Shown here: piece after piece, positions 1-64,000 of the stretch
How positions within the stretch are numbered: the first letter of the stretch is position 1
Layout: each line of letters opens with the position of its first letter
Source of the DNA: Methanocellales archaeon
Lineage (GTDB): Archaea > Halobacteriota > UBA148 > JAUWXC01
Direction of reading: 5' to 3'
Assembly (NCBI GenBank): GCA_030018435.1
Contig: JASEEY010000002.1
Coordinates: forward strand, 28,544-92,543
DNA length: 64,000 nucleotides
Position numbers and translations under genes: made by a program
The notes under the pieces: model-generated
Databases searched by the model: none
Seen by the model: the letters and a program-made list of their open reading frames with translations, nothing else
Told to the model about the DNA's origin: nothing

Positions 1-193
1 TACCCCATCCTTCGGCTGATGTCCGCATTCCAGCATATATGTCAGGACCGTAAGGCTGCAGCCTGTTGGCCTGCGCTGCAAGGACCGCCCTTTTTATCAG
101 GTCAGGCCTGTATTCTTCCTCGAAGACCTTGGGTAACTCTACCTTTCCCTTGACTTTTCCCGATAAACCTATGAGTTGCACCTTCATGATCAT
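1..193 (-). CDS. rpl4: 50S ribosomal protein L4 (5' part, runs off window start)
   Basis: Manual translation M(IM)[46 protein letters not shown]; TGATG overlap with the rpl3 stop. Confidence 0.93.
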
Positions 194-1206
194 CATCCTT
201 GTTTGGATTCTAAGCTAATATGTCTGATTTCTGGAGCCTCTTTTGGCACCATTTTCGGTCTGATTGCCGACCTCATCCTGATCAAGCGCTTTGCAGGACC
301 AGGAACAGTTCCCTTGAGCAATACGAACGTGTTCTTGACAATGCCGTAGTTCAAGAACCCCCCCTTTGGTGTGATCTTATCTCCATCCGAACCTATCTGC
401 AGGATGCGCTTATTAAATTCAGTCCGCTGATGATAACCGGTTTGCCCCAGCTGTGGCACCCTCCAGCTTATTCTAGCAGGATGCCATGGTCCCAGCGTTC
501 CGATGTGCCTTTTTTTACCCGTTCTCGCATGTTTGCGCTTTTGAACTTGCACTCCCCACCTTTTCACAGGACCTTGAGTTCCTTTGCCCGTTGTGATGGC
601 TGCCACATCCACGAGTTCTCCATTCTTAAAAACATCCGATACATCTATTTCCTTGCCCAGGATGTCCTTCGCATATTCAAACCTGGCGGGAACATCTCCC
701 CCACCTATGCGGTTCTCCATCATATCCGGCTTTTTCTTTGGAATGCTCCCTACATTCTTGGGCAATGTATAGGTTAGTATTCGGATATCGTCTACCACAC
801 CCTTAGATATCAATTCACTGATGCGCTTTAGCGCCGCCCCCGTGTCATGTTTTTCGGGTGGTGGCAGCAATCTACTGAGCTCTGGGTCCAGTTTTTTCGC
901 CCATGCTTCTGCTACGGATTTGGTGCCATATAGTGTATGGGAATAAACCCGAATAGCTGCTACTCTCATAGCAGGTGTTTCGATGACTGTAGCAGGGACG
1001 GAAATTTCCATGCCCTCTGTGAGGCTATGCGGTATGTCATCTACCATTGTCAGATGGGTCATTCCGGCTTTGTAACCGGCAAATCCCTGTACCTTCGGTT
1101 CACCCTCACCCTCTGGCCAAGACCCGAATTTTGCTACGTGTGCCTTTGCCCTCTTTCTCGGGCTGAATGCCAGGGAGCCCTTTCTCGGACTGTGTCTTTT
1201 TGTCAT
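193..1206 (-). CDS. rpl3: 50S ribosomal protein L3
   Basis: [22 protein letters not shown] and [14 protein letters not shown] motifs. Confidence 0.98.
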
Positions 1207-1216
1207 TTTCGCTCCG

Positions 1217-2029
1217 TTATCTAACTAAGTTTAATATCGATAGGGTTGCAAATACCGCCTCTTCTGTTCTAACGGTGGCGGTTCCCTGATTTGGTATAGT
1301 GTTGATGACGTAGTCTGCAAGGTCGGAAAGCGTGCAGCCCTCCTCGTGCAGGATATCCCCTATACCCCTTGTGGGAGAACCAAACACAACTGAGACGCTC
1401 TCTTTCATCGCTTTCTGCAATTGAGCGAGTAATCGCTCATCTACAATGCTACCCTTTCTTGATGTTGCAATTACCAGTGGTTGCGCTTTGAGCGTCTCGC
1501 CCAGCGTTCCTGAGATTTCGGTTTGATATCCCCAGTACTGGGGGATTTGACGTCTATCCCACAGCTCAGCTTGCAGGGGTCTTCGCGAAAAGATCCTGAC
1601 GGTCACACGCTCTCCCTTGCGCACTGTTCTGTCAGCACGCAACGGAACTGGGCCTTCTGTGCCGATATCGACCCAAGCGCCTTCGTCAGATCCGACCACG
1701 ACTCCTTCTCGATATTCTCCTACTTCAGGAGATGAACGCGATGGATGATGGGGTGTCCGTAGCGGCGGGATCACTCCCACATACTTAAGCTCGTCCATCA
1801 AAGGGAAGAGGTGTTTTCTCAGATATTGCGGCGTTTCCGCGTATCTGAGCACCAGGTCGATGAATTTGCTGTCATCGTATTCTGGATCTTTGTATACGAT
1901 GATTCTGTCCACCCTGAAAATGGACGCCGCCCTGGCGATTTGTCCCACCTTGTATGTCTTGATTCGCTGGTCCTTGCTCTCAGACGTCAAGGACGATGGT
2001 ATTATTATCGACAGATCACCGCTGCGCAT
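1217..2029 (-). CDS. SPOUT-family RNA methyltransferase (DUF171/MTH1-like)
   Basis: [12 protein letters not shown] and [16 protein letters not shown] motifs; conserved position upstream of rpl3. Confidence 0.9.
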
Positions 2030-2113
2030 CTCGTGTTTCCTCCTAGATTGGACTATTCTTATATAAAGGTTGCCTGTGATAAGTTTTGTGTGTGGCTTTT
2101 CTGTATTGGGGAC

Positions 2114-2605
2114 TTACTCAATTTCTCTCAGTAACTCCACAAGTACGTCTTCTCTGATTCGATATCCCTTCTGGATGAGTTCGAACACACTTTCTTTTAA
2201 ATTTCTTTTTGACAGATGTCCTTCCTCATACAGTTTGGAGAGGGTCCAGAGCGTGCCTCTCGGTCTTAAACCTAAAACTCTCGCCAATCTTCTAATCCTT
2301 GCCTCATCTATCAAAATATCCTCTATCTTCTGATCCAAAGCAAGAGATAAAGCGGCCTTTTCGCCCTGTTCAATTGGGACATCTTTCAATTTGGCGATGT
2401 CTGTGCTTTTTACGATGATCAATCCATCTTTTATCAATTCCTCTATGATGCTGGCATCTAAGTAGCCTTTTTCTTTACCAACGACAACGACCTCGTTATG
2501 GACCTCCTCTGGGATTAGCACTTCAGCGAAAAGTTCTTTTAAAAAATGCAGTTTTCCTATCTTGGCCAAGTATATCAGAGGAGTGGAATCACTCACTACC
2601 CGCAC
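2114..2605 (-). CDS. PIN-domain toxin (DUF3368 type)
   Basis: VVSDSTPLIYL...GEKAALSLA...ILIDE...GTL. Confidence 0.88.
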   Translation of the reverse strand: MRVVSDSTPLIYLAKIGKLHFLKELFAEVLIPEEVHNEVVVVGKEKGYLDASIIEELIKDGLIIVKSTDIAKLKDVPIEQGEKAALSLALDQKIEDILIDEARIRRLARVLGLRPRGTLWTLSKLYEEGHLSKRNLKESVFELIQKGYRIREDVLVELLREIE

Positions 2606-2912
2606 GCTTTTTCCTCCGAATCGGCCCTAGATCCTCTGCTAGTTCCTCTTTCCCATAGTCGAGGTATAACCCCTCCTTGGATACCAGATCGATCATTTCC
2701 CAAAGAGAGATTTTGGCAATCTTCGCAGCTCCCCGAAGTGATGTCTTCCCAGCTTTATAGAGTTCTATGGCCTCTTCCCTTTTTTTCATCTCCACCGCAT
2801 CGGCTAGGAGCCTTCTTATCATGGCAGATTTGTCCAATTGCTCCTTCTCTGCAAGCTCTTCGACATCTCTCGCTAACTTGTCAGACGCTCGAGTGGTTAA
2901 GGTTGCAGTCAT
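2589..2912 (-). CDS. UPF0175-family antitoxin (RHH/HTH)
   Basis: MTATLTTR...AIELYKAGKTSLRGAAKIAKISLWEM; overlaps the PIN gene; ATG at 2912 chosen. Confidence 0.85.
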   Translation of the reverse strand: MTATLTTRASDKLARDVEELAEKEQLDKSAMIRRLLADAVEMKKREEAIELYKAGKTSLRGAAKIAKISLWEMIDLVSKEGLYLDYGKEELAEDLGPIRRKKRAGSE

Positions 2913-2930
2913 ATGTCTCACTTTGTATCG

Positions 2931-2956
2931 TTTCGTATACATATATTTTGTATACA
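2931..2956. promoter_or_regulatory. Putative TA autoregulatory operator (two GTATAC palindromes)
   Basis: gtatac-atatatttt-gtatac just upstream of the antitoxin start. Confidence 0.45.
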
Positions 2957-3046
2957 ACTTAAAGTTTTTCCTCAAAAGTTCACATTTTTGGACTGATAAC
3001 TTCATAGGATATTATTAATCAGAGTTAAGTGATAAAGTAGATTAGT

Positions 3047-3127
3047 ATGAAAAAATTTGAATTTCTGGAGCGTCAGTACAGGCGCCTTGAAGAAAAAGAT
3101 GAGTTCACCCCTCTGGATGAGATCTGA
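3047..3127 (+). pseudogene. 26-aa chimeric mini-ORF: archease-like N-terminus plus antitoxin-like C-terminus
   Basis: MKKFEFLERQYRRLEEKDEFTPLDEI*; start matches archease MKKFEFLD, end matches the antitoxin at 34962 (EEFTPLDEI*). Confidence 0.55.
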
Positions 3128-3189
3128 TGGTGTTCTCCGAAGGTGCTCCGATAACTATTATTAATCAAGTGACAAATGAAGACACCAAC

Positions 3190-3612
3190 ATGAAGAAATT
3201 CGAGTTCTTGGATTTTGCGACTGCGGACGTTTGCTTTAGAGCATATGGTGCAACGCTGGATGAATTATTTGCTAACGCCGCTCTAGCGATGCTCGAGGTC
3301 ATGGTGGAGACGAAGAACGTCGAGCCGAAGATTACGAAAGAAATTGAAGTCAAGGGCGAAGACCTGAAGTCGTTGATGTTCGATTGGTTAAACGAATTAC
3401 TCTTTTACGTCGACTCCGAAGGTTTGGTGTTTTCCAGGTTCGATGTCGAGGTGGATGAAAAACGGATGGCGCTCAGCGCAAAGGTCTCAGGCGAGCGGGT
3501 AGACCTCCAAAAGCACAGGATTAAAACTCAGGTAAAGGCCTGCACGTATCACAAGATGGAGGTCGAGAAGCGCGATGGAAAATGGATGGCGCAGGTGATC
3601 GTCGATGTGTGA
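3190..3612 (+). CDS. Archease (RtcB activator)
   Basis: FEFLDFATADV...AYGATLDELFANAA...VKACTYH...IVDV C-terminus. Confidence 0.93.
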   Translation: MKKFEFLDFATADVCFRAYGATLDELFANAALAMLEVMVETKNVEPKITKEIEVKGEDLKSLMFDWLNELLFYVDSEGLVFSRFDVEVDEKRMALSAKVSGERVDLQKHRIKTQVKACTYHKMEVEKRDGKWMAQVIVDV

Positions 3613-3613
3613 T

Positions 3614-3748
3614 GTGGCGAAGGTGGAAAAGAGGAAATGTCCCAATTGCGGCGCAAGCCTAGAATTCGTCCTCGACGAGTGGATGTGCGCAGAGTGCGAG
3701 TATCATGAGGAGGCGCCAAAGAAGGAGGTGAAAGGGTCGTTTAGGTGA
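3614..3748 (+). CDS. Small CPxCG zinc-ribbon protein (44 aa)
   Basis: Manual translation from GTG: MAKVEKRKCPNCGASLEFVLDEWMCAECEYHEEAPKKEVKGSFR*. Confidence 0.7.
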   Translation: MAKVEKRKCPNCGASLEFVLDEWMCAECEYHEEAPKKEVKGSFR

Positions 3749-3804
3749 ATTTATGGCGCGTCTTAAGAAAGATATCTCTTCACATTTAGTAATTATGTTA
3801 ACCA

Positions 3805-4146
3805 TTATAACTGATGTTTCTCAGAGTTTAGTAAATTATTATAGATTTCGTCTAAATTTCGAGAAATGCTCCTTATTCTTTTATTTATTCTTCTTGTATC
3901 TAATAGATAAAGAATCACTATAACTATGGATATTGCTCCAAAAATCGCATATAATGTTTTCACATGTTCGGGGATGACTTCTCCTACTACTAATAATAAT
4001 GTTAATAATAGAATAATACCCGTTAGGGCAACATTATGTGTAAGATTTTCTCTATACAACGCTACATCTAACTTCTTCTTTTCATAATCAATAAGCAAAT
4101 TCCATTTGTCTTTTTGAGTAAGTTTTGGTTTTTGCATGTTGAGCAT
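3805..4146 (-). CDS. AT-rich hypothetical membrane protein (2 TM)
   Basis: Two hydrophobic segments; TGATG coupling to the rtcB stop; much more AT-rich than neighbours. Confidence 0.6.
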   Translation of the reverse strand: MLNMQKPKLTQKDKWNLLIDYEKKKLDVALYRENLTHNVALTGIILLLTLLLVVGEVIPEHVKTLYAIFGAISIVIVILYLLDTRRINKRIRSISRNLDEIYNNLLNSEKHQL

Positions 4147-5597
4147 CACCCCTTCACAACACCCATCGGGACGAGTTTGGCAACCGTCTTGCTGATGCCC
4201 GCCACTTCGCACACGCGCACGACTTCATGAATGTCTTTATACACGCCCGGCGCCTCTTCCGCTAAGACCTTCCAGCTTGCTGAGCGTGCGAATATGCCCT
4301 TGCTTGCCAGGTTTGCCTTTACCCTCTCACCCCTGAATTGTTTCAGGGCAGCATGCCTGGACATGATTCGCCCTGCGCCATGGCAGACCGAGCTAAAAGT
4401 TTCTTCTTCAGCCATTTTTGTTCCCACCAAAACGTAGCTGGCAGATCCCATGTCCCCTGGAACGAGCACAGGCTGACCGACATCGCGATAATCTCTTGGT
4501 ATATCACTCGCTCCGGGACCCAGACACCGGGTTCCACCCTTGCGGTGCACGAAAACCCTCGCCCTCTTCCCATCTATCTCATGCTCCTCTAATTTGCCGA
4601 TGTTGTGCGCAACGTCGTAGACAACATCAAGACCAAGCTCGTCCTGCGACATGCCCAGAATCTTGGTAATGCTCTCTCTCACCCAGTGGGTTATCATCTG
4701 TCTATTGCACCACGCGAAATTGGCGGCGCAGGACATGGCAGCGAAGTAATCCTCGCACTCCTTCGTTCCCGCCGGTGCATAGACCAATTCACGGTCAGGC
4801 AACTTTGCCACCTCTGCTCTAAACACGGTCTCGAGAATTCGCAGATAATCCGTACACACTTGGTGTCCAAAACCCCTGGAGCCGGTGTGAATCATGACAC
4901 AGACCTGCCCTTCACGTGCTATGCCAAACGTTTTTGCAATATCCGGTAGGTAGATTTTGTCCACCTTCTGAATCTCCAGAAAGTGATTTCCTGCGCCCAA
5001 AGACCCCAATTGCGGAGCACCCCTTTGTTTTGCCTTCAGCGAAACCTTTGCTGAATTGGCAGATTTCATGCACCCCTTTTCTTCTAGGTGCTCGAGGTCT
5101 TTTTCAATTCCATAGCCGTTTTTCACGCCCCATTCTGCCCCCATCTCGAGAACTTCGTCAAGTTGCTGCGGAGATAACCTGATCTTTCCACCCTTGCCGA
5201 CACCAGAGGGAACGTTCTGGAATATCTCCGTCACAAGTCCTTCTAAATGCGGTTTGACATCCTCCGTGCTCAGATTCGTCCTCAACAGGCGAACGCCACA
5301 GTTGATGTCAAAACCTATCCCTCCTGGAGAGAGGCCGCCCGTTTCAGAATCCAGGGCGGCAACGCCACCGATTGGAAAGCCGTAGCCAAAATGCATATCC
5401 GGTAATGCGATGGAATGTTTGTAAATTCCCGGCAGGCAGGCGACGTTTGCAGCCTGCGTTATAGCACTCTCCTCAACCTGCTTCAGCAAGGTCTCTGACA
5501 AGAATATCCATGTCGGGACGTGCATTCCTTCAACAGCGCCCTTGGGTAACTCCCACAGGCATTCGTTGAGTTTTTTTAATTTCTCCTTCAATGTCAT
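4146..5597 (-). CDS. rtcB: tRNA-splicing ligase RtcB
   Basis: PDMHFGYGFPIGG, DINCGVR, GNHFLEIQ, HTGSRG, HNIGK and HGAGR motifs. Confidence 0.97.
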   Translation of the reverse strand: MTLKEKLKKLNECLWELPKGAVEGMHVPTWIFLSETLLKQVEESAITQAANVACLPGIYKHSIALPDMHFGYGFPIGGVAALDSETGGLSPGGIGFDINCGVRLLRTNLSTEDVKPHLEGLVTEIFQNVPSGVGKGGKIRLSPQQLDEVLEMGAEWGVKNGYGIEKDLEHLEEKGCMKSANSAKVSLKAKQRGAPQLGSLGAGNHFLEIQKVDKIYLPDIAKTFGIAREGQVCVMIHTGSRGFGHQVCTDYLRILETVFRAEVAKLPDRELVYAPAGTKECEDYFAAMSCAANFAWCNRQMITHWVRESITKILGMSQDELGLDVVYDVAHNIGKLEEHEIDGKRARVFVHRKGGTRCLGPGASDIPRDYRDVGQPVLVPGDMGSASYVLVGTKMAEEETFSSVCHGAGRIMSRHAALKQFRGERVKANLASKGIFARSASWKVLAEEAPGVYKDIHEVVRVCEVAGISKTVAKLVPMGVVKG

Positions 5598-5611
5598 TTA
5601 CTCCTTTTTTA

Positions 5612-5777
5612 CGCCGAGGAAGGGATTTGAACCCTTGCGTTCCAGAGGAACACCGGTTGTCTTTCAAGGAGAAACTACGTTTCTCCCTTGACCCTCTTAT
5701 TTTTCCGTTAACGCTTTTGCACGAAGTGGAAAAGGGTTATTCAAGACCGGCGCCTTAGTCCACTTGGCTACCTCGGC
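5612..5777 (-). tRNA. tRNA-Ser(TGA) with an 81-nt intron (5659-5739) at 37/38
   Basis: GCCGAGG acceptor stem, CCGGT-CT-TGA-A^intron^A-ACCGG, long variable arm, AAGGG-TTCAAAT-CCCTT T arm, G discriminator. Confidence 0.9.
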
Positions 5778-5839
5778 AACCGCGATAGAAAAATGGACTT
5801 GGCACATATTAACGTTACCCTCATATTGCAGGAGGACAA

Positions 5840-5866
5840 TGGTATGCGTAGCTTAAGCGAAGCGCA
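5840..5866 (+). repeat. Copy of the dispersed GNA-triloop repeat
   Basis: tggtatgcgtagcttaagcgaagcg, 3 mismatches in 25 nt to the reverse complement of the 43241 unit. Confidence 0.7.
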
Positions 5867-5870
5867 TAGC

Positions 5871-5944
5871 GGGCCCGTAGTATAGTTCGGATAGTACAGG
5901 GGCCTCCGGAGCCCTTAACCCGGGTTCAAATCCCGGCGGGCCCG
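5871..5944 (+). tRNA. tRNA-Arg(CCG)
   Basis: GGGCCCG...GGGGC-CT-CCG-GA-GCCCT...CCGGG-TTCAAAT-CCCGG-CGGGCCC-G. Confidence 0.95.
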
Positions 5945-5961
5945 TGGACTTTGAAAGGACT

Positions 5962-6273
5962 TTACCCTTCTAGCACGATCTCGATGCTGACATCTTCCGG
6001 GACCTGAATCCTCATCAGCTGTCGTAGCGCCCTTTCGTCCGCGTCTATATTTATCAGGCGCTTGTGCATCTTCATCGTCCAATGCTCCCAAGTGGCGGTA
6101 CCTTCTCCATCTGGACTCTTTCTGCATGGCACTACAAGCTTCTTTGTTGGGAGTGGAATTGGCCCAGAGATATTTACGCCCGTTCTTTCAGCGATTTGCT
6201 TGACCTGATTGCAAACATCATCCAATTTATTCGGACTGGTTCCTGATAGTCGTATCTTTGCTCGCTGGGCCAT
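5962..6273 (-). CDS. rps10: 30S ribosomal protein S10
   Basis: [23 protein letters not shown]...MHKRLI. Confidence 0.98.
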
Positions 6274-6286
6274 TTTTCCATCCTAA

Positions 6287-7552
6287 TTATCGAGACTTGA
6301 TGTCGGTGCACATACCAGCAGCGATCGTCATCCCCATGTCCCGGATCGCAAATCGTCCTAGCTGTGGAATGTCCTTGACCTTTTCGATGACCATTGGACG
6401 TGTTGGTTTAACCTGTACAATCGCTGCATCGCCCGTTTTCAGGAAATCTGGCTTTTCTTCCTTGGTCTGTCCAGTCTTGGGATCCAGCTTACTTTTAAGT
6501 TCGGTTAACGTGCAGGCAACCTGCGCGGTGTGACAGTGGAAAACCGGTGTGTATCCTACTGTAATCGCAGATGGATGCTGAAGTACGACTATTTGCGCCG
6601 TGAATTCATCCGCAACGGTTGGTGGTTTGTCAGGGTGTCCACAGACATCCCCTCTTCGTATGTCCTCCTTGCTGATCCCTCTAACGTTGAACCCTATGTT
6701 ATCGCCTGGAACTGCTTCTGGAATCTCCTCGTGATGCATTTCGATCGATTTGATCTCGCCGCTAACGTTTGCTGGCTGGAATATGACCTTATCGCCTTTC
6801 TTCATCTTGCCCGTCTCCACACGTCCGACGGGAACGGTTCCAACACCGGAGATGGTGTACACATCCTGGACCGGGACGCGCAGCGGCAACGTGACAGGCT
6901 TCTCTGGCTCTTTCAGCATATCAAGTGCTTCTAACACCGTGGGTCCAGTGTACCACGGCATTTTCTCGCTTTCCTTGGAAACTGCATCTCCCTTAAACGC
7001 AGAAGTCGGTATGAACTGAATACCTTCAGTCTTGTATCCAACCGTTTTGAGGAGCTTTTCGACATCAGCTTTTACCTGTTTGTACCTGCCCTCATCATAG
7101 TTAACGACGTCCATCTTGTTGAGGACCACGATCAACTGATTGACCCCGAGCGTTCGCGCTAGGAATATGTGCTCCTTGGTCTGGGGCATCACCCCCTCTT
7201 TTGCATCTACCACCAGCACGGCCGCATCTGCTTGCGATGCGCCGGTGATCATATTTTTTACGAAGTCCCTATGCCCAGGACAATCAACGATGGTGAAGTA
7301 GTATTTGGGTGTATCAAATCGCCTATGGGCGATGTCGATGGTGAGCCCTCTCTCCCTCTCTTCTTTCAACGAGTCCATTACCCATGCAAACTCGAACGTA
7401 GCCTTTCCTTTTGCCTCTGCCTCTTTCTTGTACTCTTCAATTATGTGCTTTGGTACAGCGCCAGTCTCGAACAATAGTCGTCCCACGAGTGTCGATTTCC
7501 CATGGTCAACGTGTCCGATCATCGCCAAATTCAGGTGTGGTTTTCCTGCCAT
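6287..7552 (-). CDS. tuf: Elongation factor 1-alpha
   Basis: [31 protein letters not shown]. Confidence 0.99.
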
Positions 7553-7677
7553 AATCTTCCTCCTTCATATTTGCTAATTACACTTAATCTGTGACGTGGA
7601 TTATGCTTTTCTTAGACTTATACAATTCGGTTCCAGTTTCATCGTGTCTATACAATATACCTTTCACTTCTTTTAGG

Positions 7678-9840
7678 TCACGAGATTTTTAAACCTTTTC
7701 TTTGCCGGATTTGCCGAATCAATCCTTCCTGCAGATTTTGCGGGAGTACCTGGAAGCCAGCGTGTTCAGTATTCCACAGAGCCCTTCCTTCTGTAGCGGA
7801 ACGTATATCTCCAGCAAATCCAAACAGCTCTGCCACCGGAGCCTTGCCTCTGATAAAACTCATGTCTCCTTCTTGCTGTATCTCCAAAATATGACCTCTA
7901 CGACCTTGAATCTCTCTGGTGGCGTTACCCATCAAATTGGTCGGTACGTGTATATATACATCTTGGATCGGCTCGAGAATTGCTGGTTCTGCCTGTCTGA
8001 CCGCTTCGTGAATTGCCTGTCTAACAGCTGGAATGACCTGCGCGGGCCCTCTGTGTATTGCATCTTCATGGAGCTTTACATCTACCAGCTTGACCTTTAT
8101 GCCCTGACACGGCTCTCTTGCAAGTGGGCCAGTTTCCATGGCCTCTTTAAATCCTTCGATAATGAGTTCGATCGTTTCTCTCAGGTATTGAATGCCTTTT
8201 GTCATATCCACAAGCACGTTGGAGTTGAAGATCTCCGCGACGTTTTTCGCCTGCTCTTTGTCCATCCCAGCATTCATCAACAGGTCTCTCCGCTCCAGTG
8301 CATCCATCCTCATGAAAACCTCGCCGGTTTTAATCATTTTGACGACAGCCTCCTCGAGAGGCTCAACCTCTATATAGAATCTGTTGTGTCTGTTTGGAGA
8401 TACGCCCTCCACAGGCCCTGCACCGCTTTGAACGGTTTCCCTATAAACTACAATTGGCGACGAAGTGGTAATGGGTACCTTATAATCTCGTCCAATCCTA
8501 TGAGTGACAATCTCCAGATGCAGTTCACCCATTCCAGATATGAGATGCTCTCCTGTCTCTTCGTCAATTTTAACGTTGAGCGTCGGATCCTCTTTTGATA
8601 TCTGCCGTAGCACTCCAATCAACTTTGGCAAATCCGTCATGCTTTTTGCCTCAACTGCAACGGTCACCACGGGCTCGCTGACATGTTTTATGCCCTCAAA
8701 TGGCAGCATATCCTTCAACGAGGTGATGGTAGATCCCACTATAGCGTTCTTCATTCCTGTTATCGCGGCAATGTTTCCAGCTGGAATTTTTTCAACCTCT
8801 AAACGCTCAGCACCCATGAATACGCCCACCTGCTGGACTCTGTTGGTTTCATATGTGCCGGAGATGTAAAGTTCTTGGCCACGTTCGAGTGCTCCACTGA
8901 ACAATCTTCCAGTAGCGACCTCTCCCGCATGTGGATCTATGCTGATGTCCGTTACCATCAATGCGATTGGTCCATTGGGGTCGCATTCCTCCATTGCTTT
9001 CCCCACCTCACTTGACTTGTCGCCCTTCCATATCACTCCTACTCTGTCTTTTTGTGCCGTTAGAGGATTTGGCAGGTGTCGTATGACCATGTCCAAAACG
9101 ATCTCGTGCAGAGGACTTCTCTCAGCGAGTTCTTTCATCCTGCCGGTCTGACAGCATTCATACACTTCCTTGAAACCTATACCGGTCCTCTTCATGTGTG
9201 GCACGCTGATCGCCCAGTTGTATAGCGCAGAACCGAAGGCGACGGTGCCATCAGTAGCATCAACCCCCCATCCTTGTGCGTACCGCTCTGGTTTCATGCC
9301 TTTGATCAACTTATTGATACTACCGATGAGGTTGCCGAGCCGGATTTGCATCTCCTGTTGGTCGATCTTAAGCTCGTTGATAAGTCTGTCCACCTTATTC
9401 ACGAAAAGAATGGGTTTGACGTTCTCTTTAAGGGCTTGACGTAGCACGGTCTCGGTCTGTGGCATCGCCCCTTCTACGGCATCCACCACTACTACTGCTC
9501 CATCCACCGCTCTCATCGCTCTGGTTACATCTCCCCCAAAGTCGATGTGACCAGGCGTGTCGATGAGGTTGATTAAATATTCCTCGCCCTCCAACTCATG
9601 GACCATCGAGACATTGGCCGCATAAATTGTGATACCTCTGGCTTGCTCCTCTTCGTCAAAATCCATGAACAGCTGTTTGCCGGCCAGTTCCTTCGAGATC
9701 ATTCCAGCACCGGCTAAGAGGTTGTCCGTTAGCGTCGTCTTCCCGTGGTCAATATGGGCAACGATGCCTATATTCCTGATTTTTTCTGGCTCGTACATCA
9801 GCGTTTTCACGCGTTCAATCATTTTCTTTCTTCTGGTCAT
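7678..9840 (-). CDS. fusA: Elongation factor 2
   Basis: [17 protein letters not shown], diphthamide loop [12 protein letters not shown]. Confidence 0.99.
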
Positions 9841-9842
9841 GT

Positions 9843-10400
9843 CTATCGTGCTGCCTTTGCTACCCTTTCCTTCTCTTCTTTTTTGCTGATCGCATAGCTC
9901 TTCACATCATATTCTGACGCCGCTATGATCTCTGAGGCGAGGCACTCTTCTATGCTTCTTTTGCTTTTGAAGGCTGCTTTTTGAGCGCCTTGGGCTATAA
10001 ACATTAACGCCTGGTCTATCCTTCGTTGGGTGGAGGTATCTACGGATTTGGGGACTGAAATACCCCCATATTTTAACCTGACTACTTCCTCCCTTGGACC
10101 CGCGTTCTCTATCGCTTTTACGAGCAATTGGACAGGATTTTTTTCTGTTTTGTTGTGGACTATTTCGAACGCTTCTCTCACAATATTGAATGCCTTCTGT
10201 TTTTGACCCGTGCTGTGCTCTTTTCTCATCATTTTGTTGATCAACCGCTCTACGATGGATATGCCTGATTTGCTGAATTGCTGGCTGGCTACCCTGCCTC
10301 CTGTGTGGGGCGTTACAATTTCCTTGAGATTTACATACTGCCTGATCCCAGGATCCACGATCTCAATCTCTAAAACATCCCATTTCCCAAATATCTTCAT
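9843..10400 (-). CDS. rps7: 30S ribosomal protein S7
   Basis: KIFGKWD...PHTGGR...[13 protein letters not shown]. Confidence 0.98.
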
Positions 10401-10404
10401 GAGA

Positions 10405-10833
10405 TCACCTTACTGGCTTCTCCTTGCGACCAGACACCATCTCTTCCAGCGATACATTGTTGACTTTTATTACCTTCCATCTCACACCTGGGATATCCCC
10501 CATCGCACCGCCCATCCTTCCTCCGATACCTTCAACGATGACTTCATCGTGTTCGTCTATGAAGTTAATCGCCCCATCTCCTGGGCAAAAGGCAGTTATC
10601 TGCCGTCCGTTCTTAATCAGTTGAACCCTGACACACTTTCGAATCGCGGAGTTGGGTTGCTTTGCCTCTACGCCCACTTTCTCGAGCACGATGCCCCTTG
10701 CTTGGGGCGCCCCCTCCAATGGATCTGCTTTTTTACCTAATCCAAGCGCCCGCCGCTTGTAGTAGATATCACTCCATCGATACTTTTTGCGCTCGCGCCT
10801 TAGCTTCCTAGCTGCATACATTCCTTTGCCCAT
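10405..10833 (-). CDS. rps12: 30S ribosomal protein S12
   Basis: [24 protein letters not shown]. Confidence 0.99.
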
Positions 10834-10839
10834 TTTACC

Positions 10840-11271
10840 TCACTGGATCACTATGTCACCTATATCATGATGTCGTTGCGCTAACATCTTTGCTTTTTGT
10901 ATATTCCTTCCGTTTCGCCCTATGGCAAATCCCCTATCTCTTGGCGAGATTTCTACAAATGCTAAACGTTTATCCCTTTTGCTTACCACGCTCACATTTT
11001 TTACTGGCACGGGATGAAGCGCATTTCGAATAAACTCATTGACGTCTTCTGAGTGTTCCACGATTTCAACGTGCTTTCCTATTGCTTTTTTTACTCCGTT
11101 GATGTTACTGCCTCCTCTGCCAATGGCCAGCCCCATCTCTCCTCTCTTGATGACGAAAATTACCCTGTCGTGTTCATCATCGATGACGCAATCCTTTGCC
11201 GTAGCGCCGGTCAGGTTCTCGAATAGCGCGATATAGCGAATTCCTTCAGCGGTGAGTTTTACCTCACTCAT
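10840..11271 (-). CDS. nusA: Archaeal NusA (KH domains)
   Basis: MSEVKLT...GLAIGRGGSNI...AIGRNGRNI; conserved operon position. Confidence 0.95.
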   Translation of the reverse strand: MSEVKLTAEGIRYIALFENLTGATAKDCVIDDEHDRVIFVIKRGEMGLAIGRGGSNINGVKKAIGKHVEIVEHSEDVNEFIRNALHPVPVKNVSVVSKRDKRLAFVEISPRDRGFAIGRNGRNIQKAKMLAQRHHDIGDIVIQ

Positions 11272-11549
11272 CGAAGCACCGCCATGATGTCTGACTTGCC
11301 AGGATCTATAATCGCAAGGGCAGATATCGCGTATGGCTTGCCGCATGCCCTACCGAGATCTATGCTGGGTTTAGCGTAGTTAAAGATGGGAATCTTATCT
11401 TCTAACTCCTTCATTACGTGACGGGGGCAATTGGATGCGAGAATCACCAGTTGTGCATCGCTTTTTCTTGCCGCTTTTATTGTTTGATTTGAGCCGATGA
11501 CCGCTTTGCCAGTTTTTATCACATTTTGCAATGCCTTGTCTACGTCCAT
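11268..11549 (-). CDS. rpl30e: 50S ribosomal protein L30e
   Basis: KTGKAVIG...LASNCP...LGRACGKPY...IDPGKSDI. Confidence 0.96.
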   Translation of the reverse strand: MDVDKALQNVIKTGKAVIGSNQTIKAARKSDAQLVILASNCPRHVMKELEDKIPIFNYAKPSIDLGRACGKPYAISALAIIDPGKSDIMAVLR

Positions 11550-11553
11550 TCGC

Positions 11554-12933
11554 TTACTCCTTCGCTTTGTACATTAATTCAACATCGCCAGTTCCCAGTT
11601 GTATTGGTTGCCCTACAATTACATTTTCGGTAACTCCGGCTAGTTCATCAACATGTCCTTTTACACCTGCATCCAACAGATGATTCACCGTCACCTCAAA
11701 AGCCGCTCGTGAAAGCACGCTGGCCTTCTCGCCCGCTACGCCATGGCGTCCGATTTGCTTGACCTCTCCTTCTGCGGTTACCATGTCTGCCACCAGCATG
11801 ATATGGCGTATATCCACCTCGAGCCCCTGCTCTCTTAAGGTGTCCATCGCCTCGGATATGATAGCATTGCGCGCCGCTTCTATCCCCAAGACTTCAGCGA
11901 TTTCGTTGATGTTATTCGTTTTCGTCCTGCTGGCGTTTACACCTTCAAACTGAAGTACCCTCTTGAGCGCTGAACCCTCTGTATACAGTACGTACTCGCC
12001 ATTTTCTTTTCTGATTATAATCCTGTGGATCCCTTTGACACCTTTGAGCGTTATGCCCTTGACATCCTCCACCAATTGCAGCAATCCTCGGTATGAGTGC
12101 CGCCCTGGATTGACCGTGAGCTTCAATCCTTCCAGTTGTACATCTAAATTAGTTTCAGCGCCAACCTTTTTAGCGATTTCCTCAGCGGTAATATTTCGCC
12201 GAGATAGTATTTTTTCATTTAATTCAATCACTACCTGCATCTTTGCCATGTCAACAGCTATGCTTCCAACATCGATTATGTTGGTCTCTTCGATCTTCCA
12301 CCCCAATGCCCTGGCTTTCTCTCTATCCCTTGCATATTCTGGCTCAAGTTTTATCCTCATTATGGGCGTGCTCGGTACTTTTCTGGCATCAGCTATCTCT
12401 ATAAGCCTCGGTAATCCGAGGGTGACGTTGATCTCAGCCACTCCTGCATAGTGAAACGTCCTCATCGTCATCTGCGTACCCGGCTCACCTATTGATTGCG
12501 CTGCTACAATTCCAACCGCTTCGCATGGCTCAATTCTCGCCCTTTCGTACGCGTCAACGGACATTTGAAGGATGCGCTCCAGCTGTGCCTCTGTGGGTTT
12601 GACTTTGTTCAGATAGGTTCTGAGCTCATCGATTATGCTCAGCGGAAGTGGAAGCCCCTTCAGTTTTGAGTCAATTAATAGGGGCGTTACAGCGCCTCTT
12701 TCTTCTTTCTTGACTTTTTTCGTCGTTTTTGTTACCTTCGTGTCAATTTTACTCAATTTTTCCATCACTTTACCGGCAGAGGTTTTTGAAATCCCCGCTT
12801 TCATTACATCTTCGATGGAGGCCTTCTTCAATTTACCCATCGTGAATCCCGCATTGCATAGGGTTTCTGCCGTTTTTGCGTCGATGCCCCTTCTTTCTAA
12901 TGCCTTTACTGTATCCTTTTTAGCCAATCTCAT
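11554..12933 (-). CDS. rpoA2: RNA polymerase subunit A'' (Rpo1C) with an N-terminal extension
   Basis: [47 protein letters not shown]. Confidence 0.97.
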
Positions 12934-15563
12934 ACCTCCGCTAAGTCCTGGCCGGTGACGTTTTGGACGATTCTGCGAACGTTTACGGATTTGCCATAGT
13001 CGCTTTTGGATGGATCGATGCCATCTTCTCCGTATTCAAACTGAACGATTAACCCTCTTGTATCTCGCACTGTCCCATCATATTTGACTTCGAGGTCTTG
13101 CAATGCGTTGATAAGTCTCCGTTGCAGGTAACCAGACTGTGACGTCCTGACAGCGGTGTCTACTAGCCCCTCTCTACCGCCTATGGCATGGAAAAAGAAC
13201 TCTGTTGGGCTCAACCCCTTCTTATAGCTGCATTTTACAAAGCCCTTAGCAGCAGCGCCTAGATCTCTCTTCTTGAAATGTGGAAGTGTTCTTTCATCAT
13301 ACCCTCTTGTGATTCTCTCACCCCTAACGGATTGTTGGCCAACGCAGGTAGACATCTGTGTCAAGTTTAGCACTGATCCTCTGGCACCCGAAATCGCCAT
13401 GGCTACCGCAGAATTGTCCAGACCTAGGTGCTGACTTGCGATGTTTCCGGCCTGGTCTCTGGCCTTTCCAAGCTCTTCCATGATCTTCATCTCCAGTGTT
13501 TCATCTATGGTCCTACCCGGCAAAGCATCAAGCTCCCCTATTTCATATGCATCGATCAAGCGCTTGACCTTTTTCTCAGCTTCCATCATGATCTCGTAAA
13601 TCTGGCTTTGTGCCTCCTGCGGAATGTCCTCATCATCTATCCCGAAACTGAAACCAAAATGCATTATAACTCTAATTGCCAATCTCGTGGCATTGTCCAA
13701 GAATTTTTTCCCCTCGGCGGGGCCAAACTCTTTGACTATCCTATCGAGAACCTGACCGGTAAAAGCCCCGATCGCTTTCTCGTCGATGGTTCCACACAAT
13801 AACTCGCCATTTTTAATCACTACATAGGCGTCCTTCTCGCACTCACTCTTTTTGCACACGTCACAGTTCTCACACGCTTTTGCTCTGTACGTTAGATCGA
13901 GCCCCTTGGGGAGCATCAAGCTAAATATCTGCCTGCCAGTCCAATACGGCTTGTCATTTTCATATATGGCGGGCTTTGGTAGGTTTTTGATATGTGACTT
14001 TCTCAGTAGCTCTAGGGCGTCGTTTTCGTCAAAGAGCGTTGTACCACGTGTTAGGAGGAACAAACCAGTTATATGATCATGGATGCCGCCGATGATAGGA
14101 CCGCCAAATCTGGGGGACAGCATGTTTCCCTCTACCGCTATCAAGATCCTCGCTTCCGCCCTTGCCTCCTCTGTCTGTGGTACATGGAGATTCATCTCAT
14201 CTCCATCAAAATCGGCATTATAAGGCGGACATACCGTTGGATTCAGCCTAAACGTCTTATGGGGCATGACCTTGACTTTGTGCGCCATTATGCTCATTCT
14301 ATGCAGCGATGGCTGCCTGTTGAATAAAACGGCATCTCCATCTTTTAGCTGTCTATCTACTTTCCATCCCGGCCCTAGCATCTCTGCCAACTCTTCACAA
14401 TTCCTGTCTGTTACCTTGATACGTTGCCCGTCAAGCCTCTTCACGTAATTGGCACCTGGATGTCTCTCCGGTCCTCTGCGCACGTACTCCTTGCACTCTT
14501 TTATGTTTAGGGGCGTTACGTTCATCGTGATCGTCATTTCCTTGGCGATTTCCACGGGAACACCGACTTCATCGATGTCAAGATTTGGATCTGGAGATAT
14601 GACGGTCCTTGCGGAGAAGTTCACCCTCTTGCCGGAGAGACTGCCTCTGAACCGCCCCTCTTTGCCTTTTAATCGCTGAGATAACGTCTTCAGCGGGCGA
14701 CCGCTTCTATGGCGTGCTGGAGGAACGCCGGATACCTCATTATCTAAAAAAGTGGTCACATGATACTGGAGCAACTCCCATAGGTCTTCGATAATCAGCT
14801 GGGGTGCTCCTGCCTCCCTATTTTCTTGAAACCGCTGATTTATCCGTATGATATCGACAAGTTTGTGCGTTAGATCATCCTCAGATCTCTGCCCACTCTC
14901 TAGGGTTATTGATGGGCGTGCGGTCACTGGGGGCACTGGCAGTACTGTAAGGATTATCCACTCTGGTCTAGCGTTACTCGCATCCATTCCGAGCAGCTCT
15001 ACGTCATCATCTGGGATGCGCTCAAGTCTGTCGCGTATATCAGACGGCATCAGTTTGTGCCCCTCTTCTATGTATGTGGTCGGCTTTTCGAACTTGATAT
15101 CCTTTTGTTCCTCCCCGCAATGGGGACACACACCTGTTTTGATGGAATCCTTGAACATATCTTTTATAACGTCATCAGTTGATCGTTTTATTTTTTTCAA
15201 TTTCTTGATATCATCTTGGTACTTCTTTTTCGCCTCTTCTCCCAGTAGCAGGCGTCCGCATTTGCGACATGTTGCCTGCAAAATTTTTCTAATCAGTTTC
15301 GCAAATCCGATATGGGCAACCGGGGCAGCAAGCTCGATATGGCCGAAGTGACCTGGGCACTCGCCAGGACGACCACCACATGTCCTGCACCGCAACCCAG
15401 GATCGATTACGCCTAGCCTGGGATCCATTAGTCCCATCTCGATAGGGAATCCATCACTATCATATGTATCAGCAGTGATGATCTTGGTGGCACTCATCTT
15501 TCTCACTTCTTGGGGTGAAAGAAGACCAAATTTAATTCTTCCTATCCTTTTCAGTTCGGTCAT
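12930..15563 (-). CDS. rpoA1: RNA polymerase subunit A' (Rpo1N)
   Basis: Catalytic [11 protein letters not shown] motif; CPGHFGHI; start at MTELKRIG. Confidence 0.98.
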
Positions 15564-15571
15564 GGCGCCTC

Positions 15572-18500
15572 CTATACGGCATCCTCCAGTTCTAAGCGAG
15601 GTGCGATTCCAAGCGTTTTCATTTCGTCCAGTAGTAGTTTGAACGCGTAGCTCATCTCCACTGGATGTATATCTGTATCGGCTCCGCAATTAGGGCAATA
15701 TGCCACCTTTCTACGTCTGTCATACGTCGCAATCATTCCACAGTGACCACAGGCAAGTTCGGTTACTTTATCTGATTCATCCAACAATCGTTCCTTCAGG
15801 GCCATCGCAGCTCCGTGACCTATCAACACGTCTCTTTCCATCTCTCCAAACCTTAGGCCACCTTCCCTTGCCCTACCTTCGGTAGGCTGTCTGGTCAGAA
15901 CCTGTACCGGCCCTCTTGATCTAGCGTGTAGCTTACCGGAAACCATGTGGTACAACTTCTGATAAAGAATGACGCCAATGAATATGTCCGCTTGGATTCG
16001 TTCGCCGGTAATACCATCGTACATAACTTCTTTTCCCGTATGGGAGAATCCGAACTTCTTGAGCACTGCACGTAAATCTTCCTCCTTCTCACCGGAAAAG
16101 GCAGTACCATCAATTCTACGCCCTTCCATCGTACCCACCTTGCCTCCAACCATTTCGATCATGTGACCAACGGTCATTCTTGAAGGAATGGCGTGTGGGT
16201 TGATGATCAAATCCGGGACGATGCCTTGTTCCGTGAATGGCATGTCTTCATGTGGTGCTATCAGACCGACGACACCTTTTTGACCGTGTCGCGAGGCGAA
16301 TTTGTCCCCCAATTCAGGAATCCTCTGGTCCCTGACTTTGACCTTTGCCAGCCGTGTGCCATTTTCAGTTTCGGTTAAAATGACGGTATCTACAACTCCT
16401 TTTTCGTTTGAGCGCACCGTTATGGATGCCTCTCTCCGCTTTTGTGGAGTTATACCCCCGAGCTCTGTAGCCTCCTCCAGGAACCTGGGCGGGCTTGTTT
16501 TTCCTATCAAGGCGTCATTAGGACCAACTACCGTCTCCGGGTTGATCAAGCCATCCTCATCGAGGTGGGCATAAACCTCGCTTCCTCTGGCGCCCCTTAT
16601 CTCGGCATCGGGTATCTCAAATTTATCCTCCTGCCCTCCTGGGTATCTCCTCTCCTCGCCCTCATACGTCCTAAAAAAGTGACTTTGTCCTAGTCCGCGT
16701 TCTATCGAGCCCTTGTTGATGACTAGAGCATCCTCGATGTTATATCCTTCATATGAGAGTACTGCAACGACGAAGTTCTGACCGGCTGGCCGCATATCAA
16801 AACCAACAGCATCGGCCGTTTGTGTCTTAACAACCGCTAGTTGAGGATAGTGTAGCACATGTGCTCTTGTATCCGGTCTAAGTTTCATGTTCGATGCGGG
16901 TATGCCAAGCGTTTGCTTGATCATCCCGGCACCCATCGTATTGCGAGGCGATGCATTATGCTCAGGGTATGGAAGTATTCCAGTGCATATTCCCAAGATT
17001 AGTGATGGATCTACTTCGAGATGCGTATGCTCTTCGCTGATATCTGCTTCATTCATGGCGATAAACGTGTTTTCCTCCTCTTCCGCATCGATATACTCTA
17101 TCACGCCTTGGGCAACCAAATCATCAAATGTGATCTTGCCATCTTTCAACTGCTGCGTGTGCTCCTCAGTTAAGAGAGGTTTACCATCTTCTACGATGAT
17201 GAGCGGTCTTCTGGCCCTACCGGTGTCTGAATTTATTATTATTTCGTGAGTTTTCGGATGGTATGCAATGTTAATTTGGTTAGAAATCGTTCCATTTCGC
17301 CTTTTTGCCCTTATGTCTTTCACGAACTCTTGTGGGTTCTCATGCGTTCCTATGAGCGCTCCATCCACGAACACCCTACTCTTCCTCTTTGGTGTCTCTC
17401 CGTTGAACTCTCTCTTCAGAGGTTTGACACCGAGCTCATATGGCATGGTCTTTATTACGTTGGCATCCTCTACACCGATCGACAGCTCCACCATTTGAGC
17501 AAAGTTCTTGACCAATCCGCAGTTAGGACCTTCTGGCGTCTCAGAAGGACATATCCTGCCCCACTGCGTTGGGTGCAGATCCCTAGCCTCGAAATGTGGT
17601 TGCGATCTCGATAAGGGAGATATAACCCTGCGCAGGTGTGACAGCATCGCCATGTAGTCAGTTCTATCAAGTAATTGCGAAACTCCTGTGCGTCCGCCAA
17701 CCCAGTTGCCCGTAGCTAAGGGGTGCATCAGTCTTTCTGTCAGCACATCTGCCCTCACCGCTGTCTGAACGCTGAGCTCCCGATTCCTGATGCTCGCCCT
17801 TTCCAATTGATATTTGATATCTCTAGTAAGACGATTAAACGAAACCCGGAATAGGTCTTCCATCAAATCGCCAGCAAGTTTGAGTCGCTTGTTGGAATAG
17901 TGGTCTTTATCGTCTTCTCCTCTTCTTCCAAGGGCAAGTTCAAAGCACGCTTCGGCCATTCGTCCGAGGAAATGCGCCTTTGCGAGCCTACTTCCTTCAT
18001 CATCACCCAAGTGAGGGAGCAGATATCTATCAATCACGTAATTTGCTCGTTTCCTTTGGTAATCTCTAGCTTGACCAGCCGCAACTCTTTTGCCCAACTT
18101 ATCCATTGCCTCTTCTATCGTCTCAACTTCTGCCTCCTCCAGATTCTCCAGCATGAACTTCACTATTTCTGGGTCATCTGATACGGCATTCACGATCTCC
18201 TGGTCGCTCTCTAAACCAAGCGCCCTTACCAGGGTGACAAAATTGATTCTTCCTGCTACCGATGGGAATGACACCTCGAGAATGGAATTGCAACTTCTCT
18301 CTACAATGACCAGTGCCCTATATCCACGTCGTTGAGAAAAGACCTTAGCCACTTCAATTTTTTCACCGTACCTGTCGTCAAATTCCACGAGAATTTTGTT
18401 TGGTGCTAGGTCTTCTAGGCTTATTATGACTCGTTCAGCGCCATTTATGATAAAATAACCACCCGGGTCTAGTGGGTCATCACCTAATTTGGTCATCTCC

Positions 18501-18931
18501 TCGGGCGAGAGACGACTTAGGTTGCATTTATTTGACCGCAACATGATGGGAAGCGTACCTATCTCCGTTTCGACCTCATCCCCTTCCTCGATCTCACCGC
18601 TTTCATAATACTCTTTAACTATGGTCATTTTGAGATAAACTGGCGAAGCGTATGTGATGTTTCTTAACCGCGCTTCTGTTGGGAATAGCTCCTCCCGTGA
18701 GCCGTCCGCCTCCTTAACCATCGGACTTCCGACTCTTATTTTTCCGAGTTTGACATATACTTTGTATCTTCCTTGCGGATCCTCTTTTTCAATATCTGTC
18801 TCGATTATGCCCTGCTCATCGATGATTTTCTGGAGACCCACATCAAGGAATTTGTTGAACGAGTTGATATGGTGCTGAGCGATTTTTTCTCTGGCGAAAT
18901 ATGCCTTTGATAAGATTCTCCTATCTAACAT
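15572..18931 (-). CDS. rpoB: RNA polymerase subunit B (Rpo2, single unsplit ORF)
   Basis: [22 protein letters not shown] and [10 protein letters not shown] in one 1119-aa ORF. Confidence 0.98.
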
Positions 18932-18938
18932 GATCCTC

Positions 18939-19175
18939 CTAATCGACCACTAATCGATATGCTATTGATTTGCCGGCTGTAAGGCTATCCCTGATGATTT
19001 TAACGACATCGCCGGATTTGGCGTCTATCTCTTTACAAATAGGGTCCACACTCTTAATTTTTGGCAACTGCTCTTTGGTAATGCTATATTCAGTTAAGAG
19101 CGCCTCTACCTCTTTTTTTGAGATTATTACGTGTTCAGGTACCATCTCGTGGTCGAGTACATTGAATTTTTTCAC
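18939..19175 (-). CDS. rpoH: RNA polymerase subunit H (Rpo5)
   Basis: HEMVPEH...QLPKI..DP...[10 protein letters not shown]. Confidence 0.97.
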
Positions 19176-19195
19176 ACATCACCCTCGCATGTAGA

Positions 19196-19314
19196 CGGGC
19201 TCGAAGGGATTTGAACCCTTGGCCACCTGGTCTCTTTCCACAACTTACAGAAACGACCTTCCTTTAAAAAGTTGGTTAAAAGCCAGGTGCTCTGCCTAAC
19301 TGAGCTACGAGCCC
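19196..19314 (-). tRNA. tRNA-Lys(TTT) with a 45-nt intron (19232-19276) at 37/38
   Basis: GGGCTCG...CCTGG-CT-TTT-A^...AAAG-AG^A-CCAGG; CTTT/AAAG central helix of a BHB motif. Confidence 0.93.
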
Positions 19315-19520
19315 TTCTTTTGAACCTCTGCTCAAAGATGGATATGCGACATTCAAGCTCAGATACATTTACAACTCCAGACAAACCCTCACCATCGTTG
19401 TAGAAACCGGTTGACTGCACCGCTAATGCAATGCATTTATCTCATTTAAACTTTTCTCTCTCCACTGCAATTTAACAGAAAATATAATCTCTTTGCATGT
19501 ATTATAATCTTTTCGATGCC

Positions 19521-20747
19521 ATGAAAATAAGATTTCTCGGTGGATGTAGGGAAGTAGGGAGATCAGCGATTCTCGTAGACGGCATCCTCTTGGATTATGG
19601 GATGAAGCCATGCAATCCTCCGCTATATCCGCTTAATGGCTTACGTCCGTCATCCATCATCGTATCACACGCTCATCTGGACCATTCCGGCGTGGTTGCA
19701 AACCTGATGGATTTAAGGCCAGGGGTATTCATGACGCCGGTCACGCGCGACTTATCATTATTATTGGCCCATGATACGCTGAAAATCTCTAAACGGCAAG
19801 GCATCTTCCCGTTCGACATGGAGGATGTGCAACTCTTGATGCAGCGAGTCCAGCCGGTAACATATCAGGACTGTTTCCAAGTAGACGGCTACTCGGTCAG
19901 ACTTTTTGATGCAGGACACATCCCTGGGAGCGCATCTATCCATCTTGACGGCGAGAAACGACTGCTCTACACGGGTGACATCAACACGCTAAATACGAGA
20001 CTGTTAAATGGAGCATATGGTAGATATCCAGATGCAGATGTGCTGATCATCGAGAGCACGTATTTCGGGAGAACTCATCCTAATAGAAAAGAATTAGAAC
20101 GCCAATTCGTCGAATCGATCATTCAGACGCTGGACGATGGTGGAAGCGCGATACTCCCGTGCTTTGCGATAGGGAGGACGCAGGAAATCCTGATGATTCT
20201 GGATGCGTATGGTCTCAGTCCGTATGTGGATGGGATGGGTGTGGATGTGCAGCAGGTGCTCGAGAGACACCCTTCTTATTTGAGAGACATCGATGAACTT
20301 CAGGATGCATTTAACAATGCCAAGGTCGTCGAGCCTGAGCACCGCTCCTTGATACTCAAAGAACCATCCATTATCGTTACCACGGCAGGGATGTTAAATG
20401 GGGGGCCAGTGCTTTATTATCTGGGCAAGGTGCATGACGACCCCAGAAGCAAGATCCTTCTGACAGGGTATCAGATAGAAGGAACCAATGGATGGAGCGC
20501 ACTGGAAAGAGGGTATGTGGAAATAGATGGTGAGATGATACCGCTCAACATGCAGGTTGAGTATTATGACTTTTCTGCTCACGCCGATGATGCGCAGCTT
20601 AAGAAACTCATCAAAGGATGTAAAAATGTAGGGATGGTGTTTCCCGTGCATGGCGATGATGCTGAGGTTTTTGCTCAGTGGATTAGGAATAATTGCAGCT
20701 GTGACGCGATTGCGCCAAAAAACGGGGATGAAATTATACTGGATTGA
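19521..20747 (+). CDS. MBL-fold beta-CASP ribonuclease
   Basis: GGCREVGRS, SHAHLDH, AGHIPGS, ESTY, FSAHAD, VHGD. Confidence 0.92.
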   Translation: MKIRFLGGCREVGRSAILVDGILLDYGMKPCNPPLYPLNGLRPSSIIVSHAHLDHSGVVANLMDLRPGVFMTPVTRDLSLLLAHDTLKISKRQGIFPFDMEDVQLLMQRVQPVTYQDCFQVDGYSVRLFDAGHIPGSASIHLDGEKRLLYTGDINTLNTRLLNGAYGRYPDADVLIIESTYFGRTHPNRKELERQFVESIIQTLDDGGSAILPCFAIGRTQEILMILDAYGLSPYVDGMGVDVQQVLERHPSYLRDIDELQDAFNNAKVVEPEHRSLILKEPSIIVTTAGMLNGGPVLYYLGKVHDDPRSKILLTGYQIEGTNGWSALERGYVEIDGEMIPLNMQVEYYDFSAHADDAQLKKLIKGCKNVGMVFPVHGDDAEVFAQWIRNNCSCDAIAPKNGDEIILD

Positions 20748-20834
20748 AACAGATTGAATTAAAACAAACCGCATAATTTTTATAGGATGAGCTATAATGT
20801 GCCCCCAATTGTTAATGATTAACGAGGTGGAATT

Positions 20835-21017
20835 GTGGATATAGCTGAATACGTAATCCTTTGCGAACGATGCAAAACCCTTGTAATGGACGGCACCTCC
20901 AGTGAGGATGGTGAAGAACCCACCGCTTTGGAACTGTGGAGGAAAGAGAACCGACCAGGGATCCCGCACTGTCCAAAGTGCTGGTGTACGAGTTTGTCCA
21001 TTCAAAAAAGAAGGTAA
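20835..21017 (+). CDS. Small zinc-binding hypothetical protein
   Basis: CERC...CPKC; GAGGTG SD before GTG start. Confidence 0.6.
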   Translation: MDIAEYVILCERCKTLVMDGTSSEDGEEPTALELWRKENRPGIPHCPKCWCTSLSIQKRR

Positions 21018-21095
21018 TTAATTAAAAAAAGGGTTGCTAATCTAATAGACTTAAATCAACAACCCTAATTTCTAACTAAAAAATCTAGAGTTAAA

Positions 21096-21296
21096 CTATA
21101 CCACTTCAGCTATAGCGAATCGACGCATGACTTTGTTAATTTTAATCTTAATCTCGTCGCCCACCTTCGTGTTGGGAACAAATATCACAAACCCCTCGAT
21201 GCGGGCAATTCCGTCCCCTTCTCTAGCCATATCCTCTATCTTCACGTCGTACGTTTCCCCCTCTGTTACAGGGGCACTTGATTCTTTTCTATACAA
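21096..21296 (-). CDS. TRAM-domain RNA chaperone
   Basis: [14 protein letters not shown]...[15 protein letters not shown]. Confidence 0.93.
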
Positions 21297-21403
21297 AACT
21301 TACACCTCTATCTCTGTATACATGACATAAGTCATGTTGTTAACAGAAATACCACCGGAAGTTTATAAAGGTTTGGCTGATAATGGGCGGGTTGGTGATA
21401 AAT

Positions 21404-21709
21404 GTGGCTAAAGGACTCCAACAACTATTTGTGTATGAACGAGATGCCAGCAGAATCGAACTGATAATTCGAATATTTTATTCGATGGCGATAGGCCTGG
21501 TATTGGGCATTTATGGTCTCCTTGCGAACATCTGTCTGTTTATTCAGTGGTTCGTGATATTGATACTTGGGCGCAGAAACGAATCATTGAGCAATTTTGT
21601 CAAGGGATATCTGGAATATTTTGTGTCCATACAGTCGTATCTCAACTGGATGACCGACGAGCGCCCCGGCATCATGCCAAAAGCAGTGGAGATACATATA
21701 AAGAAATAG
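21404..21709 (+). CDS. DUF4389-like membrane protein
   Basis: ASRIELIIR...QWFVILILGRR...YLNWMTDERP. Confidence 0.8.
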   Translation: MAKGLQQLFVYERDASRIELIIRIFYSMAIGLVLGIYGLLANICLFIQWFVILILGRRNESLSNFVKGYLEYFVSIQSYLNWMTDERPGIMPKAVEIHIKK

Positions 21710-21712
21710 GTG

Positions 21713-22351
21713 CTAACGCACTCTCCATTTCATCAAAATGCCCTCATCCATATTTTCAACGCCCAATAACTCTAATTTTATGGGCTCTTTAAATCCCGCT
21801 CCGTCCACGAGCGTTGGCGCATCCTTCCCACCAATGATCATATTTCCGATGTACACGTAGACCTCATCGACCAAACCCTCACAAATCAACCCCCAGTTGA
21901 GCGTTGCACCACCCTCCACCATCAGTCTATTGATGCCTCTACTTTTCAGTTCACCGAGCAATTCTGGCAGTGAAACATGCTTGTCGCCAACTATGATGAT
22001 CTCCGCCTTTTCCCTCAGCGCCTCAACTCTTTCGTAGGGCGCGGATCTGGATACAGCGATAATCGTTGGGCCGTCTTTTCTGGAGATGACTTCCGCATCC
22101 ATGGGCGTTCTCGCCATGCTATCCACAACCACTCGAGTCGGATTTTTTCCCCCAGACCTCACGGTTAAACCAGGGTTATCCGCCAAAACAGTGCCTATGC
22201 CGACCATTATGGCGTCTGCGCCCGCTCTAAGCTCATCAACCCGCTTCATATCGGCATCGCTCGATATTCTTATTTGCTTGCGTTCGTACGTGGATATTTT
22301 ACCATCAGCGCTCATCGCAGCATTGATAAAGACGAATGGTCTGGATTTCAT
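21713..22351 (-). CDS. arfC: 2,5-diamino-6-(ribosylamino)-4(3H)-pyrimidinone 5'-phosphate reductase (RibD C-terminal)
   Basis: NAAMSADGKI, VGIGTVLADNP, VEGGATL. Confidence 0.92.
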   Translation of the reverse strand: MKSRPFVFINAAMSADGKISTYERKQIRISSDADMKRVDELRAGADAIMVGIGTVLADNPGLTVRSGGKNPTRVVVDSMARTPMDAEVISRKDGPTIIAVSRSAPYERVEALREKAEIIIVGDKHVSLPELLGELKSRGINRLMVEGGATLNWGLICEGLVDEVYVYIGNMIIGGKDAPTLVDGAGFKEPIKLELLGVENMDEGILMKWRVR

Positions 22352-23202
22352 TTCCCGCCTCCGTAAGATCTCTCGTGGTAAAACAAATATTCCTGGGCAT
22401 AGCCAGCATACTTTCCGAAATACTCCCTTGCCAGCTCGCGGATTTTGTCATCGGATACGTTTTTGTCTTGAAAATATTCCCGTCGCATAAGTCTTCTCAT
22501 ATGTACATCGATTGGAAACGCCTCCAACTTGTCTAATGAAAATAGTAGGACACAATCAGCGACTTTATGCCCTACGCCCCGCAGATTCATCAACTCCTCT
22601 TTGGCATCCAGATAACTATGCTTTTTCAGTCTTTCTAAATCAAAATTATTTCCACTTACCAGTTTGGCTATTTCCAAAATCTCCCTTGCTTGCTTTTTAC
22701 CGTACCGAAATCCACACATTCCTAATTTGTCCAAAGTAGTTCCTGCGATTACATCTGGTTCAGGAAAAGTATACTCTATATGATCATCGGACTTAATCAC
22801 ATTTCCAAAATTTTTCGAAAGATTAAAAATTACGCTCTTTATTTTCTTAATCGGAGCGTTGCGTGAGCAAACATAAGAAATCAGACATTCCCAGGGGTCC
22901 TGACTGACCAGCCGTAAACCCCTGTATCTGGCGATAGCTTCCTTCATCAATTTGTCTTTACCAATCTGTCCGTATACTTTTTCCATATCATCGTCCAATC
23001 TAAAATAACTCGCGATTTCCTCCGCAGCAAGATCTGACTTTACAGTTAGAATCTCATCTTCCTGCTTTGCCAAGATGACGGAGTTTTTCACAACACCTAT
23101 CCATTCATCTCCTTTTTTCTGCCATCTAAAGACCTGGCCACAGCGCAGCGTGTGGTCTAGATTAAAGATCTGTACAGGTATTTGATGTAGTTTCATTTCC
23201 AC
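22348..23202 (-). CDS. ogg: 8-oxoguanine DNA glycosylase (OGG1-type HhH-GPD)
   Basis: TLRCGQVFRW, QDPWECLIS, GVGHKVADCVLLF, FPIDVH, AGYAQEYLF. Confidence 0.9.
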   Translation of the reverse strand: MEMKLHQIPVQIFNLDHTLRCGQVFRWQKKGDEWIGVVKNSVILAKQEDEILTVKSDLAAEEIASYFRLDDDMEKVYGQIGKDKLMKEAIARYRGLRLVSQDPWECLISYVCSRNAPIKKIKSVIFNLSKNFGNVIKSDDHIEYTFPEPDVIAGTTLDKLGMCGFRYGKKQAREILEIAKLVSGNNFDLERLKKHSYLDAKEELMNLRGVGHKVADCVLLFSLDKLEAFPIDVHMRRLMRREYFQDKNVSDDKIRELAREYFGKYAGYAQEYLFYHERSYGGGK

Positions 23203-23274
23203 TCTCCGATGCTTTTTTATCTTTTTGACCCTTTATATCAATACGTCCTGTGATTTATAAAAGGGGGGCTCTTG

Positions 23275-24279
23275 ATGGGTAGCAAATTAGCGCCCCATCT
23301 TCGAGAAATAAAAAGGGCGCTGGATAAGAGCATTGAAGACGAAAAACTAGTGGCGGATTTTAAAAAACTGGTAGAGGATTATAAGGTACCGATCGAAGAG
23401 GCTAAGAGGAGTATAATCAAAAAATATAGCAAAGTTGTCGCGGCAGCTGGGAAGCCACCTGGATCCACTTCTAACGATCGCAGCGTTAAAAACTTGAGCC
23501 AGTTAAAAAGCGGCGATAAAGCTGTGAACGTTGTTTGCAGAGTCCTCGAAGCCAAGCAGATGAGCATAAGAACGAAAGACGGACAAAAAGACATCATTGG
23601 TGGCATAATCGCTGATGAAAGTACCAAGTTGCCTTTTACATCTTGGGTAATATCTCCCGTAATCTCGGAGGGGGACGTTATCAGAATTGAAAACGCATAC
23701 GTCAAGGCGTGGCAGGGAATACCTACCGTCAGCATAGGCGAGCGCACAAACATGGTCAAGGTCGATGATGTACTACCACCCAAAACAGAGCTCAGCGCAT
23801 CAAAACGACTCACCATAGGTGATGCAATCGCCAGGGATGGTGTATTCGATGTGATGGTAGAAGGAGATGTCCTATCCATTCGTCCGGGATCTGGTTTGAT
23901 TGCTAGATGCCCGGAGTGCAAGAGGATGGTTCAAAAAAGACTCTGCAGAGTGCACGGGAAGGTGGATGCACAGCTGGACATGAGGGTCAAGGCGATTTTA
24001 GATGATGGAACCGGCGCGTTGACAATCGTGCTGAATAAAGAGCTAACCGAATGTCTGTATGGTAAATCGATGGAGATGTCGCAGAAACTTGCTGCAGAGG
24101 CAGGGGCCGGTGCGGTGGAAGAAGAGATAAGGAGAAAACTTGTGGGAACGCCACTTGCGGTCAGGGGGAATGTATCAAAAGGGGAATATGGCGTCGCCCT
24201 TGTAGCCAAGGAGGCACGGGTGCCGGAGAGCAAGTTAGAGAATGAGATGGTAAAGTTTCTGAGGGATGTCTGTGACTGA
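23275..24279 (+). CDS. Replication protein A-like OB-fold/zinc-finger ssDNA-binding protein
   Basis: OB fold (ADESTKLPFTSW), SGLIARCPEC...CRVHG, LDDGTG. Confidence 0.88.
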   Translation: MGSKLAPHLREIKRALDKSIEDEKLVADFKKLVEDYKVPIEEAKRSIIKKYSKVVAAAGKPPGSTSNDRSVKNLSQLKSGDKAVNVVCRVLEAKQMSIRTKDGQKDIIGGIIADESTKLPFTSWVISPVISEGDVIRIENAYVKAWQGIPTVSIGERTNMVKVDDVLPPKTELSASKRLTIGDAIARDGVFDVMVEGDVLSIRPGSGLIARCPECKRMVQKRLCRVHGKVDAQLDMRVKAILDDGTGALTIVLNKELTECLYGKSMEMSQKLAAEAGAGAVEEEIRRKLVGTPLAVRGNVSKGEYGVALVAKEARVPESKLENEMVKFLRDVCD

Positions 24280-25210
24280 ACGAGAGTTGGCATGGAGGAT
24301 CTTCGCAGGGGAGTTTAACAGGGCAGACCTTCAGCATAGTGAAGGCGATGATAGAGCGCCCAATTACATCATCACGCCCACTGGCGCAAAATGCAACAGA
24401 CTGTTCGTGGTTGGAGTTGCAACGGAAATTGACAACATCGGTGCAGAGGAGGACCTATGGAGGGTTAGGGTGTCTGATCCAACTGGGGTCTTTACGATTT
24501 ATGCGGGACAGTATCAACCAGAGGCAGCCATATTCTTTTCGGAGCTTCAAATCCCCGCGTTCATAGCAGTCACCGGCAAAGCCAAGATATACGCGCCAGA
24601 GGACAGAACTGTGTATACGTCTATCCGTTCGGAAGATGTCAATATCGTTAATGCCGATGTGAGGGATAGGTGGGTCTTGAATACGGCGGAGCGAACTATG
24701 GAGCGGATAAATGCGATGAAGCTCGCGTTATCCCCTAATATGCATGGAGAAGAGCTGCGTGATTACTTCAGAGGCAAAATAAGTATGGAATTGGCAGATG
24801 GAATCGTCATGGCGCTTGACCATTACCACATTACAGAAACGTATCTCCGCCAGCTGGTTGACATGACCAGAGGTGCGGTGGAGGGTATTTCTAAAGATGT
24901 TAGCAAGAAGCCCGAGTACATCATCGCCAAGCCCACGCTTCCCAAGGTTGTGGGGGAGAAAAAAGAGGGGGAATACATCGTCGCAGGTCTTGGCAGCAAG
25001 GATAAGGCGAAGAAAGCACCAGAGCCAAAAGAGGTCATGTTTAGTTTGCTTGAAAAAATGGACCAAGGAGACGGTATCGGTTACTTGGACCTGATCAACG
25101 CTGCACGTAAACACAATCTTTCTAGTGACACAGCTGAGAGTGCCATTAGAGAACTCATGGATGAAGGGCGTTGTTACGAGCCCAAAATTGGAATTTTGAA
25201 GAAAGTGTAA
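24266..25210 (+). CDS. RPA-associated protein (OB fold plus C-terminal winged helix)
   Basis: RELAWRIFAGEF, TPTGAKCNRLF, DPTG..YAGQYQPEA, GRCYEP. Confidence 0.88.
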   Translation: MSVTERELAWRIFAGEFNRADLQHSEGDDRAPNYIITPTGAKCNRLFVVGVATEIDNIGAEEDLWRVRVSDPTGVFTIYAGQYQPEAAIFFSELQIPAFIAVTGKAKIYAPEDRTVYTSIRSEDVNIVNADVRDRWVLNTAERTMERINAMKLALSPNMHGEELRDYFRGKISMELADGIVMALDHYHITETYLRQLVDMTRGAVEGISKDVSKKPEYIIAKPTLPKVVGEKKEGEYIVAGLGSKDKAKKAPEPKEVMFSLLEKMDQGDGIGYLDLINAARKHNLSSDTAESAIRELMDEGRCYEPKIGILKKV

Positions 25211-25212
25211 CG

Positions 25213-25980
25213 ATGATTAGATCCATTCTAGATGCGCCAGTATTGGTTGCCGAACGTCGCAAGCGAATTTTAGTTGCAGCAGACCTTCATCTGGGAATCG
25301 AACATGAGTTGCGTAGGAGTGGGGTTACCATTCCAAGCCAGACCGAGAAATTGTTCAATCGACTGCTCGACCACATGGGACAAACTGATCCAGATAGGTT
25401 GCTCTTACTTGGAGATATAAGGCATAACATTCCATGGATTTCACACCAGGAGGCAGGGGAAATTCCAAAATTTCTGGGCAAGCTGGCAAGACATGTACCA
25501 ATCGACATCGTTCCTGGAAATCATGACGGAGGGATGCACTCGTTAATACCAAGTGATGCAGACATTACGTTCCATCCATCAAAAGGCATTGTCATGGATG
25601 GCGTTGGATACTTCCATGGACATACCTGGCCCTCTGCGGATGTGCTCTCCGTAGAACGTGTACTGGTGGCGCATAATCATCCCATGGTGCGTTTTGTCGA
25701 TTCATTGGGGCATGTGAGCATTGAGCCAGCCTGGATCCTGGCAACTCTCGATGCCGATGTTCTGCTGAAGCGCTACAAATCCATAAAAACCAAAGAGGTA
25801 ATGGTGATGCCTGCGTTTAATGAGCTGTGCGGTGGAACATCGTTCAACACTTCGACACCAAAGACGTTGCTCGGTCCCATTTTCACCTCTGGAGCAATTG
25901 GATTGGAGGAAGCAGAGGTTTACCTGCTTGACGGGACACATATCGGGAAAATCAAAGACTTGAGAAGGTTGGGTGAGTAG
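25213..25980 (+). CDS. Calcineurin-like metallophosphoesterase (Lhr-associated)
   Basis: ADLHLG, GDIRH, PGNHD, HGH, AHNHP, MPAFN. Confidence 0.9.
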   Translation: MIRSILDAPVLVAERRKRILVAADLHLGIEHELRRSGVTIPSQTEKLFNRLLDHMGQTDPDRLLLLGDIRHNIPWISHQEAGEIPKFLGKLARHVPIDIVPGNHDGGMHSLIPSDADITFHPSKGIVMDGVGYFHGHTWPSADVLSVERVLVAHNHPMVRFVDSLGHVSIEPAWILATLDADVLLKRYKSIKTKEVMVMPAFNELCGGTSFNTSTPKTLLGPIFTSGAIGLEEAEVYLLDGTHIGKIKDLRRLGE

Positions 25981-28776
25981 ATGGGTGCATTTGACCTCCT
26001 AGATCCCAGGATTCAAGAGGCGCTTAGGGAAAGGAATTTTTTAGCGCCTACGAAACCACAGGAGTTAGCTATTCCTCCAATATCAGAGGGCGAAAACGTA
26101 CTGCTCATAGCGCCCACTGGCGCAGGCAAAACCGAGGCGGCTGTTTTGCCCATCTTTCATCGGTTGTTGGATAAGAGGAAGAAGGGCATCTCTGCACTCT
26201 ACATCACGCCGCTCAGAGCGCTGAACAGGGACATGCTCCGGAGAATGGAGTGGTGGAGCGCCAAGTTGGGCATCGGCATCTCCGTCAGGCATGGCGATAC
26301 TTCTGCACAGGAGCGCAGGAGACAGGTTTTGCATCCACCAGATATATTGATCACGACGCCCGAGACGTTGCAGGCGATGTTCACGGGCAGGAGACTAAGG
26401 GAAATACTAGCAGGCGTGTCATACGTCATCGTCGATGAGGTTCACGAGTTAGCAGGATCCAAAAGGGGTGCACAGCTTGCTATCGGTCTGGAGAGATTGG
26501 TCGAGATTGCAGGAGAGTTTCAGCGTGTGGGATTGTCTGCAACGGTGGGAAGGCCAGAAGAGGTGGCAAAATTCCTAGTCGGGACGAATAGAAGTGCGGA
26601 AGTCATTGAGGTCTCGATTGCCAAGTCGCTGAACTTCGAGGTGATCAGTCCTGAACCGATGCGTCAGGATTTCAAGGATGCAAAAAAATTAGTAACGTCG
26701 CCTGAGATGGCGGCGCATCTGCGATATATTAGCTCCATAGTTCAGCAGAAGAAATCCACGCTTATCTTCGTCAACACCAGGCAGTCTGCAGAGGCGCTTG
26801 GCTCGCGATTTCATCTGCTTGGAGCTGACATTGGCGTGCACCACAGCTCCCTCTCAAAGGAGACGAGAATAGATGCAGAGGATGCGTTTAAGAGGGGCGA
26901 CATCAAAGCGTTGATTTGTACATCTTCAATGGAGCTGGGCATCGACATCGGCGACATCGAGCACATTGTTCAGTATGCATCACCTAGGCAGGTAACTCGC
27001 TTGCTCCAGCGAGTAGGGCGCTCAGGACATAAGTTAGATGAGATATCTAGGGGGACGATAGTCGCAACCCATCCGGACGACATCGCCGAATCATGGGCTA
27101 TCACGCGCAGGGCATACGCTGGAGAAATTGAGCCAATTGAGCTTCATGCCGCCGGCGATGCGCTCGCGAATCAAATTTGTGGAATTGCGTTAGACCTTGG
27201 AAAGATGGACATTGATAGCCTTCACAAAATCATTTGCAGAGCCTACCCATTCCGGGATATAACGCGTGCTCAGTTGCTTAAAACAATTCAACAATTAAGC
27301 GAGCAGCGATTGCTCTGGTTAGAGGGAAACAACATAGGACGCAAAAGAAGAACTTGGCAGTATTTCTACGAGAATCTCTCCATGATTCCAGACGAGAAGC
27401 GATACGAAATATACGATGTAATTCGTCGTCGTCCCGTGGGCAGTCTGGATGAAGCATTTGTGGTTAACTTTGCATCTCCCGGAAAAACGTTCATCACCAA
27501 AGGTGACATGTGGCGCATACTGGAGTTGTCAGAGGGCGAGATAAAGGTGGAGCCAGTTGAGACGCCAAGCGGAGAGATACCTTCCTGGGCGGGTGAGGAG
27601 ATTCCCGTGCCATATGAGGTGGCACAGGAGGTCGGACACATCAGAGCAAAAATTGCCAACATGTTGAATAGGTCGGATGAGGCGATAGTTAGGGAACTAA
27701 GAAAGACCTACCCAACTGATGCATTCGGCGTTAAAAAAGTGATAGAATTGGTCCGGGCACAAGATCAGGGTGGGTTCCCGCTTCCAACGGATGAGCGCAT
27801 CACCATCGAGGGTGATGATACATCGGTCATCATCAATGCGTGCTTTGGGCACAAGGTGAACGAGACGTTAGGAAGGGTCATTGCGTCATTGCTAACTGCG
27901 CGCTTTGGCAGCAGCGTGGCGATGCAAGTTGACCCATACAGGATCAAACTGAAACTACCCAAGCAACTGTCATTGGCAGAGATACGCAATCTTATCTCAA
28001 ACATCAAACCCGAATACATAGGGCCTATCATCGAGATGACGCTCAAAAATACCTCGCTGTTAAAGTGGAAGATCGTTCACGTTGCAAGGAAGTTCGGCGC
28101 TCTGAATCATGATATTGATTACTCGCACATCAGTATGGACAAATTGCTCGGCATTTTTTATGGCACGCCCATGTACGAAGAGACCGTGCGAGAGATATTC
28201 CACGATAAATTAGATGTTCGCAGGGCAGAGGAAGTACTAAAAAGGGTGCGCAGCGGTGAGGTAGAACTTGCCTCATCCAATCTCAGTCCAATCGGACTTG
28301 CATGCGTACCATCTGGCGTGGAGTTAATCGCTCCTGAGAGGGCTGACGAATCGATCTTGCTCGCGCTCAAGGAACGCATCTTTAACGATAGAGTTATACT
28401 TTTCTGTGTCAACTGCAAGAAATGGAAATGTCTCAAAAAGGTGGCTCATGTTTCACAAACGCCACACTGTCCTCTCTGTGAGTCCAGAATGATAGCTGCG
28501 CTCAAGCCTTGGGAAGGAGAGGAGATTAAACTTACTCAGAGAGTCAACAAACTAAAATCAAAAGATGACAAGGCGAGGGTGCGCAGGGTGTTCAGAAATG
28601 CAAACCTCGTTCTCTCGCATGGAAAAGCTGCAGTCATCGCGTTGGCAGGTCGAGGGCTTGGTCCAGAAATGGCTTCGCGGGTGATTCAAAGGCAAAGAGA
28701 GGATGAGGCATCGTTTTACAAAGATATACTAAAAGCCGAGCGGGCATATATGAGAACGAGGCGCTTCTGGGATTGA
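25981..28776 (+). CDS. lhr: Lhr-family DEAD/DEAH helicase
   Basis: APTGAGKT, DEVHE, SAT, QRVGRSGH, C-terminal Zn finger. Confidence 0.93.
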   Translation: MGAFDLLDPRIQEALRERNFLAPTKPQELAIPPISEGENVLLIAPTGAGKTEAAVLPIFHRLLDKRKKGISALYITPLRALNRDMLRRMEWWSAKLGIGISVRHGDTSAQERRRQVLHPPDILITTPETLQAMFTGRRLREILAGVSYVIVDEVHELAGSKRGAQLAIGLERLVEIAGEFQRVGLSATVGRPEEVAKFLVGTNRSAEVIEVSIAKSLNFEVISPEPMRQDFKDAKKLVTSPEMAAHLRYISSIVQQKKSTLIFVNTRQSAEALGSRFHLLGADIGVHHSSLSKETRIDAEDAFKRGDIKALICTSSMELGIDIGDIEHIVQYASPRQVTRLLQRVGRSGHKLDEISRGTIVATHPDDIAESWAITRRAYAGEIEPIELHAAGDALANQICGIALDLGKMDIDSLHKIICRAYPFRDITRAQLLKTIQQLSEQRLLWLEGNNIGRKRRTWQYFYENLSMIPDEKRYEIYDVIRRRPVGSLDEAFVVNFASPGKTFITKGDMWRILELSEGEIKVEPVETPSGEIPSWAGEEIPVPYEVAQEVGHIRAKIANMLNRSDEAIVRELRKTYPTDAFGVKKVIELVRAQDQGGFPLPTDERITIEGDDTSVIINACFGHKVNETLGRVIASLLTARFGSSVAMQVDPYRIKLKLPKQLSLAEIRNLISNIKPEYIGPIIEMTLKNTSLLKWKIVHVARKFGALNHDIDYSHISMDKLLGIFYGTPMYEETVREIFHDKLDVRRAEEVLKRVRSGEVELASSNLSPIGLACVPSGVELIAPERADESILLALKERIFNDRVILFCVNCKKWKCLKKVAHVSQTPHCPLCESRMIAALKPWEGEEIKLTQRVNKLKSKDDKARVRRVFRNANLVLSHGKAAVIALAGRGLGPEMASRVIQRQREDEASFYKDILKAERAYMRTRRFWD

Positions 28777-28815
28777 TGTGAACTTCATTGATCGGTGATG
28801 TGCGCCACACCACGC

Positions 28816-28844
28816 TTACACTTTGTTTAAACTACGCGTAATCT
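28816..28844 (-). repeat. Single copy of the dispersed repeat, providing the C-terminus and stop of the RAD55-like gene
   Basis: ttacactttgtttaaactacgcgtaatct versus ttacacttcgtttaagctgcgcgtaatct (collapsed 43238-43312 array): 26/29 identical. Confidence 0.65.
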
Positions 28845-29529
28845 GCGTCATGCTTTCCGTTCTATCGACGTCGTACCCAACCCATCTGGTTGCTTTCGCC
28901 TCTAATCCCATTGCCCGAATGGAAAACTTGTCATTTTCCTCTTTGATTTCAATCGCACCATCGAACAATTTTTTGAGCGTTGCAACCGTCTTATCGTCAT
29001 GCATGCCAGCCTCGAGCACATAAACGCCAAGAGCTTCTGCGGCTTTAATCCTGCCGGTGAAAACGTGTAAAAACCTGAAGACGGTTTGCAAATTGGAATA
29101 CATCAGCATCGTCGACAGTGAGTTAACGATCAGTCTCGTTTTTCGAATTCTATCTGCTTGAAATTGCTCCAACAATTGACTTATTTTGACCCCAATCCCA
29201 GTTATGTCCAATGGGCTGGGGGCCATCTTTATGTTGGGTGTATCCGAGACTCTTATGCCCAGAGATGTCGAGACACAGTCCACAATTCCAAGTCGCTCTC
29301 TGTTTATCTCCAACTCATGTTGTTTAAACCATTTCAATACGCCGCTACCCGTCTCTTCCGTTGTCACGAGAATGACGCTCTCTCCTCTCGTTAAGCCCGC
29401 ATACAAAATGTTGTAAATCAGGGCATCTTTCCTACACATCGCCGGTCCGATCAGCATTATGTTTGATCCGCCCTGGGCCTCACCTAGGACTTTATCCAGT
29501 TCCGCTATTCCAAGCTTGTATTCAGACAT
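28816..29529 (-). CDS. RAD55/KaiC-like RecA-fold protein with degenerate Walker motifs
   Basis: GPAMCRKD in place of Walker A; SLSTMLMY..VFRFLHVFTGR; LFDGAIE. Confidence 0.8.
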   Translation of the reverse strand: MSEYKLGIAELDKVLGEAQGGSNIMLIGPAMCRKDALIYNILYAGLTRGESVILVTTEETGSGVLKWFKQHELEINRERLGIVDCVSTSLGIRVSDTPNIKMAPSPLDITGIGVKISQLLEQFQADRIRKTRLIVNSLSTMLMYSNLQTVFRFLHVFTGRIKAAEALGVYVLEAGMHDDKTVATLKKLFDGAIEIKEENDKFSIRAMGLEAKATRWVGYDVDRTESMTQITRSLNKV

Positions 29530-29750
29530 GTAACTCGTTTTTAGTGTTTTTTAGAATGATTTAGGGTGGTGTTTGTTTTATATATAATTTTCCGTACATT
29601 TCTGTACAGGCGCACAGGTTCATTACTGGGGCCGCAGAATTTACTTTTCGATTTGCTGCAGTCACGAATGTAGGTTATAAAAATGTGTTCAATATTTAAA
29701 ATACTTAAAGATTCTGATTTTGCTTTTCACTATAACAATGGCGGTCGAAA

Positions 29751-30683
29751 TCACTTCATCATCTCAGACCTGAGTTCGCCCATCGTAGCTATGCGCTCCG
29801 CAAATACATCGTGCTGATGAATGCTCTCCTCGTTGACTTGCTTGATCGTCACGATTGAATCATCTGGTATGTCCGGAAACGTTTGCACGATCATTTGTGC
29901 CATCAGCCTGACGCAATCCTCTGCAAATTTGGGATTTTTGTGCGCCATCTCTGTGACAAAGACCTCATCAGGGCGTTTCAATAATTCATAAATCTGTGAG
30001 CTCATCGAGTTCTTTATCATATCGATCAGTTTTTCCATCCTGACATCATGCTCATCATGCACCTCGATGGAGATCGATCCTTTTCCTCTTTGGTTATGCG
30101 TAGCCATTGGAATTTTATCGAGAAATGTATTGATTGTTTTTTCTGGCACGTTTAACTTTTGCAATTCGCTTTTAGCCTTCTCGCGCATGATTTCCTGCAC
30201 ACAAGGGCAGGCGGTCATGCCAACCACTTCTACGCCGACGGTCTTTCTGATATCCTCCTCTGCCCTGGTGGCAACCGCGCCAGCGAAGATGTTCACAACT
30301 TCTTGGCATTTAGTTTTCGTCTTGGGCGTTTGATGCTTGACGATGTATTCGCTTCTCATCCTTACCTCTGCTTTAGAAGCATATTCGTGCCGATTAAGCA
30401 GGCGGCGCGCCACCTCGCTGCAAAGTTCTTCGATTTCATAAACGGGTGCAGCTATCGCTTCTTCCAGCACCTCATCGATCGCCTCAAAATTGCGTGACAG
30501 GTTGGCGCCTTTCCTATCGGAAGGCAGGTCCACAAATACGTCAAATGTGGAAATTAAGATGACAGGTCTCTTCCCTTCTCTGGCGACCTCTACGAGTTTC
30601 TTCACGTTGGTGACGCCCACTCTTGTCAGATCAATCTGAACATCTGGGTATCTTGCCTGTGCATCTGGTAAACGCATGCTCAA
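29751..30683 (-). CDS. mptA: GTP cyclohydrolase MptA (IV)
   Basis: [39 protein letters not shown]. Confidence 0.93.
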
Positions 30684-31336
30684 TGCCTCAACATTGGATA
30701 TGGTTTTAAAACGCTGCCTGCAACCAAACTCAATTTCCTGCCAATCCGCGCAAAGCTGTTCATCGCCATCACCAATCCGCCGGCTCTTCCTGCCGCTATC
30801 TTCTCATCCTTATCTATTTTTTCCATTAGTTCTTTCTGGAGATTAAGCACATCATCATATTGCTTCACGACTTTCTTGGCCCTTTTTCTATCCTCTTTCT
30901 CCAGGGCATCAAGTGCATTGTCAAACATATCCGCAATGATTTGGTTGGCCTTTTCCAATATCTCTGAGTATTTCTCACCTTTTTCATATCTTATTCTGCC
31001 GCCAATGCGCATCTTGGCCAACACGCAAACATAGTCCGCCATCGATTCCAATAACGATGCCAGATCTATCATGGAAAAAGCGATCGTGACATCTACGGGA
31101 ACCATCGATGTCGCGACATATTTTAATGAATTCTCTCTAATTTTCACTTCCTTGGCGTTGACTTCATCATCCCTCTTCAAAACTCTCTGCACCAACTCCT
31201 TGTCTCTGGTCAGTATCGCTATCCATACGTCCTTGTACATCTCCCTGGAGATTTTGTACATATCCCTGATGTCGCTTGACAGCTCCTGGAGCTCAATGTT
31301 CCCCTTTACGATCTCCCTTATCAATTTAAAGACCAT
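30680..31336 (-). CDS. PhoU-domain protein
   Basis: Duplicated helical PhoU repeats (RDDEVN, LESMADY); next to a phosphate transporter. Confidence 0.8.
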
Positions 31337-31345
31337 TCGTCCACC

Positions 31346-32407
31346 TCAACATAGCAACGTTATCATCATAGCAGGTATTATGAAGAACGCTATGATTATA
31401 TAGATTATTGCATAGCTCCCATGCGCTTGCACGGCATCAGCCAGTCGTTCGGCAATTCCTATTGGCACCTTTTTTAATGGATACCATATACATGTTCCGA
31501 TTACGTTGAAGAATAGGTGTGCAAGGGCAGCTGCTATGGCTATCGTATTCCCTGTCGCTAGGGCTGCTATTAGAGCAGTCACCGTCGTGCCGATGTTCGC
31601 TCCCAGTGCGTATGGAAATACCATTGCTGTAGTTGCTAAACCAGCTCCAGCGAGCGGAACTGCCAACGAGAGTACGATGCTACTGCTTTGAACGATCGAT
31701 GTGAATACCATGCCCGTTGCAAAACTCTTTTTTGAGTTGCCAAATGTCGTGTCTATCGCCCTTCTCAATCTACCAGTCATTATGACCTTCATGGAATCTG
31801 TCATGAGTTTCAACCCGACGAATAATAAAATAATGAATGCAATCATCAAGACGATGGGAGGGATATGTCGCGCGAAAACGTCTACGATGGGTCCGGTTAC
31901 AATCTTCACAGGACTTGGAAATTTGACTGCCTCTTTTCCGACCAATGACGTGGCAAGGCTACTTGATACTATGCCCAGAAAATTCGTATAATACTGAAGA
32001 GGGAAAATTATCAGAACAGCCAGAATGTTAAAGACATCATCTACCGTACTGGCTGCAAAGGCCCTCTTGAACTCTGCCTTCCGTGTGATGTGTCCCAAGG
32101 AGACCAATGTATTTGTCACGGTCGTGCCCATGTTTGCACCCATTATAATTGGTATTGCCGTTCCTAGGTCCAGAGTACCGCTGGCTACCAGGGCTACGAC
32201 CATGGAAGTCGTTGCGCTGCTGCTTTGAATCAGGGACGTTGCCAGCATGCCAGCAAATAACCCTGCTATGGGATTGGGCACACTTCCGAGCACGAGGTCT
32301 GCAAAGGGTTTTCCCATAGCCTTTGCTGCATCACCCATCCCGACGATTGATATAAGAAAGATATATAAACCCACGATGAAAATTATTGCCTTTTTTCTAT
32401 CCTCTAT
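31346..32407 (-). CDS. Na+/Pi cotransporter (NptA family); probable ATA start
   Basis: Two QSSS motifs and GANMGTT/GANIGTT; GGGAGGT SD 6 nt before an in-frame ATA at 32407. Confidence 0.88.
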   Translation of the reverse strand: MEDRKKAIIFIVGLYIFLISIVGMGDAAKAMGKPFADLVLGSVPNPIAGLFAGMLATSLIQSSSATTSMVVALVASGTLDLGTAIPIIMGANMGTTVTNTLVSLGHITRKAEFKRAFAASTVDDVFNILAVLIIFPLQYYTNFLGIVSSSLATSLVGKEAVKFPSPVKIVTGPIVDVFARHIPPIVLMIAFIILLFVGLKLMTDSMKVIMTGRLRRAIDTTFGNSKKSFATGMVFTSIVQSSSIVLSLAVPLAGAGLATTAMVFPYALGANIGTTVTALIAALATGNTIAIAAALAHLFFNVIGTCIWYPLKKVPIGIAERLADAVQAHGSYAIIYIIIAFFIIPAMMITLLC

Positions 32408-32453
32408 ACTACTACCTCCCGATGAACCTACGAATCAATTCCATATAAAAATC

Positions 32454-33005
32454 TCATTTCCTTTTCTTCCTCTCCTCTTTAATCAGCTGATACACATGTC
32501 CTTTGAAGTTTGTCCCAATCAACTCTGTAAGGGTATCTGTAACACTGGATGCAAATGAGACCATATCCGCATCGGTGATGATGCCGAGCAATTTGCCATC
32601 CTCGACGACGGGTAATCTTCGTATGTCCTTCTCCAGCATTTTTTGCGCCGCACTTGATATACTCTCATCGGGTTTGATGGTAACAAGTGGTTGAGACATC
32701 ACGTCCTTTAACATCACTGAGTCAGGTGCTATGCCCTTGGACATGACCTTTTGTATCATATCTCGTTCAGTCACGATGCCGATGGGTTTGTCATCCTCGG
32801 TTATTACCAGGCTGCCTATCTTGCGCTCCGCCATCTTTCGCGCCCCTTCTGATGCCTTCATGTTACCATCAGCTGTGATGACATTTGTGGTCATGATCTC
32901 CCGCACAGGCATCTTCATTGCCATTCTGTTTAGGCACTTATCGCAGTAAATCTGCTCGGACTCAATTGGTATGGGTGCTCCACAAAATGCACAAATTCTT
33001 CCCAT
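32454..33005 (-). CDS. CBS-domain protein with an N-terminal zinc ribbon
   Basis: CAFCG...CDKC, then tandem CBS (IGIVTERD, LGIITDAD). Confidence 0.88.
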   Translation of the reverse strand: MGRICAFCGAPIPIESEQIYCDKCLNRMAMKMPVREIMTTNVITADGNMKASEGARKMAERKIGSLVITEDDKPIGIVTERDMIQKVMSKGIAPDSVMLKDVMSQPLVTIKPDESISSAAQKMLEKDIRRLPVVEDGKLLGIITDADMVSFASSVTDTLTELIGTNFKGHVYQLIKEERKKRK

Positions 33006-33077
33006 ATCTTCACCTTTCTTTCATTAAATTATTGTCTTGTTTTGTGTTATATACTTGATGTTATTTGCGGCTTTAGA

Positions 33078-33094
33078 AGAAAGTGTTTTATAAT
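33078..33094 (+). promoter_or_regulatory. BRE/TATA promoter for the leuA leader
   Basis: A-rich BRE-like stretch followed by TTTATAAT about 27 nt before ATG 33121. Confidence 0.6.
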
Positions 33095-33120
33095 CTGATG
33101 CACAATTAACAACTGGTATT

Positions 33121-33165
33121 ATGATGAAAGAAAGTAAAGCGAGGGATCGCCTTTTACTACATTGA
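33121..33165 (+). CDS. Putative leucine-rich leader peptide (uORF) [14 protein letters not shown]
   Basis: ATG at the predicted TSS; tandem CTT TTA CTA codons; stop 16 nt before leuA. Confidence 0.6.
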
Positions 33166-33181
33166 GTCGATTTGCAAGGGC

Positions 33182-34681
33182 ATGCCTAAAAACGTTAAGA
33201 TATTTGATACCACGCTCAGGGATGGGGAGCAAACGCCTGGTGTATCTTTAACATCTCATAACAAGCTCGTTATAGCGCATCAACTGGATAAATTGGGCGT
33301 TGACATAATCGAGGTTGGCTTTCCGATTGCATCGAAGGGCGAAAAGGAATCAGTGAGAAAAATCGCTCATGCTGGGCTCAGTTCAAAGATATGTGGACTA
33401 GCTAGGGTGACCAAATCCGATATCGATGCATGTCTGGATTGTGGAGTGAACATAGTCCATACCTTCATCCCAACCTCGGACATCCAGGTCAAGTACACGA
33501 TCAAGAAGAGCAGGGAAGAAGTACTGCAGCTTGCGGTGGAGGCGGTGGAGTACATCAAAAAACATGGTGTAACGTGCCTCTTCTCTGCCATGGATGCTAC
33601 CAGGACTGACATGGATTACCTGCTCAAGGTCTATCAGAGCGTTGAAAAGGCTGGCGCAGACATCATCAACGTTCCGGACACCGTGGGCGTGATGATACCA
33701 TCGGCGATGCATAAATTCATCGGCCAAATTCACGATGCGGTAAAGGTCCCCATCGACATACACTGTCATAACGATTTTGGGCTGGCTGTAGCGAATTCTC
33801 TAGCGGCGGTAGAAGCGGGAGCGCGACAGGTTCAGGTGACCGTCAACGGTCTTGGCGAACGCGCAGGAAATGCTTCCTTGGAAGAAACGGTCATGAGTCT
33901 TCATTCCATCTATGGTGTCAAAACGAACATCAAAACCAAGTATCTGGTTGAGACGTCGCGATTAGTGGAGCGTCTGTCTGGAATTCACGTACCGCCTAAC
34001 ACGCCCGTGGTTGGGGAAAATGCCTTCTCCCATGAATCCGGCATTCATACACATGGCGTGCTCAGGAGAGCAGAGACCTTTGAGCCAGGGGTGATGACAC
34101 CTGAAATGGTGGGGCACAAACGCCGCATAGTAGTTGGAAAGCATGCCGGGAAGCATGCTGTGAAGAAAACGTTGCATGAAGTCGGATTGAGGCCGACTGA
34201 TGCGCAGCTTGATGAAATAATGCAACGTATAAAGGACTTGGGCGACAAAGGGAAACGCGTGACGGATGCAGACCTTTACGCGATTGCTGAAGCCGTCATG
34301 GGCGAAGTGACCAAAGGGGAGCAGGCGATTGTGCTAGAGGAGGTCTCGGTTATGACCGGCAGCAAGATCACACCCACCGCTGTGATCAAAGCAAAGGTTC
34401 ACGGAAGGCAAAAAAGAGGAAGCCAGACCGGAGTTGGTCCAGTCGATGCTGCGCTGAAAGCGGTGCAAGCCATTCTTGGAAAGAAGGCCAAAATAAAATT
34501 GCGGGATTTTAGATTAGAGGCTATCACTGGCGGTTCTGATGCGCTGGCTGAGGTGACGATTGGCGTGGAGGATGAAAAGGGGAATATCGTCACCGCAAGA
34601 GCTGCACGCGAGGACATCGTCATGGCGTCTGTGGAAGCATTAGTAAGCGCGATAAACAGGCTGATGCTGACGAAACGATGA
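33182..34681 (+). CDS. leuA: 2-isopropylmalate synthase
   Basis: [28 protein letters not shown]-terminal regulatory domain; FSAMDATRT favours LeuA over CimA. Confidence 0.85.
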
Positions 34682-34705
34682 TGGTTAGCTCCAAGTTTTC
34701 AAGCT

Positions 34706-34972
34706 TTATTCGATCCAATGATATGCTTTACTCCTCGGCAGTATCTTTGCAACTAAGATGTCTTTTTCCTTAATTACGTATATTGCTCTATAGTTTCCTA
34801 TTCGTAGTCGATAGTATTCTTTTTTTGGTCCCACTAATTTCTTAATATCTGCTCTGGGCCTAGAATGATAAGGGTCTTCGCTCAAAGCCCTTTTGATACG
34901 TTGCTGTGTCTCCGCATGCAAGCTCTTGAGTTGTCGCCTTGCGGTGTCCGAAAGGAGAACATTATATTTCAT
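34706..34972 (-). CDS. RelE/ParE-family toxin
   Basis: MKYNVLLS...DIKKL...YRLRIGNYRAIY...RSKAY. Confidence 0.9.
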   Translation of the reverse strand: MKYNVLLSDTARRQLKSLHAETQQRIKRALSEDPYHSRPRADIKKLVGPKKEYYRLRIGNYRAIYVIKEKDILVAKILPRSKAYHWIE

Positions 34973-35150
34973 CAAGAGGGGTAAACTCCTCTGTTTCAAC
35001 TATGCGATCAATTTCTTCAAAAAAGGCGATCTTCCTTGCATTTTCCATCAACCGGCGGATAATCTCTTCGTAGGTCTCCCCCTTCTTCCCAAATTCCCGG
35101 AGCTCTTCACGGGTGTCCTTAGTGATTTGAATGGTAGTTGCTTCAGTCAA
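34962..35150 (-). CDS. Antitoxin (RHH-like, TTIQI...GETYEEIIRRL)
   Basis: Overlaps the RelE start; acidic C-terminus. Confidence 0.85.
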   Translation of the reverse strand: MTEATTIQITKDTREELREFGKKGETYEEIIRRLMENARKIAFFEEIDRIVETEEFTPLDEI

Positions 35151-35252
35151 TATGCATCACCACTATATATATCTATATACTACTATATAAAGTTAAGTGG
35201 TATATATAATATTTCAATCCTTGTTTCACCACATTGCCGATACAACTTGTGA

Positions 35253-36008
35253 TCAAGCGACCTTTACTCCGAGCAATCTCTTCACGTCGCCTATTTTGTT
35301 CATAATGGTTGTGGTATCAGAGCCGGCGAAAAGTAGTCCACAAACCCTATTATCTTCATCCAGTACGACTGAGCCGGAGTCCCCGCCCTTTGACATAGCT
35401 CCTGCGACCAGCTGATCCTTAAAGATCGCTGTTTTGCGTCCATATTGAACCCTTACAGTTGCGCTAACCAATCGGACCTCTCCTGTCGTTAGTCCCGTGG
35501 TCCTTCCACTTTTTTTGATTTTCATTCCAAGTCTTGCTTCTGCTGTTCCTTTTGGAGCGCCGATTTCTAGCACTTCTTTTTTGACGGCATCAGGAGAGAT
35601 AGGAGACGCTATGGCGCAGTCAACCCTATTCTCCTTACCGGTCAGCGTCATAACCTTAAACCTCGATTTTCTCTTGAATAGCTTGGAGACGCTGTTAAGG
35701 AGGCGTGCTATAAATTTAGCCAAAGGACAAGTAACCTCCTCCTCTTCGGCTCCGATTGCTATATAATCAGCTAGGTCACCAATTTTGTCGTCTGGCGCGA
35801 GCCCGCCATCATATGGACCTGGCTGGACTATTTCGCCTGTCTCTATCTCCTCCTTCATGGGATCTTGGGTAAAAACATGGGCGTTACTTAGGATAAATAC
35901 GTCTTCTCCTCGCTTGACCAAACAACCACTCGTGCCAGCAGTTATTTTTACGTTTCCAATCGAGCAGCCCATGGGCATTGGGCGGAGTCGTGACTTTCGA
36001 TCGATCAT
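35253..36008 (-). CDS. Trypsin-like (Nal1-type) serine protease, catalytic domain
   Basis: AGTSG, SNAHV (His), VDCAIA (Asp), GDSGS (Ser), KSGRTTG, QPGPYDGG. Confidence 0.88.
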   Translation of the reverse strand: MIDRKSRLRPMPMGCSIGNVKITAGTSGCLVKRGEDVFILSNAHVFTQDPMKEEIETGEIVQPGPYDGGLAPDDKIGDLADYIAIGAEEEEVTCPLAKFIARLLNSVSKLFKRKSRFKVMTLTGKENRVDCAIASPISPDAVKKEVLEIGAPKGTAEARLGMKIKKSGRTTGLTTGEVRLVSATVRVQYGRKTAIFKDQLVAGAMSKGGDSGSVVLDEDNRVCGLLFAGSDTTTIMNKIGDVKRLLGVKVA

Positions 36009-36014
36009 CTAGCT

Positions 36015-36323
36015 TCATTCTTCCTTATAAAGGGCAAATCTACCGATTTTTATGAGCGGTTTTCGAATGTCTCCTTCAACTCCTAAGGCTCGGATGATTC
36101 CAGTTTCAATTACATCCGTCTTAACATCGTCCAATTTTTTTGGTATGATATCCTTTTTTCGAAGTTTTGTCTCAGGTAACTTTTGCTCAACCATGACAAC
36201 AATACATTTTTCATCCGTCTCTTCTCCGCCCACCCATTTTTTGCCTATTCCAACGCCTACCACGTTCGCTCGCCTTCTCAAAAAAGCTTCATATTTTTCC
36301 ATCGTTTTTCTCAATTTGCCCAT
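36015..36323 (-). CDS. Stand-alone N-terminal (pro-)domain of a Nal1-type protease
   Basis: NVVGVGIGKK...IVVMVEQKLP...IP...TDVIETG. Confidence 0.78.
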   Translation of the reverse strand: MGKLRKTMEKYEAFLRRRANVVGVGIGKKWVGGEETDEKCIVVMVEQKLPETKLRKKDIIPKKLDDVKTDVIETGIIRALGVEGDIRKPLIKIGRFALYKEE

Positions 36324-36324
36324 G

Positions 36325-36684
36325 TTATCCGGCGCCCTCTTTCTTGCCCAGAGATGCCTTGATCTGCTCCTGGAGTTCTTGGAAGCGCTTTTGAATCCTC
36401 TCTTCTTGCTTTTCAAGCGTTTTAAGCCTGAGCGTCAGCGTCTCCTTTTTATCCACTAAATCCTCCTTTACGGTGCCTTTTTTGGATTTGATCAACAACT
36501 GACCGACGCCCTTGTATATCACCGCGTCCTTGCCCAGTTTATCCAACTCTTCCAATGCCTGCTCGGCCTCGCGGAGCATCAACTCTATTTGCATTTTTTG
36601 CGCGTACATTGCCTGTGCCTGCTGTTGTATCTGTTGCAACTGCGCCAGTTGGTTTTGAACCTGTGGCGTTAATTCAGTACTCAT
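36325..36684 (-). CDS. pfdB: Prefoldin beta subunit
   Basis: Coiled coil with IYKGVGQLLI. Confidence 0.95.
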   Translation of the reverse strand: MSTELTPQVQNQLAQLQQIQQQAQAMYAQKMQIELMLREAEQALEELDKLGKDAVIYKGVGQLLIKSKKGTVKEDLVDKKETLTLRLKTLEKQEERIQKRFQELQEQIKASLGKKEGAG

Positions 36685-36897
36685 TCTATCACGTCATCCC
36701 AATTGAATTAAGATGACTTAAAAATTATGAGGGCATAATCCTTAAGTAACATGTATTTCAGAACTGTGATAGGTCACAACAAAAATCAAAGATGACCAAG
36801 AATGAATTCCGGTCCATTACAAAAAATCATCACAAAGATCAGAGCGTTGATAAACAGATTGGACGCTATTTTCGGTAAAATTTTTCCGAGGTCATAA

Positions 36898-37128
36898 TCA
36901 CATCTTCGCCATCTCATGTGCTATTTTGATCAGTCTCAACCATGTGTTCAGCGCCGCCCTAAGCGAGACGATATCCTTTGCTTCTATGCTGAGTTTAATC
37001 GTGCTGCCCTTCAGTTCTAAGGTAACACCAGACCGCAGGGAGGGCACATCCTCCAGCTCCGGGCATAGCGAGCGATACACGACATCGGCATGTTCGCCTA
37101 GGTCAATCTCAAACACAGATGAAATCAT
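36898..37128 (-). CDS. pcc1: KEOPS subunit Pcc1
   Basis: [20 protein letters not shown]. Confidence 0.9.
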
Positions 37129-37262
37129 TCGGCCTTAACCCTTTTGATGATGGTGCCTCTTTCCTTCAATAGTACCCTATGCCCACAGTATGGGCACCGA
37201 ACGCCACCATATTCACTATTAATTTCTACAACCCGCTTGCACCCGGTGCATTTATATACCAT
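37125..37262 (-). CDS. rpoP: RNA polymerase subunit P (Rpo12)
   Basis: Manual translation [45 protein letters not shown]. Confidence 0.95.
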
Positions 37263-37524
37263 GCTCTCCCTCTGCCTCGCTGGTAGGTTTTTGGATTCTT
37301 CCTACTGATGTTCGGGGCACATAGGTACCACCAGCAAACGTGAACTTGCATTTTGCACAGCGCCAGATGCCCGTGCTAATCCTTGATATAGATGTATGAC
37401 CGCATTGTGGACATCTATGCGGCATGCGCTTCTGCTCTTCGATGCTTGCTACCGTCTTCCTATCCTTCCTACCATATCTGGGACCGAAACGACTGGCAGA
37501 TCCAGTTTTCTTCGACTTAGCCAT
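37252..37524 (-). CDS. rpl37ae: 50S ribosomal protein L37Ae
   Basis: RFGPRYG, CPQC...[14 protein letters not shown]. Confidence 0.96.
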
Positions 37525-37529
37525 TAACC

Positions 37530-38306
37530 CTACTCCAAGAACTTCTTTCGTATCTCTTTTGCTTTTTTAGATGCCATCTCAATCGCTTGATATATTTGCT
37601 CGGAGGTGAGCATGCCCGTTCCACTTTTCTGCATACCTGATATGGAGCCATCCTTGTTGAAAATTATCGTCAGTTTCGCGGGTGTGATTTGCTCCTCCTC
37701 TAGGCTAGGATCGAGCAGGAGCTTGCCCCCTATCTCCGCGACGGTGATGGCTACCGGTAAATCAGCCACTGGTAGCTGAGCATCTTTACCCATCTCATAC
37801 CGCTCGTTTGGCAACTTGGCATTTAACAGCGCTGCAATCGCACCAAGCGCGGCTGCATCTATCAGATTGCCGTCATGGTCCAGCACATGCACGTCGATGA
37901 AGACCATCCAGACTTTAGCCCCTTCCTCGATGCAGAGCTTCGCCAGGTCCAGTGCGCCAGATTCCCTGATGCCCCTGTCAACAACTCTTGCTAATTCGAT
38001 CGCATCCTCCTTTGGCGGCCCTGCCTCAAAGGTAGGAGATGCGAGTGGGACCAACTCGGCGTTTGTGATGATCACTCCTTCGTTTGGCGTGTCCGGAAAC
38101 GGTTCACCAGGCTGAATCTTCACGCCTACAAGCACTTGAGTATTTCCAATCTGAACACGTGCAGATCCCTCGGCCCTGCTTACTATTCCAGGCTCAATGG
38201 AGATGTCCCTGTACTGATCAAATGCCCTGCCATCTACTCGTTCGCCTTTTTTTGCCAAATCATACATGTAATCCTTTCTGATTTCAGCGACAATACTCTC
38301 GTTCAT
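37530..38306 (-). CDS. rrp42: Exosome subunit Rrp42
   Basis: [23 protein letters not shown]. Confidence 0.96.
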
Positions 38307-39022
38307 TTCCCCTCCACACCATATTTCTCAATCAACGCCTGTCGCTGCATCTCGTAGATCTGTTCGCAACCTTTCTTAGCCAGCTCGAATGCCTGTTTAA
38401 ATTCGTCTTGAGTAAAACATCCATCCATTTGTAATAACGTGATCTTGTCCGGCATCACCATCGCGATTGGCATATCCGCCTCCCCATAGTTATCCTCCTC
38501 CTTCATGGGGTCGAGGACAATCTGTCCATCTATTTTTCCAACCGCACAAGAGGACACCAACCCCTTCATCGGGATGCCCGCATCTGCCAATGCAACCGAT
38601 GCGGCGTTGATGCCTGCAGTTCTAGTGCCCGCATCTGCTTGCAACACCTCCACGAAAATGTCTACAGCTGCCTTGGGAAAGCATTCCTTGATGATGACCG
38701 GCTCGATTGCATCCCTGCTCACCTTTGATATCTCAACTGAACGGCGATCAGGACCAGGTCTCTTTCTCTCTTCTACGGAAAAAGACGCCATGTTGTATCT
38801 GTATCTGATGATTGCCTTGGTAGCCTCTTGAAGATGGCGTGGATGAACCTCTCTTGGCCCATACACTGCAGCCATTACCTTGTTCTCACCCAGCTCCATA
38901 TAACATGAGCCATCCGCCCTTTTTAAGACGCCTACTTCAATCTTGATGGGTCTAAGCTCATCCATTTTTCTTCCGTCGAGTCGCTTTCCCTTCACTATGA
39001 GTTTTTCAGGTTTGTCTTTCAT
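38303..39022 (-). CDS. rrp41: Exosome subunit Rrp41
   Basis: RLDGR, ADGS, YGPRE, ADAGTR. Confidence 0.97.
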
Positions 39023-39681
39023 TTTTCGCTCCTCTTTGCATTTTCTACAAATTCTTTGATTCTATCCGTTAATCCAAGTGTGTGCGCCTCTTGTTCAATT
39101 TTCAGCAGGCCCTCGGCAACAATATTTGCCATGTCCCCTCTGCCGCTAATCCAGATGCGCCCATTCTGACCGACAAAAATGTCGCAATTTGTCTCTCTTT
39201 TTAGTAAATTTATCATCGACCCCCCACGTCCTATCACTCTGGGAATTTTGGTGTGTGACATCTCAACTACCCTGCCACTTCTAATGACTTCTCCACTATC
39301 TCTCATGGTGAGGTCTACTCTCATGGTCACATCCACGTCTATCACCTTGGCGATAATCAAATCTCCTATCTTAAGATGTTGGTTTGCATCGCCAGGTTTT
39401 ATTCGCTCTGGGTGTTCCGAGATGTGTAAACGTGCTTCATATGGTGAGTTGATGTCGACTGTCCAACTTGAAAAACTTACATCTGTTATCTTTCCAATCA
39501 CAACATCGCCACTGCGCGGCATGTATTTTCCAGTTAGTGGTACTACTATGATCTTCTCTCTCCTATCTACGACTCCGTATACTGAGGCGTAAACCTTCCC
39601 CCCTTCAATGTATGTGCCCTCCCCGGCTAATCTAACATCACCAGAAAGAAGGTCGCCGGGAATTGCTAACTCTCTACCCAT
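39019..39681 (-). CDS. rrp4: Exosome RNA-binding subunit Rrp4
   Basis: S1 plus KH domains, [18 protein letters not shown]. Confidence 0.96.
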
Positions 39682-39718
39682 AATAACATGCCCTCAAGCA
39701 TCCTAATGATTATGCCAT

Positions 39719-40414
39719 CTATCTTAATAGTTTGGTCTCAGCCTCGCCTTTAGTTAGGCGGTTTACCAAACCATAGAAATCATCCTGCATTCCAGCCGGA
39801 ATCTTGATGACTGCAACCAACGATCCATCGTTTTGCCACTCCTGTTTTTCGAGCTGCCCAAAACCTGTGATATCGCCATATGATTTTGCAGCGTACTGTG
39901 GAGGTATTTTGACCGCGATTTTCACCTCTTCGAAGCGGATAGGTATGATGGGCCTGATCTTCTTCATCACCTCGGTGACGATTTCATCCACATTTTTAAA
40001 TGGGTCGATATGCACGCCAGCCTCCTCCATCGCTTTTTCTATCCTTGATGGTGGATGCGGAGACCCTGTCTGGGGGTTAATGGCATTCCTGGCGATCACA
40101 TCGATCACCCTTCTACGTTTGTCCTCTTGCATCCGTTTCCGCTGCTCGGACGTGAGTTGAAGTTCGCCCTTGAGAATTATCTCCCTTGCAGCAGAATGTA
40201 TGTCAGTGGTGCCGAAAGCTCTCCTTAGGTCATCTTCAGCAGCACGTTCACCCTTACCTGCATCCTCAAATACATCTTCGACGGCCAACACGTTATCGAT
40301 GCTTACGTCCTCCCCTCTTTTCAGTGCCAGTGCCGCGTCTGGGTCGACCAAAACCTCAAAATGCGCTCCATGACTTTTGCATCTTGCCACTACTGCCTTG
40401 TCCAGGGTCACCAT
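39719..40414 (-). CDS. Ribosome maturation factor SBDS/Sdo1
   Basis: FEVLVDP, FGTTD, PHPPSRIE. Confidence 0.96.
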   Translation of the reverse strand: MVTLDKAVVARCKSHGAHFEVLVDPDAALALKRGEDVSIDNVLAVEDVFEDAGKGERAAEDDLRRAFGTTDIHSAAREIILKGELQLTSEQRKRMQEDKRRRVIDVIARNAINPQTGSPHPPSRIEKAMEEAGVHIDPFKNVDEIVTEVMKKIRPIIPIRFEEVKIAVKIPPQYAAKSYGDITGFGQLEKQEWQNDGSLVAVIKIPAGMQDDFYGLVNRLTKGEAETKLLR

Positions 40415-40423
40415 AGGGATCGC

Positions 40424-41176
40424 CTACGTTTTCTCGCGTGACTCGGAGGGGTGTTGCTCAAGGACTTGTTGAACGTATCTATTGGTATCCTCAGCTGTCA
40501 TTTTTTTGAACATTTTAGTTTTAAGCTCGACGACTCCGATTTCCACTGTTTGTGTACTAAGTTTGCCTTCCGCTGCCTTGTGCAATGCCTCCAGACCGAG
40601 CAAAATGGCACCATCTAGATCGAGATCATCTCTATATTGTGCCTCGAATACCTCCATGCCAACGTTTCGTCCGGCTCCAATCCCGGTTGCCTTGTACTCT
40701 AGTAGCGTACCACTTGGATCAGTTTCAAACAGCCTAATCGAATCGTCGTTGACACCCGCGATTAACAGGGCAGTCCCATACGGGCGCACGCCGCCGTATT
40801 GCGTATAGGTCTGCATATGATCGCAAACCCTCTTGGCTAGCGCCTCGACTCCCATGCTCTCGTTATAGGTCATCCTGTTTATCTGCGCCTCTACCCGTGC
40901 TCTATCGATCAGCACTCTGGCATCAGCGACCAATCCAGAGGTGGCAGCACCTATGTGGTCATCGATCTTGAATATCTTCTCCACCGATTCTGCCTCGAGT
41001 AGGCGACTTGTAACCCTCTTATCCACTAAAAGCGCAACACCGTCCGTCGCTTTTATGCCGATTGCGGTCGTCCCCCTTTTCACCGCCTCCCTGGCATACT
41101 CTACTTGAAACAACCTACCATCTGGACTGAAAACCGTAATGGCTCTATCATAAGCCATTTGAGGCATCATTTGCAT
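40424..41176 (-). CDS. psmA: Proteasome alpha subunit
   Basis: [20 protein letters not shown]. Confidence 0.98.
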
Positions 41177-41214
41177 TACATATCACTTCCCAAATCAACT
41201 TCACATACGTTGCA

Positions 41215-41568
41215 TCAATCCATCTTCGATATGCCCCGCCGTTCTATAAACTTTTCTGTTACACCCTTTATCGTACCGGAAATACCCAAGGCCCTGACGC
41301 CAACACTGACCATTCCGACTTTGTTAATGGTGGCAAGCACCGCTCTTGCCAGGGTCGTTTTGTCTCTGGCGCATCTCAGGATGCCCCTTGTGCCATCAAA
41401 ATCAATGAGCCAAAGATCACACTGACTTACTCCCACATCTCCCAACAGTGACTGGGATGCAGCTCGTAATTCGTTTATGAAATCATCTCGCCCTATCTCG
41501 CCGGTAGACATAACCTCAAATGCGAGATATCTTCTTCTCTTCCGTAGTGATGGTGGTAATCGTTTCAT
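41215..41568 (-). CDS. rnp2: RNase P protein Pop5/Rpp14
   Basis: PPSLRKRRRYLAF...GISGTI. Confidence 0.93.
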   Translation of the reverse strand: MKRLPPSLRKRRRYLAFEVMSTGEIGRDDFINELRAASQSLLGDVGVSQCDLWLIDFDGTRGILRCARDKTTLARAVLATINKVGMVSVGVRALGISGTIKGVTEKFIERRGISKMD

Positions 41569-42239
41569 CTTACTATCTCCACACCCTCCATTATGTACCC
41601 TGGACGTTTTCTTTTCCTGTTGGTCTCGACGATTCTCAGGGGTGTTGTGCTGAGCGCCTGTATTGCCTCCTCCTCGCTCATGCCAAACAAACTGGCCATT
41701 GCAATCATCTCCCTTGGCGCTCTCAGGTCATAGCAAGACTTGGCATTGCTGGCAAGGATCATGGGCACATCGTACTTCCTCGCCAATTTTAGATTGTGCT
41801 GAAAGCCAGAGAGGACGCGAATTCTGGGATTACCTCTCAGGTGGATAAGCGCATCCATATTGAACTCTATGGCGACATCGTTCTTAGTAGCGAGCTTGGC
41901 CAGAATGTGATTGAACTCATCATCCCTCCCAACGGGATGTGCCAATATGTCCACCCTGGGGTCCTCGACAGCAGCTCTATTGATTTTTGCATCTCCGCCG
42001 TGAACAAGCAACACCTCTACCTTGGGGCGATACTCTCCGATTTTCTTTTTTAACTCTGTAGCACTTGTAGCGACAATTTCAACACCTTTAACGGCGCTGC
42101 TGAACTCGTTCCAGTGATTGGAGTGATTGGTAATCGCTATACCAGCATAGCCGTATCTCTTCGCCACTGAAACCAGTTTATCTGGAGCATCCATGCCTTC
42201 TGGACGCGAATGTACGTGAAAGTCATAATACTTGGGCAT
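41565..42239 (-). CDS. rnp3: RNase P protein Rpp30
   Basis: INRAAVE...VDILAHP...DLRAPRE. Confidence 0.93.
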   Translation of the reverse strand: MPKYYDFHVHSRPEGMDAPDKLVSVAKRYGYAGIAITNHSNHWNEFSSAVKGVEIVATSATELKKKIGEYRPKVEVLLVHGGDAKINRAAVEDPRVDILAHPVGRDDEFNHILAKLATKNDVAIEFNMDALIHLRGNPRIRVLSGFQHNLKLARKYDVPMILASNAKSCYDLRAPREMIAMASLFGMSEEEAIQALSTTPLRIVETNRKRKRPGYIMEGVEIVR

Positions 42240-42657
42240 TGCTCAATAAACCCTCCATTATTTTTATTGCGCTATCCCGCTTAGATGGGTATGTCTTGAC
42301 CTTCATCTTTATATCAATTGCATCCTCGGTTCGGGTCAACCTGACGGTGCCGTTACACGCTGATTGTTTGTCAAGTCTGATGTGGAAGTTGCAATCATCG
42401 TCAACACGCTGCTCCACCTCTCTTCTTAATTTGGATAACTCGGCTGCAGGCAGACACTTCAAAATTTCCATAAACGGCTTGCACGCTCTTTTTTCTAACT
42501 TTGCCGTGAAAACGGTGATGGGATTCCCAAAATGTCCTTCAGTCTTGGACGTATTGATTTCGCAATCTTCTGGGATAAACAATCGCAGAGCGGTCTCAAC
42601 CTTGGATGGGTTTTCAGTTGCATGTACAAATGCCCTGAGCGTGATATAGTGAATCAC
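42223..42657 (-). CDS. Exosome-operon RNA-binding protein (DUF54)
   Basis: [17 protein letters not shown]. Confidence 0.9.
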
Positions 42658-43178
42658 TTGCCTCGCCCTTTCTTGACTGCAGACGTTTTTCCCCTGAAAA
42701 CGCGTCCTTTATGCGTAGGATCACAGATCCAGTTTAGCGTGGGATCACTCATGATGGCGGGATTAGTCGGATCGACGAGTATCACCTCATACCATTTCTT
42801 CTTGCCATCCTCGGCGACCCAGTATGAATTCAGCACCTCCATATTTGGATACCTGCGGGCAGCCCTTTCCTCTGCGATGCGCTGAATGTTCTTAGTTGGC
42901 GTGATCTTCTTTTTCCCCATATGTGCTGTCCTTCTTCCGCGCACATATCTTGACTTTCTCCTCCCGCCACGTCGTACCATTACACGTGCGACGATTATTC
43001 CCTGTTTTGCCTTGTATCCCAGTGCTCTAGCCCTGTCTAATCTGGTGGGGCGATCTATCCTTTTTATAACCGGTTCTCTACGCCATACCCGGAGCCTATG
43101 CAACATCAGTTTATCTACATGGGTTTTATCCGGCTTTTTGTAAGCATCCCGTATATATGAATAAAATGATCTCACCAT
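42654..43178 (-). CDS. rpl15e: 50S ribosomal protein L15e (short C-terminus)
   Basis: [29 protein letters not shown]. Confidence 0.97.
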
Positions 43179-43240
43179 TACTACCTCTAAATTTTACGGC
43201 ACACTGTTTGTTCAATCCTAATAAACCTTTCTTGCCATTA

Positions 43241-43309
43241 CACTTCGTTTAAGCTTCGCATACCACTTCGTTTAAGCTTCGCATACCACTTCGTTTAAGC
43301 TGCGCGTAA
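43241..43309. repeat. Three tandem 23-bp repeats CACTTCGTTTAAGCTTCGCATAC
   Basis: Units at 43241, 43264 and 43287 (third degenerate at its 3' end); no spacers. Confidence 0.92.
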
Positions 43310-43472
43310 TCTCTCACGCTATGATAGATTCTATCATCTATAAATAACCCAGTTCCAAAGCCCAACAAACCCTCGTTTTGCAGCACCGTTGCAATTGCCA
43401 TGCCAATCAGGCCCATTCACCAGTGGTGTACCTCCAAATACACCGTACAGTAATTATATTCTATCACATCTC

Positions 43473-44663
43473 CTACTTGGTAGAAACGATCTTGATGATG
43501 TCACCATCTTGCAGTACATGTTCTTCGCTAATCCTGCGCTTCGTCTTGGCATCCACCGCATATAAGAATCCTTCTCCTAAATCGGTGTGAACCATGTATG
43601 CCATGTCATGTGCTGTTCCACCTCTTTTCATCAAGAACGCATCCGGTAGCACATTTCCGTCTTTGTCCGTGAATTTGTTTTCATCTTCTACGGGATAAAT
43701 GACGATGTGATCTAATAACCCAAAAATCGCTTTGTCTATGCATTGCTGGACGCCCGTACTACCATACTTCTTCATCAGAGTTCTTATGCGCTCCAATCCC
43801 TCTTTCTGAGCGCTTGTCAATTCTTCTGGCGCTGTGATTTGGAAATTGGCGTCTCCGGGCAGATATTTGATTACTCCCTTCTTGTCCGCCATTCTCAGTG
43901 CCAGTTCAGCAGCAGCGCTCGCTAGAACTACGATGTAACTTTCATTCTCTAACGAAGTAAGTCGTTTGATATTTTCTTCGGGAGCGATATCGATCTTATT
44001 CGCTGCCAGCGTCATGGGTTTGCTGACCTTTCTGATTTCGTCTGCCAAGCGCAGCAAATCCTCATCTGACCAATCGGTTATTTTACCTTCTAATGAGGCG
44101 TTATGCAACGCCACCTTGATCTGCACCTCATTTGCACCGACCCCCATCAATCGCTCTGCAAGGATGCGCTCAATCTTTGCATCTCGCGATGGTATTTTTC
44201 GCGTCAATTGAGCCCAGTGGCGCTTGATGATGCCATACATCCACATCGTCATCTCTTTTTCCAGAAATCGTACATCCTCGACGGGATCACGTGTTCCTAT
44301 CTCCACGAGATTGCCCTCAGCGTCTGTGCCACCGGATGCATCAACTACGTGTATGATTGCCTGTGTTTGTCGCAGGTTATCCAAAAACTCGTTGCCCAGA
44401 CCTTTTCCGAGATGCGCGTCCGGCACGAGACCAGCGACATCCACTAACTCAACGGGAACGAATCGATCCCCGTCTATGCAGTTGTTACACTCTAGCTTGA
44501 GCTCCTTACAGGGGCATTTCGTCCGCACGTGTGACATGCCGTGGTTGGCATCTACGGTCGTGAATGGATATGATGCGATTTCCACATCCACAAGTGTGGC
44601 AGCCTTGAAAAAGGTGGATTTTCCTGAATTCGGCTTTCCCGCAAGTCCAATGGATACGGTCAT
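43473..44663 (-). CDS. ychF: Redox-regulated ATPase YchF (Obg family)
   Basis: GKPNSGKST, YPFTT, DVAGLV, C-terminal TGS domain. Confidence 0.93.
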   Translation of the reverse strand: MTVSIGLAGKPNSGKSTFFKAATLVDVEIASYPFTTVDANHGMSHVRTKCPCKELKLECNNCIDGDRFVPVELVDVAGLVPDAHLGKGLGNEFLDNLRQTQAIIHVVDASGGTDAEGNLVEIGTRDPVEDVRFLEKEMTMWMYGIIKRHWAQLTRKIPSRDAKIERILAERLMGVGANEVQIKVALHNASLEGKITDWSDEDLLRLADEIRKVSKPMTLAANKIDIAPEENIKRLTSLENESYIVVLASAAAELALRMADKKGVIKYLPGDANFQITAPEELTSAQKEGLERIRTLMKKYGSTGVQQCIDKAIFGLLDHIVIYPVEDENKFTDKDGNVLPDAFLMKRGGTAHDMAYMVHTDLGEGFLYAVDAKTKRRISEEHVLQDGDIIKIVSTK

Positions 44664-44759
44664 TTGATCTCGATTTAAGATAATGGCAAGATGACTATTA
44701 AAGTTAAACGGGCTGAAATACTCTTTCACTAGACAATGATACGTTGACTTTACCCTAGC

Positions 44760-45629
44760 TCACACATCCAGTGATATGAACTCATCTTCGTGCTGCCCAT
44801 CTTCTTCATCACGTGCGAAGAAAACGCCTTTTAGCGATCTCATCGCTCCATCCACTTTCGCCTCTTCGTGAATCGTTATCACATCAGCATCGATCTCGCC
44901 CATCACCTGACTTTTTTCACCTATGTGCACGGCACCTTTTGTAACTAGGCCTCCATGAATCTTGGTCTTTTGTCCAATCTTGATACCATCTTTTGTTCTG
45001 ATGCTGCCGAACAGCGTGCTGTTGTCTCCGATTTCGAGTGAATTTGCGCGTAGATTACCCAGTATGTAGCAGTTATCGCCGATGATCGCCCTGTTCGGAA
45101 TCCTGATCATATCGAGCGTGACTTTTGTTCTATTTGGTATGATCATCGCCCGTTCGTTGGGGATCTCTTCATCCTCAAACAGTTCGCTGAGTATTTTCTC
45201 CACATCTTCGCCCCTGCCCAGCCTGAGAAGTACAGCCAGATATAAAAACAGGTACACAATCACTGGAACTGGGTTTCTTATCGTGATCCAGCCCTTGGCT
45301 TCAAATCCTTTTTCGATGTGCACATCCGTTCCGATGTCCAGGTCGCCTTTCACGGTCAACTTTCCATTGATGCTGACCTTTTCGCCTAGATATGCGTTCT
45401 TCTTCGTTTTAACGTCGCCATTTACATTTGACCATAAATCGAGTCTGACCTCTTCGTCTGCTATCACATCTCCATCGATTTTCACCCTTTCACCGGCGAT
45501 GACGGAGTGTGCTAAAAAACCATAAGCGATCTCAGAATGATTGCCGACGACGACGTCTCCATCCACCACGATCGTCCGCTCTTCCATTCTCGTGTTGTCT
45601 GGCACGATGAATGCTCTTAGCAGCTCTAT
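44760..45629 (-). CDS. Beta-helix (bactofilin/polymer-forming-like) protein; probable ATA start
   Basis: Repeated [IV]xG[DN][IV] beta-helix units, GFEAKGWITIRNP, central hydrophobic helix. Confidence 0.75.
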   Translation of the reverse strand: MELLRAFIVPDNTRMEERTIVVDGDVVVGNHSEIAYGFLAHSVIAGERVKIDGDVIADEEVRLDLWSNVNGDVKTKKNAYLGEKVSINGKLTVKGDLDIGTDVHIEKGFEAKGWITIRNPVPVIVYLFLYLAVLLRLGRGEDVEKILSELFEDEEIPNERAMIIPNRTKVTLDMIRIPNRAIIGDNCYILGNLRANSLEIGDNSTLFGSIRTKDGIKIGQKTKIHGGLVTKGAVHIGEKSQVMGEIDADVITIHEEAKVDGAMRSLKGVFFARDEEDGQHEDEFISLDV

Positions 45630-45778
45630 GCCACCACTCCCCTCTAGATTACAAAGGGATATATGGCGTCTTTTCCCTTATAAAGGGCAAGGTTGTTGCT
45701 AGCTATGGACATAAAATGATATAGAACAACTGATATAGAATATCATATATGAATAAAAAAATGATTAAAAGGTATAAA

Positions 45779-45950
45779 GCGGGTAAAACTGCGCAGTTGC
45801 GCAGCTACAATGGTAGACATATGGTGCTCGTTCCGTAATCTCGCCAGTCGGCGAGATTGCAACCGCGGTTGCAACGTTGAAACTGCACAGTCGTTCAGTC
45901 GCAACACTCTTGGGTATTTTTAACCCCGCATGGGGGTATACGGGGTTTTA
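45779..45950. other. Palindrome-rich intergenic element (possible ncRNA or protein-binding array)
   Basis: ctgcgc/gcgcag, aatctcgcc/ggcgagatt, ttgcaaccgcggttgcaa, aaccccg/cggggtt. Confidence 0.45.
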
Positions 45951-46165
45951 GAAAAGGGTAGAGGGTCGAAAGTGCGCGTCCGCGGAGTTCAGTGGATGAT
46001 ACAGTAGATTAGACAACTTAAAAGAAGGCTTATTTGGGGATATTGGTATTGGGATTTGAGGGAAATTACAAAAAAGCCAAATCCATTGGGAAACTCTTTT
46101 TGCTTTATAGGACTTTCCATTTTGTGTCGAAATCTATCTTATCTTCACTTTAGGGGGCCGCCCAG

Positions 46166-46576
46166 ATGTATCCCATGGAAAGAGGAGAGATGATCAGCTT
46201 GCTACAAAGGTCTCCGGTAGGTCGGTTGACTACCTGTGCTCATAACCGACCCTATGTCGTTCCCCTAGCCTATGTATTTTCTCAGGGCAATATTTACCTC
46301 CACTGTGCACCCACTGGAAATAAAATGGAGAATATGAGGCAGAATCCTAACGTTTGTTTTGAGGTTGATGAGTTTACTCCCTCCCTAGATCGATGTCAGA
46401 GTGTGATTGTCTTTGGAACGGTCAATTTTATCCAGAATGTTGACCAAAAGATAAAAGTTTTGCAGGAGTTGAGCAGGAAGTATCAAGGAGATGAGCGGGA
46501 TATTGATGAGTCAGCCACTGCCAAAGTAGAGATAGTAGAAATTATTATCCAAGAGATGACTGGAAGGAAATCGTAA
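46166..46576 (+). CDS. Pyridoxamine 5'-phosphate oxidase-like flavin-binding protein (NimA-like)
   Basis: GRL..PYVVPL..IYLH..GNK..NPNVCFEVD..SVIVFG..TGRK. Confidence 0.88.
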   Translation: MYPMERGEMISLLQRSPVGRLTTCAHNRPYVVPLAYVFSQGNIYLHCAPTGNKMENMRQNPNVCFEVDEFTPSLDRCQSVIVFGTVNFIQNVDQKIKVLQELSRKYQGDERDIDESATAKVEIVEIIIQEMTGRKS

Positions 46577-46633
46577 CCAGAAAACTAAGCTAAGATAGAG
46601 AAGTAAAGACAGCAAATACCAACATAAATACCA

Positions 46634-47845
46634 CTATGCTCCGAATTTCTTGGTTTTGTTGATGAGGTCCATCAGTATGGGCATCAGGTTCATACTGCGA
46701 ATGCGGTTCAATCCTCCGGTGGCGGCGCTAACTTCATCATATGCACGAACACCATCCGCCCTCACGCCGGGTCCGGCAATCATCACCGGAACGGGGTCTG
46801 CGGAATGGTCTTTTACCGCAACGGGCGTTGAATGGTCAGCGGTTACAACTACCAAGACATCCTTTAGGTCGACAATTAGTGCTAAAGCATCGTCAATCTT
46901 GTTGATGAATTGTATTTTCTCCTTGACGTTCCCGTCATGAGATACTTCATCGGCACCCTTGATGCTGAGTAGCACGAAATCGTGCTTTTTGAGCGCGTCA
47001 ATTGCGTTCTTGACTTTAGCATCAACATTCGAATCAACGCCGCCTGTAGCACCTTTCGTTTCAATGTAATTCAATCCACATATTCTACCAATGCCGATAA
47101 CCAGTGCAGTGGCAGCGATTACAGCACCTTTAAGTCCGTACTTCTCTGAAAAGATCTTGATGTCTGGCACTGTTCCTGCGCCTCTCATTATTATGGTGTT
47201 TGCGGGAGATTTGTTAGCCTTTACTCGCTCTACGTTGATAGGATGTCTTTCTAAGATGTATTCTGCCTGCTTGGTGAATTCGTTCAGGATGCGGGCGGTC
47301 TTTTCTGCATCTGGCTTGAGCGCTCTGACATTCCTGACAGCTTCACCATCGTGCTTTGGATCAGAATCCGATACATTGGAATCCAGTCCATTACCTCTGA
47401 GAACCAGCGCAGCCCTGTGTCCGGCCGATTTTTCAAACATAAACGTCACGTCTAGGTGGACACCTTTTTGGATTGCCCTTACGAGTTCTCCTGTTTCACG
47501 TATCCTTCCTGCACGTCTGTCAACAATTACATCGTTCTTTTTCGTTGCAAAATTACATCTAAAAGCGACATCGCCCTTTTTCACGGGAATGCCCGCGCCA
47601 GCAGCCTCAAATGGTCCTCTTCCAGTGTAGATGTCACATGGATCATATCCCAACAACGCCAGATGAGCGACATCAGATCCTGGTCGGATGCCGGGCGCAA
47701 TAGGATCCATGATTCCAGAGATGCCCATGCTGGCGATTTTATCAAGGTGGGGAGTATTCGCCAACTGTAGCGGCGTTTTCCCCTTTACAGGGCGGTCCGA
47801 TGCGCCATCTAAAATGACCAGTAAAATCTTATTTGCGATATCCAT
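46634..47845 (-). CDS. apgM: 2,3-bisphosphoglycerate-independent phosphoglycerate mutase
   Basis: DGASD, PGSDVAHL, GRGPFEA, TADHSTP, HSADPVP. Confidence 0.95.
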   Translation of the reverse strand: MDIANKILLVILDGASDRPVKGKTPLQLANTPHLDKIASMGISGIMDPIAPGIRPGSDVAHLALLGYDPCDIYTGRGPFEAAGAGIPVKKGDVAFRCNFATKKNDVIVDRRAGRIRETGELVRAIQKGVHLDVTFMFEKSAGHRAALVLRGNGLDSNVSDSDPKHDGEAVRNVRALKPDAEKTARILNEFTKQAEYILERHPINVERVKANKSPANTIIMRGAGTVPDIKIFSEKYGLKGAVIAATALVIGIGRICGLNYIETKGATGGVDSNVDAKVKNAIDALKKHDFVLLSIKGADEVSHDGNVKEKIQFINKIDDALALIVDLKDVLVVVTADHSTPVAVKDHSADPVPVMIAGPGVRADGVRAYDEVSAATGGLNRIRSMNLMPILMDLINKTKKFGA

Positions 47846-47886
47846 GATAGGACGTTTCCACGACTTTGTATTTAAAATTTTAATAG

Positions 47887-48498
47887 TTATCCGGCGGCCA
47901 CAGCTTCTGGTTGAACTTCCGTCTTTGCAACTTCACCACTGGACATGACCTCAGTCTTTACGATCTCCACTCTGCGCAGCGGGTAGATGGGTTTGACCTC
48001 TTTATAAATATCGGATGCAATCTTACCGAGCACGACTTCTTGGATAAATTGGCTAAAGCTCAACTTTTTCGCTCTTTCAACGACGGTATTATGCATCACC
48101 TGCTTGATCGCCTGTATTTGTGGACTGTGTGCCCGTTTAACCGTGAAACAGACTGGCTTAACCCTCACTGTGTACCCATCCTTTGTCGCCGCAACGATGT
48201 TGACTTCGATCTTGGACGTCCTCCTTTTGATCAGGGAACGCATATAATCCTGCGCCATCATATGACCGATGAACTGCGTATGCGCGCCCTTACCCACGAC
48301 GTCATGCACCCTAAAAAGCATTTTTACCTTTTGCTTCGACCAGTCATTGGTCAAATCGCCCAGCGTCGACTCAACAGTCCTTCCAATCAATTTTTTTGGA
48401 TCATCTGCTGGTGTTTGGCCTATGTTCACACTGCCAAACATTTCGGGAGCAAGTACATCATACCAGTTCTTTGCTTTCCATCCTTCTTTTCTCGCCAT
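47887..48498 (-). CDS. rps3ae: 30S ribosomal protein S3Ae
   Basis: WKAKNWYDVLAP, GRTVE, IYPLRRVEI. Confidence 0.96.
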   Translation of the reverse strand: MARKEGWKAKNWYDVLAPEMFGSVNIGQTPADDPKKLIGRTVESTLGDLTNDWSKQKVKMLFRVHDVVGKGAHTQFIGHMMAQDYMRSLIKRRTSKIEVNIVAATKDGYTVRVKPVCFTVKRAHSPQIQAIKQVMHNTVVERAKKLSFSQFIQEVVLGKIASDIYKEVKPIYPLRRVEIVKTEVMSSGEVAKTEVQPEAVAAG

Positions 48499-48551
48499 GA
48501 TCCTCCTCGCGCTCAAACCCAATTTATTCGAGCATATATAAACATTATCAG

Positions 48552-50051
48552 TTACAAAAACCTGAAAACCTCTGGCAGCGTCTTCACCCTTCTCCTTAAA
48601 CCGCTGGGCCAGTCCCCCGCATCAAGTCCCTTCTGGGCGAAAAATGCCGCTGCCCATCTCTCAAGTCCAATGCCAGAGCACCCTGACCAGAGTTCTTCTC
48701 CGCTCTGGAGTTTTACGTTGAAGCCATTCGGGTATTTATCACCATTGTTGCTCAGGTTCTGGAACTCCATCCATTTTTTGCTGTAGGGCATGAATGCCTC
48801 GTAATCTATTGTACCAACTTCTTTTTTCTCAGCTAGTCCTCCCAGACCCTCCTGTGCCATAAACCACGGCGTGACCCACGCCATTCTCCACTGCAGGTCC
48901 AGTATGTTCTCAAAGATATGTTTATATCGCTCTTGAAGTTTTTTTGAATGTTCTGTTATTTGTTCGGGCGTTCCAATCCACAGTAATTCTATCCTATGAA
49001 ATTCATCCATCCGTTCAATGCCCCTAATGCCGCCGCTTTCATACCTGTGGGATGTTCCTGACTTGTCAAAAACGCGTATCGGTAGTATGTCATCCGGAAG
49101 TGTTTCGCCTTCCAGAAAGCCCCAAGCGGGCGGGCATTGCGCATAGCACAGACCCCCGATGGGTTTATCGATTCTCTCTTTGATCATGTCCAAGGGCACT
49201 TCTAACGTAACCTTGTAGTAATCCATTATGTCCTCCCAGTACGTCTCATCTCTCGTTTTTGGCGGACAAACATAATACATCTCCGGGTAAATGGCCTTGG
49301 CATGACCCGACCTCTTCCAGACATCCCATGCCACCACCTTAGGAAATACCATTTCGTGATATCCAAGCGGCCTGAGAATCTCCTCCTCGACGATTTGTTC
49401 AAACGTCCTGAGCACCTTGGTGATCTGCGGCCCAAATATCCACTGCCCTCTGCAGGAACCATGCTTGATCCAGCGCCTCTTTATCAGCTCCTGCGTTGGA
49501 TCGCCGGTGAACCTCAGCGTTTTTTCCTTTGACTCCCACAACAATTCCCAGTGCTCTTTCTTGCCGTATTTCTGTGACTCGATTTTATCGACAATCAGGG
49601 TGATGATGCGGTCCGGTACCCTACTCTCTATTTGCGGCTCTGCCACATCCAATTCGAGTAAGATGTTACCATTTTTATATTGCATGTCCTTGACAAATGG
49701 AATCTTCAACTTCCTTAGCGGCTTCTCGGTTGGTATGGTAATGATGAACTTTTCCACTTCGATGCCTCTGATGCCAATGCGGCGTTTGCCCAATATACGC
49801 GTTAGGGCTTTTCTCAACCTGAGTAATGCATCATGAGCTCTAACGTATCTATCCGATTTGATTTCGACCATAATAGTATCGTCAACGTTCCAACTCACAA
49901 CCTCTGCGCCCCCTCCCTCTGGTGCACCTTTTTTCAGGATATTTTTATTTGCGTCGTCGATCACACCTGCTACATCATCCTTCGCCTCTGCACCATTCTT
50001 ACTCAACTTGAATCGTCCTATCAGGTGGAACCTTAGCTTAACTTCGTTCAT
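48552..50051 (-). CDS. serS: Methanogen-type (atypical, Zn-dependent) seryl-tRNA synthetase
   Basis: [12 protein letters not shown]-domain, [34 protein letters not shown]. Confidence 0.93.
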
Positions 50052-50256
50052 GCGACATTTCCTCGGCAATTTGGAGATTTAACAGATAATCGTCAACGCT
50101 TGCTATTAGTGTTCCAATTCCATCGGTATTAAACTCCGTGATCACTTTTTTACCTTTATAGCTGGTTTTGATGTATCCGGTATTATCTGGTCTGAGGGCA
50201 TCTGCGATGATGCGTGGATTCTCATGGGAGGTCACGATTTTGCCCCTACATCTCAT
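50038..50256 (-). CDS. Pcc1-like paralogue
   Basis: IADALRPDN...[17 protein letters not shown]; conserved position after the DHH gene. Confidence 0.8.
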
Positions 50257-51547
50257 GCATTTCACCTAACTGCTTGGTTATAATGGCATCCACGGCTTCG
50301 ATGAATTTTGTTTCCTCTCCCGAGGGAATGGATGCACCAGATGCAACGCTGTGTCCTCCACCAGTTCCGCCGACCTGTTTTGCCCCCTCCCTCATCGCAA
50401 TTGACAGGTCAACCCCTTTCTCAACCAGCTTTTTACTGGCGCGTGCGGAAATCTTCACCTTGCTATCATGCTTGATGAGCACAAGTACTGGCTTGTCGGA
50501 TGCGATGTACCTAATGATGGTACCGGCTAACGTTCCAGCTACGTCCTTGTCGCTGGAGTATGCATATCGAATGCTTTTTACTTCTTTTATATCCATTTTC
50601 TTTAACTCTGACCCTACCTTTTTTTGGTACCCTAAATACAGTCGCTTTGCCTCGTCAATAGCACTGTCATCCCTCAAACACAAGGATAGTGCCAAACCAG
50701 TATTCTTGAACTTGCCGCAGGCATTGAGTAAATTCCTGAACTGAAATGCATCTTGTATTACTTCACGATTTAACTCATACCTTTCGCCAATCAACGATTC
50801 GGCAACATCTGCGGACGTTTTCGCAACCTTCAGGACCAGTGCAGACGCCAATCGGCGAAGCTCTTCTGGATTTAGGTCACCGATATTTCCGTGAACATTC
50901 AACTCGTTTAAAAGCGCATGAATTTTTTCTGCGTCGCCAGTGATATCCAAATAAGGGTCAGTGGAATATTCCAATATCTCAGCGATATCACCATCGCCAA
51001 TCCTCAGACCATGGCCGATCGTGATGACGTTATGCTCCACCGCCTCGCTAAGGATGTCTTTATTGGCGCTCACCATCTCCTGCTGATCACCTATTGCCCC
51101 AACGATCGCAAGACCCGCTAAATCGATGTTATCGCCCAAATGTTGAGCCATGGTGTACGCGGCGCCTGACGCGGAGAGTTCAAATGTTCCATCGATGCCC
51201 ACTAGGTGTGGATTTAACTGCACATATTTTACATCGGTCGCAGCTGGTGCATGGTGGTCGATAACGACGATATCACCCCTAAGCTGAGCAATCAAATCTG
51301 GTTGTCCGCTACCCATATCACAAAAAACGATCATTTGATCGTTCAAGCCTTTTATGACTTCTTCGTCAAGATGGCTTACGATGCTCGCCCTAAAGTGGAT
51401 ACCGCCCCTGTACAGGGCATTGCAAATGATGCCAGCAGAGGTGATACCATCCGCATCGTTATGGGACACAACTCGCACGTAATCGCAGGTGGCAAGTCTT
51501 CGCGCAGCATCTCTCGCCACTACATCCAGCTTTTCGATCATGCTCAT
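50246..51547 (-). CDS. DHH/RecJ-like phosphoesterase
   Basis: HNDADG, CDMG, IDHH, GGGHSVASG. Confidence 0.92.
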   Translation of the reverse strand: MSMIEKLDVVARDAARRLATCDYVRVVSHNDADGITSAGIICNALYRGGIHFRASIVSHLDEEVIKGLNDQMIVFCDMGSGQPDLIAQLRGDIVVIDHHAPAATDVKYVQLNPHLVGIDGTFELSASGAAYTMAQHLGDNIDLAGLAIVGAIGDQQEMVSANKDILSEAVEHNVITIGHGLRIGDGDIAEILEYSTDPYLDITGDAEKIHALLNELNVHGNIGDLNPEELRRLASALVLKVAKTSADVAESLIGERYELNREVIQDAFQFRNLLNACGKFKNTGLALSLCLRDDSAIDEAKRLYLGYQKKVGSELKKMDIKEVKSIRYAYSSDKDVAGTLAGTIIRYIASDKPVLVLIKHDSKVKISARASKKLVEKGVDLSIAMREGAKQVGGTGGGHSVASGASIPSGEETKFIEAVDAIITKQLGEMHEM

Positions 51548-51999
51548 CTTGAAATTAACATTCTAGCCATATTCAAGTCGTAAACCCACTCTTCAGGAAG
51601 TACTTTCTCGCGTTTATAATACTTGACCAGTCTTCTTATCCTTGACTCAGTGTCCTGAAAAGCCTTCTTATTGTGCAGGTCCTTGGGATTGTGGTCTAGG
51701 TGCGTTTTCAGCTTTACTGCCCTGAGAATCAACCTTTGCAAATCCTCCGGTATTTTGGGATCCATCTTGTTCTCCTTGAGAACCTGGACTATCTTTTTTC
51801 CCGTTGCCTTTTTTATGTCCGGAATGCCGTATCTATCCCTGAGCACTATTCCGATCTCGCTGGACGTTTTGCCTTGTTCCCTCAGCTTGAGAATCGTCTT
51901 TTCGATCTCCTTGGCGCTGAGCCCCAACCCTTCTGGTGTTTCAGGCTTTCTGGTTTTCGTTCTTGCTTTCCTTTCTTTTGTACTTTGTGCCTTGGTCAT
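51544..51999 (-). CDS. rps15: 30S ribosomal protein S15 (S13e type) with a divergent N-terminus
   Basis: SEIGIVLRDRYGIP, IPEDL, ESRIRRLVKYYK. Confidence 0.95.
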   Translation of the reverse strand: MTKAQSTKERKARTKTRKPETPEGLGLSAKEIEKTILKLREQGKTSSEIGIVLRDRYGIPDIKKATGKKIVQVLKENKMDPKIPEDLQRLILRAVKLKTHLDHNPKDLHNKKAFQDTESRIRRLVKYYKREKVLPEEWVYDLNMARMLISR

Positions 52000-52025
52000 G
52001 TGATCTTCCCTCTATAATTAAAACG

Positions 52026-52130
52026 ATGAAATGCGTTCACATACGCCCTACGGGCTTAAGCTATGCGTACACTTCGTTTAAGCCATGCGTACACTTCGCT
52101 TAAGCCATGCGTATACAGTTTCGCATTCAT
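52026..52130. repeat. About 2.7 tandem 22-bp repeats within short terminal inverted repeats (MITE/REP-like)
   Basis: Units GYTTAAGCYATGCGTACACTTC at 52054, 52076 and 52098; flanks atgaaatgcg / cgcattcat; gccctacgggc hairpin. Confidence 0.85.
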
Positions 52131-52687
52131 TAAATATCTTTTGCGCTAATCCACTTCACAAACTTCTTAAGTGCCTTACACCTGTGCGATACTTTATTCT
52201 TTTCCTCTATGCTCAGTTCCCCAAATGTCTTGTCATCGTAAAGGAATATCGGATCATACCCGAAGCCGTGTTCTCCCCTGATTTCATGTGCAATCTTGCC
52301 GTTGGCAATGCCTGTGAAGGTAATTGCCCCTCCACCTGGTTCGCAGTATCCGACTGCTGACTCGAAATATGCCTCCCTGTTCTTCTTGTCGGACATCAGT
52401 CCCAATATCCCTTCATTCCCGATCGTTTTGAACACGTACGCAGAATAGGGACCGGGAAATCCCCCTAAAGCAGGGATGAACAACCCAGCATCCTCCACGA
52501 TGACGGTCTTGTTTAATGCTCTTGCGGAAAATTCTGCACCGTATTTTGCTATCGTCTCCAAATCATCGGACTGCAGCTCAGGATACTCATATCTGATCTG
52601 CTGAATTTTTATGTCGTGCTCTTCACATAATGCCTTTGCCTCTTTCACCTTTCCCGTGTTGTTGGTCACGAAATAGATGGCCTTCAT
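52130..52687 (-). CDS. rdgB: XTP/dITP diphosphatase
   Basis: TNNTGK, EDAGL, GFPGPYS, GFGYDPIF, SHR. Confidence 0.95.
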   Translation of the reverse strand: MKAIYFVTNNTGKVKEAKALCEEHDIKIQQIRYEYPELQSDDLETIAKYGAEFSARALNKTVIVEDAGLFIPALGGFPGPYSAYVFKTIGNEGILGLMSDKKNREAYFESAVGYCEPGGGAITFTGIANGKIAHEIRGEHGFGYDPIFLYDDKTFGELSIEEKNKVSHRCKALKKFVKWISAKDI

Positions 52688-53283
52688 AGCCGTTCCGTCC
52701 TATATCTCCCTCTACTTTCAATCTCTTTTACCCTTTGCAGGACATCGTCTGCGCCACCAAATGTCTTTCTATATCCTTTGACGAACGACTTGATCAACGT
52801 CTCATGTCCTTCATGCGTGCTCTCAAACGTCTGGAACAGCACATGTACATCGACGCCTCTCGCTTCGGTGCTTTGATCAAAATATGCCAATCCAAAGTCG
52901 ATTAAGTAGACGCGCTCTCCTGATAAAATCATGTTTGATGTCGTCAAATCCCCATGAACGATGCCAGCCGTATGGAGATGTCCTACAAGCTCGCCGACGC
53001 GCTCGCTCAGTTTCGCATCCAGCACATGCTTCAATTGTACACCATCGATATATTCCATTAGGATCTCGCAGTTTACCACATCGTATATGATGGGCGTTGG
53101 AACGCCTGCTTTACGCGCTTCAGCGATCAATTTAGCCTCAATCTTCGTCCTTTCCCTCCTAAGATGCTCGTCTATTTCTCTCACCCTGTATTGCTTGGGG
53201 ACCCTGCTTTTTACGATTACATCATCACGTAGCTCAATCGTTGCCTCGGCACCGCTTGTCTTGAACGTCTCCTTCATCTCCAT
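52684..53283 (-). CDS. bud32: KEOPS kinase Bud32
   Basis: GAEA, HGDLTTSN, IDFGL. Confidence 0.95.
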   Translation of the reverse strand: MEMKETFKTSGAEATIELRDDVIVKSRVPKQYRVREIDEHLRRERTKIEAKLIAEARKAGVPTPIIYDVVNCEILMEYIDGVQLKHVLDAKLSERVGELVGHLHTAGIVHGDLTTSNMILSGERVYLIDFGLAYFDQSTEARGVDVHVLFQTFESTHEGHETLIKSFVKGYRKTFGGADDVLQRVKEIESRGRYRTERL

Positions 53284-54257
53284 CCTATCTCCACTTCATC
53301 AGGCCTGTAATTTGGGCGAACCGCAGAGTTCTCAACGGGGAGAGTCGCTCCACTTTCAAGCATGAGCAATCCTGTATACGCGATCATAGCACCGTTGTCC
53401 TTCATGAACTCCTTGTCTGGGGCGAAGAATTTTGCATCTCTATCTTGGCACATCGTATTCAGCATCTCCTTCAGTCTGGTGTTTGCGCCGACCCCTCCAG
53501 TCAGCAGGATGTCTTCTTTTCCAGTGTGCGCCAGCGCCCTCTCCGTCACCTCCACGAGCATGGCAAATGCCGTCTCTTGAAATGAGTAACAAACGTCCTC
53601 TAAGGATGCATGCGCTAAAGCATCTTTTGCTGCTGTGGTTAATCCTGAAAACGAGAAATCCATGCCCTTGACCACATATGTCAATGGTATGTAGTGCTTC
53701 GCATTTTTCGCCGTCTCCTCTATCTTAGGACCTCCTGGGTGTTGGAATCCTGCATATCGTCCAAATTTGTCAAGCGCGTTGCCGATTCCTATATCTAACG
53801 TCTCACCGAAAATCCTGTATTTGCCGTCCCTATAAGATAGCACCTGGGAGTTGGCCCCGCTCACGTACAGTATTACTGGATCCTTTACATTGCATAACCA
53901 TCTGCCGATTTCGATGTGCGCTATGCAGTGATTGACCCCTATCAGCGGAACGTTCAGGGACAGCGAGAGCGCTCTTGCAGCCGTGGCCACGGTTCTGAGA
54001 CACGGGCCGAAGCCGGGGCCAATGGAAAAGGCGACAGCGGATATCTCTGCTCTTTCACCTTCAGCCAAAACATCGCGAATTACGCGCTCGATTTGAGATG
54101 CATGGTGCTGGGCAGCCGCTCTTGGATGCAGCCCTCCATATGTGGGATGATAAGGCGATTCAGCACTGGCTACGATTCTGCTTTGATCTACGATTGCAGC
54201 ACTTAGGTTCCAAGCCGTCCCTTCTATTCCTAAAACGGATTTACTCTTTCTGCGCAT
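53274..54257 (-). CDS. kae1: KEOPS t6A synthase Kae1
   Basis: [28 protein letters not shown]. Confidence 0.96.
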
Positions 54258-54423
54258 TGGGCACAACTTCAGGTTTTTGGGACTTAAACTCCGAATAGCC
54301 GCATTTACCACACGATAGACGATCGTCGTGTTCGGCCAAAAAGACGCCAGCGCCGCAACGCGGACACGTCTGCTTCTTCGTTTTTATGGCATCACCGCTG
54401 ACTTCGTAAAATTTGCTGATCAT
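54241..54423 (-). CDS. rps27ae: 30S ribosomal protein S27ae
   Basis: [20 protein letters not shown]. Confidence 0.95.
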
Positions 54424-54875
54424 GTTTTGTCTCCCTTGGATTCTTCTTTAACTTCCTCGGCTTTGCCCTCGACTTTCTTTTCCTCTTCTGGCTTCTCTAC
54501 TTTAGCAGCCTTTTCTTTGGGTGCTTCAGCTTTTTCCTTAACTTCCTCTGGCCTTGCCCCTTCCTTGCCCACCTCAACTTTCTTCTCGGCCTCTTCTACC
54601 TTGGGGGCATTGCGCTGGATTATGTAGGCGCGCTCTATACTGTCAAGCTGTTTTTTGGACTTGTAGAGCTTTGCATAGCCGTGTGCTCTTCTTCTGCCGT
54701 ATTCCGAGCGCATTCGTTCGATGATCACCAGCGTTGGCTCTGCGTTCAGCATGGCGGCCAATTTATTTTTTACATCCTCTCTGGCAGGTGTAGGTCCTTC
54801 GTGATGTACATCAAACCATATCTCTTGCCTTTTTAACAATGGATTCGTCTTTTTCTCTATAACCTTGATTTCCAC
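54420..54875 (-). CDS. rps24e: 30S ribosomal protein S24e with a Glu/Lys-rich tail
   Basis: [18 protein letters not shown]. Confidence 0.93.
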
Positions 54876-55399
54876 GAATCTCCCTCCATTTGTAGGAGCA
54901 ATGCTCTTGCTTCATCCTTCTTAGCGTTCGTGATATTCACCACTACCACTCCTTCATTCGGCTGTCCATATATGACGACAGACGCTAGTGGAGCAAGGAT
55001 GACCGCGGGCAAGGCAGCAAGGTCTTCCTCACCCTTAACGAAGACCCTGACGGGCCTGTCCGATTTCACGGCCTCCTGTATTGTGAGGATTAATTCTTCT
55101 GTGATTTTCCCAGCCGGATTGGATACTGATTTCATGACGAACTCAGGCGCTTTTGTGCCTTCAATCATTTCCTTTGGGGCTGGCTTTCGCATGACCATCT
55201 CATCTACGATGCCAATGTCAGGAATTGTGCCTGACCTGATCAGGTAAAACGTCACAACATCGCCGACAGAGATGATTTTGGTGGGAGCTACAAAATCACG
55301 CTTGGCATCTTCTATGCACATCGTTTCATTGCCTTTGTAGAGGGTGCCGAACGGCTTTTTTAGTTCTTCCCGTAGTTTTTCTGGTAGGCGTAATGTCAC
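54857..55399 (-). CDS. GTP-dependent dephospho-CoA kinase (DUF359)
   Basis: LKKPFG, VGDVVT, NPAG, GEEDL, YGQP. Confidence 0.92.
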   Translation of the reverse strand: MTLRLPEKLREELKKPFGTLYKGNETMCIEDAKRDFVAPTKIISVGDVVTFYLIRSGTIPDIGIVDEMVMRKPAPKEMIEGTKAPEFVMKSVSNPAGKITEELILTIQEAVKSDRPVRVFVKGEEDLAALPAVILAPLASVVIYGQPNEGVVVVNITNAKKDEARALLLQMEGDSWKSRL

Positions 55400-55400
55400 G

Positions 55401-55583
55401 TTATCGCACCTTCAATGCGTATTTGCCTTCTTTGGTGATGTTCATCTTTTTCGCAATCTCCGACTTTTCCGGATCGATGATGATGACGTATCCCATCCAG
55501 TCAGTGGTCAGCGTGTTGGAGCCGCACGCACATGTGGTGCCCTTTACAATTCTGTGGCATTCCTTGCAAGCTTTTTCTGTCAT
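55401..55583 (-). CDS. spt4: Transcription elongation factor Spt4 (RpoE'')
   Basis: ACKECH...WMGYVIIIDPEKSEIA...YALKVR. Confidence 0.95.
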   Translation of the reverse strand: MTEKACKECHRIVKGTTCACGSNTLTTDWMGYVIIIDPEKSEIAKKMNITKEGKYALKVR

Positions 55584-56146
55584 TTTGCCTCTTCAGCCTC
55601 CTTTTTGCGCATCTCCTCAAGCCATTCTAGTTTGCCTAATGCAGTCTGACGCATGGTCAATCCAATTTTGCTCTCTCTTGGCTCGTGCTCGTTTAAGCTG
55701 ACTGCCACAATTCTCGCCCTGACGCTGTCGCCTTCAGCTAACGACTTGCCGCTTTCCTTGCCAACCAGTCTTGCGTTTTTTTCATCGTACGATATATAAT
55801 CATCAGCGATTTGACTGACGTGAAGCAAACCATCCAAGGGACCAAGGCAAACAAACGCACCAAACTCTGCGACTTCCACGATATTTCCCTCTGTAATTCC
55901 CTGCATCTCAGGTACGTATACGAGTGCATCAAACGTTGCAGTATAATATACTCCTCCATCTCCTGCGAGAATACGCCCCCCTTCGATACCCACAACCTTT
56001 GTCACTGCTACGATGGAGCCGAGCGTTTTGTCCACTCTACCCTCTAATTTTTCCTCAAGCGCCTCTTTAATGACATCCTCTGTCTTGCTGCCCAGTTTCC
56101 CTGGAGGTATTCTGACCGTATCGACAAGTCTCATCTCTTTATACAT
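55580..56146 (-). CDS. rpoE: RNA polymerase subunit E' (Rpo7)
   Basis: GPLDGLLHVSQI, IGLTMRQ..LGKLEW. Confidence 0.96.
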   Translation of the reverse strand: MYKEMRLVDTVRIPPGKLGSKTEDVIKEALEEKLEGRVDKTLGSIVAVTKVVGIEGGRILAGDGGVYYTATFDALVYVPEMQGITEGNIVEVAEFGAFVCLGPLDGLLHVSQIADDYISYDEKNARLVGKESGKSLAEGDSVRARIVAVSLNEHEPRESKIGLTMRQTALGKLEWLEEMRKKEAEEAK

Positions 56147-56181
56147 GTGAGCCCCTTATCGTATCATGATACTATTTATTT

Positions 56182-56547
56182 TTAACCCACACTTAGCCGT
56201 TTTTTCTGGCGTAAATATATGGTGGTTATGCCATTCTCCTTTAGCTGTTTCCTCAGCACAGCATCATTTGTGAGGACGGCAACGTTCATATCCTTTGCCA
56301 TTTGGATGATCGCATCATCTGCTTCCTTCCTACTTTCAATGATTTTGCATCGTGACATCAGCAATAGGGCGACGGATGCCGCAATTTTGTCTTTGCCCTT
56401 TGCGTGCGCCTGCAACGTTTCCAGTTCTTTGATGACCGGTCTTGGTATTAGGAATTGGTCATAGCCCAGTCTTTCCAGTTCGGCGAATACATCGACGCCG
56501 AACTGCCCGGGAATCATCAACGCATTAGAGTCGAGAATCACCTTCAT
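56182..56547 (-). CDS. PIN-domain protein (Fcf1/Utp24-like)
   Basis: [15 protein letters not shown]; conserved position between eif2g and rpoE. Confidence 0.9.
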
Positions 56548-57770
56548 TCCCTTAGTACCCCTACGCCTATAAGGCGCCATCTGGCACCGATTTGTCTGCT
56601 AATTGCGATCCTGGAGCCGACCTTCGCGCATACGGGGCGCTTCAATTTGACTTCAGCCTCGTCCTCTCTTGCAGAAGAAACGATGCCTACGGTGGTGGCA
56701 GTTCCCACATTGAGCATCAAGGGCTCGCTTGTCTTGATCGGCGTGACCTCTGCCTCATCTGTGGCGCCAACGACCCTTTCGAGCAATTGCACATCCATGG
56801 TGAAGCTATCCCAGACTGGTGGAAGTGTGCCAGGACGACCTGCTACCTGTCCTGCCAGTGTGTCGCTTTTTGTCATCGCTGGATCCAGAGCAGTTCCAAC
56901 ACCCAACAAACCACCGGGTGTAGCTTCTTTTACCTTCTCCCCCCCTACCATCATCGACGTAATCTCAGTGTTAATCGGTTTCCAGCTCGTTTTGCCCTCA
57001 AAATCCACTTTCCTGCCAGGTTTGATCTCGAGCTGGTCTTTCGCCCTTAGACATCCTTGGCTTAGCGATCCGCCAATGACCCCACCGAGAATTTTATCTG
57101 GTGGCGTGCCAGGTTTGTTGACATCAAACGAGCGGGCGATGAACATTTGTGCTTGTTTGTTCAAATCGCGTTTTGGCGTAGGGATGTTCTCCTCGATTGC
57201 CTTGATCAATACGTCGATGTTCGTGCTCTGTTGTGCTGAAATCGGTATGATGGGCGCATTTTCTGCGATGGTGCCTTTTATGAACTCCTTAATCTGATGA
57301 TAGTGCTTGATGGCATCATCTCTTGATACGAGATCGATTTTGTTCTGAACGATTACGATCTTTTTGATGCCGATTATGTCCAGTGCCATCAGATGTTCCT
57401 TCGTTTGCGGTTGCGGGCAGGATTCTGTTGCAGCGATGACAAGCACGGCACCGTCCATGATCGCAGCACCGGATAGCATCGTTGCCATCAGCGTTTCATG
57501 TCCTGGTGCGTCGACAAAGGAGACAGTTCTCAGTTCTTCTGTCGTAGAGTTGCAGTGCGGACACTTTTCCTGAGTCGTATAACAGTCCGGCTCATTGCAC
57601 TTGGGACATTTTCGAAATGTGGTATCTGCATAGCCCAGGCGTATCGAAATGCCCCTTTTTAGCTCCTCGCTGTGCCTATCGGTCCAAACACCTGATATGG
57701 CTTTGACCAATGTGGTTTTGCCATGATCTACGTGGCCAATCATGCCGATGTTCACACAAGGTTTTTTCAC
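56544..57770 (-). CDS. eif2g: Translation initiation factor 2 gamma
   Basis: [30 protein letters not shown]; GTG start after GGAGG. Confidence 0.97.
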
Positions 57771-57963
57771 GCTTGCAGTTCCTCCATAACTCCCCATTAG
57801 CGCAGTATGGTTTTGATGAAATGACGATTAAAGTAATAGCGCTAAAGCAGGATATATCTTCTCATTCATCGCATATAATAGCTTGGGTCGTCTCTCTGTG
57901 CTCAACTGCCAAAATGGTAACATATAAGATGTCTAATTTATAACGATGTATCGGAGGTGAAAT

Positions 57964-58245
57964 ATGCTATCAGAAATTCCCATTAATCTTGAGAGGGTAA
58001 AAAAGGAAGACTTGGATAAAGAGATACTGAGAGTCGGGATGATAGCTGAACTAGATGCCGTAAGTCTTTATGAGCAAATGGCAGCCATGACTGAAAATGG
58101 AAATATCAAGAAAGTTCTTTTGGACATAGCAAAAGAAGAAAAGACGCACGTGGGAGAATTCCAAGCCTTGCTATTAGAAGAGGATGAAGAGCAAGAAAAA
58201 GAGCTGGAAGAAGGTAAAAAAGAGGTTGACGAGTTAAAAGAATAA
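57964..58245 (+). CDS. Small ferritin-like protein
   Basis: IAELDAVSLYEQ...DIAKEEKTHVGEF. Confidence 0.85.
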   Translation: MLSEIPINLERVKKEDLDKEILRVGMIAELDAVSLYEQMAAMTENGNIKKVLLDIAKEEKTHVGEFQALLLEEDEEQEKELEEGKKEVDELKE

Positions 58246-58261
58246 GTGCGAGAGTACTGAT

Positions 58262-58495
58262 ATGGATATCACCATCTATACCACGCCGACTTGCCCCTTC
58301 TGTCACAGGTTAAAGGATTTTTTAACGACCAACAAAATTCAGTTTAAGGAAGTCGATGTCAGTAAAAGTCAAGAGGCTGCGGAGCAGCTTATTGAAAAAA
58401 GCGGACAGATTGGTGTACCCGTGATTGAAATAGATGGGGAGACCATCGTTGACTTTGATGTTCAGAAACTTAAGGAAAAACTGAAAATCAAATGA
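58262..58495 (+). CDS. Glutaredoxin/NrdH-redoxin
   Basis: YTTPTCPFC, SGQIGVPVI. Confidence 0.92.
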   Translation: MDITIYTTPTCPFCHRLKDFLTTNKIQFKEVDVSKSQEAAEQLIEKSGQIGVPVIEIDGETIVDFDVQKLKEKLKIK

Positions 58496-59417
58496 ACATG
58501 ATCTACGATTTGATAATAATCGGAGCTGGACCAGCAGGTATCACAGCCGCTATTTATGCCGCCAGAAAAGGGTTGAAATTTTTGGTGCTTTCTCAAGATG
58601 TTGGAGGCCAGGTTACGAAAAGTTCAATTGTGGAAAATTATACCGGATATCAAGAGATAACTGGAGAGGAATTGGCGAGAAAATTTGAGGAACATTTAAA
58701 AGAATTTAAATTTGATTTTAAAGAGACTGAGGTTACAAATGTTCAAAAAGGAAAAGATGGCTTTTTAGTAGAAACTGAGCATGAAAAATTTAAAAGCAAG
58801 ACTGTGATAATCGCTACTGGCGCCAAGCCGAGATTGTTAAATGTCGAAGGAGAAAACGAATTAAAAAATAGGGGAGTTACTTATTGTGCGACCTGCGATG
58901 CCCCCCTATTCGCTAATAAAGACGTGGCTGTTGTAGGAGGGGAAACTCCGCTCTTGAGTCAACGCTGCAGTTGATCAACATCGCTAAAAAAGTATATCTA
59001 ATCAACAGAGGGGACGAACTAACTGGAGATAAGGTGTTGGCAGAAAAAGTAAAAGCGAGTCCCAGGGTGGGAATTCTCAACAACGCTAATACAACGGCCA
59101 TATTGGGAGATAAATTTGTTAAAGGAATACGAATTGATCAAAAGGGCAAAGAAAAAGAAATAGACGTTCAGGGCGTTTTTGTCAACATAGGCTATATTCC
59201 GAGTACTGATATAGCAAGAGATTTGGTTAAACTCAATCCAATGGGCGAAATCGAAATAGATTCCAGCAATCAGACAAGCATTCCAGGCATTTTTGCCGCC
59301 GGGGATTGTACCAACGTTCCTTATAAACAAATAATAACTGCAGCAGGGGAAGGAGCCAAGGCATCTTTAAACGTCTTTAAATATCTTGCAAAAAAGCCAA
59401 AGGAGGTGAAAACATGA
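58492..59417 (+). pseudogene. trxB: Thioredoxin reductase with a single frameshift near 58940
   Basis: GAGPAG, CATCD; GGGNSA motif broken (GGA GGG GAA ACT); the second ORF continues with FAAGD...AAGEG. Confidence 0.85.
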
Positions 59418-59797
59418 CCGAACTAAAACAGATTTACAGATGCAATGTCTGTGGAAACATGGTTGAGGTGTTGCATGCTGGTGTGGGAGAACTCGTTTGC
59501 TGCAGCCAGCCGATGGAGTTGCTGGGGGAAAAGACGGAAGACGTTGGTAAAGAGAAGCACGTGCCGGTGATCGAAAAGACGACATCTGGAGTAAAGGTGA
59601 AGGTTGGATCGATGTCGCATCCTATGGAAGAAACACATTATATCGAATGGATCGAGATACTCGCAGGTGGTGCAGATGGAAAGGTTTACAGAAAATTCCT
59701 TAGATCAGGAGATGCGCCAGAAGCCCAATTCGAGATAAGCGCAAATAAAATCGAGGCAAGAGCTTACTGTAACGTTCACGGATTGTGGAAGTCTTAA
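59414..59797 (+). CDS. dfx: Desulfoferrodoxin (superoxide reductase)
   Basis: [30 protein letters not shown]. Confidence 0.95.
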
Positions 59798-59972
59798 GAA
59801 TCTTAAATGTCACTCAACACTCTCGACAAAGACAACCTTTTTCTTGGTAAAATTCAAGGAATTTAAATTCAAAAATGATATCCCAGGAGTTGTTTATTTT
59901 GGCTCAATATAGTGGTATTCCCTCAGCCCAACGCTTCGTCGCTTCGCTCCTCGCCCTCACTTCGTTCGGGTC

Positions 59973-60057
59973 ATATAACAGACGCATATCTGGCTACGCT
60001 ACGCTCCGCCCAAATTCGCCCTTCGGGCGAACTTCAGATATGCGTCAGCCGTTAAGT
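59973..60057 (+). mobile_element. Integron attC-like recombination site (solitary)
   Basis: ATATAAC...GTTAAGT ends, 12-bp arms gacgcatatctg/cagatatgcgtc, inner ttcgccc-ttc-gggcgaa hairpin. Confidence 0.6.
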
Positions 60058-60258
60058 GAAATTGTGGGCTTCGATTTTCTTCACGGCATAACCATCATCT
60101 TCCGGGTGCCTTTCCAAGGAACGAAGATAGTCGTCAGCTATTTGAATTGCTTGCTCATCGGTGATGGTGGCATCTGGTCTACTCATCCAGTATCCGCAGA
60201 TCAGGATGCCAATCGCTACTGCGATTATTCCTATTGAAACGATTTTCCGTTTATTCAT
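60052..60258 (-). pseudogene. Secreted/membrane-anchored protein, probably truncated at the attC-like site
   Basis: N-terminal signal/TM segment, then ITDEQAIQIA (PepSY-like helix); stop lies inside the GTTAAG end of the element. Confidence 0.5.
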
Positions 60259-60307
60259 TCCTAACAGAAATTATTATTATATGACCATATTTAAGGATAT
60301 AATAACT

Positions 60308-60910
60308 ATGGACTACCTATCTCTCTTCAGTTCGGATGTATACACATGGGTCATCTTGCCACTGCTTATTTTTATCGCGCGAGTTTGTGATGTTAGCCTT
60401 GGAACCATTCGAATTATCTTTATTTCGAGGGGCATGAAGTACTTAGCTCCATTTGTTGGCTTTTTTGAGATAATGGTTTGGCTCCTTGCCATTGGACAAA
60501 TTATGCAAAATCTAACCAATATCGCCTGTTATGTCGCTTATGCTGGAGGCTTTGCCCTGGGGACTTTTGCTGGAGTTTACATAGAAGAGAAATTGGCAAT
60601 GGGCGTATTGCTTGTTCGAATTATTACCAAAAAAGATGCATCTGAATTAATAGATTTTCTTAAATCTGCAGATTACGGGGTTACGAGCGTCGCTGCTCAG
60701 AGCAATGCTGGGCAAGTACACATCATTTACATTACTGTAAAACGCAGTGATCTTCAAGATGTTGTTGGAATCATTAAAAAGCTTCATCCGAAAGCATTTT
60801 ACACAATAGTAGATATCAAGTCTGTAAGCGAAGAGGTATTCCCATTGGAAAAACCTCGTTACGAAAGAAATTATCTAGGTTTACTTAGATTACGCCGAAA
60901 AGGAAAATGA
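60308..60910 (+). CDS. DUF2179/UPF0316 membrane protein
   Basis: IFIARVCDVSLGTIR, GFFE, YAGGFALG, EEKLAMG, GVT, PKAF. Confidence 0.9.
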   Translation: MDYLSLFSSDVYTWVILPLLIFIARVCDVSLGTIRIIFISRGMKYLAPFVGFFEIMVWLLAIGQIMQNLTNIACYVAYAGGFALGTFAGVYIEEKLAMGVLLVRIITKKDASELIDFLKSADYGVTSVAAQSNAGQVHIIYITVKRSDLQDVVGIIKKLHPKAFYTIVDIKSVSEEVFPLEKPRYERNYLGLLRLRRKGK

Positions 60911-61070
60911 TTGGTATCAACGATAGATGGATGGACTGAATGGATCCGTCAACCAAATTTGCTTGACCCTCTAATTGTCAACCATTTTCACTTTACTGAG
61001 AAGTCGGGGGTGAAAGTGATTTTTTAAGGCTAAATGACCAGAAATGTTAAATATCTTATATCTTTATACT

Positions 61071-61139
61071 ATGGTATAGAGCATAGTAAAGGGTATTGTG
61101 TAGAGTATGGTAAAGTATTGTAGAGAGTATTCAGAATAT
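61071..61139. promoter_or_regulatory. Short degenerate direct repeats upstream of the RHH antitoxin (putative operator array)
   Basis: tagagcat / taaagggtat / tagagtat / taaagtat / gagagtat. Confidence 0.45.
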
Positions 61140-61150
61140 CAGGAGGAAAC

Positions 61151-61345
61151 ATGGAATCAATTCCCGCAAAATTGACGCCTAAACTGATCACGGAGTTAGA
61201 TGAATTGGTCAAGGAAGGCTGGTACTCTAACCGAAGCGAAGCCATAAGAGATGCCGTTCGCGAGCTGGTAGAGAGAAAGAAATTGGAGCTCTTAGAGGAA
61301 GCCATAGAAGAGGATATCAGATGGGGCCTGTATGGCAAGGATTAA
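61151..61345 (+). CDS. Ribbon-helix-helix antitoxin
   Basis: LDELVKEGWYSNRSEAIRDAVR. Confidence 0.9.
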   Translation: MESIPAKLTPKLITELDELVKEGWYSNRSEAIRDAVRELVERKKLELLEEAIEEDIRWGLYGKD

Positions 61346-61811
61346 AGCCGTCTCCAACTTCGGTCCTCTCATACATCTGCATGAGATCGACTGCGTTGAA
61401 ACATTGAAAATTTTCGATGTGATTATATCTTCTAAGGTGAAAAGCGAGCTGAGGGGTATAGAAGTACCGGGTGTCAAGATTCAGCCCCTGACCGAGAAGG
61501 GAAAAAATAGAGCTGCCATGTTGGTTAGAAAATACGGCATAGAGTTGGGAGAAGCTTCCGCCATTGCTTTAGCTGAGCACAGCGGAATAAAACTATTTCT
61601 CACAGATGACTTAGATGCTAGACTTGTCGCCAAACGTCTCAACCTAGAGCCCCATGGATCGATGGGCATCCTTTTGAGAGCATTCAGAGAAGGCATCCTA
61701 ACGAAAAAGGAAGTTGTGAAAAAGGTGGAAGAACTGGAGACGAAAAGCTCTCTTTTTATCACTCACGATCTTATTAAAAAGACGATCAAGGAGATTGAAA
61801 GGTATAAGTGA
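61332..61811 (+). CDS. PIN-domain toxin (DUF3368 type)
   Basis: VSNFGPLIHL, GEASAIALA, LTDDLDAR, HGSMGIL. Confidence 0.87.
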   Translation: MARIKAVSNFGPLIHLHEIDCVETLKIFDVIISSKVKSELRGIEVPGVKIQPLTEKGKNRAAMLVRKYGIELGEASAIALAEHSGIKLFLTDDLDARLVAKRLNLEPHGSMGILLRAFREGILTKKEVVKKVEELETKSSLFITHDLIKKTIKEIERYK

Positions 61812-61850
61812 GTCTTGCTTGGGGAGTGAAACTGATTCTTGTGTGAAGCA

Positions 61851-62237
61851 TCATCTCACGTACTTCCTGGTCCATTTCACGAATTTAATCGCATCCCTGA
61901 CCAAATCTTGTGCAATACGTTTGCTCACCATTCTTCCAGAATAGCCAACCTCTGATTTGGAGGCAAGTGCGTCTCTTAAAATTCCTCTATGCGAGGAGTC
62001 GCCTATCACTCCTGCAGCCTCTATGTGCGTTTTTATCGCCTCCCTATGGTCTTTGCTGGCTCTCTTTCCTATAATGAAGGTGGTGAAGGCGTCGTTCGCA
62101 TTTATGATCGCCTGTATTGCATTCAGCCCGGCAGCATTGAACCTTGATTTGAGCAACGCATCCCTAGCTTCGTCTAAAAACTCGTCGGCTTTTGACAGAT
62201 AGTTCTCCGCATCTTCCTTTTTGATTACTCTAACCAT
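61851..62237 (-). CDS. HEPN-domain toxin
   Basis: YLSKADEFL...AIQAIINANDA...KDH...VGY; paired with an MNT gene. Confidence 0.85.
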   Translation of the reverse strand: MVRVIKKEDAENYLSKADEFLDEARDALLKSRFNAAGLNAIQAIINANDAFTTFIIGKRASKDHREAIKTHIEAAGVIGDSSHRGILRDALASKSEVGYSGRMVSKRIAQDLVRDAIKFVKWTRKYVR

Positions 62238-62827
62238 GCCCTATCTCCTAAGGATTTTCCAAACAAAACCCTTCCTTCGTCCTCTACCCCGAGGATGAAA
62301 CTGTTACATTCCTTCTTCATTTTTTCAACCTCTCTTTTTGAGTAAAAAACCGGGACGATATTTATGTCCTGTTCGAGATATCCATCGATGAGTTTGTTTA
62401 CGTTTTTCTTGACAATCCCAGGATTTTTGTCATAAATAATCAAAACATCAACATCGCTTCTTCCGGTTGCCTCGCCCCTGGCGACGGAGCCAAAAAGGAT
62501 TATCGAGACGATATCAGTTTTATCGACATTTTTTGCAAAATCCATGGCAGCATCCAATAATGCCCCCTCCTCCGCCGAAAAAATCTCAACGATCTTCTTG
62601 ACAATGGGATTTCTACGATTTATTCTATAGAGGGTTGACCTGCCAGCTTTTCTGGATAAAATGATTCTCAGCCGGACCAGATCTGATAGCGACGGGTAAA
62701 TGGTGCCGGGGGAGTGTCCCATGATCCTTATCAGGTCATCCAAGCAAAATTCTCTATCCGGAGAATCGTAAAAAACCCTGAGTAATTTGATCTTCGATTT
62801 TGATCCCAAAACGTTCTCAATTAACAT
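62225..62827 (-). CDS. wHTH plus minimal nucleotidyltransferase (MNT) antitoxin
   Basis: N-terminal HTH; LFGSVARGE...SDVDVL. Confidence 0.9.
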   Translation of the reverse strand: MLIENVLGSKSKIKLLRVFYDSPDREFCLDDLIRIMGHSPGTIYPSLSDLVRLRIILSRKAGRSTLYRINRRNPIVKKIVEIFSAEEGALLDAAMDFAKNVDKTDIVSIILFGSVARGEATGRSDVDVLIIYDKNPGIVKKNVNKLIDGYLEQDINIVPVFYSKREVEKMKKECNSFILGVEDEGRVLFGKSLGDRAWLE

Positions 62828-62871
62828 AACAATTCAATAATTGACGATCAGGTTTAAATATCTATCGATTT

Positions 62872-62890
62872 TTCCGATACAATATCGGAT
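62872..62890. promoter_or_regulatory. Inverted-repeat operator upstream of the MNT gene
   Basis: tccgata-caa-tatcgga next to a TTTAAA box. Confidence 0.5.
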
Positions 62891-62919
62891 TTTTCAATTC
62901 AGAAATCATAATAGATATG

Positions 62920-63195
62920 CTATTTTTTATCCTTCTCGACTATTTTCCTGAGTTCCGCAGCTCTGGATGGAGTTATGAGCTTTCTTTCCACTAGGTCATC
63001 AATGCATTTTGATGCATATTCGCACCAGCTAACGCATGATGGCGTGGCTTCTCTATGCAACGTTCTCCCGCAAGAAGGACATGCTACTTCGGTCTCATAG
63101 CCAAAAAACTCCACTTCCTCTCCACAGGCCGGACACGTTCTCAATATTAGCTCCGGCCACACAACGTCTCTAACACCAGGGCATCTCTTCCACAT
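62920..63195 (-). CDS. Small Cys-rich double zinc-ribbon protein
   Basis: CPG..CPACGEEVEFF..CPSCG..PSCVSWC...C. Confidence 0.75.
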   Translation of the reverse strand: MWKRCPGVRDVVWPELILRTCPACGEEVEFFGYETEVACPSCGRTLHREATPSCVSWCEYASKCIDDLVERKLITPSRAAELRKIVEKDKK

Positions 63196-63209
63196 ATTTC
63201 ATCCCATCT

Positions 63210-63944
63210 TTAGAACTCGAAAACCATGCCATCATAACCAAGCGGCCATTTTTTGGATGCGCTATCATGGGGTCCAAAGAAATGTCCAACATGCGTTAAC
63301 ACGATTTGTTTAGCATTCAACTTTTTGCCCAGGGCGAGTGCTTGCGCCGCATTCATGTGCTTCTTGAGTCTGAAGGTGGGGGCAAGAGCATCGGCGATGA
63401 GAACGTCTGCATCTTCCATCATCTTTAGACTCTTCCCTGGAATCTCCTTGTTCGTATCGCCCGTGATCACGACGGTCTTGTCACAGTCTGAAACCCTGAC
63501 GCCCACCGCATTCTCAAAGGGCGGGTGAGTTACCCTGAGCAAGGTGAACTCCAGGCCGATCAGTGAAAAGGGTTCATACAATGCTACGTCATGCCGCTTG
63601 TAATTCATGAAGTGAAATGTTTCCAGTATGTAGTCCAACGTCTCCTTGATGCCGTAGACGTCAACGCTCTTCTGAATCCTGTAGAAATCGCCGAAGCCGG
63701 CATAATGGTCGTAGTGGGGATGCGTCCAGATCACGCCATCAACGGCGGAAACGTTGGCATTGAGCAGCTGCGTCCTCATATCAGGACTGGTGTCGATCAA
63801 CACATGCCCTTCACCTTCTACCAATATCGAGAAGCGGGACCTGTAGCTTCGACCCCCGTCTTTAGCGTCCATACACGCTGAGCAGCTGCAGCCAATTGTT
63901 GGTGTACCGGGTGTATCTCCTGTTCCCAACAACCTGATCTTCAT
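63210..63944 (-). CDS. MBL-fold hydrolase (PhnP-like)
   Basis: LLGTG..P.IGCSC..C, THPHYDH, GDT, HM, THVGH. Confidence 0.9.
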   Translation of the reverse strand: MKIRLLGTGDTPGTPTIGCSCSACMDAKDGGRSYRSRFSILVEGEGHVLIDTSPDMRTQLLNANVSAVDGVIWTHPHYDHYAGFGDFYRIQKSVDVYGIKETLDYILETFHFMNYKRHDVALYEPFSLIGLEFTLLRVTHPPFENAVGVRVSDCDKTVVITGDTNKEIPGKSLKMMEDADVLIADALAPTFRLKKHMNAAQALALGKKLNAKQIVLTHVGHFFGPHDSASKKWPLGYDGMVFEF

Positions 63945-64000
63945 CACTCGTGTCCTTCCATGATCTTCATATCAGTTCTGTCCTTAAAGGCGTCCACCGC
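63944..64000 (-). CDS. 3' end of an unidentified CDS entering from the window end
   Basis: AVDAFKDRTDMKIMEGHE* with TGATG coupling to the PhnP-like gene. Confidence 0.5.
   Translation of the reverse strand, partial: AVDAFKDRTDMKIMEGHE

Follow-up and report, generated by a model that had tools for sequence, protein, structure and literature searches.

A candidate leucine-sensing +1 frameshift leader in front of leuA in a Methanocellales archaeon and its relatives

Organization of the leuA locus

The window analysed here is a 64,000-nucleotide stretch of contig JASEEY010000002.1 from a Methanocellales archaeon (assembly GCA_030018435.1; Halobacteriota), in which a leuA gene on the + strand is preceded by a short upstream open reading frame (uORF; Table 1). 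Read directly from the sequence, the uORF runs on the + strand from an ATG at 33121 to a TGA at 33163-33165 and comprises 14 codons plus the stop, among them three leucine codons, CTT (33151-33153), TTA (33154-33156) and CTA (33157-33159). Its stop comes three codons after the TTA, and leuA starts 16 nt past that stop. From 33152 the +1 frame (TTT TAC TAC ATT GAG TCG ATT TGC AAG GGC) is free of stop codons up to the ATG at 33182 and continues open into leuA, so that the open frame across leuA measures 517 amino acids vs 499 for the gene itself. The uORF, the leucine codons, the Shine-Dalgarno (SD)-like element and the open +1 frame are correct base for base as given in a preliminary description of this DNA. 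Within the 1.02-Mb genome, the full motif occurs in front of leuA alone, plus one match that lies within an ordinary coding frame.

Table 1. Features of the leuA leader region in the window.
Feature	Position	Strand	Basis or remark
Purine-rich stretch GAAGAAAGTG	33076-33085	+	5' of the TATA-like box; could be a BRE
TATA-like box TTTTATAAT	33086-33094	+	Sequence; same stretch kept in 3 other genomes of the family
Leader ORF, frame 0	33121-33165	+	Equivalent ATG-started ORFs in 63/96 sampled leuA loci
SD-like element GAGGGATC	33141-33148	+	2 nt 5' of CTT; proposed stimulator via pairing with the 16S 3' end
Proposed shift heptamer CTT TTA C	33151-33157	+	CTT in P site, sensor TTA in A site; putative slip position
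Linker, 10 codons, +1 frame open	33152-33181	+	Joins shift site to leuA
leuA, 2-isopropylmalate synthase, 499 aa, own ATG	33182-34681	+	Profile scores

Archaeal TATA boxes are centred about 26-27 nt before the transcript start, and with this usual spacing the TATA-like box would place the start of the transcript near 33115-33118, which would make the uORF mRNA leaderless or nearly so. In a putative Methanosarcina relative, one RNA contig has its end 8 nt before the equivalent leader ATG. The sigma-70 promoter scan relies on a model that is unsuited to an archaeon. A terminator scan found no terminator-like site on the + strand, its single match lying on the minus strand, and an Rfam scan of positions 32000-35000 at E values up to 10 gave two chance-level matches elsewhere and none in the leader.

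The product of the window leuA scores 768.9 bits against NCBIfam model NF002085 and 559.5 against the equivalog model NF002086, above the cut-off of 532, with the motif DTTLRDG at residues 9-15, and its best solved relatives are 2-isopropylmalate synthases. The paralogue reaches 513 against NF002086, under the same cut-off, and in relatives it goes with an Ile cassette, described below. These results answer the concern, raised in the preliminary description, that the enzyme might prove to be CimA, and suggest that the window leuA encodes 2-isopropylmalate synthase; a preference for 2-oxoisovalerate over pyruvate as substrate would be backed indirectly, by the Leu codon that relatives have before this gene and the Ile codon they have before the paralogue. 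The window's own paralogue and a third homologue have ordinary starts, and no leader cassette was found at either.

Conservation of the leader in relatives

In a phylum-wide sample of 96 leuA upstream regions, an ATG-started uORF with a slippery YTT and a following Leu codon, and with leuA in the +1 frame (together referred to here as the cassette), was present in 63, vs 0/96 when the +2 register was tested in the same way as a control; these loci were hand-picked from score-ranked lists and are mutually related, so the counts do not represent independent events. All 63 cassette-bearing loci have CTT or TTT as the P-site codon, and their uORFs end 0-9 codons beyond the Leu codon. Among further loci with the anchor, the cassette was found in 13/13 of family f5 and 13/13 of family f14, and it is conserved over 15 coded families in all, including the window's own family (f1; 4/4 genomes) and its sister family (f2; 3/3 genomes). 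Across relatives the leaders are 5-20 codons long, and the distance from the slip codon to a conserved Asp takes seven different lengths (12-18 codons), in the +1 register every time.

When 185,579 species genomes were scanned for the pattern without regard to frame, the picture was similar: among the 120 matches listed, 116 were in the +1 register and 115 had the open frame together with an ATG-started uORF, and the 5 exceptions among the matches listed were bacterial records. More than 100 independent assemblies, complete genomes among them, contain the feature. Judged from these sequence comparisons, the leader cassette is no chance feature, and conservation in relatives, which the preliminary description had named as the test of its proposal, extends to the uORF, the slippery YTT, the Leu codon and the open +1 frame.

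The codon that follows the slip codon, which would act as the sensor, was identified with a register-fixed regex. Before true leuA it is Leu in 76/76 cassettes, a constancy that is partly confounded because a T in first position is required for the aromatic +1 residues as well; five synonymous codons are used (TTA 41, CTT 18, CTA 12, CTC 4, TTG 1), and several residues are found at the overlapping +1 position (Y 53, F 17, S 4, L 1, W 1). Cassettes before the paralogue, a probable citramalate synthase gene, have ATT (Ile) at this position in 9/9 cases, and cassettes before a small winged-helix gene have TGT (Cys) in 12/12. Several paralogue cassettes (TTT ATT, ATT ATT, GAA ATT) would re-pair poorly after a +1 slip. 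The match of sensor codon to pathway is the strongest support for the proposed leucine-sensing switch. Codon rarity as a basis for sensing was not supported, TTA and CTA making up 12.3% and 10.4% of the genome's Leu codons, and the tRNA set of the draft genome, 36 tRNAs with one tRNA-Leu, is too incomplete to use. The neighbours of the winged-helix gene belong to TPR, Fic, PHO4 or no family and do not indicate its role.

The SD-like element that had been pointed out just 5' of the CTT pairs strongly with the 3' end of the genome's own 16S rRNA (...GGATCACCTCCT): the duplex between 33139-33150, which holds GAGGGATC, and the 16S tail is worth -11.8 kcal/mol, at the 0.25 percentile among 20000 random 12-mers of the same genome. 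Family f7 has GCAGGTGGTC in the equivalent place, a compensating variant that pairs equally well (-12.4 to -12.6). GGGGAAT variants of the element pair weakly (-5.5 to -6.9), and family f5 has no such pairing (-1.2).

A further property of these loci concerns the start of leuA itself. At 27 of the 63 cassette loci, the leuA frame contains no ATG, GTG or TTG from the upstream stop up to the conserved DTTLRDG, with a TGA often closing the frame directly before GGG, and one complete genome offers no canonical in-frame start before codon 49, which lies past DTTLRDG. Methanococcoides, Methanolobus and Methanohalophilus are examples of genera in which leuA lacks a start codon. Because no canonical start is available at these 27 loci, a +1 frameshift would be the only evident route to the enzyme there. 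The switch would correct the gene models of leuA and its paralogue, as in many methanogens neither gene can be translated from a canonical start codon.

No conserved RNA structure was found by alifold on 39 register-anchored representative sequences, and single-fold z-scores were around 0; within the Methanosarcinaceae, there is weak support for a short hairpin at the slip site, with a fraction of 0.61 of cells paired vs 0.16-0.53 for slid partners. Four RNA runs from a close Methanosarcina relative were compared on one 501-base stretch; short fragments of the sense strand accumulate over the leader to a depth of 44-122 and drop to 0.5-9 in the 50 nt after it. Because these fragments coincide with a predicted hairpin, they may represent nuclease-resistant RNA instead of ribosome footprints. 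The same RNA data contain no inserted or deleted bases at the T5 run at a 2% threshold and a depth of 88-122.

The preliminary description also proposed a comparison with the Rfam motif leuA-Halobacteria (RF03001). This proved apt insofar as RF03001, like the window leader, belongs to the same kind of uORF, in the same phylum and in front of a gene of the same enzyme family, but the motif precedes the other paralogue, and the window gave no match to its covariance model at E values up to 10 in positions 32000-35000 (threshold 47.9 bits; haloarchaeal controls, 68-69 bits). RF03001 is a 53-nt motif inside an ATG-started uORF, with the downstream gene in the +1 frame and open in 31/31 loci over 14 different spacer lengths, and its heptamer, GAAATTC, is invariant and includes an Ile codon. 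The codon at the equivalent position, after ATT, is Leu in only 20/32 haloarchaeal loci, and the haloarchaeal gene is nearer to the window's paralogue than to the window's leuA in 9/9 loci compared (out of 31). RF03001 also includes a hairpin, unlike the window leader.

A proposed frameshift switch and its alternatives

We consider it probable that the leader acts as a programmed +1 ribosomal frameshift switch that senses leucine. The preliminary description had envisaged a prfB-like +1 shift at the CTT-T on a hungry Leu codon, and the conservation of the cassette, the leuA loci that lack a start codon and the 16S pairing all argue for such an event. In the proposed mechanism, a leaderless or nearly leaderless mRNA would begin just before ATG 33121, and ribosomes would translate the 14-codon leader until the CTT (33151) occupies the P site, with GAGGGATC, 2 nt behind, pairing with the 16S 3' end and with TTA in the A site. 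When charged tRNA-Leu is ample, the TTA would be read and termination would follow three codons on at the TGA, with no LeuA made by that ribosome. When charged tRNA-Leu is scarce, the A site would stand empty, the P-site tRNA would move from CTT to TTT, and the shifted ribosome would read the +1 frame via the 10-codon linker into leuA and so produce LeuA with an N-terminal extension. What the sequences establish is the anatomy of the site, its conservation, the fixed +1 register, the lack of start codons in many relatives and the agreement of sensor codon with pathway; we infer the slip itself, where exactly it takes place, the part played by the SD-like element and the response to leucine.

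An unlikely alternative is leader-peptide control without a frameshift, in which pausing at the three Leu codons would gate initiation or reinitiation at ATG 33182 and the open +1 frame would be a relic. This ATG, 8 codons before the conserved Asp, is kept in 4/4 genomes of the window's family and 3/3 of the sister family, and putative Methanosarcina genomes and part of family f8 also retain a leuA ATG. Given its retention in the window's family and the sister family, leuA here could be expressed without a shift, and ATG 33182 may add shift-independent basal expression in this lineage. The SD-like pairing before it, neither good nor bad (-5.2 vs a gene-start median of -6.0 and a random median of -4.2), is uninformative. 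However, control of this kind fails at the 27 cassette loci (of 63) that have no start codon at all, and reinitiation or attenuation, put forward as an alternative in the preliminary description, likewise does not account for them; the two families that keep the ATG hold the whole cassette and the open +1 linker intact. Neither a terminator/antiterminator pair (in the scan) nor a conserved structure (in the 39 sequences) was found, and in the Methanosarcina relative there is little fragment depth at the position of internal-ATG initiation. We regard it as quite unlikely that the +1 frameshift is real without being a leucine sensor, either because it is constitutive with a fixed efficiency or because the slip takes place elsewhere in the cassette, for example at AGG-G or GAT-C, with another signal. 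The stop codons do allow a shift window about five codons wide, the aromatic +1 residues likewise favour T-initial codons, haloarchaeal loci vary after ATT, and TTA is not rare. Yet the fifth cassette codon tracks the pathway (Leu, 76/76 before leuA; Ile, 9/9 before the paralogue), the +1 residue can be Ser, Leu or Trp while frame 0 remains Leu, and in 'FF' cassettes the first +1 Phe is TTC wherever listed, keeping the frame-0 CTT (Leu); family f5, moreover, is without the AGG GAT part and still retains CTT CTT.

Non-canonical initiation in the leuA frame, for instance at the ATC or ATT in GGG-ATC, would turn the motif into an unusual start signal; most cassettes do conserve an ATC or ATT in the +1 frame, and both are rare starts in translation table 11, but the SD-like bases would adjoin such a start with zero spacing, families f7 and f5 have no ATY at that position, and the fixed-register upstream ATG-uORF and the pathway-matched downstream codon would be left unexplained, making this very unlikely. 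It is extremely unlikely that RNA polymerase slippage on the T run, or a sequencing error there, yields the +1 frame: runs of T4-T6 are found in many cassettes, but families f20, f8, f5 and f14 have TTTCTA or CTTCTT, with T runs of at most 3, the relative's RNA has no indels at or above 2% over the T5 run, and the number of independent assemblies with the feature speaks against an error. Equally improbable is a double use of CTTTTACT (33151-33158) as the TATA box of a leaderless leuA mRNA beginning at ATG 33182; the geometry, about 27 nt from box centre to ATG, fits the window's family and its sister family, whereas other families have a 16-nt distance or no ATG, CTTTTACT is a poor TATA match, and neither the register nor the sensor codons would be explained.

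Relation to known systems

Bacterial prfB, which encodes RF2, is an autoregulatory +1 frameshift in which the P-site CUU slips onto UUN, with an SD-like element a few bases upstream. The leuA leader resembles it in its short frame-0 ORF, the main protein in the +1 frame, the slippery CTT-T, the SD-like element at 2-nt spacing and, as proposed here, a shift triggered by a slow A-site codon when the pathway's own product is scarce. It differs in that the A site holds a sense Leu codon, TTA, rather than UGA, so that charged tRNA-Leu rather than a release factor would be sensed, and in its archaeal host, its amino-acid biosynthesis gene and its leader of 5-20 codons. With TTA in the A site and leuA as the gene, the site would work like prfB without being a prfB-type member. 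Hungry-codon +1 frameshifting occurs at the CUU-AGG-C sites of yeast Ty1 and ABP140 and in the starvation-induced shifts of Escherichia coli. Those shifts reflect fixed low tRNA abundance or translational error, whereas the codon of the archaeal cassettes matches the pathway under control (Leu, Ile or Cys), which implies a sensor function. The hungry-codon +1 concept also appears in PMC8211752.

Like the leader of the bacterial leu operon, the leuA leader is a short ORF that precedes a gene of leucine biosynthesis and contains Leu codons, the translation of which would report leucine supply. Leu-operon leaders carry a run of regulatory codons; the leuA leader has three Leu codons in the window and one or two in most relatives. 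Unlike at the leu-operon attenuator, no terminator/antiterminator hairpins were found, and the read-out would be the reading frame rather than transcription termination. Antizyme, a eukaryotic +1 frameshift, senses polyamines and feeds back on its own pathway, but it differs from leuA in having a stop codon in the A site, a downstream pseudoknot and a small-molecule effector, and in belonging to another domain of life.

Conclusions

How archaea sense amino acids for the control of biosynthetic genes is largely unknown, and to our knowledge archaea have neither T-boxes nor classical attenuators. A 2021 review (PMC8211752) records a single programmed frameshift for archaea, a -1 event, and the leuA switch would add a cellular +1 case to the domain. 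The partial texts covered by our literature search describe neither a frameshift nor a leader ORF at archaeal leuA, and the term 'leuA-Halobacteria' is absent from them. Lists of translated small ORFs for Methanosarcina mazei (PMC11456600) and Haloferax volcanii (PMC10117724) may include these leaders.

On balance, we lean towards the broader view that the Halobacteriota possess modular amino-acid-sensing +1 switches, reused in front of different genes and each combining a short leader with a G-rich SD-like element, a slippery NTT codon and a sensor codon that sets specificity, which would be Leu for LeuA, Ile for the probable citramalate synthase (including RF03001) and Cys for the winged-helix regulator. 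If true, such a family would represent the first cellular +1 programmed frameshift in archaea and a translational counterpart to bacterial attenuation and T-boxes, and it would explain the orphan Rfam motif leuA-Halobacteria and give it a function. Methanosarcina, which is genetically tractable, carries the cassette, and H. volcanii carries RF03001, making these proposals directly testable, and the sensor-codon design could serve as an engineering part. A frameshift switch read by the ribosome would, if true, be a new regulatory principle for archaea.

Results and discussion

The short upstream ORF (uORF) that the preliminary description placed ahead of leuA reads exactly as claimed, with 14 codons running from ATG 33121 to TGA 33163-33165. 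Its leucine codons are likewise present (CTT 33151, TTA 33154 and CTA 33157), and the +1 frame is open from 33152 for ten codons into ATG 33182. We propose that this leader would act as a +1 frameshift cassette, in which CTT is the slip codon in the P site and TTA the sensor codon in the A site; it is built like the +1 cassette of prfB, but a leucine codon takes the place of the prfB stop codon. A separate homologue search of the genome gave a 517-aa open frame for leuA, meaning that 18 open codons lie upstream of ATG 33182. TTA is not a rare codon in the source genome, and the full motif occurs only at leuA genome-wide, except for one match within an ordinary coding frame. On the minus strand, a divergent gene (32454-33005) specifies a CBS-domain-pair protein of 183 aa, whose top NCBIfam matches are to the CBS segments of regulators, each far under its cut-off; only 115 nt separate this gene from the uORF, so this gap must contain both promoters.

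Positions of the leader elements and of related cassettes
Feature	Position or loci	Strand	Details
TATA-like box TTTTATAAT	33086-33094	+	window sequence
SD-like element GAGGGATC	33141-33148	+	window sequence
leuA ORF	33182-34681	+	499 aa; starts ATG 33182
L220 leader (Methanosarcina-sized relative)	ATG 2971; TTT 2941-2939; TTA 2938-2936; leuA ATG 2925-2923; uORF stop 2917-2915	-	
Paralogue cassettes	L327-L329, L331-L335, L337-L339, L342		f4, f5, f8, f11, f13, f14, f15; gene in +1
Winged-helix cassettes	L308-L316, L319-L321; e.g. L308 ~1495-1890		Methanosarcinaceae
RF03001 sites	L251 440-492; L253 470-522; L275-L304		haloarchaeal genomes

The preliminary description had left room for the enzyme being the citramalate synthase CimA. 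The window protein scores 768.9 bits against NF002085 and 559.5 bits against the 2-isopropylmalate synthase equivalog NF002086 (cut-off 532), its closest solved relatives are isopropylmalate synthases, and on this profile evidence we take it to be LeuA. Two more homologues are found in the source genome (1.02 Mb, 29 contigs, 95% complete): L002, with 54% identity to LeuA and an NF002086 score of 513 bits, under the 532 cut-off, and L003, with 32% identity. The L002-type paralogue is probably a citramalate synthase. L002 and L003 both have ordinary starts, with no cassette in the upstream regions read.

The 12 bases ahead of the slip codon pair with the 3' end of the genome's own 16S rRNA (GGATCACCTCCT) at -11.8 kcal/mol, whereas random 12-mers of the same genome average -3.3 kcal/mol, with -10.1 at the first percentile and -13.1 at the 0.1 percentile; 2 nt separate the SD-like element from the slip codon. 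Assuming this single 16S tail for all genomes, most cassette variants pair at -11.5 to -11.8, GGGGAAT variants pair weakly (-5.5 to -6.9), and the genome family f5 has no SD-like pairing (-1.2). A variant in family f7, GCAGGTGGTC, forms an unbroken helix with the same tail at -12.4 to -12.6, and this equal pairing by a different sequence looks like compensation. No conserved RNA structure was found across the leuA leaders, and the window leader has no Rfam match.

Conservation of the uORF, leucine codon and open +1 frame in relatives, proposed as a check in the preliminary description, is borne out by a mechanical test requiring an ATG-started ORF that places leuA at +1, CTT or TTT within it, a leucine codon next, and a leuA frame open to the conserved N-terminal motif DTTLRDG, used as anchor. 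The first set comprised 30 loci (that of the window plus the top leuA match from each of 29 genomes, out of 40 related ones); a wider search of 401 genomes of the phylum gave matches in 318 at E ≤ 1e-150, and 67 more upstream regions were taken from the listed matches to span the coded families, a nonrandom sample. With one region lacking the anchor dropped, 63 of 96 loci passed at +1 and 0 of 96 in the +2 control register, counts that overstate independence because the loci are related and hand-picked. Positives fall in 14 families (f1, f2, f4, f5, f7, f8, f11, f15, f16, f20, f27, f29, f30 and f33). Additional samples passed at 13/13 loci in f5 (15 genomes searched, one of them shared with the first set) and at 13/13 anchor-containing loci in f14. 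The cassette was not found in the sampled loci of f3, f6, f9, f12, f13, f17, f31 and f35, where leuA begins at an ordinary ATG, in many cases preceded by a TATA box or SD. One such f13 leader (L096, genome G023) retains ATG AGG GAT followed by GAT GTT CTA; its cassette contains two ATG codons that are in frame with leuA, and this lineage may have replaced the shift by direct initiation. Separately, in the sister family f3, where the leuA cassette is absent, paralogue matches in five genomes (G005, G007, G009, G010 and G012) contain one or two in-frame stops (TGA, TAA) and may represent decaying genes, recoding or assembly errors.

Across the 63 positive loci, seven different distances, from 12 to 18 codons, separate the slip codon from the conserved Asp, with the register kept throughout, and in 27 of these loci no ATG, GTG or TTG occurs in the leuA frame from the upstream stop to DTTLRDG, a motif that holds metal- and substrate-binding residues in this enzyme family. 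In many loci the TGA of cTGAGGGAT shuts the leuA frame immediately ahead of the cassette, and in one complete genome the earliest canonical in-frame start is codon 49, past DTTLRDG. The window lineage keeps ATG 33182, with upstream pairing (-5.2) the same as background; reliance of the window's own copy on the predicted shift in place of this ATG is, in our judgment, slightly favored.

A frame-blind pattern (GGGATCG-NN-TT-N-TA, 28 to 58 free bases, then TTYGAYACNAC), searched in one genome per prokaryote species, matched at least 120 stretches. Although the pattern permitted 31 spacings, 116 of the 120 matches listed are in the +1 register; 115 of these have an open frame and an ATG-started uORF, and 66 of the 115 have no canonical start. 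The archaeal matches listed span Methanosarcina, Methanolobus, Methanococcoides, Methanohalophilus, Methanomethylovorans, Methanosalsum, Methanothrix/Methanosaeta, Ca. Methanocrinis, Ca. Methanoperedens, ANME-2 lineages, Ca. Mnemosynella and one 'Nanoarchaeia' bin; the five listed matches that depart from the +1, open-frame arrangement come from records titled Omnitrophota (two), Edaphobacter, Verrucomicrobiota and Gemmatimonadaceae. The window's spacing recurs in one listed match ('Methanocellales archaeon'), identical to window 33061-33260 at 178 of 200 positions. In Methanosarcinaceae (pattern matches L100-L219; positions -5..0 and +7..+12 relative to the slip codon), the two codons flanking the slip-sensor pair are often complementary to each other (CGA..TCG, CGC..GCG, CGT..ACG), a weak signal (61% of cells paired vs 16-53% for slid partners) of a small hairpin that places the sensor in its loop and is absent in the window.

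The identity of the sensor codon was read with a register-fixed regex (codon 1 N[GC]N, codon 2 [GA][AG]T, codon 3 any, codon 4 [ACT]TT, codon 5 the sensor) that also demanded a uORF opening with ATG or GTG, no more than 10 codons to a frame-0 stop, and an open gene frame. It matched 77 of 123 leuA loci, vs a single one of the 123 with the gene at +2; one f6 match with a Glu sensor was set aside as a chance match. In all 76 remaining cassettes, from 14 families, the sensor encodes leucine (TTA 41, CTT 18, CTA 12, CTC 4, TTG 1). This constancy is possibly due in part to a favored aromatic residue in the overlapping +1 codon, which is Tyr in 53 and Phe in 17 cassettes; however, Ser (4), Leu (1) and Trp (1) are also found there, and the listed Phe-Phe cassettes keep TTC, giving CTT in frame 0. 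Among 21 paralogue upstream regions (20 plus that of L002), nine match the regex, all nine with ATT (Ile) as sensor (f5, f8, f11, f13, f14 and f15) and five with no canonical start. Three f4 loci are variants (AGG GAT T[AG]T ATT ATT after GTG or CTG), and the other nine have ordinary starts (two each in f1, f6 and f12; one each in f2, f3 and f9). The paralogue leader peptides read RDRF-I, SDCF-I, TDRF-I or RDYI-I at the site. Re-pairing after a +1 slip would be poor in several paralogue cassettes, and the slip position is confined to about five codons, no tighter.

A third gene carries the same arrangement. In five complete Methanosarcinaceae genomes, AGGGATCGNYTT gave 25 matches vs 4 for the reversed control, and two of these precede a gene other than leuA, with an SD and then ATG AGG GAT CGN TTT TGT TG, a version of the cassette in which the sensor codon encodes Cys. 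The uORF there encodes MRDRFC before the stop (one or two further codons in 3 of 12 loci), and the +1 frame opens at the TGA of aTGAggg and codes for a winged-helix protein of 108-130 aa that matches HTH_24 at 23.1 bits (cut-off 21.9). All 12 homologue loci with a PPSAK anchor, among 16 returned, have the Cys-codon cassette, and half of these (6/12) lack any canonical start ahead of the anchor; adjoining genes give no hint of role. In three complete genomes TGAGGGATNNNNTT occurred 36 times vs 12 for the control, and in the 30 loci read a +1 ORF of at least 80 aa follows only at leuA, the paralogue and the winged-helix regulator, all others being 67 aa or shorter.

The suggested comparison with the Rfam leuA-Halobacteria motif (RF03001) held in part: a similar uORF with the gene at +1 is found there, but the window has no match to the motif, and the haloarchaeal gene is nearer the window paralogue (430-480 bits) than the window LeuA (336-375 bits) in all nine compared, of 31. 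RF03001 matches 52 of 61 genomes of the haloarchaeal class, as well as the control Haloferax volcanii. In 32 loci the 53-nt motif lies within an ATG-started uORF ending AAGREI-x plus one to five codons and a stop, and in all 31 loci with an anchor the downstream gene is at +1 and open through the site, with fourteen spacings. GAAATTC is invariant (32/32), and these data fit an Ile sensor (ATT) before the paralogue, though the preceding codon is GAA. The codon after ATT varies (Leu 20, Arg 9, His 2, Pro 1; a narrower regex picked up just the 19 Leu cases with an anchor), which argues against 'NTT plus Leu' as a simple rule that holds everywhere. An in-frame GTG 5 nt ahead of ATT in 14 of the 31 anchored loci makes direct initiation possible in part of the set. 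RF03001 may mark a frameshift or leader-peptide site instead of a structured RNA.

RNA runs were found with a 5-kb stretch of L220, the 4.1-Mb relative, and four were mapped to L220:2700-3200. Three of the runs, dated 2026, carry short inserts (~30 nt in 151-letter reads, ~120 letters being adapter), and ~6 to 13 in 100 of each was sampled. Sense-strand depth is 44-122 (runs X22 and X23) or 11-66 (X24) over 2921-2971, dropping to 0.2-8.8 over 2904-2920 and 0-2 over 2870-2903; depth values further into leuA cannot be trusted, since numerous differences separate the sequenced strain from L220. Fragments tend to start at 2973, 2957 and 2953 and to finish at 2940-2942, 2923-2925 and 2919 (5' and 3' clusters, respectively), and one RNA-seq contig terminates at 2979, leaving 8 nt to the leader ATG. 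No inserted or deleted bases reach 2% among the mapped fragments. The main fragment class is centered on the slip site, and because it overlaps a predicted hairpin (2949-2926), it may come from either ribosome footprints or nuclease-resistant RNA. Short-insert fragments on the plus strand at 3108-3200 (depth up to 68), ~130-230 nt upstream of the leuA leader, derive from the neighboring gene's 5' end or from a small divergent transcript.

Conclusions

A 2021 review of archaeal recoding, in the text searched, reports a single programmed frameshift (-1, Saccharolobus) plus hypothesised cases (PMC8211752), and the searched text of a large 2016 frameshifting review does not mention isopropylmalate, leuA, Methanosarcina or leucine. 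The main texts of small-ORF papers on M. mazei (PMC11456600) and H. volcanii (PMC10117724) contain neither leuA nor frameshifts. The boldest reading in the preliminary description, a leucine-sensing +1 frameshift, emerges as the best supported from comparative sequence evidence, on the grounds of a conserved cassette and a sensor matching the pathway. The predicted +1 shift is very probably in use at leuA in this clade, and sensing of leucine through the A-site codon is likely. The leuA cassette would belong to a wider set of leaders in which the sensor codon matches the regulated pathway.
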